IMG/VR virus record: IMGVR_UViG_3300025120_010521 | Strand: one strand, 5' to 3' | Length of the DNA: 64,000 bases | Source: a virus | Lineage: Duplodnaviria; Caudoviricetes | In this document: positions 1-64,000 of the stretch, piece after piece | Layout of the letters: every line of letters starts with the position of its first letter | Position numbering within the stretch: the first letter of the stretch is position 1 | Position numbers and translations under genes: made by a program | Notes under the pieces: generated by a model | The model's input: only the letters and a program-made list of their open reading frames with translations | The model's database searches: none | What the model was told of the DNA's origin: nothing

Positions 1-1716
1 TGTTGTTCTTTCTTTAACAGTAATAGTTGACCAGTTAACTGAGTCAGTATCTCTATGATCACCATAATATAATATGCTAGGTGATATATAATAGTTATCT
101 TTAGCATAAGTTACACCAGATTTCCAAGTAGTATGAGGTCTACGTTTTAACCAAGTACCTGATGAATCTTGTGCTGATGTTAGTGCTACATTGTTCACAA
201 AGCTAAAATTACCAACATAGTAAGTAAAGTCAATGTCTGCACCCTTCATATTAGATGTTCCATTACTATCATTATTATATGTTGAATTAGAGTATGTTAT
301 CATGTCTTTGATATCTGTTGAATAAAAAGCAATATCAAAATTATAAGATTTATCTTTACGATTATATCCTATTTCATTACTAACAGATTGTTCTGCTTTA
401 AGATTTACGTTACCTGTGTAACCATAGTTATCTGCACCATATAGTTCATACAGTGTTGGTGCTTTATATCCTGTTGATTGGCTTATACGAAAACCATTAT
501 ATGCCGCTCCAATTGAATATGTTGATTGACCATTTGCAATAGAATGCTCGTCATGTCTTAAACCACCTGATACAATTAGATTGTTTGTAAATGAATAATC
601 AAAGTTATGATATATCCCTGTTACTGATGCTGACTTATCAACTGTAGAATTATAGCTACCTGTATTATTAAAGTCTACATCAAATCCAGTTACATCTACA
701 CCTGTTTTAGTTGATACTTGGTCTGAACTTGTTACCCAATCTAAAGATCCATGTGTTGCAACAGAATCATAATTGTCTATTTCTGTTCCATTTACGTATT
801 GTCTATCCCATATAGTATGATCAAAAACTGTTTTTATCTTTCCATACTTTACATCAGTTGACGTCTGCATTTGTCCAAAGTAAAACTTTGTTTCATTTGT
901 ATAATCCAAATCATCTGCACCTGAGGCATCAATATCTGCGTTGGTTGTATTTGTTACTCCTGTAAATTTAATCTTTGTATCATCAAGAGTTATAACATGC
1001 CCAACATTAAATCCTAATACATCATATCCATCTGGTTCTGTACCCTGTGGATAAACTGATATCCCGTCTGACTGTTCTGTATATATTCCAAAGGTAAAAA
1101 AATCTTTACCATATGTATAAGCCATAGTGTTTGTGTCATGTGACCCTTGCGATATGGAAAATTCATTTTGTTTGTAATCAGATGTTTGTATATCAACAAC
1201 ACCACCAACTGCATTTGGTCCGTAGTTAGTACTCATTGGTCCTGTGTATAAATGTAAACCATCTGCAAAATGTATGTTAATGTTGTTTAAATCTGTAGCA
1301 CCATTTGTTGTTGAGTAGTCTGTAATTGCTGACCCGTTAATTGTTACAAGTGTGTGATTTGAATTTGTTCCTCTTGTAAATAACGATGTCTGTTGTCCTG
1401 CTGGTCCTGATCTAACTGCATTAAAACTTGGTGCGTCTTCTAATGCTTCTGATAATATGCTAGACCCTTCTTTCTTTTCATCGTCTAACCAAATAAACGA
1501 ATCTGTGTATATTCTATCTGCTTTTTGAGATGCTGTCATTGTATGAAATATTGGTATGTTTATTACCAATGAATCACATACAATTGTTTCATCCATCATT
1601 TCTTCCCAATAACATTCATTCTCTCCTGCTTTTGCAGGTTTAATTAAAAATGCTACAAATAATATTGCTAATACTATTATTCCTCTTCCGATGTTTCTTT
1701 TGCCTTCACTATTCAT
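1..1716 (-). CDS. TonB-dependent outer-membrane receptor, BtuB (cobalamin)-like; 3' end runs off the window
   Basis: Not in the ORF track (no stop in window). Manual translation from ATG 1716: MNSEGKRNIGRGIIVLAILFVAFLIKPAKA (signal peptide), then plug motif SGPAGQQTSLFTRGTNSNHTLVTINGSAITD...YGPNAVGGVVDI, followed by Tyr/Asn/Thr-rich beta-barrel-type sequence. Confidence 0.85.
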   Translation of the reverse strand, partial: MNSEGKRNIGRGIIVLAILFVAFLIKPAKAGENECYWEEMMDETIVCDSLVINIPIFHTMTASQKADRIYTDSFIWLDDEKKEGSSILSEALEDAPSFNAVRSGPAGQQTSLFTRGTNSNHTLVTINGSAITDYSTTNGATDLNNINIHFADGLHLYTGPMSTNYGPNAVGGVVDIQTSDYKQNEFSISQGSHDTNTMAYTYGKDFFTFGIYTEQSDGISVYPQGTEPDGYDVLGFNVGHVITLDDTKIKFTGVTNTTNADIDASGADDLDYTNETKFYFGQMQTSTDVKYGKIKTVFDHTIWDRQYVNGTEIDNYDSVATHGSLDWVTSSDQVSTKTGVDVTGFDVDFNNTGSYNSTVDKSASVTGIYHNFDYSFTNNLIVSGGLRHDEHSIANGQSTYSIGAAYNGFRISQSTGYKAPTLYELYGADNYGYTGNVNLKAEQSVSNEIGYNRKDKSYNFDIAFYSTDIKDMITYSNSTYNNDSNGTSNMKGADIDFTYYVGNFSFVNNVALTSAQDSSGTWLKRRPHTTWKSGVTYAKDNYYISPSILYYGDHRDTDSVNWSTITVKERTT

Positions 1717-2242
1717 AGAGACCTTTCCTGTTAACTACCATTAAGTAGATGTTGTGTAAAGGTCGAGATAATGCTATAGTCAGTGACACCATTAAGGCAG
1801 TATAAACAACTGTGCCTAACAGTGTATTTTGGAAAAATGGTATTGCCATTGTGTAACACATTATTAATCCTTCTAATGTGTTAGGATAGTAGTCCCACAT
1901 AATCCATACTGCAAAATTTGTTACTACAAAAAATAACACTGATGATCCTATTGTCATTATTGCTAATGGTATGTATTTGCCAAACTGCATAGCCCATCTG
2001 CTAATAACTGTGGACATTGCTATTGATCCATAAACCCAAAGCATATAAGGATGAAACCCTATAAACACATCTCCAATAAACATTGCCATTAATGGTACTG
2101 CTATTGCTATCCAACGATCGTTAACGATGTATGGTGCAAATATAGCCGCGGCCAATATTGGTGTAAAGTTTGGTGGATGTGGTATGAGTCTACCTATGGC
2201 GAGAATGCCAGAAATATATAAAAATGACAGTATAATCTTCAT
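1709..2242 (-). CDS. DUF6580-like membrane protein (putative vitamin transporter substrate component)
   Basis: RLIPHPPNFTPILAAAIF motif, ~5 hydrophobic segments, FFVVTNFAVW and AIPFFQNTL motifs; overlaps the receptor start. Confidence 0.75.
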   Translation of the reverse strand: MKIILSFLYISGILAIGRLIPHPPNFTPILAAAIFAPYIVNDRWIAIAVPLMAMFIGDVFIGFHPYMLWVYGSIAMSTVISRWAMQFGKYIPLAIMTIGSSVLFFVVTNFAVWIMWDYYPNTLEGLIMCYTMAIPFFQNTLLGTVVYTALMVSLTIALSRPLHNIYLMVVNRKGLYE

Positions 2243-2321
2243 AATAGTATTACCCCAACCTCTATTGTTAAATACGGTAAATTGTAATACTATTTATAAC
2301 ATACTTTCCAATATCTGTCAA
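2243..2321 (-). promoter_or_regulatory. Sigma70 promoter (TTGACA-N17-TATAAA) overlapping a TATAAATA box, followed by a leader hairpin covering the RBS
   Basis: tgtcaa 2316-2321, tttata 2293-2298; perfect 11-bp inverted repeat at 2243-2253 and 2284-2294. Confidence 0.7.
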
Positions 2322-2335
2322 TATGCTAAATCTAA

Positions 2336-2674
2336 CTAATTTTTTTTTCTAAAAGCGGAATTAAACATTCTATGCACGTTTTGATGAACAGCATTTTCTA
2401 GTGATTCCATATCTATATAAATTTCCATATTTACTATGTCGTGATAGCTTTCTGCAACTTTGTCCCAATCAACTTGGCCATGTACAGGAATAGTATTATA
2501 GATATCATCACTAGTCATTAGGCTTGTTGAACCATCTCTATGAAATAGTTTAATTTTATCAACAAAATTTGCTGGAATTTTTTTTGGATGTATCTCATGC
2601 ATGATACGATCAAATTCTTTGTGATCTCTATCATTTCGAGAAGGTATAAATTTTCTGTTTGAGTCTTGTGTCAT
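2336..2674 (-). CDS. hypothetical protein
   Basis: 112-aa ORF in the co-directional gene run. Confidence 0.6.
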   Translation of the reverse strand: MTQDSNRKFIPSRNDRDHKEFDRIMHEIHPKKIPANFVDKIKLFHRDGSTSLMTSDDIYNTIPVHGQVDWDKVAESYHDIVNMEIYIDMESLENAVHQNVHRMFNSAFRKKN

Positions 2675-2676
2675 AA

Positions 2677-2717
2677 AAAACCTGCCTATGTACTAGTATT
2701 TATCATAGACAGGTTTT
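2677..2717 (-). promoter_or_regulatory. 14-bp hairpin with a TAAATA late promoter in its loop and the RBS in its 3' arm
   Basis: Minus strand AAAACCTGTCTATG-ATAAATACTAGTA-CATAGGCAGGTTTT-TT-ATG. Confidence 0.75.
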
Positions 2718-2724
2718 AGTAAAC

Positions 2725-3351
2725 TTATGAAGTCGTTTCTGCGGTAGCTTCTTTTTTAGGTCTACCTCTTGGTCTTTTTGGTTCAGCAAAAATAGGCTCT
2801 TTGCCTAATTTTCTCTGTATACCAGGTGAAACTGATTCAGCTTCTTCACGTTTTCTCATTGCGTCAGCTTCCATTAATTCTGCTTGAATTAATAAATTTC
2901 TTGCAATACCATCTTCGTTAGTTTCATCTAGTGGCTTTGCCATTTCGCCTGCTTTAGTTGATGAATCTGGTGTTTGCGGAATTGCTGGATCTGTTTTTGT
3001 TTCAGAAACCATTTTTTGGTATGCATTAAACTCTTTCAAAGGAAGTGTATCTGTAGTTGTCGGTAACAATGTTACTGTGTCTACTGGAATTCTTCTTAAG
3101 AAACCTTTTTCATGCAAAGTTGTTAGTATGTTTTTACCATCCCAAAACAACTTTCTGCCTAGCACTTCGTATAATTTATTAGATGCTTGAGCTTCTGGTG
3201 ATTCAACCGCCTGCATTAAACCATCGTGATATCTTTGTTCTAATGCATTGATGTCAACCACAAGACAGTTGTCTTGATCTTCTGGTATCGATGGAAATAC
3301 AACTACAACACGTCTGTTGGTTGAGTCCACTCTACCTGTATGTTTTATCAT
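2725..3351 (-). CDS. hypothetical phage protein
   Basis: 208-aa ORF, SD present, basic KRPRGRPKK tail. Confidence 0.65.
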   Translation of the reverse strand: MIKHTGRVDSTNRRVVVVFPSIPEDQDNCLVVDINALEQRYHDGLMQAVESPEAQASNKLYEVLGRKLFWDGKNILTTLHEKGFLRRIPVDTVTLLPTTTDTLPLKEFNAYQKMVSETKTDPAIPQTPDSSTKAGEMAKPLDETNEDGIARNLLIQAELMEADAMRKREEAESVSPGIQRKLGKEPIFAEPKRPRGRPKKEATAETTS

Positions 3352-3374
3352 TATTTTTCTCCTAATTGCAATTA

Positions 3375-3701
3375 TTATTTTTGTTCAGGTTGTTCCTGAT
3401 TAGGTTGTGCATCGCCAATTTTACCTTCGTCAATTGCTCCGCCTTCAGCTTCAGTTTTGCTTTTAGCATCTGCTTGAGCTTTCTGCTGATCTGCGACATG
3501 CTGTAAAAACTTTGTAAGTTTATCAGCTATACCACCAACGTTGGTAAGTTCATTGGCTCTGAACGCACCTCTTGAACTTGCTACGTCAATAACATTCAAC
3601 AAAGCCTGTAAGTCAGCAATTGACAATTGTGGTGCCTCTGCCGCTGGTGCTTGTTGTACTGCTTCTTGAGTAGATTCTTTTTGTGCTTGTTCTTCAGCCA
3701 T
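3375..3701 (-). CDS. hypothetical acidic/helical protein
   Basis: 108-aa ORF with GGAG SD. Confidence 0.65.
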   Translation of the reverse strand: MAEEQAQKESTQEAVQQAPAAEAPQLSIADLQALLNVIDVASSRGAFRANELTNVGGIADKLTKFLQHVADQQKAQADAKSKTEAEGGAIDEGKIGDAQPNQEQPEQK

Positions 3702-3767
3702 TTTCTTCTCCTTAATATTAAGTTTGTTTATTATAGTATACTTTAATATTTATCGTCAACCTTTTTT

Positions 3768-4313
3768 TTAGGCGACTTTAATTAAATTATCATCCCATTT
3801 TAAATAGGATTTCCAACTATGATGAGGAATTATCAAAGGAAACTGCGATCTTTTTCCTGCTAGTTCCCAATAATCTGGCCTATAAGGCATTTGTTTTGGC
3901 CTAATATTTTGACTGCCTTTTTCAACATTACAAGTCATACATGATGTTACTATGTTTTCCCAATGCGAATGTCCACCTGCTGATCTTGGTACAACATGAT
4001 CTAATGTAAGGTCTTTCCAGTTTTTATCGTCATACTCACATCCGCAATATTGGCAAGTAAACAAATCTCTTAGATAAACATTGTTTCTTGAAAATCTAGG
4101 ATGCCTAGCTAAATTTAAATATTCTTTTGCTATTAATACACTTGGTACGTGCATTTCAGTTGAAGGGCTGTGAATTATCCAATCATCATAATGTTCTAAA
4201 ACTTTAAATTTATCTAGCCATATGAATTTGATTGAGAGATGCCAATTTACTGCACTAATGGGCAATAAACTTAACGGAGATCCGTCTGCATTTAAGATTA
4301 ATGTATCACTCAT
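3768..4313 (-). CDS. HNH endonuclease (McrA-like)
   Basis: RDLFTCQYCG, TLDHVVPRSAGG, NIVTSCMTCNVEKG. Confidence 0.9.
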   Translation of the reverse strand: MSDTLILNADGSPLSLLPISAVNWHLSIKFIWLDKFKVLEHYDDWIIHSPSTEMHVPSVLIAKEYLNLARHPRFSRNNVYLRDLFTCQYCGCEYDDKNWKDLTLDHVVPRSAGGHSHWENIVTSCMTCNVEKGSQNIRPKQMPYRPDYWELAGKRSQFPLIIPHHSWKSYLKWDDNLIKVA

Positions 4314-4397
4314 TGTTATATTTGTTTATATTTAGTTTTAATTCTTATTAATATAAAGTATCATGTTATGGTTTGTCAACCGGGGTTAAATACTTAT

Positions 4398-4898
4398 ATG
4401 GCACGTTTATTATTCTTAATCATTGCGTTATTTACATTTTTAAGTGTATCTGCTAAAGCAGAGCAACCAGATCTTGCAGATAACAAAGATTATCAATCAT
4501 TAGCTGGAGACTTTAGAATGTATTCAGTATGTCAATCAATACATCAAAACCTTGCTATGTTTATTGCTATAAATTATGGTGTTGGTTCAAATTTAAATTT
4601 TCCTGAAGATTGGAAAAATCAACAAAGATCTTTAATTAATAATATTGTTATACAAGAAGAAACATTTGGCAACAAACTTATTGTAACAATACAAAAATTG
4701 CATGAAGAATTTGGTATGCCATTACAAGGTTTACAAAATCAAAAAGCAAGAAATCAATCACAAACAACGCAATCAATTATATTTACAGTTGCAGGATCAA
4801 TTAACGATCCAGATAAAGTAACATTGACTATTAAAAATATGCTAAATGAATCTGTTAAATGTAGAGCATATAAGTCTGCTTATAATTACGAGAGGTAA
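4398..4898 (+). CDS. hypothetical secreted protein (start moved from 4368 to 4398)
   Basis: MARLLFLIIALFTFLSVSAKA signal peptide; TAAATA at 4387-4392 lies 5 nt before the ATG. Confidence 0.6.
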   Translation: MARLLFLIIALFTFLSVSAKAEQPDLADNKDYQSLAGDFRMYSVCQSIHQNLAMFIAINYGVGSNLNFPEDWKNQQRSLINNIVIQEETFGNKLIVTIQKLHEEFGMPLQGLQNQKARNQSQTTQSIIFTVAGSINDPDKVTLTIKNMLNESVKCRAYKSAYNYER

Positions 4899-4900
4899 AC

Positions 4901-5113
4901 ATGAAGAATCCGTTTACCGACCATCCACATAGTGTCGATGAAAGCTACATTACCCATATGGGTCATTCTTTGTCTTATAGTATAAAATTTTTATGGTTGT
5001 CGTTTATGACTCTTGTACATGCTTTTGTTCCTTTTATTTTTACTAATTCAAGTAGTAAAATGGTTAAGAAAATTAATGAACACCTAGATGATAGGTTAAC
5101 TAAAAATAACTAA
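4901..5113 (+). CDS. small membrane protein, DUF6356-like
   Basis: HPHSVDESYITHM...LVHAFVPFIF pattern. Confidence 0.6.
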   Translation: MKNPFTDHPHSVDESYITHMGHSLSYSIKFLWLSFMTLVHAFVPFIFTNSSSKMVKKINEHLDDRLTKNN

Positions 5114-5224
5114 TAGAGATAAAAGTCCAAACCAACATATCCCTGTAATCAAAGCAATTTTAACTGTACCTTTAATTCCAAAAGCCCAAAGGAAGATTGC
5201 AAGGAAAAATAAAAACCAAAACAT
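5096..5224 (-). CDS. small hydrophobic protein, 42 aa (not in ORF track)
   Basis: MFWFLFFLAIFLWAFGIKGTVKIALITGICWFGLLSLLVIFS; TAATG coupling to the upstream stop. Confidence 0.45.
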   Translation of the reverse strand: MFWFLFFLAIFLWAFGIKGTVKIALITGICWFGLLSLLVIFS

Positions 5225-6447
5225 TATATATTTTCGTAATGTGTTGTTATTCCAAATGGTGCTTCAAGGTCTTTATCATGATTTGAATGTATCACCCAAA
5301 GTGTATCACAATAATTTTCATCACCCCAAGATCCCCAAGGATAACCATCTGTGAATACAATTAGCTTTTTAGGTTGTACCCCTTCTTCTTTCATCCAAGA
5401 CCAATTAGCTTCAAATTCTGTACCACCAAAGCCACCTGGCTTGTAATCTGTAATATCTCTATCTGGTGTAAACACTTCTGGATTATGAACTTCTGTATCA
5501 AAACTCCATACATGAACTTTGTAATCTTGGAATGAATCCATAATACCTTTTACTTCACCTAAGAAAATATTTAATTGTTTTTCACTAATTGACCCTGATG
5601 TATCAATAGCAACACATACGTCAACTGCTGGCTCTGGTTGTAAGCCAGGAAGTATAGCATTTACTGTCCAACCCTTACGTGAAGGTCTCATAAATGAATA
5701 GTCTGATTTTACAACTGATGTTATATGTTGATCTAATAAAGAACGCCAATCCATTTTAGGCTCAGTCATATTTTTAATTAAACGTTCAACACCTTTAGGT
5801 ACATTACCTGCTCCAGCCGCCTGTGCCGCCTGTAATACTGCATTTTTAATTTCATCTTTTAACTTGTCTTTATCTGCTTTAGACATAGCAGGCATCTTGC
5901 CTTTGCCATCTTTGCCATCACCATCTTTACCTTGTCCTTGACCTTTATCACCTTCGCCATCTAGGTGCATATCAAGAGTAACTTTGATTTCAACTTGATT
6001 CTTTTTTAGTTCAGTGTATATTTCATCTGAGTTTTTATCGTAATACTTTGAATCATGTAATCCTTCTTTAGGCATTTTGCCTAACCCTTCACGAACTAAC
6101 TGACCATTAATTACATAGTCTGTTGCCATATTCCAAATTTGAGGTTGTCTACCTTCTCTACGTTCCATATGATCATATACACAATGCATTACTTCATGCC
6201 CAATAAGGAAATCAAGTTCTTCTGAACTTAATGGCGAAATAAATTCTCTATTGTAAAATAAATGCATTCCATCAGTGGCCGCAGTAGGACACCAATCATC
6301 AGCATTTTTAAGTTTTAATCTTGTTGCAAGATTACCAAAGAACGGATGTTTTAATAAAAGACGTACTCTACTTTGAACTATTCTTTCACGTATTTCGTGA
6401 TCTTCTTGAATATTAATCTTTTTCTTTATTGCAGTTTTTGTTGCCAT
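5224..6447 (-). CDS. Metallopeptidase-like + vWA domain protein (DUF2201-type MoxR partner)
   Basis: HEVMH (HExxH), DTSGS MIDAS motif, FTDGY. Confidence 0.85.
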   Translation of the reverse strand: MATKTAIKKKINIQEDHEIRERIVQSRVRLLLKHPFFGNLATRLKLKNADDWCPTAATDGMHLFYNREFISPLSSEELDFLIGHEVMHCVYDHMERREGRQPQIWNMATDYVINGQLVREGLGKMPKEGLHDSKYYDKNSDEIYTELKKNQVEIKVTLDMHLDGEGDKGQGQGKDGDGKDGKGKMPAMSKADKDKLKDEIKNAVLQAAQAAGAGNVPKGVERLIKNMTEPKMDWRSLLDQHITSVVKSDYSFMRPSRKGWTVNAILPGLQPEPAVDVCVAIDTSGSISEKQLNIFLGEVKGIMDSFQDYKVHVWSFDTEVHNPEVFTPDRDITDYKPGGFGGTEFEANWSWMKEEGVQPKKLIVFTDGYPWGSWGDENYCDTLWVIHSNHDKDLEAPFGITTHYENI

Positions 6448-6474
6448 TTGTTTCTCTCTCCTTATTATGTATAT

Positions 6475-6543
6475 ATAATAGCACGATATAGAGATCTGTC
6501 AACCATTATCTACATAAAAAAACCTAATAAAATCAATGGTTTA
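6475..6543 (-). promoter_or_regulatory. Sigma70 promoter with an upstream IHF-consensus site
   Basis: TTGACA-N16-TATTAT with TGn extension; A-tract + AATCAAtggtTTA (WATCAANNNNTTR) at 6516-6543. Confidence 0.7.
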
Positions 6544-6861
6544 TTACGAACTAAAATAATAATTTGCTAGACCTAGTACTAATAATGTCACTAAAATAAC
6601 ATTTAAAACTAATAATGCTCTATCATGCCAAAGATATCCAACCCATGCCCAGCCTAGTGTTCCAAATAATCCAAACCACATATCAATATGTGGAATCGTT
6701 CCAACACTTCTTGCCACTGTAGCAATTAAGATAAGAACAACTGATACCCATTTGACATACCAAGACAAGTCGCCTTTGGGAGTAACTTTTTTAAACACCC
6801 TAGATGAGTTTAATAGTTTGATCTTATCGTCAAGTTTTTCTTTAATTGGTTCTATTGTCAT
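6544..6861 (-). CDS. small membrane protein, DUF6552-like
   Basis: WYVKWVSVVLIL...GWAWVGYLWHDRALLVLN, 3 TM segments. Confidence 0.6.
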   Translation of the reverse strand: MTIEPIKEKLDDKIKLLNSSRVFKKVTPKGDLSWYVKWVSVVLILIATVARSVGTIPHIDMWFGLFGTLGWAWVGYLWHDRALLVLNVILVTLLVLGLANYYFSS

Positions 6862-7042
6862 ATTCTTTCTTTGTTATCATTTCTAATACTACTGCATCCA
6901 TTTTAGCACATTTGTATAATATGTCAACCGATTCCATTAAATTGGCATACGTTCTTTCCCACCAATAATGGGTAGAAGACAATTCTCCTCTTGTCACGAT
7001 TACCTTGTAATACACATCACTCATGATGCTATTTTCTCCCAT
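6842..7042 (-). CDS. hypothetical protein
   Basis: Short ORF overlapping its neighbours in the operon. Confidence 0.45.
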   Translation of the reverse strand: MGENSIMSDVYYKVIVTRGELSSTHYWWERTYANLMESVDILYKCAKMDAVVLEMITKKEYDNRTN

Positions 7043-7251
7043 GCTAAAAAACCTTTAACAATATCTTTGTCCTTGGCCTTTTTAAATGCAAAATAACTGC
7101 CACCTGCTATGTAATACCAACCTGTAGCATGTCGCCTAACAGTTTTTTTAAGTTCTTCCTGTATATTATTATCTAATAAAGGAAGATCAATAACATGATA
7201 TTCACCTTTGTAATTCATGAATTCTTTTTGTGTTAGTTTTCTAGACTTCAT
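7021..7251 (-). CDS. hypothetical protein
   Basis: Short ORF overlapping its neighbours. Confidence 0.5.
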   Translation of the reverse strand: MKSRKLTQKEFMNYKGEYHVIDLPLLDNNIQEELKKTVRRHATGWYYIAGGSYFAFKKAKDKDIVKGFLAWEKIAS

Positions 7252-7621
7252 TGATTGCTTTCTCTATCTTTTTGTAGTAGTCGTCAAATATTTCTGCTTC
7301 TTTGCTGTTTAGATATGCTACAGATCCAAAGCACGGATATCCATTTATACCAGTTGGAAACTGATCTTTCATGTAAGAATAAAACATGCATGGTCTATCC
7401 TGATGCATACCTTGACCCATATCTGGTGACATCAACATTAGTGGCATGAACACTGAAGCTATGTCTTGAGGATTTTGTATTTGAAAACTAGTAAACACTT
7501 CTCCACGATATACTTGTTGTGCTAGTTCTTTTAGAAATTCATTTGATTTTAAAGGACGTTTCTTACGACTTTTTTTATTAACTTTGTATTCTTTTATATC
7601 TTCTTTTTTTATTTCAAGCAT
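7241..7621 (-). CDS. hypothetical protein
   Basis: 126-aa ORF. Confidence 0.6.
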   Translation of the reverse strand: MLEIKKEDIKEYKVNKKSRKKRPLKSNEFLKELAQQVYRGEVFTSFQIQNPQDIASVFMPLMLMSPDMGQGMHQDRPCMFYSYMKDQFPTGINGYPCFGSVAYLNSKEAEIFDDYYKKIEKAINEV

Positions 7622-8612
7622 ATTCTTTCTTATTTTTGTATACTCCTTTTAATGCACAGCTTTTAATACATCTTGGTAGATGATTATCATGTGATGCATA
7701 CCATCTTTCTCTTAAAGATGTATAAAAATTATTCTGTAATATTTCACTAATTGTATTTTTTGTAAGATTATTAAAGTCTTTATCATTTGACATTACTACA
7801 TCTTTATATGATTTTTTAGATTGATCATACAAATAACAACAAGGCCACATAGTCATATCTGCACCTATATAAACTTCTGGTTCATCATAATGCTGGCATG
7901 TAATTGTTTTTACAATATCATTTATTGTTTTTACACTTTTTTCTTTTATTACTTTTTGTAATTTTGATAAATCGTTATGTGGTAATTTTGTTGATGTAGT
8001 TAATTGTATTTCCTTAGTCATTTTTTTAGTTTTATGAACTTTTTTTGCTAGAACATTACGTCCACTTGTTCTTTTAATAAATCTAAAACCAAATTCGTTT
8101 GCTAACTGTTTTGCTTTTTCATATTCATGTTCGTTATGAGCAAACGGAATAAACACCCATGCTCCATTTCCTCCAGCTTGTGAAAATGCTTTCATATTTC
8201 TTACAAGGATATCCCATTTAACATTTACTCGGTATATATGATTTGTGTCTTCAAATCCATCAACACTAAAATCAACTTTTAAATTTTTAACTTTAGCAAG
8301 TTTACTCCACCATTCAGGATTGTTATATCCTCCATTGGTACTAATAATAACATTACCACCTTTTTCACCCAACCATTGCGATATTTCTAAACATTGTGGG
8401 TGAACAATTGGATCTCCTAATACTCCACATAATTTAAATTCTTTATTTTTAACTGACTTTTCTGTTTGAAAAAGATGCATGATATTTTTTAATGATATTT
8501 CTGAATTTCCTCTTAATGACATTCCCATTTCTGTTCTAGCACATAACGGGCATTGTGCATTACAATTAGCACTAATTTCTAATTCATATTTTTTAATATC
8601 AGCTTCTATCAT
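7614..8612 (-). CDS. radical SAM / SPASM-twitch protein
   Basis: CNAQCPLC (CxxxCxxC); C-terminal C...WPCC...CIKSC. Confidence 0.9.
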   Translation of the reverse strand: MIEADIKKYELEISANCNAQCPLCARTEMGMSLRGNSEISLKNIMHLFQTEKSVKNKEFKLCGVLGDPIVHPQCLEISQWLGEKGGNVIISTNGGYNNPEWWSKLAKVKNLKVDFSVDGFEDTNHIYRVNVKWDILVRNMKAFSQAGGNGAWVFIPFAHNEHEYEKAKQLANEFGFRFIKRTSGRNVLAKKVHKTKKMTKEIQLTTSTKLPHNDLSKLQKVIKEKSVKTINDIVKTITCQHYDEPEVYIGADMTMWPCCYLYDQSKKSYKDVVMSNDKDFNNLTKNTISEILQNNFYTSLRERWYASHDNHLPRCIKSCALKGVYKNKKEYA

Positions 8613-8857
8613 TATATGTGTTTATCCGTTGTATCATGAAAGCACTCTGGTGGTTGTGTATATTCCGGAGACAATGTAGAATCATATTCATACCTTGTGT
8701 TACAATATAAACAAACCTTATAATCTAAATTTCCCATAGTCAAATATACGTGAGGATGATCATCTGGTGGTGTTGCTCCAATGCATACAAACCCTTTGAC
8801 TCCAATCTTTATTGTCTTAACGCCTATATCGTTTTTATATGCTGGTGTTACTGCCAT
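8612..8857 (-). CDS. zf-CHCC zinc-finger protein
   Basis: C...DHPHVYL...CLYC ligand pattern. Confidence 0.8.
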   Translation of the reverse strand: MAVTPAYKNDIGVKTIKIGVKGFVCIGATPPDDHPHVYLTMGNLDYKVCLYCNTRYEYDSTLSPEYTQPPECFHDTTDKHI

Positions 8858-8858
8858 C

Positions 8859-9044
8859 TTAATGTATAGTCCTACTATTCTTTAGTATTCCTAAATGACT
8901 CATGTTTTCAAATAACTGTTCTTTTTTAGATGTCCAAAAATTAAATGCCCATGAACCTTTAGCTGAATTTTCAATTGCCTTATCGCAATTACTTAACAGT
9001 CTATTGTACATTTTTTCTAAATCTTGTTTAGTTGTTATGATCAT
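8859..9044 (-). CDS. hypothetical protein
   Basis: 61-aa ORF in operon. Confidence 0.5.
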   Translation of the reverse strand: MIITTKQDLEKMYNRLLSNCDKAIENSAKGSWAFNFWTSKKEQLFENMSHLGILKNSRTIH

Positions 9045-9510
9045 TTTTTACCTTACTTTCTTCTTTCCTTAGGTTATTAGCGAATGATGAACCTGATACT
9101 CCTGTTTGTTTTGATTTATTCTTCATTAACTTACTAACAGTAATTCTATAATACTTTTCTGCTTTTCTTAATGCCGTAGCAACAACAGGATCTATTTCTG
9201 TACTGAACAATTCAGTATATTTCCATATACCTTTTTTTTCATGTTCTAAAAAATATGATTTTAAACCAATGTCGTGTAATTCTTGTGTATAACATTGTAT
9301 CTTATATAATTCATTGTTATGCATTATATTAAAAATAAATGCATTGCTATCTATATATTTTTTATAATAGTCAGTTTTAGCTAAAATTTCTTTTTCACTT
9401 TTAGTAATTTGTCTATCTTCTTGAGTATATAAAAAATGTTCAACACTTTCCCATTTTACTTCTGGGTTTTTTAAACTTGTTAATTTAAATATAAAAATTT
9501 TGTTTTGCAT
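9028..9510 (-). CDS. hypothetical protein
   Basis: 160-aa ORF; TAAGTA 5 nt upstream of ATG. Confidence 0.55.
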   Translation of the reverse strand: MQNKIFIFKLTSLKNPEVKWESVEHFLYTQEDRQITKSEKEILAKTDYYKKYIDSNAFIFNIMHNNELYKIQCYTQELHDIGLKSYFLEHEKKGIWKYTELFSTEIDPVVATALRKAEKYYRITVSKLMKNKSKQTGVSGSSFANNLRKEESKVKNDHNN

Positions 9511-9532
9511 AATAGTACTTATCAGTTAGTAC

Positions 9533-9581
9533 GGGGAACCGATCTACTTTTAAGAGCAGAGAGAGGCAGATCTAGTTCCCC
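9533..9581 (-). other. GC-rich stem-loop with an 18-nt CU-rich loop, downstream of moxR
   Basis: GGGGAAC-U-A-GAUCUGC [CUCUCUCUGCUCUUAAAA] GUAGAUC-G-GUUCCCC; G.U pairs fit the minus strand. Confidence 0.7.
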
Positions 9582-9591
9582 TAACGGCGTT

Positions 9592-10683
9592 CTAAACGTC
9601 TACGATTAGTTTGCCGTATCTCTTATAAAACTCCTTAAAGCTCTTTAGCTCTTTAGGGGAAAACGGTAGTTGGTGATTCTTAAGTGCAATTCTGGCACCA
9701 AGTACTACCATTTCAGTTTCAAAATTGTCCATCATATATTGTAAGAAACAATCTGCCATTTTGTGCCAAGGCGACATTTTTTTATTTTTTTGTGCCTTTT
9801 CACATTCGTCTTTTAATTCATAACACAATGAAGTAATTAATGAATACATTGCACTTACTTCTTTTGTATCAAGACTTTTAACTTTACCATTTAAAATATC
9901 AGTTGGATTAGGTAACTTACCTGCCACTTCTCTGTGAGCATTAAATTTAACTGCAAGACCTTCTCCTACTGCACCAGCAATAATATCTGTAAGTTGTGAA
10001 CCTTGTAAGTCATTATCTTCAAGCATATCACTTACAAATGACCAACTTCTTGGTGTAGCAAATGCTCTTGATGAACTTCTTGGATCAAAGTCATACAAAT
10101 CATTTTTAGCAAATGTTAAGTAACCAACTACATCTGCATGGATGTCATGTTTGGTTGCCCAATCTTGCCAGTCTTCGAAGTTAACTGCCATTTCAATATG
10201 CAACATTCTATTAGCAAGTGGACTAGGCATTCTATAAGTAACACCTCTATCACTTTCTCTGTTACCAGCCGCCACAATTGATACTCCTTCCGGCAATTTA
10301 TAAGTACCAATTCTTCTATTAAGAATTAACTGATACGCCGCCGCCTGTACACTTTGTGGTGCCGCATTAATTTCATCTAAGAACAAGATGTCTGTTGCTT
10401 TTGGATCACTTGGAAGATCAACTGGTGGTGCCCAATCCATTTTATTTTCTTTAGAATTAAAATATGGAATACCACGTAAGTCAGTTGGTTCTAGAAGAAG
10501 CAATCTAAGATCGATTACACTTCTATTAGTGTTCTTACCAATTTGATCAATAATTTCTGATTTACCAATGCCTGGAGGACCCCATAGCATAACTGGTCTT
10601 TGTTTTTTAATACAAGCAAGAACCTCTGTCATTACGTCACCGGGTCTTACTGTTCTAGTGTCTGTAGTTGTTGTTTTTACCAT
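9592..10683 (-). CDS. MoxR-family AAA+ ATPase
   Basis: Walker A GPPGIGKS, Walker B LFLDEIN, AAGNR, PLANR. Confidence 0.9.
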   Translation of the reverse strand: MVKTTTTDTRTVRPGDVMTEVLACIKKQRPVMLWGPPGIGKSEIIDQIGKNTNRSVIDLRLLLLEPTDLRGIPYFNSKENKMDWAPPVDLPSDPKATDILFLDEINAAPQSVQAAAYQLILNRRIGTYKLPEGVSIVAAGNRESDRGVTYRMPSPLANRMLHIEMAVNFEDWQDWATKHDIHADVVGYLTFAKNDLYDFDPRSSSRAFATPRSWSFVSDMLEDNDLQGSQLTDIIAGAVGEGLAVKFNAHREVAGKLPNPTDILNGKVKSLDTKEVSAMYSLITSLCYELKDECEKAQKNKKMSPWHKMADCFLQYMMDNFETEMVVLGARIALKNHQLPFSPKELKSFKEFYKRYGKLIVDV

Positions 10684-10717
10684 TTTTTCTCTCTCTGTTT
10701 AAATGTTTATTAAGTAT

Positions 10718-10797
10718 ATAATAGCATCGTATAGGTATCTGTCAACCAGAAAAATGCATATTATTGGATAAAAAAATCCAATAATATCAACGGTTTA
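10718..10797 (-). promoter_or_regulatory. Sigma70 promoter with upstream IHF-consensus site; near-copy of the 6475-6543 element
   Basis: TTGACA-N16-TATTAT; A-tract + TATCAAcggtTTA at 10770-10797. Confidence 0.7.
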
Positions 10798-10813
10798 AAA
10801 AAAAAGTTAAAAT

Positions 10814-11194
10814 TTATTCAAAATCTGGTGAATAATCTTGGTTGTTTACAGTACAATTTCTTGACCAAAGTTCAACATCTCCATCAATTAACTTGAGGTC
10901 TACTGCATCTTTTTCATTGAATACAACAATTTTCTTATTATCTATATAATAAGGAAGAAGCATCTCCTTCTCAAGATTATGGATATGGATTGCTTTTACA
11001 CTAAATGGCTGTTTTGTTTTTATTATGTATGAAGGAAAGTATTGTTCTACTATCTGTACACCAATTTTAGTTAACCGTAGAGAATAATCACTTAACCTAC
11101 TTACAAACATGTTAAGTATCTGTGCTTCTGTTATGCCTTTAGATTTGACATAATCGACAACAATGCGTTTATTGTGATTGATACGGCTTGACAT
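10814..11194 (-). CDS. hypothetical protein
   Basis: 126-aa ORF. Confidence 0.6.
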   Translation of the reverse strand: MSSRINHNKRIVVDYVKSKGITEAQILNMFVSRLSDYSLRLTKIGVQIVEQYFPSYIIKTKQPFSVKAIHIHNLEKEMLLPYYIDNKKIVVFNEKDAVDLKLIDGDVELWSRNCTVNNQDYSPDFE

Positions 11195-11474
11195 CCAATT
11201 TCTTTCCAGCTGTTAAAACATGCACTGAAAAGTCATTGGTTTTGAAAAGTGCATTTAATTTTTCTGCTAAATTAATTGCGTGTCCCGAATTTGAAAATGA
11301 TACTTTTTTGTATTTTGGTCCTGGATAGTTTACTAACGTATTCAAAGACCTAAGGTTCACTGGAGCATCTTTGTAGAAAACTGCATAGATGGCTTCTGCT
11401 TTAAGAACTTGTTCGCTCTTATAGTTTTTAGGGTTAGTGAATTCTAACAATATATCTGGTTTTGGTCTACTCAT
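11169..11474 (-). CDS. hypothetical phage protein
   Basis: 101-aa ORF with GGAG SD and upstream TAAATA. Confidence 0.65.
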   Translation of the reverse strand: MSRPKPDILLEFTNPKNYKSEQVLKAEAIYAVFYKDAPVNLRSLNTLVNYPGPKYKKVSFSNSGHAINLAEKLNALFKTNDFSVHVLTAGKKLDVKPYQSQ

Positions 11475-11519
11475 AATTGCTCCGTTATATACATATATTT
11501 ATCTCAGTTTAAGTAAAAT

Positions 11520-13505
11520 CTACATGTAACTTACTAAAACTTTAGCCGTTCCTGTTGTAGCAGAGGCAATGTTCAAGTAAGCATTAATAGTAGCGTCAGA
11601 ACCGGTAGTATATTGGTATGCTGGCTGTATAGCATAGGTACCTGTTGACGTTAAATCTATTTCGTCATTAGTTACAAGTCTATCGGCATCACCTGTATCA
11701 CCTACAGTTAGTGTTGCATTAGCATCATCAAATGCTACTGTAACTTCTATAGATACAAGTGTAATTCTTGAACCATCGGAAACTGTGCCAACTGCGGTTG
11801 TACCTGAACCGCCACCTTGTGTAATTGTTGCTGATAGTGTATTTGCATCTGTGTTTGCAGAATCTTCGTCTGCTAATAAGTTCCATGCACTACCATTGTA
11901 AACAAAGAATGCATACTCACCGTTGCCTGAGTTAATAACATAAACAGTATCACCAGTTGTGGCTGATAGAGCATTTCTTGCCGTGATGTCTGCAACCACA
12001 GTAGTACCACCGCCACCGCCACCTGCAACAATACCTTGTTCTACTGTTACTGCTAATGGATGTCTTCCATTGTGTACAGAGTATACACCTAATGATGCTA
12101 ATGGTGTACCAGTTGTTTCATCTAATAATATTTCTCCACCATCTGCTCTTGTTAATTTTATATAGTTACCTGATGATGCACTAGTTGATAATGCCCAACC
12201 TGATCCTGAACTTGGTCCAGCAACATTTGAACCGTTACCGTCAACAGTTACGTTTACAATAGTAATTGTACCACCTGTTGAGTTTGTTAATACAACGTTC
12301 GATCCGTTTAATGATGCTGTAATATTTGTAGGACTTGCCGCATTAACGTCTGCTACAATGTCTGCACCAATACCAACTGCAATACCATAAGCGGCTTGAC
12401 CTGCTGTTGTAGTTGAGAATGTTACTGACGTTCCGTTAATTGTAATAACACCACCTGGATATATACCAACTAGTCCGTATGCTAGACTTTCTGTTGCTGT
12501 AGTTGCCGTCGACGGAGAAGGTGAACTTGATGCTGTTACCCCATGCGTTGATGTACTGCCATTGATGTCTGCTATTGTCTGTGTCAGTGTTGTGCTTGTT
12601 AGTGTGACTGCTGTTTCATTAATTTCTAGTACGTCATTCGCTGTTACTGTTGGATCTACCACTGTACCTGTTACTGATGATGCAATAGAATCTGCTATCT
12701 TTAAAAACTGTATTTTGCCTGATGTTGAAGTAGTTGTTAAACCACCTGCTGTTGAATTATCTGTGTAAAGAAAATCTCCAACTGATCCAGGTATTGCAGG
12801 ATTGAAATCAATAATTCTTGTGTTTGGTCTTAACATAAATTGATTTGGACCTGGTCCTGGGTTGGTTACTGTGCCAATTGTTTTTGCCGCTGTTGATGAC
12901 GTTGTTTTAGCGAAACCTGAACCTGTGATTGATATAACATCTCCTGAACTAAAACCATGTGATGCTTGATCTAATACATAGTGCATCTGTGGGTTTAAAT
13001 ATTGAAATCTTGAGTTAATGTTTTGATAAAATGTTTGTGATGTAATTGAAGCCGGTACTGGATCTATCATTGGGTGTCCGTTTTCATTTAATTGAAAACA
13101 CACTGCCGACCCTACTGCAAATACACCAGTACCTGATGGTGATCTAAATGTGTTATATCTCAACCAATCTTCTACTACACAAACTACAGAAGTTGTTGTT
13201 TTGGATGTTATAGAAACAATTCTACAGCACACACCAGTTGTTGCACCAGATATCCAATCACCTACTTGGACATCTAAACCATTGTATTGAAAATCTTTTC
13301 TTGTTAAGTGAGATCCGTGGTCTTGTGCTGTAACTGTTGCTGTTACTGTCCATCTATAATATTTTGGGTTACTACCGCCTGAATACCATTTATCACCTTG
13401 TCCATCATTGTGTGGCCACTGTGTATCATTGGCAATGTTTGTTATGTTAAGACTTAAAACTTTTGCTGGTTTGTTTACGTCAATAAAGTTAGTTTTGTAG
13501 GCCAT
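11520..13505 (-). CDS. virion structural protein (tail/baseplate-associated, putative)
   Basis: 661 aa, Thr/Gly/Ser-rich beta-type composition, translationally adjacent to the fibre gene. Confidence 0.6.
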   Translation of the reverse strand: MAYKTNFIDVNKPAKVLSLNITNIANDTQWPHNDGQGDKWYSGGSNPKYYRWTVTATVTAQDHGSHLTRKDFQYNGLDVQVGDWISGATTGVCCRIVSITSKTTTSVVCVVEDWLRYNTFRSPSGTGVFAVGSAVCFQLNENGHPMIDPVPASITSQTFYQNINSRFQYLNPQMHYVLDQASHGFSSGDVISITGSGFAKTTSSTAAKTIGTVTNPGPGPNQFMLRPNTRIIDFNPAIPGSVGDFLYTDNSTAGGLTTTSTSGKIQFLKIADSIASSVTGTVVDPTVTANDVLEINETAVTLTSTTLTQTIADINGSTSTHGVTASSSPSPSTATTATESLAYGLVGIYPGGVITINGTSVTFSTTTAGQAAYGIAVGIGADIVADVNAASPTNITASLNGSNVVLTNSTGGTITIVNVTVDGNGSNVAGPSSGSGWALSTSASSGNYIKLTRADGGEILLDETTGTPLASLGVYSVHNGRHPLAVTVEQGIVAGGGGGGTTVVADITARNALSATTGDTVYVINSGNGEYAFFVYNGSAWNLLADEDSANTDANTLSATITQGGGSGTTAVGTVSDGSRITLVSIEVTVAFDDANATLTVGDTGDADRLVTNDEIDLTSTGTYAIQPAYQYTTGSDATINAYLNIASATTGTAKVLVSYM

Positions 13506-13508
13506 CTA

Positions 13509-16500
13509 TTAGCCTCCCATTACCACTTGTACCCATGCATGAGTGACTGTACCAAACGATCTTGATGCTCCTGAGTCACCTTCTGACGCTTTGATTTTTA
13601 TTGAACCAAATGATCCAAATGCTGTTGGTGATCCTGATGATCCTCCGCCTGGTATTTCTCTCAATGTAATGTCTTTGTTTAGAGGCATCATTGTGTATTT
13701 GTTTGATGCATACACATAACCATATAGTGTAAGACTTGCTGGTGGATAACTGTAACCTGTAAAGTTAATTGTTATGTCACCACCTGATGCTGAATCAATT
13801 GATACACTTGATATACCTGATGATGTATCTGTTATACTTGATAATGTACCATTTGTTGCATAATTAATTTTAAACATTTCAACTGCTGTTGAACCACCGC
13901 CACCTGATATAGTTGTAAAAGATAATTGTCCTGAACCATTTGTTACAAGTGCCTGTCCTGATGTACCATCTGTGATAGCCGCCGGTGATGCTGTAGCAAA
14001 CACTGGTAAGTGTCCTGAAGCATCTGGTAAGTTGATTGTTCTGTCTGCTGTTGGATCAACTGCTTGAAGTTTTGTTTCGTTGTTGTCTGCTGTTGAACCT
14101 TCAAAAGCAATACTTGTAATACTGTTAATGTCTGATGCTAAACTTAATGTAACATTGTTTGCGGCAATGCCTGCATTAATTTGTCCAGTAGTTCCTAAGA
14201 ACGTTAGTGTTTCTGTAGCAGTGTTGAATGTGTGTGTACCAGTGTTACCTGCAAGGCCGAATGTTCCGCCTCCGCCACCATCTGTTTTCCATTTAAATGA
14301 AGTTGATGAATGATCGTAGTATAGTATCTTGCCATCATCACCTCCAGCTACTGCGTCAACATCACTTAATGTTGTTAAGCCTGCCGCCGCTATTCTGGCA
14401 TCTGCTCTTGCGTTCGTGTAGTATAAGTTAGAACCTTCTGCTACATCACCTGTGTCTTTTGCCGCTAGTCTTGTGTCAAATGCTGAGTTGTCAAATAACG
14501 TTGTGTTACCTGCAAGTGCTGTTGTAGAACTTGTACCTAATTGTAATGAGTCTGTAATTCCGTAACCTGCTATTGTACTTGGCTTGCCTGTTAGTGAAGC
14601 AAATGATTGTGCTGGTACTGATGTTAAGTAACCTGCACTTGCATGATTGCCCCAACCATATGCTGTATCCCAATTACTTGAGTTTGATGTTGATGAATCA
14701 ACATAAGCCTTGATTGATTGTTGCGTTGCTACTTTTGTATTTGAATCAGACGCCATATTGTCTTCATCTAGTGTTGCCGCTGTAATTCTAGCATCTGCTC
14801 TTACGTCAGTATAGTATAGGTTTGTGCCTTCACTTAAATTTGTTGTTGTTGATGAAGTTTCATCTAATAACTTGATCCAGTTACCACCGTGTGCAAAATA
14901 ACCTTTGCCTGTGCCGTGTACGTGTGCAAACATACCGTGATATGTTGAAGCATTTGGTAATGCGGCCTCATTTGAATATGGTGCCGTCCATTTTAAGTAA
15001 TCGTTATCTGAACCATCTATTTTAACGTTTGCAGAAAGTATAACATCACCTGTACCATGTGTTGCTAGTGTAATGTTACCATTTGATGCTGTTGTTGAAA
15101 TTGATAATGCACCTGCCGCCGACACACTTGGTGAAGCACCTGCTGTTGTTACTGACCCTACTGTTAATGCATCTGTTGTTTTGTTGTAAGTAAAGCCACC
15201 ATCAGCACCCATTACACCACTGTCATTAAACTGTACGTATGTATCTGAACCAGCCGCCGAAGCCGCCGTTACTGTTACGTTCTCCCATTTAGATGTTCCT
15301 GTGTTGTATTTCAAGAACTGGTTGTTTTGAAGTGATGCTATCGTAACATCATTCATTTCACTTAATTCGTTTTCACTTGCTACCTGTGAGTCAACGTATG
15401 CTTTAACTGATTGCTGTGATGGAAGTCTAGTAGCACTGTCTGATGCCATGTTGTCTTCATCAATCAATGCATTTGTAATTCTTGCATCTGCTCTTGCATC
15501 TGTGTAGTATAAGTTAGTACCTTCTGATAGGTTAGTTGTTGATTTAGTTGCTAATCTTGTATCAAATGCCGAGTTTGCTCTAGCATCTGTATAGTAAAGA
15601 TTTGAACCTTCAGTTAGGTTGGCTGTTGTTTTAGTTGCCAATCTGTTATCAAAATCTGTGTTTGTGTAGCCTGCGTTAGTAACCCAAGCATAGTCCGAAC
15701 CATTCCAACTCAATACATATCCTGATGTTGGATTTGATTGATTTAGATGTGCATCAATTGACGCATTAAGGTCTGTGATTCCGTAACCAGATATCGTAGT
15801 TGGCTTGCCTGTTAGTGAAGCAAATGATTGAGCTGGTACTGAAGTCAAGTAACCCGCACTTGCGTGGTTGCCCCAACCGTATGCTGTGTCCCAATTCGTA
15901 ACTTTTGCACCTGTTACACCTGCGTTAGTAATTCTTGCGTCTGCTCTTGCATTAGTAAAGTATAAGTTTGAACCTTCTGCTACATCACCTGTGTCTTTAC
16001 TTGCTAATCTTGTGTCAAATGCTGAGTTGTCAAATAATGTTGGTTTGCCAGTTAAGTCGGCATAAGCACCACTGAATGAATCTGTAATTCCATAACCTGC
16101 TATCGTAGTTGGTTTACTTGTTAAACTAGCAAAAACTCCGTCAAACAATGCTGTATTACCTGCAAGTGCTGTTGTGGCACTTGTACCTATTTGTAATGAA
16201 TCTGTAATTCCATAACCTGCTATCGTAGTTGGTTTACCTGTTAGTGAAGCAAATGACTGAGCTGGTACACTTGTTAAGTATCCTGCACTTGCATGGTTAC
16301 CCCAACCATATGCTGTAATAAATTGTCCTAGGTTTGTATCAGTTAATACATTCGTACCCATATCAATTGTGTTACCATTAGCATCTAATGTTCCACCAAG
16401 TTGTGGAGTAGTATCATTAACTATATCTGTAATACCACCTGTACCATTTGCCACCCAAGCATAGTCTGAACCGTTCCAAGAAAGAACGTAACCACTTGTT

Positions 16501-18473
16501 GGACCACTTTGGTTTAGGTGTGCATCAACATCACTGTTAGTATAAGAACTTCCTGATGCATCTACTTTCCATTTAAATGAAGTTGATGAATGATCATAGT
16601 ATAAAACTTTTCCATCGTCGCCTGCCAATACTGCATCAACGTTTGATAAATCTGTTAGTGATGCCGCTTGTACTCTAGCATCTGCTCTTGCGTTTGTATA
16701 ATATAAATTTGTTGCTTCTGGAATATCTGCTGTTGATACTTGGTTTGCACCTGTACCAAAATCAATATGCGTGTCATTAATTGAGTCTGCCGCAATTGAT
16801 GTTAAGTAACCTGCACTTGCATGATTACCCCAACCATATGCTGTGTTCCAGTTTGCTGAACCTAATGCTAAAACTCTTGCGTTTACTCTTGCATCAGTAT
16901 AGTAAAGGTTTGACCCTTCTGTTAAATTTGTTGTAGACTTACTTGCTAGTCTTGTATCAAAATCTGAATCAGTATAACCTGCGTTAGTTACCCAAGCATA
17001 ATCTGATCCATTCCAACTTAATACATATCCTGAAGTTGGATTTGATTGATTTAAATGTGTGTCTACATCTGAGTTCGTATAACCTGCTGGCATATTTGTA
17101 AGTGCTGAACCATCCACTGCTGGTAGTTTAGCTGAACCATCTAGTTGTACAATTTTACCTGCACTTGTACCAACGTCAACGTTTAATGTTGCTGAACCCG
17201 ATGTTGCACCGCCTGTTAAACCTGTGCCGGCAACAACTGCTGTAATATCTCCTGCACCTGTGCTTGATGGTGCCCATCTACTGTTTCCAGAATCCCATGC
17301 AAGTACTTCTCCATTGTTTGGAGCCGCTGTGTGTACATTTGATAAATCACTTATCTGTGCCGCACCAATACGTGCATCTGCTCTTGCATTTGTATAATAT
17401 AAATTTGTACCCTCTGATACATCTGAAGTTGACTTGCCTGATAGTCTTGTATCAAATGTAGTATTAAAATCTGCTGTTGCTAGTTTTGTTGCAATTGAAT
17501 TTGTTATTGTTGTTGAAAAGTTTGCATCATCACCTAGCGCCGCCGCTAATTCGTTTAATGTATCTAATGTGCCTGGAGCTGAATCAACAAGTGCATCAAT
17601 TTTTGCCTGTGCTCTTGCATCTGCTCTTGCATCTGTATAATATAAATTTGTACCTTCAGCAACGTCTGTTGTAGTTAAAGTATCAAACTCTATTGCGTTT
17701 GCACCTGAATTAACTTTTAAATATTTTCCTGCGTCACCTGTAAAGTTACCTGGAGTATCTGATAGACCAACGAAAGTAGATGAACCACCTCCACCGCCAC
17801 CTGAGTCAACACCAATTTCCCAATTAGTTGTTGATGAGTTATATTTTAAAACTGAACCGTTTACTGCACCTGCTACATCTACGTCACCTATGTTTGCAAT
17901 TGAATCAATTGATCCTGCCACTGAAGCTCTACCATAAAAATTATCTGCATAAATGTTTAACCATTTGTATGAGTTAGAACCTAATGAGTATGTACTGTCT
18001 GTGTCTGGTAATTGGTGTGCATTATTTTTTAATGTATTTGCATCAACTTCTGCTTTTGAATAAACTGATAAATTTGTTCTTGCTGTTGCTAAATTTGTAA
18101 CTGATGCTAAATTGTCTGATTTTCTTAAAAAGTCTGAAGCCGCTACACCACCTAATTTACCTGCGTCAACATTGGCATTAAGTTGTAGTGTTAAATCGTT
18201 TGAATTTGATATAACAGTTATACCTGAATCTACATTTCCTATTATTGATTTTAACTGTAGGTTATCACTTGATTTACTTGTGAATAAACCAGAACCTGTA
18301 CCTAAATTTAGTGCTGTTGTATCATTTGATGCTGTAATAGTAATATTGTTACTATCAGCTGTTAGTGTTACATTTGTACCTGCAACAAGTGATTTAAATT
18401 GTAGATCATCACCTACTTTTTGTGCAAAAATCCCTTGTCCTGTACCTAAGTTTGACGCTGTGTTATCAGACAT
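13509..18473 (-). CDS. long tail-fibre-like protein with modular internal repeats
   Basis: 1654 aa, Gly/Thr/Ala/Ser-rich; late promoter TAAATA and SD upstream. Confidence 0.75.
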   Translation of the reverse strand: MSDNTASNLGTGQGIFAQKVGDDLQFKSLVAGTNVTLTADSNNITITASNDTTALNLGTGSGLFTSKSSDNLQLKSIIGNVDSGITVISNSNDLTLQLNANVDAGKLGGVAASDFLRKSDNLASVTNLATARTNLSVYSKAEVDANTLKNNAHQLPDTDSTYSLGSNSYKWLNIYADNFYGRASVAGSIDSIANIGDVDVAGAVNGSVLKYNSSTTNWEIGVDSGGGGGGSSTFVGLSDTPGNFTGDAGKYLKVNSGANAIEFDTLTTTDVAEGTNLYYTDARADARAQAKIDALVDSAPGTLDTLNELAAALGDDANFSTTITNSIATKLATADFNTTFDTRLSGKSTSDVSEGTNLYYTNARADARIGAAQISDLSNVHTAAPNNGEVLAWDSGNSRWAPSSTGAGDITAVVAGTGLTGGATSGSATLNVDVGTSAGKIVQLDGSAKLPAVDGSALTNMPAGYTNSDVDTHLNQSNPTSGYVLSWNGSDYAWVTNAGYTDSDFDTRLASKSTTNLTEGSNLYYTDARVNARVLALGSANWNTAYGWGNHASAGYLTSIAADSINDTHIDFGTGANQVSTADIPEATNLYYTNARADARVQAASLTDLSNVDAVLAGDDGKVLYYDHSSTSFKWKVDASGSSYTNSDVDAHLNQSGPTSGYVLSWNGSDYAWVANGTGGITDIVNDTTPQLGGTLDANGNTIDMGTNVLTDTNLGQFITAYGWGNHASAGYLTSVPAQSFASLTGKPTTIAGYGITDSLQIGTSATTALAGNTALFDGVFASLTSKPTTIAGYGITDSFSGAYADLTGKPTLFDNSAFDTRLASKDTGDVAEGSNLYFTNARADARITNAGVTGAKVTNWDTAYGWGNHASAGYLTSVPAQSFASLTGKPTTISGYGITDLNASIDAHLNQSNPTSGYVLSWNGSDYAWVTNAGYTNTDFDNRLATKTTANLTEGSNLYYTDARANSAFDTRLATKSTTNLSEGTNLYYTDARADARITNALIDEDNMASDSATRLPSQQSVKAYVDSQVASENELSEMNDVTIASLQNNQFLKYNTGTSKWENVTVTAASAAGSDTYVQFNDSGVMGADGGFTYNKTTDALTVGSVTTAGASPSVSAAGALSISTTASNGNITLATHGTGDVILSANVKIDGSDNDYLKWTAPYSNEAALPNASTYHGMFAHVHGTGKGYFAHGGNWIKLLDETSSTTTNLSEGTNLYYTDVRADARITAATLDEDNMASDSNTKVATQQSIKAYVDSSTSNSSNWDTAYGWGNHASAGYLTSVPAQSFASLTGKPSTIAGYGITDSLQLGTSSTTALAGNTTLFDNSAFDTRLAAKDTGDVAEGSNLYYTNARADARIAAAGLTTLSDVDAVAGGDDGKILYYDHSSTSFKWKTDGGGGGTFGLAGNTGTHTFNTATETLTFLGTTGQINAGIAANNVTLSLASDINSITSIAFEGSTADNNETKLQAVDPTADRTINLPDASGHLPVFATASPAAITDGTSGQALVTNGSGQLSFTTISGGGGSTAVEMFKINYATNGTLSSITDTSSGISSVSIDSASGGDITINFTGYSYPPASLTLYGYVYASNKYTMMPLNKDITLREIPGGGSSGSPTAFGSFGSIKIKASEGDSGASRSFGTVTHAWVQVVMGG
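14281..17670 (-). repeat. dispersed coding repeats inside the fibre gene
   Basis: 9x ExxNLY(Y/F)T(D/N)xR; 4x TAYGWGNHASAGYLTS; 4x KP(T/S)TI(A/S)GYGITD; 3x HLNQSxPTSGYVLSWNGSDYAWV; 2x DEDNMASDS..QQSxKAYVD; 2x GDDGKxLYYDHSSTSFKWK. Confidence 0.9.
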
Positions 18474-18529
18474 AATTCTCCATACCTTTACAAATATTTG
18501 TATTATATGTATTTATTATCAAACTGGAA

Positions 18530-18907
18530 TTAATGGTTCAAAAGAATTGAAGCAACTGCGCCTGCTGTAGCATTAAAAACTAATGCTTTAATATATACAT
18601 AGTTTCCAGTAAATGTGTATGCTGTAGTGCCTGTGTAAGTAGTAAACGACTGTAGGTTAGCACCATTTAGTGGTATTCTAAACCAATCATCAGCTGTTGG
18701 TGTTGTAGCTAATGTGGCTTCTAGAGCTAATGATCCCGTAAATACGTTACCTTTAAATGCGACTGTATGTAATCCGTCTGTAAATCCGTAATATGAATCT
18801 GCTGGAATGTTTGCTGATGTTATACTTGTTCCTGTATAACTCCATGGCAATGAAATTGAATTTCCTGCACTATCTTTTGCTAACATTTGTATACTGGTTC
18901 TTGACAT
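18530..18907 (-). CDS. hypothetical late (probably structural) protein
   Basis: 125 aa; TAAATA 5 nt before ATG. Confidence 0.6.
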   Translation of the reverse strand: MSRTSIQMLAKDSAGNSISLPWSYTGTSITSANIPADSYYGFTDGLHTVAFKGNVFTGSLALEATLATTPTADDWFRIPLNGANLQSFTTYTGTTAYTFTGNYVYIKALVFNATAGAVASILLNH

Positions 18908-18923
18908 ACTGTTATTTATCGTT

Positions 18924-20777
18924 TTAACCGAAAGTTACACCGCTGTTAACAACAACACCGCCTGATAGTGTCATTTGAATTGAAGCATCATTAATTGTTA
19001 ATGTATATGCTCTGTCTTCATAGTCGAACCCGTTAGTTGATCTAACTGTAAAGTTATATGATCCGCTTGATGAAGGATCTGGTGTGCCAGATAAAATACC
19101 TGAAGAACTTAATGTTATTCCGCTTGGTATAGTTCCAGTCTCTATTGAATGTGTTACTGTGTGCAATTGTTCCGATGCTGAATTTCTAAAAGTAGAAGAT
19201 ATGTCATAACTTTGATTTGTACCTTCATTTAAACTTCCTAAAGATCCTGCACCAGTATTCCAAGTAATTGTGTAATCTTGATAAGGTTGATAAGCTCTAT
19301 TTAGATTTGATAGTGCATATCCACTAATTGCATTGTCAATATCACCATTACCTTGAATAAATGTTTTTGCTGAAATTTGATTGTCTTTTGTTGATACTGC
19401 CCCAAACGTACTTGAATCTGTATCAAAGTAACAAGCAACTAATCCTGCTACCTGTGGCGATGCCATCGACGTTCCTTGTAATTTATTTAGATAAAATCCT
19501 GTTGCACCAATTTGTTGTGCTGAACCAGAATTTATATATGCACTAATAATTCTTGTACCAGGGGCCCATACTGTTAATGGTTCTCCGTAGTTTGAAAATG
19601 ATGCTTTTGCAAGATTGGTGTCATGTGCCATAACACTTATATCGTGTCTTGTTGATGTTCCTGATTCTATCCAAGCATTTGATGGCGACTGTCCATTATT
19701 AGTTGCTTGAAAATAAATTGTATTTCCATAACTACCGCTTGGAGGTGCACCAGGTGTTCCTGTTCTTGAACCCGTACCATGTACATTTGGATCATGTGCT
19801 GATGCATCTTCTTTGTAAATTTTTTCATTAGTTCCATAGCCCAAGTCATTGCCTGAATCAAAGAAATACCAATAACCTGAATTCCAACCTGACTCTGTTG
19901 AATCATAAACTCTCTCATTGTCATTACCTGCTGATGAAACTGTTACTATTCCTGCGTTGTGCATATTTTTAACAAGTGTATCATAAGAGCTTGATCTTGC
20001 CATATGATATTGACTGCTAGGAATATTACTTGCGTCCCATGATGCAGGATTAATAAAATGTGAAGGATGGTTTGGTGGATAGTAAGTTGACGTTGCCCAA
20101 CTCATGTTTACCACTGTTGGTTTACCTGTGCCTTTTGAATTATGCCAAGTAGTAATGTACCCCATTGAACTTGCTGAGTATCCATAACTAACACTGCCTA
20201 AATTTGTAGTGAAAGGATAAATTTGTGCATCTCTGGCCCACCCTTGTGTTCTACCTGCTACTGTGCCTGCAACGTGTGTTCCGTGTCCGTTTGAGTCTGT
20301 ATAAAAATTAGCACCTTGTGATCCGCCCCAACTGATTTGATTTATTCTTGATGATGAGTTAGACGACAAGTCATTGAATTCTGGATGTCCTACAACAATA
20401 CCTGTATCCATGATAACACAATCAACATTCGCACCTGTTTGTGAATATGTAAAGTTAGTTGATAGTGTTGTACTGTTTTGGGTCATTTGTGCAAGTCCCC
20501 AATTATGATATGATGTGTTTACTGTTGATGTTGTGTTTGGATTTATAGTTGCTGATGCATCAACATCAAATTTTAATTTCTTTTCGTAATCCTCACTGTT
20601 TGCACCTGCTACTTTTTCTGAATTTAACCATTTGTCAAACTGTGCTCTATCAGTCATTTCTGCCCAAATAATTTCAGGAATAGAAGCATCTGTGATAGTT
20701 ATACCATCAGCTTCTAATTCAATAATTAGCTGGTCTTTTGTAATAATATCTAAGTTAGGTACAATTAGTGCTTTCAT
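18924..20777 (-). CDS. subtilisin-like S8 serine protease with C-terminal Ig-like domain
   Basis: Catalytic triad DTGI / HGTHVAGT / GTSMASP; C-terminal GTIPSGITLSSSGILSGTP...GSYNFTVR. Confidence 0.9.
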   Translation of the reverse strand: MKALIVPNLDIITKDQLIIELEADGITITDASIPEIIWAEMTDRAQFDKWLNSEKVAGANSEDYEKKLKFDVDASATINPNTTSTVNTSYHNWGLAQMTQNSTTLSTNFTYSQTGANVDCVIMDTGIVVGHPEFNDLSSNSSSRINQISWGGSQGANFYTDSNGHGTHVAGTVAGRTQGWARDAQIYPFTTNLGSVSYGYSASSMGYITTWHNSKGTGKPTVVNMSWATSTYYPPNHPSHFINPASWDASNIPSSQYHMARSSSYDTLVKNMHNAGIVTVSSAGNDNERVYDSTESGWNSGYWYFFDSGNDLGYGTNEKIYKEDASAHDPNVHGTGSRTGTPGAPPSGSYGNTIYFQATNNGQSPSNAWIESGTSTRHDISVMAHDTNLAKASFSNYGEPLTVWAPGTRIISAYINSGSAQQIGATGFYLNKLQGTSMASPQVAGLVACYFDTDSSTFGAVSTKDNQISAKTFIQGNGDIDNAISGYALSNLNRAYQPYQDYTITWNTGAGSLGSLNEGTNQSYDISSTFRNSASEQLHTVTHSIETGTIPSGITLSSSGILSGTPDPSSSGSYNFTVRSTNGFDYEDRAYTLTINDASIQMTLSGGVVVNSGVTFG

Positions 20778-20786
20778 ATGTTTATC

Positions 20787-20842
20787 CTAGTATATGGCAC
20801 CTTAAAACTGGACTAAGACGCCATTATATACTAGTATTTATA
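20787..20842 (-). promoter_or_regulatory. TATAAATA late promoter followed by a leader hairpin overlapping the AGGA RBS
   Basis: tatttata 20835-20842; arms CTAGTAT(ATA)ATGGC / GCCATATACTAG. Confidence 0.65.
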
Positions 20843-20844
20843 AA

Positions 20845-21000
20845 CTATATTCCTTGCATACGATCATCTTTAGATAACAAGTTTTTTTTGGCTTTTGGCC
20901 TAGCAACAGAGTCTTGTGAGCGTTTTCGTAAAATTGCTTTAGCACTGATTTTGCGTTTTAGATCTGCTAAGGGTTTCTTTAAATCCCATTTAAAGTTCAT
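20845..21000 (-). CDS. small Lys/Arg-rich protein, 51 aa (not in ORF track)
   Basis: MNFKWDLKKPLADLKRKISAKAILRKRSQDSVARPKAKKNLLSKDDRMQGI; strong SD AAGGAGGG. Confidence 0.8.
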   Translation of the reverse strand: MNFKWDLKKPLADLKRKISAKAILRKRSQDSVARPKAKKNLLSKDDRMQGI

Positions 21001-21028
21001 ATCACCCTCCTTATGTTAAAAGTTAGGT

Positions 21029-21073
21029 GCGTTCCTTCGCTTATGCTACTTCCGTCCCATTGGGATGAACGAT
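21029..21073 (-). ncRNA. glnA RNA motif (glutamine-I riboswitch)
   Basis: AUCGUUC-A-UCCC(AAU)GGGA-CGGAAGUA-GC(AUAA)GC-GAAG-GAACGC: P1, P2, the GGAAGUA/GAAG E-loop and a short P3 match the known consensus. Confidence 0.85.
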
Positions 21074-21081
21074 TGTACTAG

Positions 21082-21089
21082 TATTTATA
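21082..21089 (-). promoter_or_regulatory. T4-type late promoter TATAAATA upstream of the riboswitch
   Basis: Exact octamer, 8 nt before the aptamer. Confidence 0.7.
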
Positions 21090-22092
21090 TACATAAAGTT
21101 TCAAATTGTAGCATTAATCTATTTTCATTACCTATTCCACCATCGCCTTGTAATTTGAATGGTTTTGCCATATGGTATCTTTTGTTGTCCCAACTAATTA
21201 ATGTTCCTGGTTGACCAAAATATAAGATTTTATTTAATGATAACCCACTTAATTTTTCTATTGGAAATTGTTGTTTAAATCTACCTATTATGTTTGGGTT
21301 TGTTATAGGCTTCATCATCTCCATATAGTCCTTATGGGGGAAAGGTTTGTTAGTTAATCCTCTTACATATTCACCAAATCTTTCAAATAAGCCATTGTCA
21401 TCTTTACACCAAGTTATGCAAGGTCTTTTCATTTCATCGAGATTATCAACATTATTAACTATATCATAATATGTACTATATGGAAACCATTGGTCAAATA
21501 TAATTGTAGCTTTGTCTGGTTGTGCATCTAAGTTTACTAACCCTTGATGTGCATATTTAAAATATTCTACAGGATCATATTCTTGTTTTAAATATTTTGG
21601 ATGATGTTTTGGTCTTGGTGATTTATTTTTTAATTTTTGAAAGATGTCTTGACCATCACAATGAATTTTTAATGATGACCCAAAATTGTGAAATGCAACA
21701 TCAACAACCTTAGCAGGTCTGCCTATTTCTTCAAATCTTTTTTCCATTATACTAATAGTATCTTTTAGCCAGTTGTTATATTTTTGTATAAATTCAAATC
21801 CATCATCTTTGTGCCAAAAATCTAACTGTACTCTTTTTTCTTTACTATGTTTTTCTTTATTTCTAATAGCTGAAACAATTTGACTCCATACTACATCCGG
21901 TGTTCCTTTTCTACTAAAATTTGCTTCTTCTATTCTCATGTATGACTTATCATGGTCAAATTTTTCAATTTTGTTTAATACATCATTATACAATTTCCAA
22001 TATCCATCAGTGACAAATTTTAATTCTGATTCATTAAAAAAATTTGGATACTGCAAAGAGTCATATAGATTTTCATTATAAAATTTATTCAT
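21085..22092 (-). CDS. hypothetical protein, possible 2OG-Fe(II) oxygenase fold
   Basis: LKIHCD (HxD), distal WDNKRYHMA His and NRLML Arg in the typical order. Confidence 0.45.
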   Translation of the reverse strand: MNKFYNENLYDSLQYPNFFNESELKFVTDGYWKLYNDVLNKIEKFDHDKSYMRIEEANFSRKGTPDVVWSQIVSAIRNKEKHSKEKRVQLDFWHKDDGFEFIQKYNNWLKDTISIMEKRFEEIGRPAKVVDVAFHNFGSSLKIHCDGQDIFQKLKNKSPRPKHHPKYLKQEYDPVEYFKYAHQGLVNLDAQPDKATIIFDQWFPYSTYYDIVNNVDNLDEMKRPCITWCKDDNGLFERFGEYVRGLTNKPFPHKDYMEMMKPITNPNIIGRFKQQFPIEKLSGLSLNKILYFGQPGTLISWDNKRYHMAKPFKLQGDGGIGNENRLMLQFETLCI

Positions 22093-23026
22093 TACAGTCC
22101 TTAACAGTTATATTTGGAAAAGGCTTATCTTCTAATCCAGATGTATTTTCTAATACATTAATTTTAAATTCTATTTTACTAGAACTTATTTCTTGTAAAT
22201 TTACTATCCTTTGATAATAACTATGAGAGCCAGTAAATGGTCTATTAGGATGATTTGTCATTACATAATCTTTATCTAAAGTAGCATTAAAATATAACAT
22301 TGCGTTATCGTTAATTGATGGCTTTGTTTTAAAATCAACCACAGATTTAATATATGCGTTATCATATAAATCTAAATCATCAATAGTTTTAAATTTAAAT
22401 AAGGTATGATCAGACTCTGATTGAGAAAGTTTATAATAGAACTCCGTAGTATCGTCGCCACCTACAAAGTAGGCTGTATCTAATAAATCATTTGGTAATA
22501 ATGATTTTAATATTTCTAACTTAACTGGTGCCTGAACACAGAAATCTAGATCTTTTTGTTTAGGTACTATATAATTGCCATATGCTTTTAATTCAAATTG
22601 TTCAGGTATTTGTTTTGGAACATTATATCTTTTAACAAAATCTAAAAAATCGTACAACATTCTACTTTCAAAAAGATGATCACCAATACATTCAGAAATG
22701 ATTAGATCCACTTTTAAATTAGATTTTTCTTTTAAAAAGGATTGGCTTGTTCCTACATATACTTCTATAATATCTTGCATGTTGTTTATTTTTATATTGT
22801 GTTTAAGCTGTTCTGCTACAATTAGATCTTCTTCAATTGCGTAAACTTTTTTTGCACCAAAATGTGCGGCAATTATTCCAAGTACTCCAGTTCCTGCACC
22901 AAAGTCAATAACCGTATCTCCTTTGGTAACTTTGTTTTCAATTGCTTTAAAATATAAAGACATTCTGTAACTGTCGTTAACCATAATGTCGTGTGATATA
23001 GAATTTATATACTTGCCTTTAAACAT
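22085..23026 (-). CDS. class I SAM methyltransferase, PRMT-like
   Basis: HDIMVNDSYR..Y.KAI, VIDFGAGTGVL, VYAIE, VDLIISECIGDHLFES double-E loop. Confidence 0.75.
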   Translation of the reverse strand: MFKGKYINSISHDIMVNDSYRMSLYFKAIENKVTKGDTVIDFGAGTGVLGIIAAHFGAKKVYAIEEDLIVAEQLKHNIKINNMQDIIEVYVGTSQSFLKEKSNLKVDLIISECIGDHLFESRMLYDFLDFVKRYNVPKQIPEQFELKAYGNYIVPKQKDLDFCVQAPVKLEILKSLLPNDLLDTAYFVGGDDTTEFYYKLSQSESDHTLFKFKTIDDLDLYDNAYIKSVVDFKTKPSINDNAMLYFNATLDKDYVMTNHPNRPFTGSHSYYQRIVNLQEISSSKIEFKINVLENTSGLEDKPFPNITVKDCNE

Positions 23027-23071
23027 TGTTTCTCTCTTTTAATAATATATATAACTATTTATTTTGGCCAT

Positions 23072-23101
23072 AAAAAAAGGGCGAGTAAAACCCGCCCTTT
23101 T
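23072..23101 (-). terminator. Rho-independent terminator
   Basis: AAAAGGGCGGG-TTTTA-CTCGCCC followed by a U7 tract. Confidence 0.85.
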
Positions 23102-23134
23102 AAGTATCTTGTATTCTAGCTAATCAATTAATGA

Positions 23135-23443
23135 TTATGCTTTTGTTTGATCGAAGTCTGCTAATATAGTTGAAGCCGCACCTGTTACGCCTAATGCGTT
23201 TGATGAGTCAGCTACGTATGTAATTGTGCTTTGTAAAGCAAATTGCACGTTATCAGCTTGATCGTCTGAAGTATAACCATCTACAGCCGCTACTGTGTGA
23301 CCTTCTGTTTTAAGAGATTGGATCAAAGTAGTTAATTCTGCACGAGTGATGTTTGTTTTCGCTACGTTAATGATTTGAGTTCTTGGACCTAGACCATTAC
23401 CGTTATCACCTGTTGGTTTACCTGAAGTTGGACCGAATGACAT
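23135..23443 (-). CDS. small late protein (putatively structural)
   Basis: Own TAAATA promoter, structured leader, AAGGAG SD and own terminator. Confidence 0.65.
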   Translation of the reverse strand: MSFGPTSGKPTGDNGNGLGPRTQIINVAKTNITRAELTTLIQSLKTEGHTVAAVDGYTSDDQADNVQFALQSTITYVADSSNALGVTGAASTILADFDQTKA

Positions 23444-23570
23444 AATATTGTCTCCTTAAATTTTTTAAAACTGCAATATGACCCATATTGTTCATATCGC
23501 AATCGTTACAGTTTTATTTATGCTTGAGAGGCCTATATTATGTGATAATATATAGATTTCTATTTATATT

Positions 23571-24023
23571 TTAAATTAGACTTTGAAAAGTACCCTGTTT
23601 ATTAATTGTAAGTACTTGTTTTCGGTTATCGGCATTGTCTTTATATGATATATGAACCCAGCCACTACGTGGGTCCTTGCCATTATAAAATTCAAGTATT
23701 AGCTGATCGAAGTCTAAATTGTTTTTGATCCATTCTGCTAAATCTCTATTGCTGAGAGTTGGTACTTCTATATCTGCCGCTTCTCCAAAACAATGCTGTG
23801 ATTTTTTGGAACCACCAATTGCTGTGTTTAATTTTTTACATCTATAACCTGAATTAATTACTGTAGGACCAAACTTATCTCTAACAGGCTGTAATATTTC
23901 TTCTGCAAGTGTTTGCATTTTAGAAACAATATCAGGATCTTTTGGTAAGTTATCAATACCTTTACGTAATGCTGTTTGACTTTTGCAAAGTTCTGCTAGT
24001 GAAAAATTATTAGTGAGTTGCAT
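23571..24023 (-). CDS. Peptidase M15A (endolysin-like)
   Basis: NSGYRC, SQH..GEAAD, WVHISY. Confidence 0.9.
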   Translation of the reverse strand: MQLTNNFSLAELCKSQTALRKGIDNLPKDPDIVSKMQTLAEEILQPVRDKFGPTVINSGYRCKKLNTAIGGSKKSQHCFGEAADIEVPTLSNRDLAEWIKNNLDFDQLILEFYNGKDPRSGWVHISYKDNADNRKQVLTINKQGTFQSLI

Positions 24024-24456
24024 GATTATCTTTTCCTTCTACCATGTCTCCGTATGTTTTGTAACCTGTTTTTACACTTTCATCTTTTGGATAATATATT
24101 TCACAACCATTTTCACCATCTTCAGATACTTCAATTCTTACATCACGTTTAACATACTTTTGCTTAATTTCTTTATATAAATCATCTGCCATCATTTCAC
24201 ATGACTTATAATCAAGTTCAAGTGTTTTTTCTGCATATAGTTTTTCAAGCCATCTTTTAAACTGTATAAATTCAATATCTCTATCATCATGGAATACTTC
24301 AATAGCGACTTTAAAATGAAATATATGTCTATGTGGATATCCTAAAAAACTAACATCATATTCATCACCTGTTGCAAGTTTAGGGTCATCTAATGCCGCC
24401 GGATACTTATGTATTCCTTCTTTTCTAAATGTTACCCAAATTAGTTTTTTCATCAA
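24010..24456 (-). CDS. queD: QueD-like 6-carboxy-tetrahydropterin synthase (T-fold)
   Basis: EGIHKYP, HRH, DRDIEF, SCEMMA, EVSEDGENG; FolE/QueE/TGT in the same window. Confidence 0.75.
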   Translation of the reverse strand: MMKKLIWVTFRKEGIHKYPAALDDPKLATGDEYDVSFLGYPHRHIFHFKVAIEVFHDDRDIEFIQFKRWLEKLYAEKTLELDYKSCEMMADDLYKEIKQKYVKRDVRIEVSEDGENGCEIYYPKDESVKTGYKTYGDMVEGKDNHATH

Positions 24457-24653
24457 TCTATCTCCGTTCTAACTATGTGTTTCCTTAATGCTCTAACAAG
24501 CTCTTCAATTTTATCAATACAGCCAATTAAATCTCTATCTGTTATATACTTAGATTTTTCTTTTAGCTTGTCATATTCTTTTAATGGTATTGTTACCATT
24601 GACTGCTCGTTTTCATAAGTTTTATCATGATCGTAATCATCTACACTTGTCAT
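24453..24653 (-). CDS. hypothetical protein
   Basis: 66-aa ORF with GGAGG SD. Confidence 0.6.
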   Translation of the reverse strand: MTSVDDYDHDKTYENEQSMVTIPLKEYDKLKEKSKYITDRDLIGCIDKIEELVRALRKHIVRTEID

Positions 24654-24829
24654 AAACCTCCGTTGTTATTATTTTTTAACTTATCTTTTGCTATTAGTTT
24701 TTCTTTTTTTAGATTCACTAATTCTTCTTTGGTTAACCAATCTCTAGCATGTTGTCTTAATTTTTCTGCTTCGTTTACTTTTTTCTTTAAGTTTTTATGT
24801 TCTTGCTTTAGTTCTTTTGCTGTTACCAT
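24650..24829 (-). CDS. small coiled-coil protein, DUF465/YdcH-like, 59 aa (not in ORF track)
   Basis: MVTAKELKQEHKNLKKKVNEAEKLRQ...LKKEKLIAKDKL; AAGGAG SD. Confidence 0.6.
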   Translation of the reverse strand: MVTAKELKQEHKNLKKKVNEAEKLRQHARDWLTKEELVNLKKEKLIAKDKLKNNNNGGL

Positions 24830-25031
24830 TTGTACTCCTTATAAAGTCTTTTGCTGTTGGTTCTAACTTTTTTAACCTAAAACTTAATGCTTTTTTATCG
24901 CCTTTGCTTGTAACAATAACAGGCTGTCCATGTAAATCTTTTTTAATATCTTTAATTTTTGCACTGACATTTTTAAATCTACCAAGCTCAATGCTGTCAC
25001 CAACTTTCAATGTTATTGTTGTTGATTTCAT
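24795..25031 (-). CDS. hypothetical protein
   Basis: 78-aa ORF in operon. Confidence 0.5.
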   Translation of the reverse strand: MKSTTITLKVGDSIELGRFKNVSAKIKDIKKDLHGQPVIVTSKGDKKALSFRLKKLEPTAKDFIRSTNGNSKRTKART

Positions 25032-25549
25032 ACTGGCTTATCCTTTTTATATTCTTCCCAACCTGTATAGTTATTTGGAACTTTAATTGTTTCTATAGTA
25101 GTAGACCATACTCCATTATTTGTTGCTTCAAAATCTTCATCATCAAGTTTAATATTGATTGTTCCTTTAATTTTATCAATGTTAGGAACTACAATTGCAT
25201 AAGTTAAACTAAATCTTGCATGTGAAAGAAACTGTTTTATTTGATTTGGAACTGTTACAGGATCAACATCGACTGTTACATGTAGCTTTGCATTTAAACA
25301 TTCTTTAATAAGATCAAACATAGGATCTGTCCATTGTTTTTTCCAGTTTTTAAATGAATGATTGGCTCCAAAATAAATTTGTTCTATATCATGTTTAATG
25401 ACTTTGTTAACAAAATTTACTGGTGTTTCTTTTGGAACCCCAACTACAAAATATGTGTTCATTCCATAGCAAGGAGTTCTTTCAACTTCTATGCCAACAA
25501 AGTCAGTGACATTCTCTTTGATCTCTTGATTATCGTATTCTCGCTTCAT
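25028..25549 (-). CDS. hypothetical protein between queD and the TGT-like gene
   Basis: FVGIEVERTP, IYFGANHSF, KLDDEDFEATNNGVW; own sigma70 promoter. Confidence 0.65.
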   Translation of the reverse strand: MKREYDNQEIKENVTDFVGIEVERTPCYGMNTYFVVGVPKETPVNFVNKVIKHDIEQIYFGANHSFKNWKKQWTDPMFDLIKECLNAKLHVTVDVDPVTVPNQIKQFLSHARFSLTYAIVVPNIDKIKGTINIKLDDEDFEATNNGVWSTTIETIKVPNNYTGWEEYKKDKPV

Positions 25550-25584
25550 TGTACAATAATAACATACATACAGATTTTGTCAAT

Positions 25585-25989
25585 CTATATGTCGCCTTCT
25601 TTTCTATTTTCACTTTTGGCCACATTAAATTCACCTTCTGGATATCTGGCCATTAGCTTTTCTTTATTCATACTAATTACTTTGTTAGGATCAACACCAA
25701 GTGCCATACACCCTTGTGTCCAATACCACATAACATCACCAAGTTCTTTAATCATGTGTGTTTTAGTTTCTTCTGTTAGTGGCTTTCCTTGAAACACTAG
25801 TTTTTTTACAATTTCTGTAAACTCTCCTGATTCTGCTGATAATCCCATTGCCGCTGTTAGTAATCTTGGAACATCTTTATTTCCTAAATCATCTAACCTT
25901 TGTCTAAATGCTGTTGAATCTTTAGATTCGTTGCTGGTAACTTTATCCACAAACTGTGAATATTCTTTTAAATCAATCTCTGACATCAT
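25585..25989 (-). CDS. MazG-like nucleoside triphosphate pyrophosphohydrolase
   Basis: GLSAESGEFTEIVKK...KELGDVMWY...NKEKLMARY. Confidence 0.85.
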   Translation of the reverse strand: MMSEIDLKEYSQFVDKVTSNESKDSTAFRQRLDDLGNKDVPRLLTAAMGLSAESGEFTEIVKKLVFQGKPLTEETKTHMIKELGDVMWYWTQGCMALGVDPNKVISMNKEKLMARYPEGEFNVAKSENRKEGDI

Positions 25990-26206
25990 CTTCCTCCATT
26001 TGCTCTTCTACTTTGTCTACAAGTTCTTTTACGTCCTGTTGCCATAAAATTCTATCTTGTGGTATTGCTTTAATTAATTCTTTAACTGTTTTTTTTAGTT
26101 CGTTGTACTTGTACTTCATATTGGCTGATTCATTTTTATATTCATTTGCCATATATTCCGCTGTGTATCTCATTTGTGCTTCTTTGTTTTGCCAATCTGA
26201 TGACAT
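25973..26206 (-). CDS. hypothetical coiled-coil protein
   Basis: 77-aa ORF coupled to the TGT-like gene. Confidence 0.55.
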   Translation of the reverse strand: MSSDWQNKEAQMRYTAEYMANEYKNESANMKYKYNELKKTVKELIKAIPQDRILWQQDVKELVDKVEEQMEEDDVRD

Positions 26207-27732
26207 TATACAGTTTCTAACACCTTTTCCAACTCTTCTAATTTTACATCATTTGGATCACCTAGATCGCCATCACCCATTGAGCTTTGTGTATCAACAT
26301 CAAATAGATTAGTGAAGTTGTTACCAGATTGTCCAGTCCATCTCACACCTCTTATGTCATGTAAGAATGCTTGGTTGTCTTCTAACATCTGCATAGGAGT
26401 TTCTGACTTGAAGAAATCTTCAATGAAAGCATTAAAGTAAAGTACATTTCTAGGACACCAGTCACTAAATTCTGCTGATGTTTCTTTTTGTTTTACTTTA
26501 CGCCAGTGTCTGTAATCTGGCTTGTGTATAGATGATTCAATATCAGTAATTTGATTTGCTTTTTGTACAATCTTAATATGTTGATTAACATTATGACCCA
26601 TCATCAATGCATAAGCAAATGAATCCCAAGATGTTTTACCTTCTTTGCCTACCTTGTTTAAATCACCAGGCCCATACCAACAAATATCACCAATAGTAAG
26701 CCTTCTGCCAATCTCCGACTCCCATGGAAACGGTATAGTAGAAAGTTTTAATGCTTTACTATCAGTTGCTTTGTCCATAATATATGACCATCGCTTGTTA
26801 GTATGAACCGGTGAAGTATATACCAAACCATGTGCTGTTGCCACAAACGCACTTGCACTATCATAAGATACTGTCAGGTTTGGATTTACATGCTTTCTTA
26901 GTTGCCTTTGAATTGACGTTAAGAAACAAGCCCAATCTAATTTACTTGTACCAAGAAAGTGTATCCAATCTCTGTTATCAAGTAATTTAGAATCACGTAA
27001 TATAATTAGGCGTCGGAGAGCCATTGTCATATCACACATATTGTTTCCGCCAAATGCCCAACCTTCAAATGGAAAATGCTTCACAGCATCATACCATACG
27101 TCTCCAGTTGGAATATCAAAGCCTTGAAGCACGTTCAGAAACTTTGTTTGTCCAAGTCTATGTTTTAAAAAATATTCATTGTTATGTACTGTACCTGAAA
27201 TACAATCACCATACGATTTCAATCCTGTCTTAGGGCTGTGTGTGGCATCACTTGCCCAACTAGGAATATCTAACACCATTGACCAATCTGCTGTAAGTTC
27301 TAACCAATGTAGAATCTTATTACGCATTGTGTTTGCAGATTTGCCTTTGAAGTTTTCCCAATCAAATTTTAGTATGCCTTTACCAATTTGATATCCACCA
27401 CTGTCACCTACAATAATAGTATCTTTTTTATTTCTTGTGTGAAACATTGATTCGTTCACAATAGATTTTTCAACATCTAGATGAGCGTGGCCGGCTGAGT
27501 ATAAGCCATATTTGTAATTGAAGTAACCTTTTTCTTTGTTAAGATAGTTTAGTCCTTCAATACCATTTTCAAATCCTTTTGGGATTCTATCATCTGGCAC
27601 AAACTGTTTGTCAGTTCCGCCTGTTTGTTGTTGCTTACTTACATAAGTTTGATAAAAGCCACTAACTGCTGGTAAAAACACAGCATAGTCTTTGTGGCTG
27701 GCTGTTAGATCTTCTCCGTATGGTTTTGACAC
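26206..27732 (-). CDS. tRNA-guanine transglycosylase-fold protein (DpdA-like deazaguanine insertase)
   Basis: DSGGYQ, LDIP, NVLQG, GWAFGG, IHFLG, SYDSAS, GHN in TGT order; next to the clamp and PolB. Confidence 0.8.
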   Translation of the reverse strand: MSKPYGEDLTASHKDYAVFLPAVSGFYQTYVSKQQQTGGTDKQFVPDDRIPKGFENGIEGLNYLNKEKGYFNYKYGLYSAGHAHLDVEKSIVNESMFHTRNKKDTIIVGDSGGYQIGKGILKFDWENFKGKSANTMRNKILHWLELTADWSMVLDIPSWASDATHSPKTGLKSYGDCISGTVHNNEYFLKHRLGQTKFLNVLQGFDIPTGDVWYDAVKHFPFEGWAFGGNNMCDMTMALRRLIILRDSKLLDNRDWIHFLGTSKLDWACFLTSIQRQLRKHVNPNLTVSYDSASAFVATAHGLVYTSPVHTNKRWSYIMDKATDSKALKLSTIPFPWESEIGRRLTIGDICWYGPGDLNKVGKEGKTSWDSFAYALMMGHNVNQHIKIVQKANQITDIESSIHKPDYRHWRKVKQKETSAEFSDWCPRNVLYFNAFIEDFFKSETPMQMLEDNQAFLHDIRGVRWTGQSGNNFTNLFDVDTQSSMGDGDLGDPNDVKLEELEKVLETV

Positions 27733-28475
27733 TATTGACTCCTAGCAGGTAGGATATAGTCATAAGTTGCTGTGCCAGAATCAATTGATATCTGCATAGC
27801 ACCTTGATCACTAAATGACATACTTGCTTGTGAAGTATCACTTAATTTCAAAATACTCAATACCTGTGCTAGTGGCCAAGCCCAACCTTTAGTTAGTTTG
27901 CCTTGCACATTTTGAGCAAATGGAATTTCAACTCTGTCATTTGCGCCATCTCCAATATAAAACTTTAGTGTATCACCATCTGTTTTTGCAACAAATGTTG
28001 GCTCAAAGCCACCCATAATACCATTAAAGTAAGTCAAGTCTTTAATATTTTGTTGTGTTGGCTGTACTGTAATATCCCATTCAACACCTTTAAACTTGAT
28101 TGTTTTTAATTGTTCTTCAATTAAAGAACTTACCATGAATCTATAGTTTGCAGTATAACCACCTGGCGATGTAAATTTTAGCTCTTCTGCTGTTTCTACA
28201 CCATCTCTTGTGTTTGTCATAACTTCGATGTTTGCACCATCTTTGCCATATGCTTCATAGTTTAAGTAGCCTGATAGTACACCAAGTCTACCCATTCCAA
28301 TTAATCCTGGAACGTTGTCTAATTTATCTTTTAATTTACCTTTTAGAACTACTGTTCTATCATCATCCATTGCTTCAATACTTGTGCCTTCATCTGTGCT
28401 TTCAAGTTTTACTGCTTGAATAAAGCCCAACGAATGAGTATGTTTTACAATGTCTAGTAATACATCTTTTAACAT
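27732..28475 (-). CDS. sliding clamp (processivity factor)
   Basis: 247 aa, position beside PolB, clamp-like pattern; RFC-type loader in the window. Confidence 0.7.
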   Translation of the reverse strand: MLKDVLLDIVKHTHSLGFIQAVKLESTDEGTSIEAMDDDRTVVLKGKLKDKLDNVPGLIGMGRLGVLSGYLNYEAYGKDGANIEVMTNTRDGVETAEELKFTSPGGYTANYRFMVSSLIEEQLKTIKFKGVEWDITVQPTQQNIKDLTYFNGIMGGFEPTFVAKTDGDTLKFYIGDGANDRVEIPFAQNVQGKLTKGWAWPLAQVLSILKLSDTSQASMSFSDQGAMQISIDSGTATYDYILPARSQ

Positions 28476-28527
28476 ATTTTTTTACCTCCGACGTTTGTTA
28501 TTTTTACTAATATAACACTTATTTAGG

Positions 28528-29301
28528 TTATCTGTCAACAACTTTATTTGTATAATCCACTGCAATTTTAATATCAATCCATTCAGTTGGTTTTAACGTT
28601 GTTTTCCACCCTAGTTTCTTTAATTCTGAATTATCTGCTGTATTATCGTCAGCTTCTGCATCTTGGCCTTCTTGTATAGGAACATCATATCCTGCATGTT
28701 TTACTATATCAGATACTTTATATCCTTGGCCAGTTCCAACTTCGTAAGTTGTATTTCTATTTTCAGTTCCTTGTTCAACAAATATCATTATTGCTGAAAC
28801 AACATCTTCTACATAAATTAAATCTCGTATGTGTTCTGTAGCAAATTTAACTGTGCCATTGCGTATTCTTGACATTAGCATTGTATCTCTGGCTCCGTCA
28901 CCAAATACTGTTGTAAATCTTAGACCAACTTGCCCAGGATGTGCTACTGCCTCCATTGCTTTTTTGCTTGTGCCATATGGTGACTTCCACCATGCATGTA
29001 CACAAGATGAAGATGCATATACAACAGGAATATTATTTTTATGACATAGGTCAAATATGTTTTTACTATATTCTACATTAGTTGTCCAGTATAATTCTGG
29101 TTCTTTTAAACTACGTCTTACATCTGCTATTGCGGCCAAATGTACGACAAAGTCAATATCTGCTGGTATAGTAGCAGGAGAAAGGTCTTTGATATCTTTC
29201 CCGTGTGCTCTATCCCATTCAATAACTTCATGTCGACCAGCTAGTCGTTGGACTAGATGTTTTCCAATAAATCCTGTACTACCTGTTACAATTATTTTCA
29301 T
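28528..29301 (-). CDS. NAD-dependent nucleotide-sugar epimerase/dehydratase
   Basis: TGSTGFIG, HLAA, ASSS, YGTSK. Confidence 0.9.
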   Translation of the reverse strand: MKIIVTGSTGFIGKHLVQRLAGRHEVIEWDRAHGKDIKDLSPATIPADIDFVVHLAAIADVRRSLKEPELYWTTNVEYSKNIFDLCHKNNIPVVYASSSCVHAWWKSPYGTSKKAMEAVAHPGQVGLRFTTVFGDGARDTMLMSRIRNGTVKFATEHIRDLIYVEDVVSAIMIFVEQGTENRNTTYEVGTGQGYKVSDIVKHAGYDVPIQEGQDAEADDNTADNSELKKLGWKTTLKPTEWIDIKIAVDYTNKVVDR

Positions 29302-32012
29302 GCTGACTCAAATAAACTTTCAAATACTGATGATGTTTTTGTTGATTCTAAATCCCAACCTAATTCACTCATTAAGTTACTAACTTTTTGATCAATAATA
29401 GATTGTTCCATACCATCATGATCAAAAGGAAGTTCTTTAAACCATTTTGGAATATTTAACTCATCAATTGGATATGCAATAGATGTAAAGTTCATTGGAT
29501 TTGCTTTTAATTTACACACAATAACCTTTTGTCCATCCATAATTGGCAATGAATATAAATCTTTATATGCACTACGCATTGAATTCCAATTAATACTTGC
29601 TCTTACATGTCCTGGCATTACTGGTTTTTTAATTTTGCCATTTGCACCACCATTAGCCATACGTGATGTAGCACGTTTATATTTTTCAATATCTTGCACA
29701 TATTTGGTTAAGTTGTTTACACGTTTTGGAGTGCCTTTTTCCCAACCAGGTCTGTCTGCAAACTTACGTTTGAATTCTTGTATTGCTGTTAATATTTCTT
29801 TTTTATCAACACCTGTTAAAACTTGTAACAATATGTCTGATAAAAAGTTTTGTACAAAATCAGGAGTATCAGATCTTTTTAAATCAAGCCCCATTGCTTT
29901 TAGTTTACCTGGCTTGTCAACATCTTGCCTATTACCTTCTAAATCATATATTAATGCCGCATATCTTTTCTTTGTGATAAACAATCCTTTTGATGCAACC
30001 ATTTCTCTACCACCTTTAATAATTTCACCATTCTCACGTGGCACATTTGTTGCTTTCATCATAAATGGTGGAAATGATTTGTTTACTTCATCTGCTATGC
30101 TATCATATAATTCAATAACACTTTCTTTAGTCCACGGCAATGCACCACTTTTAACATCTTCTTTAACCATTGGATATGCTGAGAAATAAACAGAGTCTGT
30201 ATCACCATATATAATTGATTTACCTACATGATCATACTCACCTGTCATTATTTGATTTGTGATTGCACCCATGTGTTTTGTGATTGTTCTACCTGTGAGT
30301 GTAACTGACTGACCTATTCTCTGATCAAAAAATCTACATCCAGGATTTAGTATTGCACCGTATAAACTATTCAAGTTAATCTTTTTAACAAGTTGTCTTT
30401 TATCCCAAAACTCTATTTGTTCTTTATCACCACTTGCAATAGCTTCACGCATTTTGCCTTGTAATACTTTTCTTTCTGCAAACCATGTTTCTAACAATCC
30501 AGGAATAACTGCTTTGGTAGTTGTATCAAATATTGTACCATTTGCTGACAAACACCAACCTTGATTTTGATGGAATACAATTGCATATACTTCTGCTCCA
30601 CTCATTTGTTCTGTAGTTCCATCTTCAAAGTCAACAATAATTTCTACTCCGCGATCTTTTTCCATAACTGCTGTGTACTCAATTGTACCAAACATTCCTT
30701 CCCATGCATCTGCGGCAGACTTTTTTTCTTTATAAATTTTGTCATTAATATATTTTTCTGTATGTGTTGGTCTTAACTGTCCAACTATAGTTTCTGGACC
30801 CATATTCAAACATCTAATTACACTAGGATATAGTGAATTAATATCAATTGATGCAATCCAATCATGCAAACCTTTTTTAGGTTTTGCTACATAGGCTCCA
30901 ACTGCCGCACCAGATGAGTGAGGCTCTCTATATGGTCTATTTGGAATAATAAGTCCACGTTTATGTGCTTCATTTACAATTGCTTGTTCTGTTTGTGCAA
31001 CTGCACCCATCGTTGTTTGTAGTAACACAGTATTAGAGTGTGCTAACACATTTGCTAAATCAATAAATTTTAATTTGTCATCAAGTTTTGATAGTAGTGC
31101 AACGTCTTGTCTTGAATAAGCAATAAATTTTTCAAAGTCTTCATTGTAAAGTTGATCAAGTGTTCCTTCATATGGAACTTTCTTTTCATTAACTTCATAC
31201 TCACCAATTGCATCAAGTCTATATGAGTGCATTTCATGATATGTGTATTTCCTATATAATTCCAAATAATCTAAATGTACACGGCCAAAGAAATCAAATG
31301 TTTGTTGTTCATTACCAAACTTTGTAAACATTCTTTCACGTGGATATAAGTCCCACAAACTAAAACGTCTAACATCATCTTTGCTCAATACCATTTCAGT
31401 TCTGTTTACAATGTATGGAATATCAAAACCTTCACTATTCCATCCGCTTAATATATCTGCATCTTCAATTAAATGTAAGAATGTGTTTAGTAATTGAGCT
31501 TCCGTTTCACACAATACAGTATTGTCAAACTTTTTAGCAATTGAATCTGCCATTTCAAATGGCATGTCTTTTGGAGCAAGACATAGTGTAATTAAACTAT
31601 CTAACCAATTAAGATGTACACTGATTGCTGTAATACGTTGATGCGGATCATTTGGTCTTGCAAATCCACGATTCTTATCAAAGTCTACCTCAATATCAAA
31701 TAGTGCTACATGTAGGTTTGGTGCTTCTTTTTCAATATAATTTTCTTCTAAGCATCTAAAAACAGGATTGAGATCTGCTTCATACAATCGCTGACCTTCA
31801 TATAGTTTCTTTTCTCGTTGAAATGATTTATTGTTTAGTGTTTCGAACTTACTTAATGGGCGATTATGTATTGATGTGTGTTGCCCATCTTTATCTTCAT
31901 AATAGAATCTATATGTTGTTGGAAAAGTTTTGTATATTCTTTTTCCATCAATACGTTCTACTATATTGATTTGATCTTTATCTCTATTTAAATATGCGTC
32001 TACGTAACTCAT
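29298..32012 (-). CDS. family B DNA polymerase, unsplit
   Basis: Exo motifs DIE, NSEGFD, YSRQD; pol motifs DINSLYP, KINLNSLYG, YGDTDS, KKRYA. Confidence 0.97.
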   Translation of the reverse strand: MSYVDAYLNRDKDQINIVERIDGKRIYKTFPTTYRFYYEDKDGQHTSIHNRPLSKFETLNNKSFQREKKLYEGQRLYEADLNPVFRCLEENYIEKEAPNLHVALFDIEVDFDKNRGFARPNDPHQRITAISVHLNWLDSLITLCLAPKDMPFEMADSIAKKFDNTVLCETEAQLLNTFLHLIEDADILSGWNSEGFDIPYIVNRTEMVLSKDDVRRFSLWDLYPRERMFTKFGNEQQTFDFFGRVHLDYLELYRKYTYHEMHSYRLDAIGEYEVNEKKVPYEGTLDQLYNEDFEKFIAYSRQDVALLSKLDDKLKFIDLANVLAHSNTVLLQTTMGAVAQTEQAIVNEAHKRGLIIPNRPYREPHSSGAAVGAYVAKPKKGLHDWIASIDINSLYPSVIRCLNMGPETIVGQLRPTHTEKYINDKIYKEKKSAADAWEGMFGTIEYTAVMEKDRGVEIIVDFEDGTTEQMSGAEVYAIVFHQNQGWCLSANGTIFDTTTKAVIPGLLETWFAERKVLQGKMREAIASGDKEQIEFWDKRQLVKKINLNSLYGAILNPGCRFFDQRIGQSVTLTGRTITKHMGAITNQIMTGEYDHVGKSIIYGDTDSVYFSAYPMVKEDVKSGALPWTKESVIELYDSIADEVNKSFPPFMMKATNVPRENGEIIKGGREMVASKGLFITKKRYAALIYDLEGNRQDVDKPGKLKAMGLDLKRSDTPDFVQNFLSDILLQVLTGVDKKEILTAIQEFKRKFADRPGWEKGTPKRVNNLTKYVQDIEKYKRATSRMANGGANGKIKKPVMPGHVRASINWNSMRSAYKDLYSLPIMDGQKVIVCKLKANPMNFTSIAYPIDELNIPKWFKELPFDHDGMEQSIIDQKVSNLMSELGWDLESTKTSSVFESLFESA

Positions 32013-33037
32013 TCAACATACACCTGGCCAAATTTATTGCTAATAAAAGTTTGCCATTTAACATCTTCTTGTTTAACAAAACCCTCACCTGTAAGCTCAT
32101 CCCTACAGTATGATACTATATTAGCACAAACTCCAGATGCTGTCGACCTCTGAATTGCACTCATACCATCTTTTCCAAAAATATTTTTCTGGTATGACTT
32201 TTCTAATAGTTTTCCGTTCTTCATTCCAATTACTTTAATCAACATAACTACAACATCTTCTGTAGTATATGGAACTGTTTGATCAAATAAGTCACCTATT
32301 TTATCTTTGTTACTTTTTAGGTTTAAATCCTGTAATAAGAAGTTCATTTTATCTCTATGACCAGGATATCTAATTGTTTTATAGCTTAATGTGTTTACTT
32401 TTCCATCAAACGTTTCACACATTGTTGCTACGCCACCTGATGTGTTAAATGCTTCATATCTTCTGCCATCGATATAAATTCTTTCGACTCCATCTAACGG
32501 TGGTATTTTTAATTTTTTGCCGTCTGCAATTACATCACATAAATTACAATACTCGTTTATCAACCCATTTGTTGACCAGGTTAAGTAATAGCTCATTTCG
32601 TTTGAAGGATAACGTGGTAATGCACCAACCCTCATTTGTACATCATGTGCTTCATCAAAATCTTTAATTAAGTTACTTCCAATAATATTAACTGCACCAG
32701 GAGCCAATCCACATTGGGGCATCATAAAAGTTTTAGTATCTAAATCTTTAATATAGTCAGTTACTTCAACGTCTTCTGTTAAATCAAAGTATGCTACACC
32801 TAATTTTGAGGCCACATTAGCAATACCTTTATTTAAATAGTAAGGGGCCGCAGAACATACTACATCTTTATTTTTTAAAAAATGTTCTAATTGTGTTTCA
32901 TTAGATGCATCTAACGAAACAACTCCATTACTTGCTATTGAATCTCCTATTACAACATTATAATTTTCTGATCGTAGTAAACTGGCGATAACTCGGCCAA
33001 TCTTTCCATTTCCTATAACTGCTACATTATTTTTCAT
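32009..33037 (-). CDS. saccharopine/lysine dehydrogenase family oxidoreductase
   Basis: VIGNGKIG, YFDLTED, CGLAPG, YKTIRYPGH. Confidence 0.85.
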   Translation of the reverse strand: MKNNVAVIGNGKIGRVIASLLRSENYNVVIGDSIASNGVVSLDASNETQLEHFLKNKDVVCSAAPYYLNKGIANVASKLGVAYFDLTEDVEVTDYIKDLDTKTFMMPQCGLAPGAVNIIGSNLIKDFDEAHDVQMRVGALPRYPSNEMSYYLTWSTNGLINEYCNLCDVIADGKKLKIPPLDGVERIYIDGRRYEAFNTSGGVATMCETFDGKVNTLSYKTIRYPGHRDKMNFLLQDLNLKSNKDKIGDLFDQTVPYTTEDVVVMLIKVIGMKNGKLLEKSYQKNIFGKDGMSAIQRSTASGVCANIVSYCRDELTGEGFVKQEDVKWQTFISNKFGQVYVE

Positions 33038-33040
33038 ATA

Positions 33041-33442
33041 CTATTTTTTCTTTTTAACCTTTTTAGTTTTCTTTCTTATACCATATGCTTCAGCTAACTT
33101 TAATGGTTCCATTCCATCTATAGAAATTACTTTATCAAAAGTAACATCTTCCCATTTTCCATCTACATTTGATCTTGAATGAAATGTTGTGCTACCATTA
33201 TTATTATCAATACTATGTATTGTGAAGTCACCAGTTTTATCTACTGTACCGCTTCCACCAAAAGCAACTGCTGAGTACCAAGCACTTATTTCTGTGTCTG
33301 CTTTAATTATATTTCGAGTAATTAACTCTCGTCCGAGTGCTTTATCCATATTTTTCTCTTTCTTTTTTCTTGTTGTTTTGCTGTACTGTATCCAATTAAA
33401 AATGACACTGCTATTACAGTACAAATAGCGAATAAATGCCAA
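33041..33442 (-). CDS. hypothetical protein
   Basis: ORF in operon; the true start may be internal. Confidence 0.5.
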   Translation of the reverse strand: MAFIRYLYCNSSVIFNWIQYSKTTRKKKEKNMDKALGRELITRNIIKADTEISAWYSAVAFGGSGTVDKTGDFTIHSIDNNNGSTTFHSRSNVDGKWEDVTFDKVISIDGMEPLKLAEAYGIRKKTKKVKKKK

Positions 33443-33451
33443 ATAACAAAA

Positions 33452-34063
33452 TTACTCATTTACTATCTCCTTAAATTGATCTAACGTAACTGCTGATTCA
33501 ATTTTTATTATATGATGATTTAGTGCAAGTTTACATAACATTACATCATCGTGGTCAGTTAAATATAATACAGGATTACACCAATAAGTTCTCCATCTTT
33601 CTTTTTCTTTTAGTAGAGAATTTAATGACGATCCAAATCTATATCGTGATGGATCTTTTTCTGTAAAAAAATTAAGAAACCAATCAATTGATTTTTCCAT
33701 GTTAGTATGTGCACCAAATGTCATTTTATACGAATACCTATTCCAAAACAATCTGTTTCTTGTAATACAATCTTTGTTGTCCATTAAATATTCATAATGT
33801 TTTTTATTATAAGGCTCGTATACTTCTTTTACCCATTTACCATGATTATTAATAATATATTCTAAATCTTTACGTTTTTTAAAAAACATTTGTATTGTTC
33901 TTGCATGACGCATTTGATAATTTTCTTTGTTTTGTGTTTTTAACCACTCAATCATTTTTCGCATATCTTCATAATAAAAGTCCAGATCAAATCCTTCACT
34001 TACTAATACTGCTTTGTAAGGAAATTTACTATAAAATAATTTTGTTGTTGTTTCAAATTGCAT
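33452..34063 (-). CDS. hypothetical protein
   Basis: 203-aa ORF. Confidence 0.6.
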   Translation of the reverse strand: MQFETTTKLFYSKFPYKAVLVSEGFDLDFYYEDMRKMIEWLKTQNKENYQMRHARTIQMFFKKRKDLEYIINNHGKWVKEVYEPYNKKHYEYLMDNKDCITRNRLFWNRYSYKMTFGAHTNMEKSIDWFLNFFTEKDPSRYRFGSSLNSLLKEKERWRTYWCNPVLYLTDHDDVMLCKLALNHHIIKIESAVTLDQFKEIVNE

Positions 34064-36291
34064 TATTGTTTGTATTCAAGTTCTAGTTTATCGTTGACTG
34101 CTTTAACAATTACTGTACCACCATTAATTAACTTACCAAATAGTATTTCTTTTGATAATGGACGTTTGACATTTTGATCAAATATTCTTTGCATTGGTCT
34201 TGCACCCATTGACGGATCAAAACCTTTATCAGCAATCCATCGTGACGCTGTGTCATCAAGCACTACAATAACTTTTTTGTCTTTTAACATTTCGTTTGTT
34301 TCATCTTTAACTTTATTAACAATTTTTAAAATATTATCTTTTGATAACTTGTTAAATTGTATTGTTGCATCAAGTCTGTTTCTAAACTCAGGTGCAAAGA
34401 AGTCTTTTACGTAATCATCAGTTGCATTAACTGAATCAGGACGACCAATACCCATTGGTGGTTTTTCACTTGCTTGAGCACCTAAGTTAGAAGTTAAACA
34501 CAAAATGACTTTGTTAAACATCACCGTTTTACCTGTCGATGATGTTAGTTTACCGTCATCCATTACTTGTAACAATACTTGTAATACTTCTGGTGCTGAT
34601 TTTTCAACCTCATCAAGTAGTAGTACACAGTTTGGATTATCTTCAACGTCATTAATTAGCTGTCCTGAGCCAATTGATCCTTCTGCATATCCTACATAAC
34701 CTGGAGGAGCACCAATTAATTTTGATACTGAATGTCTTTCTTGATATTCTGACATATCATATTTTAATAGTTTAATTCCTAATGAGTCTGCTAGTTGTCT
34801 ACAAACTTCTGTTTTACCAACACCTGTTGGACCTACAAACAAGTATGATCCAATTGGTTTATTAAATGGTCTTAACCCTGCTTTTGCAATCATAATAGAA
34901 TCAACTATTTTTTCAATTGCTTCATTTTGTCCATATACTTTTGTTTTAACTTTACCTTCTAAACCAGCATAGTTATCAGTTTGTTTTTCATCAATAACAT
35001 CCATAGGAACGTTTGAAATTTTGCTTACTTGTTGTTGTATCATATGCTTTGTAACTGATGGTGCCTGTGCCAATTTTGCTTTTGCACCTGCGGCATCAAT
35101 AACGTCAATTGCTTTATCTGGTAAAAATTTATTGTGTATAAATCTATCTGCAAGATCAACTGCTAAATCAACACATCCATCATCATATTTTGCTTGATGA
35201 AACTTTTCATAGTATGTAAGAATACCATTTAAAATTAATTTTGCATCTGTTTTACTTGGTTCACCTAAGTCTAATCTTTGGAAACGTCTCATTAATGCAC
35301 GATCTTTTTCAAAGTTTTCTCTGTATTCTTCAATTGTTGTTGTACCAATACACAATAGTTTACCTTTTGCAAGTATTGGTTTTAATAATGTACCAAAATC
35401 CATGTTTGATTGTCCGGCACTACCTGCACCCATTATCATATGTACTTCGTCAATGAATAGTATTACATCTTTTTGTTTTTGTAATTTATCTAATACTACT
35501 TTTGCACGTTCTTCAAAGTCACCTCTAAATTTTGTGCCTGCCACTAATGAAGCAACGTCTAATGAGTAAACTATTTTATCTTTAATTGCATCAGGAACTT
35601 GTTTATCTACAATTTTTTTTGCGATACCTTCTGCAATTGCTGTTTTACCAACACCAGGTTCACCAACAACAATACAATTATTCTTTTTACGTCTTGCAAG
35701 AATATGCACAATGTCATCTAGTTCTGGTTCTCTACCAATTAGTGAATCAATTTTTCCATCTTTAGCTTCTTTGTTTAAGTCAGTACAGTAATCTTCAAAT
35801 CTAATTCCACCACCTGGCTCACCGCCCTGTTGTCTTTCTTGTAAACCAACGTCTTCACCGTATCTTTCTTTTGTTAATTGTTCGATGATTGCTTGTCTTG
35901 TAATATTGTTTTTCTTTAAAAAGTATAACGCATGACTATTCTTTTCACTTAATAAACTTACGAAGATGTCTTTAATAGTTAACTTTTTTCTTCCAGAGAA
36001 TATAACTTGGGTCACTGCTCTATTAAACACTCTTTCTAAAGCAGATGTTTTGCGTGGTGCATCTGATGATTCTACAACAATATCTTTTAATCTAGTATCA
36101 AGATATTCTGAACAGTCAACCATAACTTGTTCAATATCGCCTTTAACATCTACAATTAAAGACTGTATTTCTTTTTCATCGGATAATGCTAACAAAAGAT
36201 GCTCGAGCACCACATATTCGTGGTTACGTTCCGAGGCATACTCCATTGCTTTATCTAGTACGGATTCTATCGGATCGTATTCTTCAGCCAT
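34063..36291 (-). CDS. clpA: ClpA-type AAA+ chaperone/unfoldase
   Basis: Clp N-domain, two Walker A motifs (GEPGVGKT, GPTGVGKT), GAPPGYVG, MGARPM; no ClpB middle domain. Confidence 0.9.
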   Translation of the reverse strand: MAEEYDPIESVLDKAMEYASERNHEYVVLEHLLLALSDEKEIQSLIVDVKGDIEQVMVDCSEYLDTRLKDIVVESSDAPRKTSALERVFNRAVTQVIFSGRKKLTIKDIFVSLLSEKNSHALYFLKKNNITRQAIIEQLTKERYGEDVGLQERQQGGEPGGGIRFEDYCTDLNKEAKDGKIDSLIGREPELDDIVHILARRKKNNCIVVGEPGVGKTAIAEGIAKKIVDKQVPDAIKDKIVYSLDVASLVAGTKFRGDFEERAKVVLDKLQKQKDVILFIDEVHMIMGAGSAGQSNMDFGTLLKPILAKGKLLCIGTTTIEEYRENFEKDRALMRRFQRLDLGEPSKTDAKLILNGILTYYEKFHQAKYDDGCVDLAVDLADRFIHNKFLPDKAIDVIDAAGAKAKLAQAPSVTKHMIQQQVSKISNVPMDVIDEKQTDNYAGLEGKVKTKVYGQNEAIEKIVDSIMIAKAGLRPFNKPIGSYLFVGPTGVGKTEVCRQLADSLGIKLLKYDMSEYQERHSVSKLIGAPPGYVGYAEGSIGSGQLINDVEDNPNCVLLLDEVEKSAPEVLQVLLQVMDDGKLTSSTGKTVMFNKVILCLTSNLGAQASEKPPMGIGRPDSVNATDDYVKDFFAPEFRNRLDATIQFNKLSKDNILKIVNKVKDETNEMLKDKKVIVVLDDTASRWIADKGFDPSMGARPMQRIFDQNVKRPLSKEILFGKLINGGTVIVKAVNDKLELEYKQ

Positions 36292-36772
36292 TTTGTTTTA
36301 ACCTTTTATTTCGTTTTTTCATTGCCATGCCAAGTTTAAGTTTAGAAACCAACGTATCAAATGTTACTCCATTTAAGTGATCAGTTTCATGTTGAAAGAC
36401 TCTACTCATCATTCCGTCGAGTTTTTCATTAACTTTCTCTCCATTAGTATTTACATATTCTACAACAACATTAAGTGGACGTAGAACTTTTAAAAATAAT
36501 CCTGGAAAACTTAAACATCCTTCTGTAATTAAACCTTGCTCACTACCTGTTTCAACAATCTTAGGGTTAGCTATTAGTTTATAACGTGTTTTATCTCCCA
36601 TGATGAAAAAACTTTTATCTAAACCAACTTGTGGTGCCGCTAGTCCTACCCCATTATTATTTGACATAATTGTATGCATTTGCTCTGCTAATTTTACTAC
36701 ATTATCCATGTCTTCGTCAACACTTATTGTAGGTTTCTTTAATATATCTGCTGGTGCATAAACGAGATCCAT
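36284..36772 (-). CDS. def: peptide deformylase
   Basis: GVGLAAPQ, EGCLS, HETDH. Confidence 0.95.
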   Translation of the reverse strand: MDLVYAPADILKKPTISVDEDMDNVVKLAEQMHTIMSNNNGVGLAAPQVGLDKSFFIMGDKTRYKLIANPKIVETGSEQGLITEGCLSFPGLFLKVLRPLNVVVEYVNTNGEKVNEKLDGMMSRVFQHETDHLNGVTFDTLVSKLKLGMAMKKRNKRLKQNG

Positions 36773-37656
36773 TAATTTTCTCCTTTAATTTTTTTAAGTA
36801 ATTCTTTTTGTTCATCTGTTAATGTTTTAGGTATTTTATAATTTAGCTTTATATATAAGTTTCCTGCTGTACCACTAGTTAATACCATTCCTTTACCTTT
36901 AACTCTAATCACATCTTCTGGTTGTGTTAATGGTGGAACAATAACTGATATGACTGTGTTGAAATGTTGCACATCTACTTTTGTTCCTAACAATGCATCA
37001 AATATATCAATATCTAAATTAGTATATAAATTATTTTCTTTTTTTGTAAAGTTTTTATGACCTGCAATACTCAATACAACATATAAATTGCCAGGACGTA
37101 GATCACTATATTGTTTAGAACCAAGACCACTAAATTTAATTTGTGTTCCTGTATCACAAGATTTTGGTATTTCTATTTTAACATTTTGGTTTGTTCCGTC
37201 TGGTGTTTTTACTACTACTTCTTTTGTATTACCATGATAAACATCTTCTAATGATACTGTTAAACTAATCCTAATGTCTTGATTACGTAATGGCTTATTT
37301 TGTCTTTGACTTTGCCTATATGATTGTTTTGGATTGCTACCAAAGAATTGATTAAACATAGATTGAAACCCACCAGGTCCTTCCATATCAATAATAATAT
37401 CATCAAATCCGCCACCACCAAAATTAAAAGAACCAGGACCTCCTTGGGCACCAAATCGTCTTTCCATGTCATATTGTTGACGTTGTTTTTGATCACTCAA
37501 AGTATTATTTGCTTCGTTAATTTTTTTAAAGTTAGTATCGTCGCCACCATTTATGTCAGGATGATATTGTTTAGCCAACTTTTTGTAGGCTCTTTTGATT
37601 TCATCTTGAGATGCTTGTTCTGATACACCTAGTGTTTTGTAATGATCCTGACTCAT
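36772..37656 (-). CDS. DnaJ-family (class B / CbpA-like) co-chaperone
   Basis: J-domain with HPD, G/F-rich linker, C-terminal domain, no Zn finger. Confidence 0.9.
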   Translation of the reverse strand: MSQDHYKTLGVSEQASQDEIKRAYKKLAKQYHPDINGGDDTNFKKINEANNTLSDQKQRQQYDMERRFGAQGGPGSFNFGGGGFDDIIIDMEGPGGFQSMFNQFFGSNPKQSYRQSQRQNKPLRNQDIRISLTVSLEDVYHGNTKEVVVKTPDGTNQNVKIEIPKSCDTGTQIKFSGLGSKQYSDLRPGNLYVVLSIAGHKNFTKKENNLYTNLDIDIFDALLGTKVDVQHFNTVISVIVPPLTQPEDVIRVKGKGMVLTSGTAGNLYIKLNYKIPKTLTDEQKELLKKIKGEN

Positions 37657-37693
37657 TGTTTAAGTATACAATAGATTAGTATAAAGTCAAGTA

Positions 37694-38173
37694 TTATTTA
37701 GACTTATTATCAACTTCTTCAGTTGATTCATATTCTTCGTAATACTTTTTATATTCTTCTAACAGTGTATTTGTTTCTTGAAGTTTTGCTCTAATCTGTG
37801 CGAAGTTTTTGGCCAAAAGTTCGTAATCCTTATCTGATAAACCAAACAATACAGGATCTAATCCTTGCTCTTTCATTTTAGCAAACACTTCATCTGCATT
37901 TTCACTGTGAATAATAATCCATTGTATTTGTTCAAGTTCTAATGGTGTTGGCAATGGATAATCTAACTGTTGTCTTGGTTCTTCAACTTGGAATATTTTT
38001 ATTTTCTTTTCTCCGCCAATTGAACAACCAGTTAATGCACAAATTATTAATACGAGAAACGCACCTTTAAGATAGGCTACCCACATCACGCCATAGTCAG
38101 ACATGTTAAATTTATTTTTAAACCATTCTATTTGTCTTTTGTGTAAATCAATAAGTTTATTCATATGGTACAT
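37694..38173 (-). CDS. putative o-spanin lipoprotein
   Basis: Lipobox ALTGC, Pro-rich region after the Cys; overlaps an upstream TM/coiled-coil gene. Confidence 0.6.
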   Translation of the reverse strand: MYHMNKLIDLHKRQIEWFKNKFNMSDYGVMWVAYLKGAFLVLIICALTGCSIGGEKKIKIFQVEEPRQQLDYPLPTPLELEQIQWIIIHSENADEVFAKMKEQGLDPVLFGLSDKDYELLAKNFAQIRAKLQETNTLLEEYKKYYEEYESTEEVDNKSK

Positions 38174-38630
38174 AAGAAGGATTTGCTAGTGCCGGACATT
38201 CTGGATTAATTTCCGACTTTTTAGTTGCCTTCAACTCCTGTTCAGTGTGTGGTGCACCTGACGCCAATTCTATACATCTTATAGCATTGTCAGATCCTTT
38301 ATTGAATATTCTTTCAACTGGTGCTGTTTTTTCAATTGCAAGTTTGCCCACGTCTCTTTTGCCTTTGTTGAATCTTTTGTCTAATTCATCTAAGTCTTTT
38401 TTAAGTGTGCTAATTAACTTGTTTAATTGTTTATTTGATTCTAGTATATCTTTAAAATCTTCTTTTTGTTTTTGTAATAATTCTTTTTGTGATTCTACAC
38501 TACGTTCTAATTCAATTTGATTTGCTTTTAATATAGCATTATCACTACGTAATTTCATTACATACATGCCGGCCCCTGCTATAGCTGAAATAATTAGTAC
38601 TGTAAAAATAACTTTAATGTAGCCAAACAT
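38157..38630 (-). CDS. putative i-spanin
   Basis: N-terminal TM, long coiled coil, C-terminal cysteines. Confidence 0.6.
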   Translation of the reverse strand: MFGYIKVIFTVLIISAIAGAGMYVMKLRSDNAILKANQIELERSVESQKELLQKQKEDFKDILESNKQLNKLISTLKKDLDELDKRFNKGKRDVGKLAIEKTAPVERIFNKGSDNAIRCIELASGAPHTEQELKATKKSEINPECPALANPSYVPYE

Positions 38631-38632
38631 GT

Positions 38633-39442
38633 TTAATCCTTTTTATGAACTGTATCACAGTTGTCAATATATTTAGTGTAGTCGCCAATTGAGTGATCTA
38701 CAAAACCATCACCAACTGTTTTATTAAAAATACTTGCTACACCATCTTTAAACATTCTCCAAAACTTTACTGCACCAATTCTTAAATCATGATTACGATC
38801 AATATAGCAAAAGTTACCAACATGTGTATAGTTCATTATTACCCACGGTACTCTTGTAACTAAATCTCTTTGATTTCTAAATCTCCACACTGGACATTTG
38901 ATTGTTTTTGTAAATGTTCTATTGCCAACCCTAGGTGACCCGTAAGTAAAACATCCTCTAGCAAACGTACCTAACCGTGAAGCCGCAACTGTTGCCGCCG
39001 CCGCACCCAATGAATGTCCTGTAGTGTAAACTTTTTTAGTTTTATTTGTTTTTAAGTTAGTACCATGTTCAAAAAATATTCTTTTAATGTCATCCCAAAT
39101 TTCATCAACATAGTTTGAAAATCCAGTGTGTACTTTACCACCTTCCCATGCTGACCTTTTCCAAAACTTCATATCAGAAAATATATCTTTCATTTCTTTT
39201 GGTTGTGTTCCTCTAAAAGCAATTATAAAAGTATCATCATTCCAAAGTATGTATGCTTGAGAACCGTTTCTATCTAAAAATTGATAATGATAATCATCAA
39301 TTATATTTTCTTTACGTAAAAAATGTGTAAATGACTTTGGTGTATAATATGCCGCACTACTTAATTTAGAAAAAAATACTGCTGTGTCTTTGTTAAATTT
39401 ATCAACAATAATATTAAGCGGCCCAGACATGAGTTGCTCCAT
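38633..39442 (-). CDS. lipase class 3 family
   Basis: IAFRGT, VHTGF, GHSLG, YGSPRVG, DLVTRVP, DH. Confidence 0.9.
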   Translation of the reverse strand: MEQLMSGPLNIIVDKFNKDTAVFFSKLSSAAYYTPKSFTHFLRKENIIDDYHYQFLDRNGSQAYILWNDDTFIIAFRGTQPKEMKDIFSDMKFWKRSAWEGGKVHTGFSNYVDEIWDDIKRIFFEHGTNLKTNKTKKVYTTGHSLGAAAATVAASRLGTFARGCFTYGSPRVGNRTFTKTIKCPVWRFRNQRDLVTRVPWVIMNYTHVGNFCYIDRNHDLRIGAVKFWRMFKDGVASIFNKTVGDGFVDHSIGDYTKYIDNCDTVHKKD

Positions 39443-39905
39443 TTTGTTTACCTACTCTAGCAATATGATTCATTCTTTTAATTACATCATTATAGTAGCC
39501 TTCACGTTTACCGCCACCAATCATTGTTGCTCCGCCACCGGACTTATCAATTGTTGTTGGTTCTTCTGGTGATGGTTTACCAATTGCTTTTTGTAGCCAT
39601 TGTGTAGTTTTTGCTATAAACTCATCAATTGGAAAAGGTGATGCATCTTCTAAGTCTGTTGGATACCCAAGTTCATCCATTACTTGTCTCATATTTGTAT
39701 TTGCAAGACTGAGATCTAGTTCAGGTTTGTAATCTGGATTTGGTTTTGGCTCTGCATCATACGGATAATCTGCTTTGTAAACATCAGGATGATATCTATC
39801 GCCCGAATCAACAGATGATCTCCAATAATTATCTTTTGGATCTTTGGCACCTGCTGAAAAACTCATACTCTCTTGTATTTGCTGAACTAGTTCTCTAAAT
39901 CTCAT
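39414..39905 (-). CDS. hypothetical protein
   Basis: 163-aa ORF. Confidence 0.6.
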   Translation of the reverse strand: MRFRELVQQIQESMSFSAGAKDPKDNYWRSSVDSGDRYHPDVYKADYPYDAEPKPNPDYKPELDLSLANTNMRQVMDELGYPTDLEDASPFPIDEFIAKTTQWLQKAIGKPSPEEPTTIDKSGGGATMIGGGKREGYYNDVIKRMNHIARVGKQNGATHVWAA

Positions 39906-39907
39906 TA

Positions 39908-40066
39908 TTAGCCTCTTGTAAAAAATTGATATGCACCAAAGGCAATCGCGGCATAAGCCGCAATGTTAATCCAACTACCTAAGAATAAGATAATTAAACC
40001 AACTGCTACTAAACCTAGTCCACCATGTGACGCTTTTTCTTTAAGTCTATCTGTTAACCAATTCAT
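39908..40066 (-). CDS. small two-TM membrane protein, 52 aa (not in ORF track)
   Basis: MNWLTDRLKEKASHGGLGLVAVGLIILFLGSWINIAAYAAIAFGAYQFFTRG; AAGGAG SD. Confidence 0.65.
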   Translation of the reverse strand: MNWLTDRLKEKASHGGLGLVAVGLIILFLGSWINIAAYAAIAFGAYQFFTRG

Positions 40067-40098
40067 GTTCATCTCCTTTTATTATATTATTATATGGC

Positions 40099-40341
40099 TT
40101 ATTTTTCTACCTTTGAAATCCTACTCTCAAGGTCAGCTAACTTTTTTGTTAAAGCTGGAAACTTCGCCATTCTTTTCTCCTCATCAGTGAGAAGTTTTAC
40201 GTTATACCTTTTTGCCGCCCAGTTGTATAGTGAATCTACCTTATTATAGAACCATACACCTAGCTTGGTATCTCGAAACCATGTTGCTGTTGCATTTCCA
40301 ATAATTGCTCCAGCCATTGCTTTTATAATCCAAAACCACAT
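40099..40341 (-). CDS. hypothetical protein with hydrophobic N-terminus
   Basis: 80-aa ORF. Confidence 0.55.
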   Translation of the reverse strand: MWFWIIKAMAGAIIGNATATWFRDTKLGVWFYNKVDSLYNWAAKRYNVKLLTDEEKRMAKFPALTKKLADLESRISKVEK

Positions 40342-40342
40342 A

Positions 40343-40561
40343 TCATTTATACCTATATACTATTCTTCCTTTTGTTAAATCATATTGTGAAACTTCAATG
40401 TCAACTTTATCATTTTCTAAAATTCGAATATGATTCTTTCTCATCTTTCCACTTAAATGACCTAACACTTCATGTTTATTTTCTAACGTTACTCGAAACA
40501 TTCCTCCAGGTAATACTGTTGATACTGTTCCGCTTAATTTTAAAATATCGTCTTTTGGCAT
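40343..40561 (-). CDS. infA: translation initiation factor IF-1
   Basis: [35 protein letters not shown]....[11 protein letters not shown]. Confidence 0.95.
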
Positions 40562-40986
40562 TAATTCTTTAGTGCTTGAGTAATCATCTTTTCTGATAAC
40601 ATGTGTGTTTTACCACCATAAAAATTTAATTGCCATTCTCGAACTGTTGTTACACTCTTAATGTCGTTGAGTATTTCTACTACACGATTTAAAGTTTCTG
40701 CATCTTTTTTTATTTCTACAAAAACCATGTAGTTCCCATCTTCATCTGGTCCTGGTGATACTTCTGTATCTGCAACACCAATATAACCTCGTTCAATAAA
40801 TCTTGCTAAATCTTGAGCTGGTTCATCATCTTTTGAATACAAGCCCATTACTAAAATATCTTTTGAATCACCTGTTTTAGGTTCAAATTGATCAATACTA
40901 ACTTTGTTTAAAACTAGATGTTCTAAGTCACCTGGTCTTAAACCTTCTTCAAGGCGTTTACTCGTTACTAGTGATTGTAGTTTCAT
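40561..40986 (-). CDS. hypothetical phage protein
   Basis: 141-aa ORF. Confidence 0.6.
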
Positions 40987-41443
40987 CTGTAATCCCCTCG
41001 TCTTTTGCTTGATTTTTTACTTCTGCATCTGCATCAGTTTCTAAATCAAAGTTATCTAATAATCGTTTTGGCATCTTAATAGATACCAACCATACTGGCA
41101 CTTCGTCTGCTTGTGGTTTTTTTGTTCCAGGTTTAAAATCACCTGGGGTTTTTACTCTACGTGGAGCCATGTAATAATCTTTTTTGTAATACACTTTACA
41201 GTCATATCCTAATAGACGTTGACCACCGGCTGGATCTGGCATCTGCTCTCTTGGGTACATTAATGTAATGTCTACCCAATATCTACCAACTTTAGGACCA
41301 TCTACAACTTCTCCTTCTAGCCAGTTTTTGTAAGTGTAAATGCCCATCTCGTCCATAGATTTTTCAAACTCTAACAATATGTCAAGTAAGCTAGTGTTTT
41401 GATGAACTGCGTAATGATTATCTAATATATCTTGTGTTTCCAT
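40958..41443 (-). CDS. hypothetical phage protein
   Basis: 161-aa ORF, TAAATA upstream. Confidence 0.65.
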   Translation of the reverse strand: METQDILDNHYAVHQNTSLLDILLEFEKSMDEMGIYTYKNWLEGEVVDGPKVGRYWVDITLMYPREQMPDPAGGQRLLGYDCKVYYKKDYYMAPRRVKTPGDFKPGTKKPQADEVPVWLVSIKMPKRLLDNFDLETDADAEVKNQAKDEGITDETTITSNE

Positions 41444-41454
41444 AACAATTGTAT

Positions 41455-41778
41455 TTATGCCTTATTCGTTGTTTTATACGTTTCCCACTTTGGTTGTCCA
41501 GTTAGAGAAGTATTATACCCTTTTTTGCCACATTCTCTATAACAGGTCTTTATAGCAAACGATTTGTTAAATTTATTCATAAAATTAGACGTTTCTACTT
41601 GATTTGGAGTGTTTTTTTCAATATTTAAATCGTTTATATCAGCATTATTCTTTATAGCCCACTCTTTAAGCTCGTCTTTTTGAACATATACGAAGCAACA
41701 AGGATAAAGATTACCATCAGCACTTAAAAAATGTGCCATATCTTTAAAGCATTTTGGATCTAAATCTTCTACTGCCAT
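41455..41778 (-). CDS. stand-alone SPASM/twitch-like domain
   Basis: C...ADGNLYPCC...CYRECG. Confidence 0.7.
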   Translation of the reverse strand: MAVEDLDPKCFKDMAHFLSADGNLYPCCFVYVQKDELKEWAIKNNADINDLNIEKNTPNQVETSNFMNKFNKSFAIKTCYRECGKKGYNTSLTGQPKWETYKTTNKA

Positions 41779-42401
41779 TGTATGTTACGTCTTTCTTGAT
41801 CATTTTCAAACCATTGTGTATTGTATTTTCTTAAACTTTTGTAAGTTTCAAACTGATCAAATCCAATATCTTTTGCTAGTGCTCTTGCTTCTTCCACTTG
41901 GTGCTCATTATAAGGAAAAACCAAATACTTCCATTTAAGGTGTGGTCTTCGATATTTAGGAACCGAGGTAATTGTATTAAGAGCCAGCATAATACTTTTC
42001 CAATCACTATTTTTTCTATATATATGATTAGTGTCTTCAAGTCCATCAATACTAAAAATAAATCTATGATAACGTGGATTCCAATTAAATGAAATAAACT
42101 CATTCCAAAATTTTTCATTTCGGTATGCACCATTTGTTTCAACTGAAAATCCTTTATTTTGAGAAATCATAAACTCCATTATTTGATTAAAGTTTGGGTG
42201 ATACAATGCATCTCCAAATGCTCCACAAAAGTTGTAACTCCAATAATTGCTATTTGATACAAATGATTTAAGGACATCAACTTTCATAAATCCAGTATTC
42301 CAGGTATTGTCTTTCCAATAAGTTCTTGGACAAGCTGGACATTTAATTGTACACTTTGTTGAAATTTCTACATCTATTGATATGTTTTTTAACTTGAACA
42401 T
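41769..42401 (-). CDS. radical SAM core domain
   Basis: CTIKCPAC, GAFGDAL, ETNG, FSIDG. Confidence 0.85.
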   Translation of the reverse strand: MFKLKNISIDVEISTKCTIKCPACPRTYWKDNTWNTGFMKVDVLKSFVSNSNYWSYNFCGAFGDALYHPNFNQIMEFMISQNKGFSVETNGAYRNEKFWNEFISFNWNPRYHRFIFSIDGLEDTNHIYRKNSDWKSIMLALNTITSVPKYRRPHLKWKYLVFPYNEHQVEEARALAKDIGFDQFETYKSLRKYNTQWFENDQERRNIQWQ

Positions 42402-42426
42402 ACAAGTATTTATTGGACATTATAGC

Positions 42427-42660
42427 TTAATTAAATGCAGATTCATCTAGTTTAACTAGCTTGTCATATCCACCAATACTCGATCCATCAATATAAATCT
42501 GAGGCATAGTTCTATGACCTTCACCAATTATAAACTCACGTGCTTCTGGTTGTTCTTCAATGTTAATTTCTTTAAATTCAACACCTTTATTTTTTAACCA
42601 ATTTTTTGCTTGTACACAATATCCACACATGTTTTTACTATATACTATTACTTCTTTCAT
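42427..42660 (-). CDS. glutaredoxin
   Basis: CGYC, TMPQIYI, IGGY. Confidence 0.9.
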   Translation of the reverse strand: MKEVIVYSKNMCGYCVQAKNWLKNKGVEFKEINIEEQPEAREFIIGEGHRTMPQIYIDGSSIGGYDKLVKLDESAFN

Positions 42661-42662
42661 TA

Positions 42663-43766
42663 TTATTTTCCTTCTTTAGCAAATTTAAATTCTTTTAGTT
42701 TCACATCAAAAGTTATAAACTTGCCATCTCTATAAACTTTAACTTTTAATGTATCGCCAATATCATTATACCATAATTGTTTAATAATGTCAAGTGATCC
42801 AATAACTTCTTCGCCACCTACTGAAACTATCACATCATCAGATTTTAATCCTGCTACAAAGGCCGCTCCGTCTTCTGGTGTTTTATCAACTTTAACAACT
42901 GAGCTTATTCCTTTATCTAATAATTCTTGTCTTTCTTCCAGTGTTTCAACTGCTTTCATATGTATGCCAATTGCTGGATATGTTACATATCCTTTTTCTA
43001 TAATTTGATCAACTGATCTTTTTGCTAAATCTGAAGGAACTGAAAATCCAACTCCTGAGAAAGATCCAGTTCTTGAAAATAATAATGTGTTTACTCCAAT
43101 AACTTCTCCACACATATTAAATAATGGACCTCCAGAGTTACCTTGATTAATAACTGTATCAGATTGATTATATGTAATCATAGGTTTTGTAGTATCTGGT
43201 CGTCTATCTTTATAACTTATAATTCCTTTTGTAACTGCCCACGGCATACTTAACCCGTGACCAATTGCGATAACATCTTCACCTATTTCTAATTTTTCAC
43301 TATCTCCCCATTTAACAAATTTTGTTGGACCTTCTGGATTAATTCTTATTACGGCAATATCAGCAATTTCATCTACACCTACTATTTCTGCTTCGCTATA
43401 TTCTAAAGGAGATTCCCAATAGTATATTCTTAGACTAGATGCATTTTTTACAACGTGTGCATTAGTAACAATGTATCCATTATCATTAATAAAAAAACCT
43501 GTTCCTACTCCTGCTGATGGTTGCGGAAGACTAGGCATTAATCCACCAAATTCGCTTTCTTCTCCAGTGTCTAAAGTTCTTTCCATATAAATGTATACAA
43601 CACTAGGAATAGTTTCTGCAACTATTTCAGGTGTTGTGTTATACATACAAGAGTTATATACAAATGTATTTGGATTATTGTCGTCATCATATGATGCTAG
43701 TGCATTAGTCGTAAATAATAATACCATTGCCATTAGTGCTGGTATTACATTAAAAATTTTATTCAT
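42663..43766 (-). CDS. HtrA/DegP-family periplasmic serine protease with one PDZ domain
   Basis: Signal peptide, TNAHV / DIAVI / GNSGGPL triad, PDZ. Confidence 0.92.
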   Translation of the reverse strand: MNKIFNVIPALMAMVLLFTTNALASYDDDNNPNTFVYNSCMYNTTPEIVAETIPSVVYIYMERTLDTGEESEFGGLMPSLPQPSAGVGTGFFINDNGYIVTNAHVVKNASSLRIYYWESPLEYSEAEIVGVDEIADIAVIRINPEGPTKFVKWGDSEKLEIGEDVIAIGHGLSMPWAVTKGIISYKDRRPDTTKPMITYNQSDTVINQGNSGGPLFNMCGEVIGVNTLLFSRTGSFSGVGFSVPSDLAKRSVDQIIEKGYVTYPAIGIHMKAVETLEERQELLDKGISSVVKVDKTPEDGAAFVAGLKSDDVIVSVGGEEVIGSLDIIKQLWYNDIGDTLKVKVYRDGKFITFDVKLKEFKFAKEGK

Positions 43767-43774
43767 GATATCTC

Positions 43775-43981
43775 CTAGAATGTTCCTGCGTCAACTGGCT
43801 GTCGATCATTTGATTCCACCGTTGGTACTTGAACAGTATTTTGCTCTTTTAATAGTAATTGGTTGAGCTCACACATTATCTCAATAGCTTCTTGCTGAGT
43901 CAACCGAATTTCTTTACTACCTGTTTTTTGTAAATGAATTATTCTGTTACAGAAATTCTTAATATTATCATACTGTGCCAT
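43775..43981 (-). CDS. hypothetical protein
   Basis: 68-aa ORF. Confidence 0.55.
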   Translation of the reverse strand: MAQYDNIKNFCNRIIHLQKTGSKEIRLTQQEAIEIMCELNQLLLKEQNTVQVPTVESNDRQPVDAGTF

Positions 43982-44483
43982 GTGTGTGCTTTCGTTCTCG
44001 CTTTTTATTATTTATGTTGATATTCATTTCCATTTCTGAGTGGAAAGGACCAACATACGAGATTGCACCTTCTAGCAAAGTGTTTAATTTAGGGTTAAAA
44101 GAGGGTACCCAGCCTTTTGAAAACTCAATACCATAATAGCCTGCACTGTATTTTACATTAGATTTAGGTGTTTTAGTGTATGTAGGAAGTAATTTATACT
44201 TTTCTACATTATAAGGTTGTACAGGAGTAGAATATCCATCAACATCAAAGTCACCTTGCACTGGTTGTTCTGCTAGTGATTTGCTATTAACTTTTAACGG
44301 ATCTTCTCCTAAAAATTCAATTACATTATTATAAGAGTCAAAATCTTTTCGATCTTTTTCTAACAATACTTGCCACATATTATTTGCATGTCTCATAGTG
44401 CCAATCTTTTGCTCATTGGCTTCTAAGATCCAAAACGAATCTTTAATTATTTGTTTGGCTTTCAACAATTTTGTATCCTGCAT
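43968..44483 (-). CDS. hypothetical phage protein
   Basis: 171-aa ORF. Confidence 0.6.
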   Translation of the reverse strand: MQDTKLLKAKQIIKDSFWILEANEQKIGTMRHANNMWQVLLEKDRKDFDSYNNVIEFLGEDPLKVNSKSLAEQPVQGDFDVDGYSTPVQPYNVEKYKLLPTYTKTPKSNVKYSAGYYGIEFSKGWVPSFNPKLNTLLEGAISYVGPFHSEMEMNININNKKRERKHTHGTV

Positions 44484-45435
44484 TTAAGTATTGTGCATGA
44501 TCAGTTGGCTGTTCAGCTAATTTTGTTAAGCCATACTTTGCACAAAACTTCATAAAACGTATTCCAACTTGATCAATATGTTTTGGATTCTGTGCTTTTA
44601 ATATTTCTGCAAATACTTTAGTTCTAATTTCTTCTGGTTGTTTAGTTAAATCAATTAACTTCTTATTTCTTTCATAGCATTCTTTTACTCTATGTTCTAC
44701 ACCATTATGGTCTGTCCAACGTTGTAACATCATGTTATTCCAAACAAATCCCTGATTATCTCTATCAGCAAATGCTTCTTCAAGTTTAGTTTTACGTACT
44801 TTTGGATATGCTGAAAAAACATTGTCTGTTGAGTCACCTCTCATACATTTTTCAAACAATAACCACTCTGGATTAGGTGGTAACTTTGTTTCACCTGTTT
44901 TTTTATCTATAATAGGACGATCTTTTTCATCATAAAAACCATTTGCTGTAACAATTTGATTTGCTACTCCGTTATATAAAGAGATGTTTTGATTTATTAA
45001 CTGATAAAAATCTGAGTCTGATGATATAATAATGTGCTTATCATTTGGATGTGCTTGTGTCCATAACGCAATTAAATCGTCTGCTTCTGATGTTGGTTCA
45101 CGCAATACAGAACAGTTTGTATTTTCTTTTACAAATGTACAAAAATGATCAAATGCTTCCCACCAAAAATCATCTTCTTCTTTTTCACGTTCAGTTCTTT
45201 TGTCAAGTACAACTGCACGATTCTTTTTATATGGTTCGTAAAAATCTTTACGCCAACTACGTCCTTCTAAACAGAATACAACGTGTGATCCTGAAAACAT
45301 TGTGTTGGCTTTTTTAAGTGAATTAAAAAGAATGTGAAATGCCAAACTGATCTTTGTATCTAGGTCAGTTCCTCTACTAGAAACATGTCTAGCCCTAAAA
45401 AATGTGTTTGCTGTATCTACTAATATATATGTCAC
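44443..45435 (-). CDS. 5'-3' exonuclease / T4 RNase H-like (FEN family)
   Basis: LVDTAN, WRK..Y..YK..R, EADD, SSDSD, GDSTDN. Confidence 0.9.
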   Translation of the reverse strand: MTYILVDTANTFFRARHVSSRGTDLDTKISLAFHILFNSLKKANTMFSGSHVVFCLEGRSWRKDFYEPYKKNRAVVLDKRTEREKEEDDFWWEAFDHFCTFVKENTNCSVLREPTSEADDLIALWTQAHPNDKHIIISSDSDFYQLINQNISLYNGVANQIVTANGFYDEKDRPIIDKKTGETKLPPNPEWLLFEKCMRGDSTDNVFSAYPKVRKTKLEEAFADRDNQGFVWNNMMLQRWTDHNGVEHRVKECYERNKKLIDLTKQPEEIRTKVFAEILKAQNPKHIDQVGIRFMKFCAKYGLTKLAEQPTDHAQYLNAGYKIVESQTNN

Positions 45436-45854
45436 GAATATTCTACTTTGCCATCTTTGAGTTCAGTTTTAGAAATTTTTTCTCTGTTTTCTTGTTGTGC
45501 TTTTAATTCTTCAAACACATCTTGGTCCATGGTTTCTAAAACAATGCCTCGGCAAAGATCATCAAACCATTTGTTAACAATTTCGTCATCTGTTACACCT
45601 GTGTAATTATTTTTAGATAACATATCAATAAATGATTGATTCCAGTCTAACTCAAAGTATCCTTTCTTTGGGTTCTCTGGATCAAAGTTCGTATTCAATA
45701 CAGTCACAAAAGGCTTGTTATCTATATCAGCAAGTTTCTTATCAAGTTCTGTACCTGATAATTCATGATGTGCTTTGGCACGTTCTTTGTCCTTGCCTTT
45801 TAGTAACCATCCTTTTGGATTTAAGTTAAATGGTATTTTATTTTTCTTTTTCAT
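45432..45854 (-). CDS. hypothetical protein
   Basis: 140-aa ORF. Confidence 0.6.
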   Translation of the reverse strand: MKKKNKIPFNLNPKGWLLKGKDKERAKAHHELSGTELDKKLADIDNKPFVTVLNTNFDPENPKKGYFELDWNQSFIDMLSKNNYTGVTDDEIVNKWFDDLCRGIVLETMDQDVFEELKAQQENREKISKTELKDGKVEYS

Positions 45855-45964
45855 TTTTTATTGTCTTTTCTATGGGAAATATAATTACATTATCAAATTT
45901 AAGCATTTCTATTCTCCATTTTAAGTATTCTATATAAGTCATTATAACATATTTAGCGGTAATG

Positions 45965-46333
45965 TCAAGTGGTCTTTTGAAGAAATCTTTCACTTAAATC
46001 TCTTAATTCATCGTGTGTAAATGAACTTTTCCAAGTATTTGCTTTGTGTGTTAATAGTTGAATATTGTCTACTGTATATCCTTTTGTTGGATCTATCCTA
46101 TCAATTGTACACGATTGTGGGTTACACCATTTATTTTGCCATTTTCCTCCTCCACGTACAAATTCTAAATCATCTCCAGTTATAGCACATTTCCAATTTT
46201 GTTTTTGGCCAATATTATATACATCAATTTTAGTTATTTCACTTGACCAAGATTTTTGGCCTCTGTTCTTAGCACGACTGATATTCTGTTGGATAAATTT
46301 TAATTTAGTACTATCCATATTAGCAATGTGCAA
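45965..46333 (-). CDS. HNH-like nuclease domain protein
   Basis: CAITG...TIDRIDPTKGYTVDNIQL...N..K. Confidence 0.65.
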   Translation of the reverse strand: MHIANMDSTKLKFIQQNISRAKNRGQKSWSSEITKIDVYNIGQKQNWKCAITGDDLEFVRGGGKWQNKWCNPQSCTIDRIDPTKGYTVDNIQLLTHKANTWKSSFTHDELRDLSERFLQKTT

Positions 46334-46940
46334 TAGGATCGTGTGTAAGATTAGACATCTGTTCTAATCTAGTTGTTGGATATTTGTCTCTGTTTTTAAG
46401 AAATTCTTCGTGATGTATCATTTTACCATTAACAAGGAATCCCCAATGATCACCTTCTGTTTTTTTACCCATAAAAAATATACTCCAACAAGGAATTTCA
46501 TTGCCATTTTCATCTTTGGCTAATTCTAAATAGTGTAAATCTTCTGCTTTTCTAAATCTTATACTGCCAGGACCCCTCCAAAATTTACCTTTAGGAGTAT
46601 GTTCCCAATATCCACCTTTTAATATTATAGCACCCCAATTCCAAGGATGACTATGTAGTATTGGTTCATCACCTAACATCACTTTGTGTAATGTAAAGTT
46701 AAAAGGAAAGTTTTTTCTATCTTTTAAAAACAAATAGTATCTCACAAGATACTCTCGTGTATTATCTCTGTTGTAAATAATTCTTTTTCTATCTTTAAAT
46801 AATGTTGATATCAATAACACTGCAAATACTCCCACACATGCAATAAACATAATTGTTGTTTTAAATACCTTGACAACTGTTTCTGCTACATCTACTTTTG
46901 AAACTATTTCTTCTGCTTTAAACCAAATATCTTTGATCAT
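46320..46940 (-). CDS. putative cupin-fold protein
   Basis: LHKV...LHSHPW...GGYWE...HYLEL His pattern. Confidence 0.5.
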   Translation of the reverse strand: MIKDIWFKAEEIVSKVDVAETVVKVFKTTIMFIACVGVFAVLLISTLFKDRKRIIYNRDNTREYLVRYYLFLKDRKNFPFNFTLHKVMLGDEPILHSHPWNWGAIILKGGYWEHTPKGKFWRGPGSIRFRKAEDLHYLELAKDENGNEIPCWSIFFMGKKTEGDHWGFLVNGKMIHHEEFLKNRDKYPTTRLEQMSNLTHDPIAHC

Positions 46941-47863
46941 GTTCCTATCGCATTACCAAAAAGATAAACGTGAACTCTCGCCGCGACATTGTAACCACGT
47001 TTGAAAGCCTTTTCGGCAACCTTTCCTGCACCTGCTGTTTGTTCTTCTTCTCTTGCACCTGTAGGCATAACCCATACTGGCCAATCAACACCTTGTGCTT
47101 TAAAAAGTTTAATTACTTCTTCCATTTCTTCCCACTCTCTATCATCAGGACCTACCACAAACTTTAATTGTCCTTTGCTAGAAAGTTTTCTATACTCTGC
47201 CACAATCTCAGGCTTGATTGCTTTTTCTCTTTTCTCACCGGATACTGTAAACAGTTTAGGACTACAACTAAAGAATATTTCTGTATCAATTCTGTTAACC
47301 CAATCAATAAATGGTTGTCTAAGTTTTTGTGTGCCATTAGTTTCAAATGTCATCGATCCAGGCAAGTTACCTTGTCTTTCAAGTTCTTCATATATGCCTA
47401 TGGTTGCTGTTTGTCCTGTAACCATTAATGGCTCTCCACCTGTGATACACAAATGTTGACTTTGTCCTGTTACTGGGTGTTTAAATAATCCTTGTGGATT
47501 ACTTTCATTCTTCATTATATCAACTATTTTGTTTGCCATCACAGTTGGTGTTTCTTGACCCATCAGCTCTTTAAACTTCTTAGCCCATGTGTAACTTGAA
47601 TCACAACCTTTGTCCCAAACAGGCAAGTCTTCAACTTTGTCTACACTAGATACATCAAAATTTTCAAATGGCAAATCATATGTGTCTGGGTTGGTTGGAT
47701 CTATTTGCCCAAACCCATTGCATTGCAAATTGCACAAGAAGAAACGTATCCATGCTGTTGGAACACCTGTGTAATGTCCTTCACCTTGAATACTGTGAAA
47801 TATTTCAGAATAATAGAACTTCTTTTCTACAGTTTTACCAAACTCATGTTGTGCTAATGCCAT
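46937..47863 (-). CDS. queE: QueE-like 7-carboxy-7-deazaguanine synthase (radical SAM)
   Basis: SEIFHSIQGEG..TG.P..W.RF, CNLQC...GCDS, ITGGEP, ETNG, SPKL. Confidence 0.85.
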   Translation of the reverse strand: MALAQHEFGKTVEKKFYYSEIFHSIQGEGHYTGVPTAWIRFFLCNLQCNGFGQIDPTNPDTYDLPFENFDVSSVDKVEDLPVWDKGCDSSYTWAKKFKELMGQETPTVMANKIVDIMKNESNPQGLFKHPVTGQSQHLCITGGEPLMVTGQTATIGIYEELERQGNLPGSMTFETNGTQKLRQPFIDWVNRIDTEIFFSCSPKLFTVSGEKREKAIKPEIVAEYRKLSSKGQLKFVVGPDDREWEEMEEVIKLFKAQGVDWPVWVMPTGAREEEQTAGAGKVAEKAFKRGYNVAARVHVYLFGNAIGT

Positions 47864-47911
47864 ATTATATACTCCATTATACTACCTATTATATAGTATT
47901 TAGGCAATATG

Positions 47912-48463
47912 TCAACCGCTATGTTCTTCTAGATATTCTAACATTTTTTCAGGTGTTGACTCAATATATGGATCATCGTCCTCTCCGTCATTGTTGATTC
48001 CTGGTTCTTGCCACCATTTTTCAACAATACCATCGTTGATTACTGCCATATATCTCCAACTACGCATTCCAAACCCTAAATGGTTTTTACCAACTAGCAT
48101 ACCCATAAAACGTGTAAAGTTAGCAGATCCATCTGGAATAACTTTTACGTTATTAATATGTTGCTGTCTTGCCCATGCGTTCATTACAAATGAATCATTT
48201 ACACTCATACAGTAAATTTCGTCAATTCCTAATAATCGAATAGTATCATAATTTTCTTCAAACCCTGGAAGTTGTTTCGAAGAACAGGTAGGTGTAAATG
48301 CACCAGGTAAGCTGAATAGTACTACTCTCTTATTTTTAAAATAATGGTCTGTAGTTTTATCTACCCAAACTCCGCCAATAGCACAACCACTGCCTTGTGT
48401 TTCTTCTTCATCGCCTTCTCTAGTTCTAAATGTTACTTTTGGTATTTTCAAGCCTTGTCTCAT
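47912..48463 (-). CDS. peroxiredoxin (Prx5-like); start moved to 48463
   Basis: LPGAFTPTCS, SVND.FVM.AW, RSWRY; AGGAG SD before MRQGLKIP. Confidence 0.9.
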   Translation of the reverse strand: MRQGLKIPKVTFRTREGDEEETQGSGCAIGGVWVDKTTDHYFKNKRVVLFSLPGAFTPTCSSKQLPGFEENYDTIRLLGIDEIYCMSVNDSFVMNAWARQQHINNVKVIPDGSANFTRFMGMLVGKNHLGFGMRSWRYMAVINDGIVEKWWQEPGINNDGEDDDPYIESTPEKMLEYLEEHSG

Positions 48464-48489
48464 GCTCCTCTCCTTTATTGTTTGACTAT

Positions 48490-49002
48490 CTATATAGCCC
48501 ACCACTCTTCCCATGGATATACTATCCATTGAGGATGGTCGATTTTATTGATGAACTTTGATACATAATCAACATCACCAAATTTGCTTGGTTCATTTTC
48601 AACCAATACTGCAAATCTTATATTGTCTTCCCAATTAATTTCTGACTTGTTGTTTTTAATAATTTTACCACTGTTATTCCAATCTTGTTTAATCCAAGAT
48701 AATGTTTCACCGGTATCGTTAATGTCGTCAACGATTAAAATCTTTTTACCATCAAGGGCATCTTGGGCCATCCACTTATTTGATTCTGGTTGAACAGCAT
48801 GATCTCGTAATTTAATTTCTAATGTATGCATTGGCACTTCAAAGTAATGACTTATCATTGTTGCAGGAATTAATCCACCTCGTGTTAATCCTACTATGTA
48901 GTCTGGTTTAAATCCATCACCGTCAACTGCAATTTGTTGGATAACATCTGATGTCATATCTTCAATGTCTTGCCAACTATAATAAATTTTTTTATCTGCC
49001 AT
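48490..49002 (-). CDS. type I (purine-type) phosphoribosyltransferase
   Basis: VGLTRGGLIP, LIVDDINDTGET, WIVYPWE. Confidence 0.9.
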   Translation of the reverse strand: MADKKIYYSWQDIEDMTSDVIQQIAVDGDGFKPDYIVGLTRGGLIPATMISHYFEVPMHTLEIKLRDHAVQPESNKWMAQDALDGKKILIVDDINDTGETLSWIKQDWNNSGKIIKNNKSEINWEDNIRFAVLVENEPSKFGDVDYVSKFINKIDHPQWIVYPWEEWWAI

Positions 49003-49405
49003 CTGTTACCCTTTTCCTTAAATCTGTAGTGCTGAATCTGTGATCTCTTGTATTAAAATACAGTTCAATACCACGTTGGTTACAAGCATCTTTGCCTGTA
49101 AAATCTTTTTCTTTATATTCTTTACCTAATATTCTAACATCAATTGGTAAAGTTTGCAAGATATCAATTACATCTTTTTCTGTTTGATAAGGAACTACTT
49201 CGTCTATATATTCAACTGCTTTTAATTGTAGATACCTTTCAAACATTGTTTGAATTGGTTTATTTTTAGTATCTGGCCTATCAATTGTTGGATCGCTTTG
49301 TAGACCAACAATTAAATAATCACATTGACCTTTTGCTTCACGCAACATAGAAATATGACCTGCATGTAACAAGTCAAATGTACTAAATGTTATTCCTACT
49401 TTCAT
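48992..49405 (-). CDS. cytidylyltransferase (TagD-like)
   Basis: TFDLLHAGH (HxGH), RDHRFSTT. Confidence 0.88.
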   Translation of the reverse strand: MKVGITFSTFDLLHAGHISMLREAKGQCDYLIVGLQSDPTIDRPDTKNKPIQTMFERYLQLKAVEYIDEVVPYQTEKDVIDILQTLPIDVRILGKEYKEKDFTGKDACNQRGIELYFNTRDHRFSTTDLRKRVTDGR

Positions 49406-50180
49406 CTTTTACCTTATTATTTTTTACTGCTTGATTTAAATGAAGCCAAAAATTATTATATTCTACTGCTTCTTTTATCACAGACAATCCAACTTCATTG
49501 TTGTTTGCTGTTGTAACTAATGCATTTGTATCTTTTGGAAAACAATGTCCGCCAAAACCTCTTTCATCAGTTATGTAACTGTGGCTTTCACCTATTCGCA
49601 TATCATCTGCTACACATTCTCTCACTTTGTCAAAATTAAGATTAAGTTTTGAACACAGATCATACATTTGATTAAAGAAAGAAACTTTTGTTGCTAAGAA
49701 ACTATTTCTAAAATATTTTGATAGAATTAATTCTTCAGCACTTGCTAATTTAAATTTTAAATTTTTATTGTTGTTTGAAAAAAGTTTACTCCAAAATTCC
49801 CAGTTATCTACACTAAAATACATTGTTGTTTGTTTGTTAAAGTCTTCTATGGCTGTTTTTGCTCTCAAAAACTCTGGACTAAACGTTATGCCTTTGTTAG
49901 GATACTTTTGTTTAAGTTGTTGCCAACCTTCTAAACTAATTGTGCTTTTAATTAATATTGGCTTATCATTTGATTCATCAATGCAATCAAATACATTTTG
50001 CATATCACAAGCACCATCTTGTCTTTGTGGGGTTGATACACAAATTATTAATGCATCGTAATCTGCATCTTTAATAGTTTTATTATTGTATGCTGGATCA
50101 ACTATTGTTATTGAGTGCTCTGATAATGCTTGTTCAATTGCTTTACCAACGTACCCATATCCTGCTATAATTATTTTCAT
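49383..50180 (-). CDS. UDP-glucose/GDP-mannose dehydrogenase family; start moved to 50180
   Basis: GYGYVG, PEFLR, KYFRNSFLATK, GFGGHCFPKD. Confidence 0.88.
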   Translation of the reverse strand: MKIIIAGYGYVGKAIEQALSEHSITIVDPAYNNKTIKDADYDALIICVSTPQRQDGACDMQNVFDCIDESNDKPILIKSTISLEGWQQLKQKYPNKGITFSPEFLRAKTAIEDFNKQTTMYFSVDNWEFWSKLFSNNNKNLKFKLASAEELILSKYFRNSFLATKVSFFNQMYDLCSKLNLNFDKVRECVADDMRIGESHSYITDERGFGGHCFPKDTNALVTTANNNEVGLSVIKEAVEYNNFWLHLNQAVKNNKVKDESRNNI

Positions 50181-50464
50181 CACAATATAAACAATTGTAC
50201 TAGTGCTATTGCATTCATTATTGTAAACCAACCACATAGTATTATAACAAATGCCGCTTTACGTATAACTGCACTAATTACTCCTAATGCTGATCCAACA
50301 AAATACATTGGTATAAACAATTTAGTTGCAGGATCTAAAATTGTAAATGTTAATATTGCACTTGCTGTAATTAACAAAATTGCTTCAACCATTTCACACC
50401 AAAATGCAAGTGGTGAAAAAGTATAACTATCTTTTATAAATTTTTTAACTTTTATCATATCCAT
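50180..50464 (-). CDS. small membrane protein
   Basis: 3 hydrophobic segments. Confidence 0.6.
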   Translation of the reverse strand: MDMIKVKKFIKDSYTFSPLAFWCEMVEAILLITASAILTFTILDPATKLFIPMYFVGSALGVISAVIRKAAFVIILCGWFTIMNAIALVQLFIL

Positions 50465-50739
50465 GTCAACTTAAATAGTGTATCAATTTTCTTATCAAAT
50501 ATTTGTACAGTGATGTGTCCTGTAAGATCATCTGTTAAATCATTATGCGAATATTTCTTAAAACTGTATTTCTTTGCTGGCACACTATTATTTTTAAACC
50601 AATTAGTATACTTTTCTAATTTATTTGCTATTTGCATATCTTCCCAAACTTCATAATCAACACTATCAATAGGATGAAAAGTAAATAAGATGTGTTCACT
50701 ACGGTATGTTTTCCTTGCTGTATTAATCATTATACTCAA
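50455..50739 (-). CDS. hypothetical protein
   Basis: 94-aa ORF. Confidence 0.55.
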   Translation of the reverse strand: MSIMINTARKTYRSEHILFTFHPIDSVDYEVWEDMQIANKLEKYTNWFKNNSVPAKKYSFKKYSHNDLTDDLTGHITVQIFDKKIDTLFKLTWI

Positions 50740-50741
50740 CT

Positions 50742-51428
50742 CTACCTTGGAGCAAATTCTTGTTGTAATTTAATATTGTCCATAAACTCTTTTTTAGTTC
50801 CTTCAATATTTTTAAAATCACCTCTTAACACTGTGGTTTGTGTTAAACTACTGTGTGCTTTAATACCTCTGTTTTCACAGCAACCATGTGTTGCTTGTAC
50901 ATACACACCAACGTGTTCACTGCCTGTTTGCTTTTGAATTGCGTTAGCAATCATAACATTAAGTTCTTCTTGTAGTGTTCCACGTTTTGCACACCATTGT
51001 GCAATTCTTGTGTACTTGCTTAAACCTAATAGTTTAGGACCAGCAATGATACCAATGTATGCTACACCAGACACTGGCTGGTGATGATGTGAACAAACAC
51101 TTTTAAGTTCACTTCTTACAACAAGCATACCTTCATATCCATTTTCAATGTAGTTAGGAAATGCACTTGGATTAGGCATGTCTTCATATCTGCCACTCAT
51201 GATTTCGTTGATGTACATTTTTGCCATACGCCTTGCAGTATCTTTGCTGTTAGGATCTGTTTCAGTATCTATTAGTAAACTTTGTAGTACATTTTCAAAA
51301 GCAGGAACTGCCTCATCAATTAGTTGTTGTTTTTCACCTGGCTCAATATATTTAGAGATATTATCATTAGCCCAGTATCTTGTGTTGTTATCTTTTAGTC
51401 TCTGTAGAATTTTATCTTTTATTTTCAT
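50742..51428 (-). CDS. folE: GTP cyclohydrolase I; likely start 51428
   Basis: TARRMAKMY, CSHHHQP, GLSK..RI, RGTLQE, HGC...RG. Confidence 0.95.
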   Translation of the reverse strand: MKIKDKILQRLKDNNTRYWANDNISKYIEPGEKQQLIDEAVPAFENVLQSLLIDTETDPNSKDTARRMAKMYINEIMSGRYEDMPNPSAFPNYIENGYEGMLVVRSELKSVCSHHHQPVSGVAYIGIIAGPKLLGLSKYTRIAQWCAKRGTLQEELNVMIANAIQKQTGSEHVGVYVQATHGCCENRGIKAHSSLTQTTVLRGDFKNIEGTKKEFMDNIKLQQEFAPR

Positions 51429-51434
51429 TACCAT

Positions 51435-51461
51435 TCTCCGATGTTAAGGCAGTGGATTGCC
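51435..51461 (-). promoter_or_regulatory. candidate compact H-type pseudoknot / riboswitch in the folE leader
   Basis: GGCA-AUCCAC-UGCC-UUAACAU-CGGAGA; loop UCC can pair with the SD GGA. Confidence 0.45.
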
Positions 51462-51511
51462 GTTAATATTTCTTATTATAACAATTTTGTTTTGAAAATG
51501 CAAGTATTTTT

Positions 51512-51844
51512 TTAATGGTAAGAATAGTTAGCCATTGGATAGTAAATCCCATTATGATTCATTCCAAGTCTATCTTCATAGTCATCACTAATATCTGCTA
51601 TTTCAAAATATTGTCTTTTATGATGATATTCAGGTTCATGGCCAAATAATTCTAATATTTCTGCCATACTAACGTAACGTACACCTTTTTTTATTTTTTC
51701 TTTAAAGTATGTCGATAGAGAATCCATTACCTCTTGCTCTTGCCAATCAATTACGTCTGGTAATTTCATTCCGGAATCAATCTCAAACTGTAAGTGAGAT
51801 TTTCCTATTTTTTTCTTTGGTTTCTTTATTTTCTTGTTTGCCAT
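51512..51844 (-). CDS. hypothetical protein
   Basis: 110-aa ORF overlapping the glycosyltransferase end. Confidence 0.55.
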   Translation of the reverse strand: MANKKIKKPKKKIGKSHLQFEIDSGMKLPDVIDWQEQEVMDSLSTYFKEKIKKGVRYVSMAEILELFGHEPEYHHKRQYFEIADISDDYEDRLGMNHNGIYYPMANYSYH

Positions 51845-52907
51845 AATTACTAATAGTATTTACTAAATTATTTGCAGAGAAATACGTATCAGTTAATTTT
51901 TGCTCTAAATCTTTTAATTTTGGCAACTTATTATCATAATTCTGCATATCATTTTTAATCATATCAACTAGCTTATATTTGTGTATTTCATAACTGGCAT
52001 AAGAACTAGTCCAAGTTGGATCATATTTCCAAATATCATCATACATTTCCGTATAACTTAATCTATCAGGAACTAATGGCATTGCACCAACTAGTATTCC
52101 TTCGTATGGTGATATACCTAATGTTTCTTGTGTATTTGCTGAGAACACCATTTTTGCTTCTCCAAGTAAAGTATGATATTCATCTTTAGTTAATTGTTCA
52201 TCTTGACACACAATAAATTCATACTGTGGTAAATGTTTTGCTAGGTCTCTAAATATTTGTGGTTGTTTTTCAGGAGCAATTCTATGTGGAAATAAAATTA
52301 AATCACGTTTTTTCATTCCATTATATTTTTTAAGAGTATCTTTCATATACTCCATTGGCCATCCACTTTGTATAATTTTATCATTTACACTACGGACTTT
52401 ATGTGATTTGCCAAATAATCTTACGTGAAATTCTGTTGCAAAATAGTTGTGGTCAAAACATTCAAACATTGATCTTTCTGCATGTCTTACCCATGGAGCA
52501 TCTCCAATCAATCTACCTAAAAAGTCTGCTGGATCATATGAGCCGGCATGCCATAGACCATGTGTGATAACTTTGATTCCAAGTAGTTCAGACATATACT
52601 TAACATTAATAATACCAGGATGCCAAGCATCAGTAAAAATAATATGGTCGCCATCTTTAACTTCGCCTTCAGTAAAGGCTCGTGATAGTTTTTCCATTTG
52701 TGTTGATTTATAAATATTTGTTCCACCAAAGTTTAAAAAAGCACCTGGTGTTGTTGCAGGTGGAATATCGTCAGCACCGTCAATAACTCTAACTAAAAAT
52801 CCTTCATCATTTAATAATTTAGGAACGTGTGTTTTCCACTGACAAGTATATCTTGTTTCTACTGATTCTAAATCTACTATCCAAACTTTTTGTATATCTA
52901 TTTTCAT
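51783..52907 (-). CDS. GT-B glycosyltransferase (GT4-like, resembling the QTMAN/GTDC1-DUF3524 group)
   Basis: FPHRIAPEKQP, ETLGISPYE (EX7E), GAMPLVPDRLSYTEM. Confidence 0.8.
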   Translation of the reverse strand: MKIDIQKVWIVDLESVETRYTCQWKTHVPKLLNDEGFLVRVIDGADDIPPATTPGAFLNFGGTNIYKSTQMEKLSRAFTEGEVKDGDHIIFTDAWHPGIINVKYMSELLGIKVITHGLWHAGSYDPADFLGRLIGDAPWVRHAERSMFECFDHNYFATEFHVRLFGKSHKVRSVNDKIIQSGWPMEYMKDTLKKYNGMKKRDLILFPHRIAPEKQPQIFRDLAKHLPQYEFIVCQDEQLTKDEYHTLLGEAKMVFSANTQETLGISPYEGILVGAMPLVPDRLSYTEMYDDIWKYDPTWTSSYASYEIHKYKLVDMIKNDMQNYDNKLPKLKDLEQKLTDTYFSANNLVNTISNYGKQENKETKEKNRKISLTV

Positions 52908-52940
52908 TATTTGTTTATTATATACGATTTATTAAAAATG

Positions 52941-53279
52941 TCAATCTTTTTTAGGAGTAACATCTTTAACAACTTGCATGAATTGTTGGTATTGCTGTGG
53001 ATAATGTTTATTAACATGATCTAACATTCCTTGGACTGTTACATCATCACCGCCTGTACTATCTTTTAAAACTTTCCAGTTATCATAATCAATTATAACT
53101 GTTGATGAATCCCAATGCTTTGGTCTTAACTTATCAACAAAGTAAACATACTCTTGCACTCTCCATTTTCCTTCTGTGCCAAAGTTTTTCATTGATGTAT
53201 TAGCCCCTGGGGCCGGCATGTATGTGTGTTGGAATACTATAAAGTGACCTTTTTTAGTGCTCATATAGTTATTTACCAC
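52941..53279 (-). CDS. hypothetical protein
   Basis: 112-aa ORF. Confidence 0.55.
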   Translation of the reverse strand: MVNNYMSTKKGHFIVFQHTYMPAPGANTSMKNFGTEGKWRVQEYVYFVDKLRPKHWDSSTVIIDYDNWKVLKDSTGGDDVTVQGMLDHVNKHYPQQYQQFMQVVKDVTPKKD

Positions 53280-54195
53280 GAATCATTTCTAGTTCTACCA
53301 TTGTAGCCGCTAGATTGATTTCTGGGTCAACAACCACTGCATGATTAACAATACCTTCACGTATTGCCAACAATGCTCTGTTTTGTTTTTCTTCTGTGTC
53401 ACCAAACCATTCAAGATTTTCATACATTTTACGATAAATTTTTTCATATGAATTAGAATCTGCATTTTCAACAATGTACTTTCTTGCTTTCTCAATGTCA
53501 CCGTTTTGGAACATAGCAACATAAGTAATCTCCATATTGCCTTCTGTAAGATCACCATCTTGTGGTTTTTCTAATTTATTAGTTTGTGAATTCATTTGGC
53601 AAGTGTTAATACACTTTCTTAAATCTGGATAGTTTGCTTTAACATAGATATCAAGTGTATCCATATCAAATTCAACTTTTTCATTTGTAAGTATTTCGCC
53701 AACTCTTACTGCAAACATAGTTTGATCTAAACTTTTAATATGAAATCCTTGACAACGTGAATGTATTGCTGGAATAACTCTACGTTCATAATTACAAGTT
53801 AATAAAAATCTACAAGTTGATGCAAACGACTCCATTAGTCCACGCAATATTGCTTGACCGTTTTGTGTAATATAATCTGCTTCATCTAATAAAACATATT
53901 TAAAATCACCAAACGGCATTGTTTGAGCGAAGTTTGTAATTTTTTCACGCATAACATCTACTGAGTTTTCATTAGATGCATTTATTTCTAATACATCACC
54001 TTTATCAACTTCTAATTCATGTAACAATAATTTTGCAAGTGTAGTCTTACCTGTACCCGGATCACCACTAAACAATAGATGCGGAATAGCTTTAGAGTCT
54101 ATCCAACTTTGAACTTGTCGTTCTTGTTGCTCGTCTCTAAATACGTATTCTTTTACTTTTTTAGGTCTGTATTGTTCTACCCAAAGTTGTTTCAT
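53269..54195 (-). CDS. clamp loader AAA+ subunit (RFC small / gp44-like)
   Basis: WVEQYRP, GDPGTGKT, EINAS, LDEAD, STC, SRC. Confidence 0.92.
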   Translation of the reverse strand: MKQLWVEQYRPKKVKEYVFRDEQQERQVQSWIDSKAIPHLLFSGDPGTGKTTLAKLLLHELEVDKGDVLEINASNENSVDVMREKITNFAQTMPFGDFKYVLLDEADYITQNGQAILRGLMESFASTCRFLLTCNYERRVIPAIHSRCQGFHIKSLDQTMFAVRVGEILTNEKVEFDMDTLDIYVKANYPDLRKCINTCQMNSQTNKLEKPQDGDLTEGNMEITYVAMFQNGDIEKARKYIVENADSNSYEKIYRKMYENLEWFGDTEEKQNRALLAIREGIVNHAVVVDPEINLAATMVELEMIRGK

Positions 54196-54362
54196 TTTTT
54201 ATTCCCGCCAAATAAGTTTTTTACTGTTTCAATTGGTTTTTGCAGATGGTTATATACTGCCCATATTCTTTCAATATGCCCATCAAGTTTATTGTTGAGT
54301 TCATGAATTTGTTTCTTAATATCTGCAACATCTTTTTTTATTTTTTTTATATCATCTGACAT
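54192..54362 (-). CDS. small coiled-coil protein, 56 aa (not in ORF track)
   Basis: MSDDIKKIKKDVADIKKQIHELNNKLDGHIERIWAVY...; ATGA-coupled to the clamp loader. Confidence 0.55.
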   Translation of the reverse strand: MSDDIKKIKKDVADIKKQIHELNNKLDGHIERIWAVYNHLQKPIETVKNLFGGNKK

Positions 54363-54403
54363 TATGCTTTATTATAGTATAAATTGTATATTTTGTCAAA
54401 TGT

Positions 54404-54760
54404 TTAAAATGTAGCAACGCCGCCGTCCTGAAGATCATCTGGTTTGTCATTAGATTTACCAAGAATGCCTTTTGGGTCAGCAACACGAAGATCAAACTCT
54501 TCTCCATCATCTTCAACTTGCACGCCTTTTGTCCAACGACCATGTTCCATTAATACATAATCACCAGGTTGTACCCAATCAATTTCAGGACCAACAGCAT
54601 ATACTTCTGCCCAACGTGGTCTAATTCCATGTCCGCCATCTGAAATTTTATCTGCAGATGGAAGTATAATTCCACCTTTGGATTTCCGCATACCTTGATC
54701 AATACTTTTAACCAAGATTTTATTTCTCAAAGGACGTATTTTACCTTTTGTTACGTGCAT
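54404..54760 (-). CDS. groES: GroES-like co-chaperonin
   Basis: IRPLRNKILV, KSKGGIILP, AVGP. Confidence 0.88.
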   Translation of the reverse strand: MHVTKGKIRPLRNKILVKSIDQGMRKSKGGIILPSADKISDGGHGIRPRWAEVYAVGPEIDWVQPGDYVLMEHGRWTKGVQVEDDGEEFDLRVADPKGILGKSNDKPDDLQDGGVATF

Positions 54761-54763
54761 ATT

Positions 54764-55135
54764 TTACTCTTCTGTTTCTTGTACTAATTCAATATCACCA
54801 TTTGGCAATTCAACTTCTTTCATTTTTGGTTGTTTTGCTTTTGGCTTTGCTGTCTTTTGTGTTTTTGGTTTTTCAGTTACAGGTTGTTCCATTGTTTTTG
54901 TTGCTGAAACATCAACTGCATCTTTAATACTTACAGTTTTTACAGCCGCTTTAGGATTATTTTGATAGTATGCTTGAGCTTGTTCAGTTTTTGTTTTTAC
55001 AACATTACCTTTAGTGTCTAATTGATCACCTCTAGCATTAACTTTCATGTTACCTACTGCTACTGCTTCTTCATTTGTTAATACAAGACTCGACATATCA
55101 ATTGCCTGTCCTCTATTTGATTTTTTAATTGACAT
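54764..55135 (-). CDS. hypothetical protein
   Basis: 123-aa ORF. Confidence 0.6.
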   Translation of the reverse strand: MSIKKSNRGQAIDMSSLVLTNEEAVAVGNMKVNARGDQLDTKGNVVKTKTEQAQAYYQNNPKAAVKTVSIKDAVDVSATKTMEQPVTEKPKTQKTAKPKAKQPKMKEVELPNGDIELVQETEE

Positions 55136-55154
55136 AAGTTATACTCCTATATAA

Positions 55155-55694
55155 TTATTTATCTTTCAAAAAGTCAGTAATATTTAGACCATATTTGATA
55201 GAATTTACTTTGTGTACCCCTAATAGATACAATATGTATGATGATACAGATGATCCTCTACCTACTCCCCATACAATTTTATTTTCTCTCATTGTGTCGA
55301 TTAAATATACTAAAAATCTTAATACATCTAGTATAGCAAATTTTTTGTATAAAATCAATTCTTCTTCAACTCTTATTTTTTCATTTGTGTCTTTAGCTAA
55401 ATTTCTAACATGTTCTTCAATATCCATATTTTTATAATTACTTGGCATGTACCAATCTGATTGTAATGCACGATCATAATCTTCAACTGGAATATCTATA
55501 TCAGTTAATTTTTTGATAGCTGGCCACTCTAATGATAAATCTTCTATAATAGAATTATACTTTTCAACTCTATCATCATTAACTCTAACCTTATCAATAT
55601 CATAACCTTGATATACCAATTCAATTAAATCATTGCAATTTACGATTGGTTCACCATATTGATTTGTGTTTGTAATACGACCTACTTCTGACAT
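55155..55694 (-). CDS. DnaE (Pol III alpha)-like fragment
   Basis: RVEEELILY, GVGRGSSVSSYILYLLGVHKVN.IKYGL resembles DnaE GPGRGSAAGSLV.Y.LGIT.DP. Confidence 0.7.
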   Translation of the reverse strand: MSEVGRITNTNQYGEPIVNCNDLIELVYQGYDIDKVRVNDDRVEKYNSIIEDLSLEWPAIKKLTDIDIPVEDYDRALQSDWYMPSNYKNMDIEEHVRNLAKDTNEKIRVEEELILYKKFAILDVLRFLVYLIDTMRENKIVWGVGRGSSVSSYILYLLGVHKVNSIKYGLNITDFLKDK

Positions 55695-55735
55695 AGTTGT
55701 ATAATATATTAAAATGTATTGATTGTCAAGATCTT

Positions 55736-56107
55736 TTAAGCTTCGCTAACTCGCTGATTCCACTTTTGTGTTAAGTTGCTTACCCAGTTTGTTTTAACTG
55801 CTTGTACACAGGCACCATATGTACATCCTGCTTTTTTGTATTTTTTGTACAATTTTTCTGCTTCTAGTATAATGCTTTGTTTTTCTAAATGTTTAGCATA
55901 TTGATCTTTAGACTTTTGATCTCTACGTCCGGCCAATTCTCTATAAAAGTTTTCATGTGCTGTCATGCTTCTAATTGTTTGCATATCAACAAATATAAAC
56001 TTACGTCTATCTCTTTTTATTGCATTTGTGATTTTTCGGCTTGGTCGTCCAGTCGTTCCACCATTGGAAGTTTTTTTTACTCCAGAACCTGAATTGCCTT
56101 TTGCCAT
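55736..56107 (-). CDS. hypothetical basic protein
   Basis: 123 aa; TAAATA 6 nt before ATG. Confidence 0.6.
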   Translation of the reverse strand: MAKGNSGSGVKKTSNGGTTGRPSRKITNAIKRDRRKFIFVDMQTIRSMTAHENFYRELAGRRDQKSKDQYAKHLEKQSIILEAEKLYKKYKKAGCTYGACVQAVKTNWVSNLTQKWNQRVSEA

Positions 56108-56132
56108 ATAATATATTTATGATATGTGTTAA

Positions 56133-56399
56133 TTAATCACCTATTGTGAAAGGTTTTTCGTCAAATCTTTCTAAATCTTGTTCTTTAGTTTGACGATCTC
56201 GCAATTCTTGTGTAAGAAATGCTAGTTGACGTTGCATCTGTTTGTGTGCTTCTGTATATCCACCACGTCTACCAACTTGATTAATTTTATTTTGAATTGA
56301 GTTAATCAACTTCATTAGTTGATCGTTATCTAAATCTGGTTGTTCAAAAACATTTTTAGGCACCAAAACTCTCCCCACATCCGCATGATGATGTTGCAT
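56133..56399 (-). CDS. hypothetical protein
   Basis: ORF in operon. Confidence 0.5.
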   Translation of the reverse strand: MQHHHADVGRVLVPKNVFEQPDLDNDQLMKLINSIQNKINQVGRRGGYTEAHKQMQRQLAFLTQELRDRQTKEQDLERFDEKPFTIGD

Positions 56400-56676
56400 T
56401 TGGATTTACAACATTTAAATATGATCCACCTAATTCTTCAACATAGTCAATTGTACAACCAAGTATGTACATTTCAGCAACTTTATCTATTAATAATGCT
56501 TTGCCTTCATTTAGTTCAAATTTAATTGTATCTTCAGCTTCTTCATCTGCGAAGTTCCATTCATACTTAAAACCTGCACATCCACCGCCTTTAACAGAAA
56601 AACGCACATATGGTTTATCTTTGCTTAATGCTGTGTTAGTTAAATATGATTTTGCTGTATCTGTTATGTTAATCAT
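56356..56676 (-). CDS. A-type Fe-S carrier (IscA/ErpA/HesB)
   Basis: GGGCAG, SCGCGESF. Confidence 0.92.
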   Translation of the reverse strand: MINITDTAKSYLTNTALSKDKPYVRFSVKGGGCAGFKYEWNFADEEAEDTIKFELNEGKALLIDKVAEMYILGCTIDYVEELGGSYLNVVNPNATSSCGCGESFGA

Positions 56677-57199
56677 TTGTAGTATTTATCTGTTTTTGCG
56701 ATCTAAGTCGTCTACGTTTTTTAGCTTGTTTTGATGTGCTTAACAGCCTATCATAGTTATCAAGTTGTCTTTGGTTTTCATTAAACCATGTTACATATTC
56801 AATTGCTCTTGTTTTTGCCGCTGGATTGTAAATTATATTTGTATAATAAGGATGATAAAGACTATCATTTTCATCTTGCATATATTTGATATAAATTTCA
56901 CCATCAATAACTGTAAAGTGTTTATCTTTTTTTATATAATAATCATTACCGCTTGGATAGTTGCGAACCTTAATGTGGTTTGGTGGTATTCTATCAATCC
57001 AATGCATTCGTGGAAACCAAGAACGTTTACCGTTCCAAGATACACACTCTGGTCTATCTTGTGTTACTTCCCATGCCATTACATAACAAGGATCGTTATC
57101 AATTTTACCTTGAGCTACAACTAGCTCGTCACCAAAGTTATTCTTGCGACCTGATCGCCACACAGTTTTTTCAATAGTGTAATTTTCAGGTCGCGACAT
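56669..57199 (-). CDS. hypothetical protein
   Basis: 176-aa ORF. Confidence 0.6.
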   Translation of the reverse strand: MSRPENYTIEKTVWRSGRKNNFGDELVVAQGKIDNDPCYVMAWEVTQDRPECVSWNGKRSWFPRMHWIDRIPPNHIKVRNYPSGNDYYIKKDKHFTVIDGEIYIKYMQDENDSLYHPYYTNIIYNPAAKTRAIEYVTWFNENQRQLDNYDRLLSTSKQAKKRRRLRSQKQINTTND

Positions 57200-57208
57200 T
57201 TTGAATCC

Positions 57209-57400
57209 TTAGGCACTCGCAGTTTCGGTAGTTTTTGCTTCTTGTATTTCTTTTCTTCTTACTTTTGCAAGTTTTGTGATTTCAGATAAGGCTTTTCTAG
57301 CTCTTGTGCCTGCCGCCTTATTACCTTTTTCAGAAAACTTATCATTGTTGTCTTTGTATTCTTCAAACAATGTTAATAATTGTTGACTTGTAGTACTCAT
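57209..57400 (-). CDS. histone H1-like (Hc1-type) small basic protein
   Basis: KFSEKGNKAAGTRARKALSEITKLAKVRRKEIQ. Confidence 0.75.
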   Translation of the reverse strand: MSTTSQQLLTLFEEYKDNNDKFSEKGNKAAGTRARKALSEITKLAKVRRKEIQEAKTTETASA

Positions 57401-57461
57401 AATTATTTCTCCTTAACTTTGTTATTTTAATATATTTTCTTGTCAAAGTCAATTAAATTCA

Positions 57462-57673
57462 CTAAACCCCAATCAAGGTGGCCAAAAGTGAGCAAAAAAT
57501 TTGTCCCACTCAATTAGGGTTCCGTTATTATATTTCTACCAGATGGTAACGTATATACAACGCGATATAATTCATCCTCATTCAAGAGATCTTACCCCTC
57601 AAGATTCATGGTTTATACCAAACCCAAAAAACCAACGATAGCTTGAACCTCAAGTTTCTATGGTTTCTCACTA
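57462..57673 (-). ncRNA. candidate ~210-nt structured non-coding RNA
   Basis: Gap without a long ORF; at least 6 stems with G.U pairs favouring the minus strand; starts just after TATAAATA. Confidence 0.6.
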
Positions 57674-57677
57674 TATG

Positions 57678-57685
57678 TATTTATA
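57678..57685 (-). promoter_or_regulatory. T4-type late promoter TATAAATA
   Basis: Exact octamer with no protein gene within ~270 nt downstream. Confidence 0.7.
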
Positions 57686-57705
57686 TATTAAAACTACTGA
57701 TAATA

Positions 57706-57912
57706 TTATAATGTAATTGGATCAATTGGCATTATTGTTGAAATTGCATTTTTATATACTAATTGAGTATGTTGCTCACGTTGTAGATACAATGTGCTCT
57801 CATCCATTGCCGTTATGACGCCACTCAATTTAATACCGTTAATTAAAAAAACAGTAACTTGAGATTTTGCATCTAATAATTTTTTTATAAATTTGTCTTC
57901 TTGTTCATGCAT
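57706..57912 (-). CDS. hfq: Hfq (Sm-fold RNA chaperone), divergent
   Basis: VTVFLINGIKLSG (Sm1), QLVYKNAIST (Sm2). Confidence 0.93.
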   Translation of the reverse strand: MHEQEDKFIKKLLDAKSQVTVFLINGIKLSGVITAMDESTLYLQREQHTQLVYKNAISTIMPIDPITL

Positions 57913-57945
57913 GATAATTAATAACCTTCATAAGTATTTATCCAG

Positions 57946-58158
57946 TTATTTATTATCTTTAGAGTTTTTAACCAATTTCATCATCATTAGGTATTGTTGA
58001 TACGATTCTTCGACTGCTGGGTATCTCCTACGCATATATTGTTCATGTTTTGCTCGTTGATCTAGTTTAAACTGTTTACGTTTTAATGTATACAGATCTT
58101 GTTCGAGTTGTTTTATTTTATGCGTTTGTAAGTACTCGTCAGGAGCCATTTGTGTCAA
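57946..58158 (-). CDS. hypothetical protein
   Basis: 70-aa ORF. Confidence 0.55.
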   Translation of the reverse strand: MTQMAPDEYLQTHKIKQLEQDLYTLKRKQFKLDQRAKHEQYMRRRYPAVEESYQQYLMMMKLVKNSKDNK

Positions 58159-59635
58159 TCCACTTATTCAACAATTTAATACCCCATCCTGTAGCACCAC
58201 CACTTGCTGTCATTGACCCTTTATCATTCCAAGTAACTCCTGCTATATCAATGTGTGTCCAAGGAACATCATTTACAAACCTCTGTAAAAATTGTGCCGC
58301 TGTTGTTGAACTTGCTTCGCCGCCTTTACCAACATTATGCATGTCAGCAATTGTTGAATCAACGTATTTGTCGTATCTTTCTCCAATTGGATCGCATGGT
58401 AAACGCCATACTTTTTCATCTACTTTATGTCCTGCATCAATAAGTTGATTGCTTAAATCATCATTGTTTGAAAATATGCCAGCAAGTTGATCACCAAGTG
58501 CAATTGAAATTGCTCCGGTTAATGTTGCTAGATTAATCATTGTTTTTGGCTTATATGTTTTTTGTGTGTACCATAAACAGTCTGCTAGAACTACTCTACC
58601 CTCAGCATCTGTATTATCAATTTCAATAGTTTGCCCACTCATTGAGTTGATTACATCTCCAGGCTTATATGCATTACTAGACACCATATTTTCTACTAGC
58701 CCAATAACACCAACTGCGTTAATAGGTAGGTTACGTTTTGCAATACTGATCATTGTACCAACAACCACTGCTGAACCACCCATATCATATTTCATGTCTT
58801 TCAAGCCTCTAGATGGTTTAATTGAATATCCACCAGTATCAAATGTAACTCCTTTACCAACAAAGGCCCTAGGTGCATCACCTTTTTTGCCTTTCATCCA
58901 TTCCATTACAACCATTTTAGATTCTCTAGCACTACCTTGGCCAACTGCCAATAGTGCTTCAGCACCCATTTCTTTTAGTTCTTTTTCACCATATACTTTT
59001 ACTTTGAGTCCTAGTGCTTCTAATCCTTTAACACGTTCAGCATAAGATTCAGGATACAGTACATTTGAAGGCTCTGAAATTAAATCTTTTGCAAATGCTG
59101 TGCCTTCAATTACTGCGTCTTTGTGTGCATACTCTTCTTTTACTTTTTTTAAGTCAGCACCTTCTTGACATATATCAACTTCAAATAATGTTTCTTCTTT
59201 GTCTTTTTTAGTAAAGTATTTGTCAAACTTATATTCTTTTAACTGCATACCAAAAGCAACATTAGTAGATGATGGTAGTACTTCTTTGTCAACAAATGCA
59301 AGTACACGACCTTGTGTGCCACGTTCTTTTAATTTACTATAAATTGCTCCACCTACTTTTTCTAATTTAGCATCATCTAATTTAACAGGATCTCCTACAC
59401 TAACAAACAATGCATCATGGCAAGGCAAGTTGTTAGATGTAATAAAAAAACTATCTAAAAATTTACCTTTAAAATTATTGTGTGTAATTGTTTCGCTTAA
59501 TAATCCATCAGTGCCTTCATCTAGTATTGATGATGAATGAGATAATTGTACTGCATCGTCTTTTGTATAAAGTAAATGTACTTCGCAAGTACTTTCGCCA
59601 CTTGATTCTATATCGTTAATAAAATCTATTTTCAT
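58139..59635 (-). CDS. pepA: leucyl aminopeptidase (M17)
   Basis: GKGVTFDTGG, MKYDMGG, NTDAEGR, ATLTGA. Confidence 0.95.
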   Translation of the reverse strand: MKIDFINDIESSGESTCEVHLLYTKDDAVQLSHSSSILDEGTDGLLSETITHNNFKGKFLDSFFITSNNLPCHDALFVSVGDPVKLDDAKLEKVGGAIYSKLKERGTQGRVLAFVDKEVLPSSTNVAFGMQLKEYKFDKYFTKKDKEETLFEVDICQEGADLKKVKEEYAHKDAVIEGTAFAKDLISEPSNVLYPESYAERVKGLEALGLKVKVYGEKELKEMGAEALLAVGQGSARESKMVVMEWMKGKKGDAPRAFVGKGVTFDTGGYSIKPSRGLKDMKYDMGGSAVVVGTMISIAKRNLPINAVGVIGLVENMVSSNAYKPGDVINSMSGQTIEIDNTDAEGRVVLADCLWYTQKTYKPKTMINLATLTGAISIALGDQLAGIFSNNDDLSNQLIDAGHKVDEKVWRLPCDPIGERYDKYVDSTIADMHNVGKGGEASSTTAAQFLQRFVNDVPWTHIDIAGVTWNDKGSMTASGGATGWGIKLLNKWIDTNGS

Positions 59636-59859
59636 TTGACCTCCATGTCTTTAGTAAGAACTAAAGGTTTTTCTGAAAACATTTCTGAATATACTTTTAG
59701 ATCTTCTTGTTCTTTTTGTTCTCGCTGATCAAATATTTCTATTTGAATTGCTTGTTTAATATCATATGCAAGTTGTGGCCATTTGACTACAAAGTTATGA
59801 ACAAACTCATCTCGTTGTTTTTGATTCATTCTTGCAATTTGTTCTACTACATCAGTCAT
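59632..59859 (-). CDS. hypothetical protein
   Basis: 75-aa ORF. Confidence 0.55.
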   Translation of the reverse strand: MTDVVEQIARMNQKQRDEFVHNFVVKWPQLAYDIKQAIQIEIFDQREQKEQEDLKVYSEMFSEKPLVLTKDMEVK

Positions 59860-60191
59860 GCAACATTTTCTTCCTTAGGCATTTCATACATTGGAAATTC
59901 TGCCTTACCACGTTTAGGTTCGTGCATACCTACTGCCCAACCATTTTCTAATTCAACCCAGTACTTTACGGTCTTTTCTGGACCAGGCCATCCATAATTA
60001 CCAGCATTACGATCTTTAATTTTTACGTCGCTAAACTGTCTGGCAGGAATATCTTTTTTCTTATATTTTGCCATCTTCCACCACCATTGAAAATCTAAAC
60101 CAAGTGTAGTTTCATTTTCAAGTTCTTTTGATATTCCATATTGTTCTGATGCATACAGTCCTAATGGATCGTTTTTGTCTATTTTAGGCAT
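59856..60191 (-). CDS. hypothetical protein
   Basis: 111-aa ORF. Confidence 0.55.
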   Translation of the reverse strand: MPKIDKNDPLGLYASEQYGISKELENETTLGLDFQWWWKMAKYKKKDIPARQFSDVKIKDRNAGNYGWPGPEKTVKYWVELENGWAVGMHEPKRGKAEFPMYEMPKEENVA

Positions 60192-60372
60192 TATATTCTC
60201 CTTTGTAGTTTATTTTTTGTTTAGTTTGTTTATTCCATATATAATGATATGGAAATGCTTTTGGCCTTTTGTCTTTTAAACTAGCCATGGCGTGTTGGGC
60301 ATCTACTTCTGTTTCAAATTTCCAACACAATACGTCATCATGTATTCTTGGTGTGTACCAAATTTCATACAT
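60184..60372 (-). CDS. hypothetical protein
   Basis: 62-aa ORF. Confidence 0.5.
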   Translation of the reverse strand: MYEIWYTPRIHDDVLCWKFETEVDAQHAMASLKDKRPKAFPYHYIWNKQTKQKINYKGEYNA

Positions 60373-60713
60373 TATTTTTTCTCTTCTTCTGTTAAGCTAC
60401 TTAAAAAGTCTGGCTTTGTTTCCAAGCAATAAACTTTTAATGTTTCTTCTTTAAGTATTCTTGTGGCTTTACAATCCTTGCCTGTGATTGACGAAACAAT
60501 GTGATCAGTTGTTGTTTTCTTTCCTTCAACTGCCAATGCTGTATCAACACCTGCTTTTACTATTGTAACCGTTTTGTATGTTTGGTAAGAACTTGATGCT
60601 GTTGCTGTTGCTCCGCCACCAACTAAAAAGCTAGGGGCCGCACATCCTTGTAATAATACAAGTATAGATATCCACAACAACATTAAAAATAGTACTGGTC
60701 TTGGACTCATCAT
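60372..60713 (-). CDS. putative lipoprotein
   Basis: Hydrophobic N-terminus and LLQGC lipobox. Confidence 0.65.
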   Translation of the reverse strand: MMSPRPVLFLMLLWISILVLLQGCAAPSFLVGGGATATASSSYQTYKTVTIVKAGVDTALAVEGKKTTTDHIVSSITGKDCKATRILKEETLKVYCLETKPDFLSSLTEEEKK

Positions 60714-61135
60714 ACTTTTCTACCTGCTGTTTTTAAATCTTCTTTTGCTACTACCATATATGGACCTTTATTATAAGCTGGAACAATAGAGTATTGTTTA
60801 CTAACTTCAAGTCTTTCTTTGGTTTCTTTCCAACTACGTGTACCACCTCTAGTAATTCTATTGCTCAACTTAGGTTGTGGTAATGTTTGCCTAGTCATTG
60901 GTTCTGTAGTAGTTGGGTTACCTAAACTCATTTTCTGTTGTGGTTGTTTTATAGGTTTCCATTTACCTTGAACATAATCAACATACTCTTCAAAAGTCAT
61001 TTTTGACAGTTTCATTTTTGCTAAGAACTTATTATGTTTGCGAAAGCCGTCCATATACGTATGTAACGGTTTTGGCTTTTTTTTGCGCCTTGTCGTATTT
61101 AGGGTAGTAAGCCCTTGTTCTAAGTGCATTGTCAT
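60710..61135 (-). CDS. hypothetical basic phage protein
   Basis: 141 aa, own sigma70 promoter. Confidence 0.6.
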   Translation of the reverse strand: MTMHLEQGLTTLNTTRRKKKPKPLHTYMDGFRKHNKFLAKMKLSKMTFEEYVDYVQGKWKPIKQPQQKMSLGNPTTTEPMTRQTLPQPKLSNRITRGGTRSWKETKERLEVSKQYSIVPAYNKGPYMVVAKEDLKTAGRKV

Positions 61136-61141
61136 AGTATT

Positions 61142-61222
61142 AATATAGCATCAATTAGCAGATTGTCAAGTAAAAGATTAGTCTTTTTTGAAACAATAAG
61201 TCATTGAAATTATTGACTTTTT
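61142..61222 (-). promoter_or_regulatory. Sigma70 promoter with an inverted IHF-like site upstream
   Basis: TTGACA-N16-TATATT; 61197-61222 reads AAAAAgtcAATAAttTCAAtgacTTA on the minus strand. Confidence 0.6.
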
Positions 61223-62238
61223 ATTTTTTTATTTTTTTCTTCTATTTGTTGCTCTGCTACAATGAATGGAGGTTTGCGTAATTTAGAGCTATGATTTAAC
61301 AAAGATAACGTTCTAGTAAAGATTTTATCAAGTTCTTTTTCTAATGATTTTTTATTATCTTCTAAATGTTTTGCAATCATAATTACACCACCTACACCAG
61401 CAACATACTCAGGAATATAAAGTACTCGCTTACTATGTAAATTATAACCTGCTTTATTACTTGCTAGTTGTCCTTCAGATACTCCTACAATGTTTAAAGC
61501 GGACGTTTCGATAGTAACACTTTTATCTAAGTAATCTACTCCATTGCAAAGTACATAAACATCAGACGGAACTTTGTGTGCTTCAGATGTACTACATGTT
61601 CCAAAATATGCATTAGCATATAATTGATTAATGTTTTCTTTATTATCATCACATACTGTAAGATTAGCTTTGTTTTTATCAATTAGTTTGGAAACTTCTT
61701 TTCCAACACTATCTAATCCTTTAACAACAACATGCTTATGTTGTAGAGACTTACTACTACTGTGAAACTGCTGAAGTGCCCTAATAGAATAAAATACTCC
61801 TTTAGCCTGAGCTTTAGAGTATGCTTCATGCTCAACATCAACTAATTGAGGTAAACTTTCTTTTAAGTAATAGTAAAATTCATACTCTAGTTCTTGACCA
61901 ATATATAAATTAATTTCATCTTTATACTGATTTGAAACAAAGTCTACAAACTTATTAATAGCCGATACTTTATTTTTATATGATTCTGTATTAATTGTAA
62001 TTACTCCAGGAGAGTAATTAATGCCAGCATACTTAAACTTTTTATCTATAGATTTAGCATACTTTATTGTATTATCAAATTGTTGATTTTTTGATGTGAA
62101 TGACTCGAATTTAATTTCTACTAAAGGTTTTTTATCGTTATCATTAGAAATTGCAATTACTGACTCAAATCCGCATTCATCATCGCTAACGTGTGATACT
62201 GAGAATTTTTCGTATCCAATTGGATCGATTTTAATCAT
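61210..62238 (-). CDS. Glu/Leu/Phe/Val dehydrogenase homolog with degenerate active site
   Basis: Colinear similarity (SDDECGFESVIAI, AKGVFYSIRA, HVVVKGLDSVG, DVYVLC, YIPEYVAGVGGVI), but GGGK, AEDVG and ANN are missing. Confidence 0.7.
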   Translation of the reverse strand: MIKIDPIGYEKFSVSHVSDDECGFESVIAISNDNDKKPLVEIKFESFTSKNQQFDNTIKYAKSIDKKFKYAGINYSPGVITINTESYKNKVSAINKFVDFVSNQYKDEINLYIGQELEYEFYYYLKESLPQLVDVEHEAYSKAQAKGVFYSIRALQQFHSSSKSLQHKHVVVKGLDSVGKEVSKLIDKNKANLTVCDDNKENINQLYANAYFGTCSTSEAHKVPSDVYVLCNGVDYLDKSVTIETSALNIVGVSEGQLASNKAGYNLHSKRVLYIPEYVAGVGGVIMIAKHLEDNKKSLEKELDKIFTRTLSLLNHSSKLRKPPFIVAEQQIEEKNKKIKSQ

Positions 62239-62253
62239 TTTATTTGTCTCCGC

Positions 62254-62970
62254 TTATTTCTTCTCGGGTTGACTAACTGTCTGCTGTGCTTTTGTTAATT
62301 CTTCAAATTCTTTGTCTGTTACTTTTTTAATAACAAATACTAAATTTTTTTCTTTGAATGTTTTATCATCTTCACCTTTTGGATTACCATTAATAAGTTC
62401 AATTGAAAAATCTGTTGCTACTTGAATTTGAAATTTATGTCTTAAAAACAATGACGCCCATTGTTTTGCTCCCATTACCGAATAATGATTAGCCATATAT
62501 TCAATAGGTCTAAAATTATCTGGTGCAGGCATTTCAATGTATGCTTTTCCACCAGTCTTTAATACTCTACGAAATTCACCAAGTGTAAAATATGGGAAAG
62601 GTGAATGTTCTAAGCAATGTCTAACAAAAAGGAAATCAAAAGATTCATCTGCAAAAGTCATAAAAGACTGATCCATATTTTCACATTCAAAGCCTCTGTC
62701 TTTAGTTGCTTTTACATCTTCATTACTCATTGTGATGCCTTTAATATTTGTAAACCCTGCTTCTTTAAATTTTTCCATAGCATAACCTTGACCACAACCA
62801 ATATCAAGTATCGCTTGGTCTTTGTTATCGCCTAGTTGATTTTTTTCTAAGTCAGGAACTATCTGATCAATCATTTTTGTGTGCATAGCACTATCTGGTT
62901 CTGAATATACTTCACTAGATACCTTGTTTAAAAAATTTGTTATTTTTTGTAATTTATCTGTTATTTCCAT
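62254..62970 (-). CDS. class I SAM-dependent methyltransferase
   Basis: ILDIGCGQG, FDFLFVRHCLEHS, RVLKTGG. Confidence 0.88.
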   Translation of the reverse strand: MEITDKLQKITNFLNKVSSEVYSEPDSAMHTKMIDQIVPDLEKNQLGDNKDQAILDIGCGQGYAMEKFKEAGFTNIKGITMSNEDVKATKDRGFECENMDQSFMTFADESFDFLFVRHCLEHSPFPYFTLGEFRRVLKTGGKAYIEMPAPDNFRPIEYMANHYSVMGAKQWASLFLRHKFQIQVATDFSIELINGNPKGEDDKTFKEKNLVFVIKKVTDKEFEELTKAQQTVSQPEKK

Positions 62971-62992
62971 TTTTATTCTTTCTTGTGTTATT

Positions 62993-63067
62993 TGGAGCGG
63001 GTAAAGGGGTTCGAACCCTTGACCTATTCGTTGGCAACGAATCGCTCTACCACTGAGCTACACCCGC
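62993..63067 (-). tRNA. tRNA-Gly (GCC), CCA encoded
   Basis: GCGGGTG TA GCTC AGTGGTA GAGC G ATTCG TTGCCAA CGAAT AGGTC AAGGG TTCGAAC CCCTT TACCCGC T CCA; own TTGACA-N17-TATTAT promoter. Confidence 0.97.
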
Positions 63068-63121
63068 CTAACATCATAATAATATAATACTTGTTTTCAT
63101 TAATTATGTCAACACCTATTA

Positions 63122-63517
63122 TTAATTTGCTAAAGGATTTGTTGCTTTTAATCTTACTTCTTCAATTTTAGAATCTTGTAATTCATTTACTTTTGATTGA
63201 ATTTCAATATCTTTTTGTGCTTCGGCCATTTCTGTCCATAGCTCTTCTACATCTGCCCAAAGTTCATTAATACCTTCGTCTGATTCAGAACTCATTTTAT
63301 CTTCAATTATTTTGATTCTATCAATTACTTCGACTCTGATGTTAGCAATTTTATCATTTACAGATGTAAGATCTACTGTTTGATTTACAATAAAATCTTT
63401 ATTTTCAATTGCTGATAGTCTTGTATTAAATTCACCCCATGCGTAGAATCCACCACCAATTGCACCTATTACACCAATAAGCGATGCATAAGTTGTTAGT
63501 TTATCAATTATTTTCAT
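63122..63517 (-). CDS. hypothetical membrane-anchored coiled-coil protein
   Basis: N-terminal TM (LIGVIGAIGGGFYAW), heptad region. Confidence 0.6.
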   Translation of the reverse strand: MKIIDKLTTYASLIGVIGAIGGGFYAWGEFNTRLSAIENKDFIVNQTVDLTSVNDKIANIRVEVIDRIKIIEDKMSSESDEGINELWADVEELWTEMAEAQKDIEIQSKVNELQDSKIEEVRLKATNPLAN

Positions 63518-64000
63518 TTCTAAGTACCTCTAATTCGGCTTGTAGCCTTGCTATATCGTTGTTTACTTTATTTACCTTTAGTTCGTGCTGTGCCACAGGA
63601 TCTGACTGTATATAAGAAGTTAATGTAACATCTTGGTATATTGACCTATTATATGCCATTAATATAGTATCTTCAGCATACCAATCTGGATTGTCTTGTA
63701 GTTTTCTTGTGTCATAAAACTGTTGGTTTGCGTATTCAGTTATGTCAGGTTGATCTTCAATCATACCTTGTAATGTTACAATTGATATAACTTTTAATTT
63801 CTGATCAAGTGTTTTTAATTTTGATTCTAATTTTTTAAGTACTTTTTCCACTTTGGCTTGAATTTCGCTAACTTCTGATTCTACACTATCGGTATCAACA
63901 CTTGCATCTGCACCATCTTGTTCATCAGTGGATGCTTCTTCGTTACCGTCTTCCACTGACTCTTCTTCATTACCAGTGGACTCTTCTTGTTCAGTTGTTT
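63504..64000 (-). CDS. acidic protein, 5'-truncated by the window edge
   Basis: Frame stays open to 64000 (TTEQEESTGNEEESVEDG...); the track start is an internal GTG. Confidence 0.65.
   Translation of the reverse strand, partial: TTEQEESTGNEEESVEDGNEEASTDEQDGADASVDTDSVESEVSEIQAKVEKVLKKLESKLKTLDQKLKVISIVTLQGMIEDQPDITEYANQQFYDTRKLQDNPDWYAEDTILMAYNRSIYQDVTLTSYIQSDPVAQHELKVNKVNNDIARLQAELEVLRNENN

Follow-up and report, generated by a model that had tools for sequence, protein, structure and literature searches.

In the 64,000-nucleotide stretch of viral DNA analyzed here (the window), the hfq gene and the gene for a small histone H1-like protein of the Hc1 family are separated by a spacer of 305 nt, and the minus strand carries all genes at the locus. 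This arrangement raises the question of what is made from the DNA between the two genes and what it does. A first-pass annotation had placed a structured RNA of about 210 nt right after hfq; the fold was found to hold, with a length of approximately 215 nt. The genes that border the spacer are the following.

57706..57912, minus strand: hfq gene, 68 aa (Pfam Hfq PF17209, E = 1.9e-20), which adjoins the element in every related locus
57209..57400, minus strand: Hc1 histone H1-like gene, 63 aa (Pfam PF07432, E = 1e-18), the first gene downstream of the RNA
57409..57414, minus strand: Shine-Dalgarno sequence AAGGAG of Hc1, read directly from the sequence and kept in relatives

The hfq-Hc1 locus is conserved in a group of marine phages

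Relatives of the locus were collected by three routes. Searches of IMG/VR with Hfq and Hc1 yielded two related contigs of 54 kb and 328 kb, a scan of metagenome contigs with an Hfq profile yielded 28 marine loci, and look-ups of more distant Hfq clusters yielded five more loci. The alignment comprised 25 distinct spacers. In one locus from a long-read assembly (L122), the genes were fragmented, the hairpin was longer by one base and the 3' flank was altered; these were treated as assembly errors. In every locus that reached far enough, the gene order was aminopeptidase, a small ORF, hfq, the spacer, Hc1, a protein of approximately 176-180 aa, and IscA. The spacer measured approximately 250-320 nt in about 30 related marine phage loci, the shortest (L001) being 249 nt.

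Among GenBank phages, no match to the locus was found by blastn and none to the 176-aa neighbor protein by tblastn, and tblastn with Hfq returned distant matches only, at less than 42% identity and with cellular records among them. As judged by these GenBank phage searches, the phage has no cultured relative. The closest cellular relatives of the phage Hfq were 58-59% identical and lay in hfq-hflX loci (L113-L116), one of them behind ntrY/ntrX-like genes, an arrangement that we take to be typical of Alphaproteobacteria. For this AT-rich phage, there are hints of a marine alphaproteobacterial host or gene donor.

A late promoter lies directly after hfq

57678..57685, minus strand: T4-type late promoter TATAAATA, exact in 21 of 25 distinct relatives and with one mismatch in the other four, always just after the hfq stop codon
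57672..57672, minus strand: predicted late transcript start, 6 nt past the last A of TATAAATA

The late promoter that had been noticed right after hfq was present on the minus strand and was kept in the relatives. Six copies of TATAAATA occurred in the 64-kb window compared to 12.2 expected, and five of the six were on the gene strand. Since the word is depleted and lies mostly on the gene strand, it behaves as a functional late-promoter word. The transcript start at 57672 was placed by the rule for T4 late promoters, and an exact-match contig from RNA library X17 ended at this same position, which is a weak hint of a start. A glutamine riboswitch in the same window (Rfam RF01739) was likewise found directly behind a copy of TATAAATA, at 21082-21089.

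The spacer encodes a folded RNA of four domains

The minus strand of 57459-57672 encodes a conserved, non-coding, folded RNA of approximately 215 nt. When positions 57440-57690 of the minus strand were folded, the minimum free energy (MFE) was -60.9 kcal/mol, with z = -2.3 compared to dinucleotide shuffles. The domains of the fold are the following.

57626..57669, minus strand: Domain I, a long stem capped by a GGU-triloop hairpin, starting 1-3 nt from the predicted 5' end; MFE fold, with the same architecture in every clade
57642..57654, minus strand: apical hairpin CUUGA-GGU-UCAAG, triloop at 57647-57649; GGU invariant in 25 of 25, with double changes in all five stem pairs
57563..57620, minus strand: Domain II, variable middle hairpins, unalignable between clades and mostly absent from the relative with the 249-nt spacer
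57524..57562, minus strand: Domain III, hairpin CGUUA / ACC-AUCU-GGU / UAACG just before the AACGG motif; a hairpin stands at the same place in each clade, its sequence differing by clade
57459..57526, minus strand: Domain IV, a hairpin of 68 nt and 17 pairs, AACGGAACCC ... GGGGUUUAGUGA; its flanks do not vary, and an A.G mismatch and the GC of the apical loop are conserved

Of the stems proposed at first, GAGAAACCA/UGGUUUUUU around CUUGA-GGU-UCAAG, CGUUA/UAACG around ACC-AUCU-GGU and the long 3' hairpin were all recovered in the MFE fold, whereas GGUUU/AAACC and AUCUUG/UAAGAU fell in a region that could not be aligned between clades. This middle part of the RNA nevertheless folds within each clade, and the regions upstream of the 3' hairpin folded better than dinucleotide shuffles in most relatives (mean z of approximately -1.9 in 12 valid sequences). 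The 3' hairpin, located approximately 60 nt before the Hc1 start codon, has 17 conserved pairs and additional clade-specific pairs, and is interrupted by an internal loop and by the A.G mismatch.

A further copy of TATAAATA, at 23561-23568 on the minus strand, opens a 118-nt leader of a 102-aa ORF whose ATG is at 23443 (element 23443-23568), and this leader also holds a 7-bp GGU-triloop hairpin, centered near 23483. Elsewhere in the window, 14 GGU-triloop hairpins were found on the gene strand, mostly intragenic and not clearly above other triloops in number. Late leaders of this phage may have a GGU-capped hairpin in common, or the likeness may be due to chance.

Both conserved hairpins covary on the gene strand

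Both conserved hairpins were found to covary across approximately 25 distinct relatives. The covariation score of the GGU-triloop hairpin was 0.908 compared to 0.275 in shuffles, with none of 500 shuffles reaching the observed value, and 90.5% of cells were paired compared to 57.8% in shuffles. The true register was better than every slid register.

The 3' hairpin was exactly 68 nt long in 24 of the 24 sequences found by pattern, and in every sequence free of obvious assembly errors. No variation was seen in its flanks (AACGGA and UUUAGUGA), in its A.G mismatch or in the GC of its 13-nt apical loop. RNAalifold assigned 17 pairs to it, with compensatory changes in seven. In this hairpin 99.2% of cells were able to pair, compared to 90.6% in shuffles and 25-55% in slid registers, and double changes occurred in 35 cells compared to 10.7 expected; the score was not reached in any of 500 shuffles. 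The G-U pairs made up 71 of the 388 paired cells (18%), and the complementary strand would pair in only about 81%. Because G-U pairs become A.C mismatches on the other strand, the RNA is read in the direction of the genes. These findings show two helices with compensatory changes far above shuffled and slid controls, and that the RNA is real and lies on the gene strand.

In seven relatives (groups C and E, for example L105:1370-1386), the 5' GGU hairpin reads AACGGA-GGU-UCC..AGU. The 3' hairpin has the same AACGGA ... AGU at its base, as though a recognition helix were present twice.

The spacer shows no coding signal

Gene calls in the source records placed no ORF in the spacer at any record checked, and the ORFs that can be read there differed from clade to clade. 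It had been considered that a 23-codon TTG ORF might be the conserved element, but in the closest relatives it is put out of frame by a 1-nt indel, and the other clades are unrelated at this place. One sense frame across the 68-nt core was free of stops in 21 of 24 sequences. Variation in this open frame was 13.6, 13.5 and 14.6 bits at the three codon positions, and thus equal, and no conserved start codon or Shine-Dalgarno sequence was found for it in the relatives.

A small protein gene, either the T-E-P ... G-L-V-I-L-L-D-F-E-V-K frame over the 3' hairpin or the 23-codon ORF, is the least probable of the explanations considered and is highly improbable. The openness of the core frame speaks for it, but the equal variation of the three codon positions, the absence of a conserved start codon or Shine-Dalgarno sequence, the frameshift of the TTG ORF in the nearest relatives and the absence of a call by the source pipelines all speak against it. 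Moreover, the clades share no related residues from T-E-P to G-L-V, synonymous changes are absent from the invariant codons, and the frame would cross a -35 box.

The RNA is uncatalogued and confined to one phage clade

A scan of the whole window with Rfam 15 gave just two matches, a tRNA and the glutamine riboswitch, neither of them at the element. With the threshold relaxed to E <= 10, positions 57300-57800 gave chance matches only (E >= 4), inside Hc1, and ARAGORN detected no tRNA and no tmRNA at the element. The earlier judgement by motif that the RNA is not a tRNA, tmRNA, SRP RNA or RNase P RNA agrees with these results. The RNA is an uncatalogued one that belongs to no Rfam 15 family.

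A covariance model of the 3' hairpin (R1) scored 84.5 bits at the element, which was the sole copy in the window. The same model detected no copy in front of the Hc1 genes of 78 other phage loci, nor any next to cellular hfq genes. A strict pattern of fixed spacing matched only the two related IMG/VR contigs, and nothing among 185,579 prokaryote genomes (GTDB species genomes). The model and pattern results indicate that the element is single-copy and confined to this phage clade in the collections scanned; in these collections it was not found apart from Hc1. Two candidates were rejected. The single match of a first DNA pattern scan (L082) lay within a tail-sheath-like gene and was due to chance. 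The reverse complement of UUUAGUGA resembles what we take to be the core of a T3/T7-type promoter; this reading was dropped, as the word was not enriched (four found compared to 4.6 expected).

Hc1 follows the RNA and has a promoter of its own

The late promoter had been said to have no protein gene downstream. However, Hc1, identified by its Pfam domain, follows on the same strand, its start lying 272 nt past the predicted transcript start. Between the RNA and Hc1 lies a second promoter.

57424..57452, minus strand: sigma-70-type (early) Hc1 promoter, TTGACT, 17 nt, TAAAAT; hexamers and spacing are kept in all relatives and the spacer sequence varies

Nine promoters of the form TTGAC-N16-18-TANAAT were found in the window compared to 1.75 expected, eight of them on the gene strand, and this enrichment of the class makes the early Hc1 promoter credible. 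Selection appears to act on both promoter words in this phage, the TTGAC type being enriched and TATAAATA depleted. The 68-nt hairpin ends 6-7 nt before the -35 box of Hc1, a distance that is fixed in all relatives.

In 78 other phage loci, the spacer upstream of Hc1 was 0-94 nt, and in approximately 24 of them (T4-like phages) TATAAATA was present 16-46 nt ahead of the start codon, which argues that Hc1 is ordinarily a late gene. Small Hc1-family genes were common in viral contigs (210 confirmed matches). The position of Hc1-family genes behind a late promoter suggests a late role, possibly related to DNA packaging. The only TATAAATA upstream of Hc1 in the window is the one before the RNA, and in the aligned relatives the stretch from the RNA to Hc1 contains none. 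A scan for intrinsic terminators over 56500-58500 found none; the first U-run after the GC stem of the 3' hairpin is itself paired, and the U-rich run UUUAGUGAUUUU follows the hairpin.

At least three studies have RNA-labelled libraries that contain at least two thirds of the words sampled from the RNA. An exact-match contig of 303 nt from library X9 ran from 57659 to 57357, crossing the hairpin and the early promoter into Hc1, and a contig from X16 (57216-57436) included sequence upstream of the expected early start. The exact contig from X17 covered 57502-57672, and Hc1 was covered in that library only by a variant strain. Such contigs are weak evidence, as they cannot prove a single transcript or its ends and DNA carry-over is possible. 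No exact-match hfq contigs occurred in X9, and X20 appeared to contain the RNA region alone; both points were set aside as evidence, since uncovered parts and small shares prove nothing. Neither form of pairing with the Hc1 start region was conserved: RNAduplex gave long, inconsistent duplexes between this region and the RNA, and anti-Shine-Dalgarno pairing had a mean z of -0.1.

The RNA lacks the conserved traits of an Hfq partner or sponge

The word CUUGA followed by a G-rich sequence does recur four times in the RNA of the window, as had been reported, but it is specific to the window, the 24 relatives containing 0-2 copies. A-R-N runs of at least three were absent from the RNA of the window and had no common position in the relatives. 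Among the traits of Hfq-dependent small RNAs, a U-tailed terminator, a conserved Hfq-binding motif and a conserved single-stranded seed were all looked for and not found. A sponge of the CsrB/RsmZ type carries many conserved loop copies of one motif; here a single GGU triloop is conserved.

When the phage Hfq (57706-57912) was inspected by eye, the residues of the distal face were seen to be kept (equivalents of F/Y25, G29, I30 and K31), with E for Q8, N for H57 and no arginine patch on the rim. Judged from these residues, the phage Hfq may bind A-rich RNA but not the U-tails of small RNAs. The link of the RNA to hfq consists solely of adjacency within a single clade, whose loci were found through hfq. 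The suggestion that the RNA is a sponge or a partner of the adjacent Hfq is not supported, given the unconserved repeat and the absence of a U-tailed terminator, of conserved A-R-N runs and of conserved pairing to the Hc1 ribosome binding site. What remains of the initial proposal is a real, uncatalogued and structured phage RNA at a conserved late promoter next to hfq.

Discussion

The conservation, structure and strand of the RNA, its promoters, its lack of a coding signal and its presence in RNA libraries are results of the analysis, and its function is interpreted from them. The explanation that we prefer, and to which we give about an even chance, is that the RNA is the cis-acting structured 5' leader of a late Hc1 operon transcript, possibly processed. 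Several observations lead to this reading: Hc1 is normally late and the sole upstream TATAAATA precedes the RNA; no terminator was found and the X9 contig bridges the RNA and Hc1; the distance between the hairpin and the Hc1 promoter is fixed and the element was never found without Hc1; and the glutamine riboswitch provides a precedent behind TATAAATA in the same phage. We infer that the main product is co-transcribed with Hc1 and that the mechanism operates in cis. Late transcription would begin at the promoter just after hfq and run through the RNA into Hc1, and decay of the message that depends on its 5' end would be held off by the flush 5' stem. The 68-nt hairpin with its invariant flanks may be recognized by a protein or by an RNase specific for double strands. 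This factor would set the late output of Hc1, and its action may also free the leader as a stable fragment. Against a leader stand the conserved promoter that Hc1 owns, so that the leader would be needed only late, and the lack of any conserved anti-Shine-Dalgarno or other cis pairing to the Hc1 start region. The U-rich run UUUAGUGAUUUU after the hairpin would also allow partial termination or processing to a discrete small RNA, and in X17 the RNA region of this strain is present as an exact contig while Hc1 comes only from the variant strain.

These last points lead to the reading that ranks next, a serious rival that we consider possible though clearly less probable: a stand-alone late small RNA of approximately 215 nt, formed by termination or cleavage after the 68-nt hairpin and acting in trans on host or phage messages or proteins, possibly with the phage Hfq. 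The RNA has a conserved promoter of its own, its 5' end is paired, and a U-rich run comes after its strong 3' hairpin, which together is the anatomy of a stable RNA. RNase E has a loose sequence preference, which the GA|UUU or GA|AUU after the hairpin fits. The broad presence of the sampled words in RNA-labelled libraries, the end of the exact X17 contig at the predicted start, and hfq as the upstream neighbor in all 30 loci point in the same direction. However, a canonical terminator was not found, the stem absorbing the first U-run, and there is no conserved single-stranded seed, A-R-N run or repeated word. The phage Hfq, as read by eye, is without the proximal-face and rim residues that bind U-tails, the X9 contig bridges into Hc1, and the adjacency to hfq holds in one clade only, in loci that were found via hfq. 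It is doubtful, with a smaller chance again, that the RNA is a dedicated Hc1 regulator, either a decoy or operator bound by Hc1 or a device that times Hc1 relative to DNA packaging with the altered phage Hfq, and in this sense an independently evolved counterpart of the IhtA-HctA pair.

The remaining explanations are each unlikely. A riboswitch-like leader that senses a ligand and gates late Hc1 and the genes behind it would account for an RNA that begins right at a late promoter, as the glutamine riboswitch of the window does, and for invariant nucleotides in loops, bulges and helix ends alongside stems that covary. It is unlikely, given that no Rfam aptamer matches, that the middle of the RNA is unconserved whereas the core of an aptamer usually is conserved, that no expression platform (terminator or anti-Shine-Dalgarno) was found, and that Hc1 has no metabolic link to suggest a ligand. 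Somewhat less probable still is an insulating or leaky terminator hairpin for hfq and upstream transcripts, with the rest of the spacer as neutral filler; a long GC-closed hairpin and then a U-rich run do lie immediately before the next promoter, but the terminator scan did not call it, and the conserved late promoter, the invariant GGU hairpin, the 250-320 nt spacer, the invariant AACGGA and UUUAGUGA flanks and the exact length of 68 nt would be left unexplained. Control of the early Hc1 promoter at the DNA level, by an operator, a cruciform or an UP-like element, is suggested by the fixed distance of 6-7 bp from the hairpin to the -35 box in all relatives. We regard it as very unlikely, because the 18% of paired cells that are G-U would be mismatched in the other strand or in the arm of a cruciform, and the 5' GGU hairpin approximately 190 bp upstream is conserved too.

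The Hc1 leader that we favor can be compared with known systems. The leader of phage T4 gene 32 contains a translational operator with a small pseudoknot, by which the protein level is tied to the free protein. As in the present case, a fold followed by an A/U-rich stretch leads to the ribosome binding site of a gene for a nucleic acid-binding protein in a T4-type phage, and the operator is present on transcripts from upstream promoters. In contrast, the RNA described here is a multi-domain one of approximately 215 nt with a 68-nt hairpin, it has no sequence similarity to the operator, and its fold is separated from the gene by an early promoter. The anatomy of the gene 32 type, a fold and an A/U-rich run to the ribosome binding site, fits the locus, and the X9 contig bridges the fold and Hc1, contigs being no proof of one transcript. 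In phage T7, RNase III hairpins lie between genes (R1.1), and their cleavage leaves a stabilizing 3' hairpin on the upstream RNA. These sites share with the 68-nt hairpin an irregular helix of about two turns with an internal loop just ahead of the start region of the next gene. The apical loop found here is large (13 nt) and conserved, the flanks are invariant, which T7 sites do not need, and there is no sequence similarity. A T7-type RNase III signal is a hairpin of approximately 20 bp or more with an internal loop, placed between cistrons; with 17 conserved pairs and further clade-specific ones, an internal loop and such a position, the hairpin has this shape and is a candidate for such a signal.

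In Chlamydia, the small RNA IhtA represses translation of the Hc1 homologue HctA (PMC4355289, PMC3469542); it has three stem-loops and acts in trans, with loop 1 pairing over the AUG (PMC4355289). Both IhtA and the RNA described here are non-coding RNAs associated with the control of an Hc1-family protein late in a developmental program. The phage RNA differs in that it lies on the same strand directly upstream of Hc1, shows no conserved pairing to the start region and has no Rfam match. Hfq-dependent small RNAs of bacteria and phages are similar in size range, in having their own promoter and stable hairpins, and in the adjoining hfq; in contrast, the RNA has no U-tailed terminator, conserved Hfq site or seed. 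The glutamine riboswitch (RF01739) also starts a few bases after TATAAATA, but it is a known aptamer of approximately 50 nt with a known ligand, whereas the new RNA is four times larger and without a family. The RNA belongs to none of the T4 gene 32 operator, T7 RNase III site and IhtA-HctA families, which are its closest working analogies.

Giant marine T4-type phages are abundant but have not been cultured, and most ideas on how they control their genes are extrapolated from T4. The element would make a further RNA family, one that is well supported by comparison and shows signs of being expressed in ocean metatranscriptomes. It is located between two regulators that act on nucleic acids, a variant Hfq and a histone-like protein. 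It is also a short, defined and testable object, with two hairpins that carry invariant nucleotides. As a free small RNA, it would be among the few candidate partners of a phage-encoded Hfq. If Hc1 is controlled by the RNA, the locus would reveal how the dose of a DNA-condensing protein is set in such phages, both early and late.

Follow-up and report, generated by a model that had tools for sequence, protein, structure and literature searches.

An open reading frame in the DNA of an uncultured marine jumbo phage encodes a true Hfq that is under strong purifying selection. The protein belongs to a well-populated clade of jumbo-phage Hfqs that have lost both RNA-handling surfaces, i.e. the proximal pocket and the rim, and retain a frozen distal face. 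This clade is new, and so are three further observations: a late-type promoter box is conserved in front of the phage hfq, this gene stands in fixed linkage with a structured RNA and the gene hc1, and similar pocket losses have occurred independently in AT-rich cellular lineages. The literature searched contained no study of what an Hfq encoded by a phage does. The best reading of the data, to which we assign a probability of roughly 40%, is a functional, phage-adapted Hfq ring that acts late in infection as a distal-face mRNA binder and is independent of small RNAs.

The phage and its hfq locus

The window, i.e. the whole stretch of 64,000 nucleotides that was analysed, has a GC content of mostly 32–34% and of at most 40% in one block. 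Nearly all genes lie on one strand. The AT skew is about -0.15 on the plus strand, and the mRNA strand is A-rich. The window encodes a T4-type DNA polymerase, tail-fibre-like proteins, an ATP-dependent protease, an M17 aminopeptidase, an IscA-like protein, a mini-DnaE and the histone-like Hc1. The DNA polymerase is most similar to those of Sinorhizobium phage Phosso (51% identity) and Agrobacterium phage Atu_ph07 (47%), followed by Rak2-like jumbo phages. Marine contigs with lengths of up to 286 and 324 kb carry the same or a near-identical Hfq. Furthermore, a complete IMG/VR genome of 328,149 bp with terminal repeats (G001) carries an Hfq with 70% identity as its sole Hfq. On the basis of the polymerase kinship, the gene content and the contigs and complete genome carrying Hfqs of this clade, the source is an uncultured marine T4-related jumbo phage of about 290–330 kb.

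The nearest cultured phages according to the polymerase infect Rhizobiales (Alphaproteobacteria) and the putative host may be alphaproteobacterial as well. The sole nucleotide match to a cultured phage is a stretch of 73 bp at 60710-60783 with 82% identity to Pelagibacter phage Mosig, which hints only faintly at a host of the SAR11 type or at a common gene pool. A literature search on SAR11 and Hfq found no statement on the presence of Hfq in Pelagibacter.

The clade comprises approx. 42 clusters of 68-residue Hfqs, which are 66–100% identical to the one in the window and all lie on phage-like marine contigs. In every relative fetched, the locus has the same order, namely pepA, two small ORFs, hfq, a spacer of 250–320 nt, hc1, an ORF of 180 residues, iscA and mini-dnaE (Table 1). 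The arrangement of hfq, structured spacer and hc1 was present in all seven related loci examined. The mini-DnaE is a conserved protein and not a fragment, since its length and place are kept in most of the related loci (L088, L089, L091, L093 and L095). On the 286-kb 'monsoon' contig, pepA is broken into three ORFs (L092:1288-2489) and the calls for iscA and mini-dnaE are shortened. As hfq and hc1 are intact there, these disruptions are probably long-read assembly errors and not decay.

Small lysine- and arginine-rich proteins are encoded at 54764-55135 and 55736-56107 on the minus strand and share the hfq block with Hc1. These proteins and Hc1 are possible DNA-condensing or packaged proteins. 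The late-type boxes of this block are located between genes in two cases and within the preceding ORF in two others.

Table 1. Elements of the hfq locus and their positions in the window
Feature	Position	Strand	Basis and occurrence in relatives
mini-DnaE, ORF of 179 residues	55155-55694	-	N-terminal part of the DNA polymerase III alpha NTPase domain only, Pfam E 1.9e-10
hc1, histone H1-like protein of 63 residues, always next after hfq	57209..57400	-	Pfam PF07432, E 1e-18; same place in L086-L096
hfq-hc1 spacer, ~280 nt	57401-57705	-	Relatives L086:10208-10456, L088:6208-6483, L092:3208-3505, L093:3208-3514, L095:3208-3527
Sigma-70-like promoter TTGACT-17-TAAAAT, just 5' of hc1	57424..57452	-	10/12 consensus; both hexamers conserved
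Conserved stem-loop of ~65 nt (AACGGAACCC...GGGGUUUAGU), 3' part of the spacer	57461..57525	-	RNAalifold
TATAAATA, exact late-promoter consensus, begins 21 nt past the hfq stop and faces spacer and hc1	57678..57685	-	Kept in 5/6 aligned loci
hfq, phage Hfq of 68 residues, Sm core alone without C-terminal tail	57706..57912	-	Pfam PF17209, PDB matches, AF2, dN/dS
GATAAATA box, putative T4-type late promoter, 22 nt 5' of the hfq ATG	57935..57942	-	Invariant in 7/7 related loci, flanks diverged
pepA-like M17 leucyl aminopeptidase, conserved upstream anchor	58139..59635	-	Pfam PF00883, E 1e-117; synteny

Identity and surfaces of the phage Hfq

The ORF matched the Pfam Hfq family with an E-value of 1.9e-20 and 72.7 bits (cut-off 27), covering profile positions 3-63 of 64. 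It also matched 35 solved Hfq sequences, with the Hfq of Caulobacter crescentus (6gwk) as top match (E 6.8e-15, 45% identity). The source pipelines had annotated the protein as "host factor-I". PHROGs gave marginal matches only (E 0.015), and only seven of 50,697 phage records matched at E <= 1e-3 with at most 41% identity, several of which are actually bacterial assemblies. The Sm2 motif Y-K-H-A-I-S-T reads YKNAIST and is thus identical in six of seven positions; the change of H57 to N is shared by 40 of 42 clade members. Pairwise dN/dS values among the hfq genes of the clade ranged from 0.04 to 0.18 at saturated dS.

An AF2 model computed from the family alignment reached a pLDDT of 94.9 and shows a helix (residues 3-15) and five strands, i.e. 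the Sm fold. In Foldseek it superimposed on 6gwk with a TM score of 0.91 and an rmsd of 0.9 Å, and the top 50 matches were all Hfq. When four copies were co-folded, the score was 0.33 compared to 0.00 for the best control. Three runs agreed in at least 92% of the contacts with a partner pLDDT of at least 76, and the mark was attained by 21 of 30 solved homo-pairs and by none of 23 single chains. The contacts run along β4-β5 as in Hfq, and E5 packs on residues 37-40 of the neighbouring subunit. The earlier note had expected the subunit to be still ring-forming, and the Sm fold, the β4-β5 interface and the co-fold agree with it. However, many Hfq rings have already been solved, and the pass may therefore mirror likeness to these rings and is no proof.

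In many bacteria, regulation by small RNAs centres on Hfq. Its proximal surface binds the U-tails of small RNAs, the rim arginines drive annealing and the distal face recognises ARN motifs within the leaders of mRNAs (PMC5580658). Residues are given in E. coli numbering; HMMER paired residues 5-67 of the phage protein with 8-69 of full-length E. coli Hfq (3qhs), so that its E5 corresponds to Q8. Substitutions were read from the printed alignment to 6gwk and from column tables, and conservation was assessed over 42 clade members. All changes listed in the earlier note (Q8E, R16L, R17D, F39M, Q41E, F42S and H57N) were found, and so were all residues it had described as retained (Y25F, G29, I30, K31, Q52, Y55 and K56). 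R19K and Q33S have to be added.

The proximal pocket for uridine and the RNA 3' end is formed by Q8, F42, K56 and H57, of which K56 alone is retained next to E8, S42 and N57. M39 and E41 are located beside it. Most clade members (39 of 42) share E8. Position 39 is the most variable one of the protein (S/M/N/V/T/Y; entropy 2.6 bits in the 42 members), and positions 41 (E/D/N; 1.5 bits) and 42 (S/N/T/E; 1.7 bits) are also well above the near-invariant sites. On the rim, where canonical alphaproteobacterial Hfqs have R-K-x-K, the basic residues R16, R17 and R19 are replaced by hydrophobic I/L/V, acidic D/E and K/N, respectively, and no arginine is left. Of the distal purine-binding residues, five of six are kept near-invariant (F25, G29, I/V30, K31 and Q52), and Q33, which belongs to the distal A-site, is S in the phage Hfq and in 39 of 42 members. 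The loop R-[DE]-[QK]-H-T-Q, the Sm2 strand YKNAISTIMP and the C-terminal IDPI are near-invariant, too. With a pI of 6.0 the phage Hfq is net acidic; net charges range from 0 to -3 in the clade, compared to +4 to +6 for canonical alphaproteobacterial cores.

Since one surface is tightly constrained and two others were given up, this pattern is not one of general decay. An invariant distal face and C-terminus together with a drifting pocket wall suggest that the protein is selected for binding a ligand in its own right and not only for its ring interface. Judged from these residues, a phage Hfq that retains only the surface for A-rich RNA probably acts differently from host Hfq.

The Caulobacter crescentus protein (6gwk; PMC6561178) resembles the phage Hfq in the Sm fold, the length of the β3-β4 loop, F25 and a near-identical Sm2. 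In contrast to it, the phage protein has no acidic C-terminal tail and carries Q8E, F39M, F42S and H57N; position 41 is N in Caulobacter and E in the phage. The rim changes from R-K-x-K to L-D-x-K, the protein is net acidic instead of strongly basic, and its gene lies in a phage context and not in the hfq-hflX arrangement.

Among 185,579 species genomes searched, Alphaproteobacteria contained the closest cellular Hfqs (49–63% identity). After clustering of the library at 50% identity, the whole phage clade forms one representative and everything else is at most 62% identical. In a maximum-likelihood tree, the phage Hfqs are monophyletic (UFBoot 98) on a long branch, and their sister group is unreliable. 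P0049, P0096 and P0180 appeared as tree neighbours and were discarded as a meeting of long branches.

Many uncultured Alphaproteobacteria have a non-aromatic residue at position 42 and D, N or E at position 17. P0046, an Hfq of 71 residues encoded directly before hflX in the classic cellular layout, has H39, E41, N42 and N57, and the Hfq P0051 has S33, G41, N42 and N57. Such chromosomal Hfqs of AT-rich Alphaproteobacteria lack F42 and H57 and, in many cases, F39. The flanking DNA of the three variants that were checked (L001, L004 and L016) has 29–31% GC. In a genome of 1.5 Mb (locus L016), the variant-pocket Hfq is the only Hfq found, and such sole variants are presumably functional. These sequences suggest that reduced, AT-rich alphaproteobacterial lineages have repeatedly lost the classical uridine pocket. 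Among the best-scoring relatives, P0061-P0070 and P0074 (140–190 residues) are tandem Hfqs with two Sm domains per chain; some of them have E8 and a hydrophobic residue 16 in both halves, as in the phage protein.

The variant-pocket Hfqs of these cells (L001-L003, L004/L005 and L016) resemble the phage Hfq in F39H, Q41E/G, F42N/E, H57N, a near-neutral charge and a short or missing tail. In contrast to it, they retain Q8 as well as two basic residues on the rim, and their clades are separate and well supported; L001-L003 also lie beside hflX. The phage clade is not nested in these clades, and the similarities in the pocket are thus convergent and arose independently. The combination of E8, an I/L16-D/E17 rim and the pocket changes was absent from every cellular Hfq sampled.

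It is unlikely that the phage copy is an ordinary Hfq which boosts or replaces a normal chaperone and whose substitutions are merely the typical drift of AT-rich alphaproteobacterial lineages. This would fit the hflX-linked cellular Hfqs from DNA of 29–31% GC with F39H/Q, Q41E, F42N/E and H57N, the variant-pocket genome without a second Hfq and one Hfq from Holosporales with E8, V16, N17 and V42. Against it stand the long branch of the well-supported phage clade outside those cellular clades, and the absence of the whole set from all sampled cellular Hfqs, the variants of which retain Q8 and part of the basic rim. Moreover, most domains of the 150 nearest representatives retain the classical residues (194 domains; F42 in 111, H57 in 158 and Q8 in 109 of 122 aligned).

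The comparison with alphaproteobacterial Hfqs which the earlier note had called for thus gave a mixed answer: the full set is confined to the phages among the sequences sampled, but hflX-linked Hfqs from AT-rich DNA carry F39H/Q41E/F42N/H57N or similar changes. Its term of a "dead" pocket holds in so far as three of four uridine-pocket residues and all rim arginines are lost. It is too strong, however, because similar pockets occur in cellular and even in sole Hfqs, and the substitutions therefore do not prove a dead protein. As no sampled cellular Hfq has the full set, a real re-specialisation of the phage Hfq remains likely.

Promoter boxes and the hfq-hc1 spacer

The coding strand of the whole window contains 20 copies of ATAAATA, which forms the core of the late promoter of T4, compared to a single copy on the other strand. 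Fourteen of the 20 copies are intergenic, although intergenic DNA makes up 9.5% of the window, and they are mostly located 5-60 nt before start codons. Examples on the minus strand are found at 18516, 20841, 23567 and 2297; several lie just 5-6 nt ahead of an ATG, and one precedes the gene of a tail-fibre-like protein of 1654 residues. The full late-promoter sequence is rarer than expected by chance, with five of six copies on the coding strand. This distribution looks like a T4-type late-promoter system in which some messages are leaderless. By analogy with T4, the box in front of hfq would act as the late promoter of this gene.

Within the spacer, the stem-loop predicted from six loci has 21 pairs, seven of which show compensatory changes. 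It is followed on its 3' side by the conserved sigma-70-like promoter and then by the ribosome site of hc1. A scan of 54000-64000 with Rfam at E <= 1 detected tRNA-Gly only and no family for the spacer RNA. Error-free marine metatranscriptome contigs from two studies, whose libraries may contain DNA, extend over hc1 and the spacer and break off at 57659 and 57672. These stops fall close to the transcript start expected from the box downstream of hfq, which is a weak hint as contigs cannot show ends. Instead of being an RNA of its own, the spacer may serve hc1 as a long late leader, since one error-free contig (57357-57659) spans the interior of hc1, its start codon and the spacer. None of the metatranscriptome contigs compared covers the coding region of hfq exactly, which says nothing on its expression.

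The neighbourhood of hc1 also bears on a role directed at DNA, in which the phage Hfq, together with Hc1 and other small basic late proteins, would condense or organise phage DNA. The gene invariably adjoins hc1, the block contains late-type promoter boxes and the Hfq core binds DNA in solved structures (5uk7 is among the fold matches). However, DNA compaction by E. coli Hfq relies largely on the C-terminal tail, and this main driver is missing here. The phage Hfq is acidic, and gene adjacency is weak evidence by itself. Such a role is therefore very improbable.

Candidate functions of the phage Hfq

According to the preferred reading, the phage Hfq would be synthesised late in infection and would form hexamers of its own. 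Its distal face would bind A-rich stretches (ARN/AAN-type) in mRNA leaders without small RNAs, and the binding would repress or stabilise particular late messages, comparable to the action of E. coli Hfq on mutS and on its own mRNA. The most obvious candidate target would be the message of the neighbouring hc1, whose leader is structured and conserved. A matchmaker of small RNAs and mRNAs is not what the protein would be. E. coli Hfq can repress translation via its distal face with no small RNA involved, and the exchanges Q8A (proximal) and R16A (rim) only modestly weaken this repression (PMC5580658).

This mode, known from the mutS leader (PMC5580658) and from hfq autoregulation (PMC6348989), is the one proposed here. 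It uses A-rich leader motifs, and proximal pocket and rim are dispensable for it. In E. coli it is one activity of a protein with three surfaces, whereas in the phage it would be the sole remaining one, with Q33 changed to S. As the mRNA strand of the phage is A-rich, ARN-type sites are plentiful. The net acidic charge of 0 to -3, deduced from the sequences, is unusual for an RNA binder and would count against RNA binding. Due to Q33S at the distal A-site, even the distal specificity may differ, and the sole variant-pocket Hfqs of cells allow such proteins to be ordinary chaperones still. The earlier note had also considered a re-specialisation for the neighbouring phage RNA. This idea gained slightly from the linkage of hfq, structured spacer and hc1 in 7/7 loci, but the hc1 leader yielded no conserved ARN repeat.

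The function which the earlier note had put first, a dominant-negative poison of host hexamers, found no direct support. In this scenario, the phage subunit would disable host rings by mixing, or compete for A-rich mRNAs, and thereby shut down regulation by small RNAs. The Sm2 strand at the interface is near-identical to that of alphaproteobacterial Hfqs (YKNAISTIMP versus YKHAISTIMP), the phage protein is devoid of the small-RNA pocket and rim, and the nearest cultured relatives of the phage infect Alphaproteobacteria, which possess Hfq. However, a host-takeover factor is expected to be made early, and the box in front of hfq is of the late type in 7/7 loci. A poison would require the interface alone, but conservation is highest at the distal face and the C-terminus. 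Given the great stability of Hfq hexamers, mixing would require co-synthesis with host Hfq. The scenario further presupposes Hfq in a host that is itself only putative, and comparable pocket changes are found in sole, presumably functional cellular Hfqs. Taken together, an anti-Hfq function is judged unlikely.

A structural role was considered as well, in which the self-encoded ring is a part for virion assembly and is kept for a distal surface that faces the neck, with decayed RNA sites. In T4, the Hfq hexamer of the host serves as a second, transient gate beneath the neck ring of gp14, and the contacts to gp14 are made by K31, Q33, T49, S65 and R19, i.e. by the distal face and the edge (PMC12929587). 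The polymerase groups the phage with T4-related jumbo phages, the gene has a late-type promoter, and it lies in a block with late-type boxes beside the histone-like hc1. The invariant distal face and C-terminal segment, the lost pocket and rim and the acidic character are likewise in line with this role; a neck plug would account for a late, acidic ring that is conserved only distally.

In contrast to this phage, T4 borrows the Hfq of its host and encodes none. Only one of the five T4 contact residues is identical (K31); the others are K/N19, S33, Q/K49 and I65, which a co-evolved partner could tolerate. A search of the complete 328-kb relative for gp14 families (PF11649, phrog_679, phrog_27011 and T4 gp14 itself) gave no match, as did a search for phrog_679 in phage Phosso; neck proteins diverge fast. 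Matches of phrog_460 in the complete relative were rejected as a neck protein because they are only repeat domains inside ORFs of 1323 and 3987 residues. Furthermore, Phosso, the closest cultured relative, has no Hfq, and the yield of T4 falls only about 2-fold without Hfq (PMC12929587). A neck plug is thus judged quite unlikely.

The phage Hfq is small and easily expressed, and every one of these readings is therefore cheap to test. The clade is in effect a natural separation-of-function mutant that abundant ocean phages have kept under strong selection. If the protein is an mRNA binder with one remaining face, large phages would run a late post-transcriptional control of their own. If it is a neck plug, the finding of 2026 on T4 (PMC12929587) would extend to a virus-encoded part, and if it acts against host Hfq, it would represent a new counter-host strategy.
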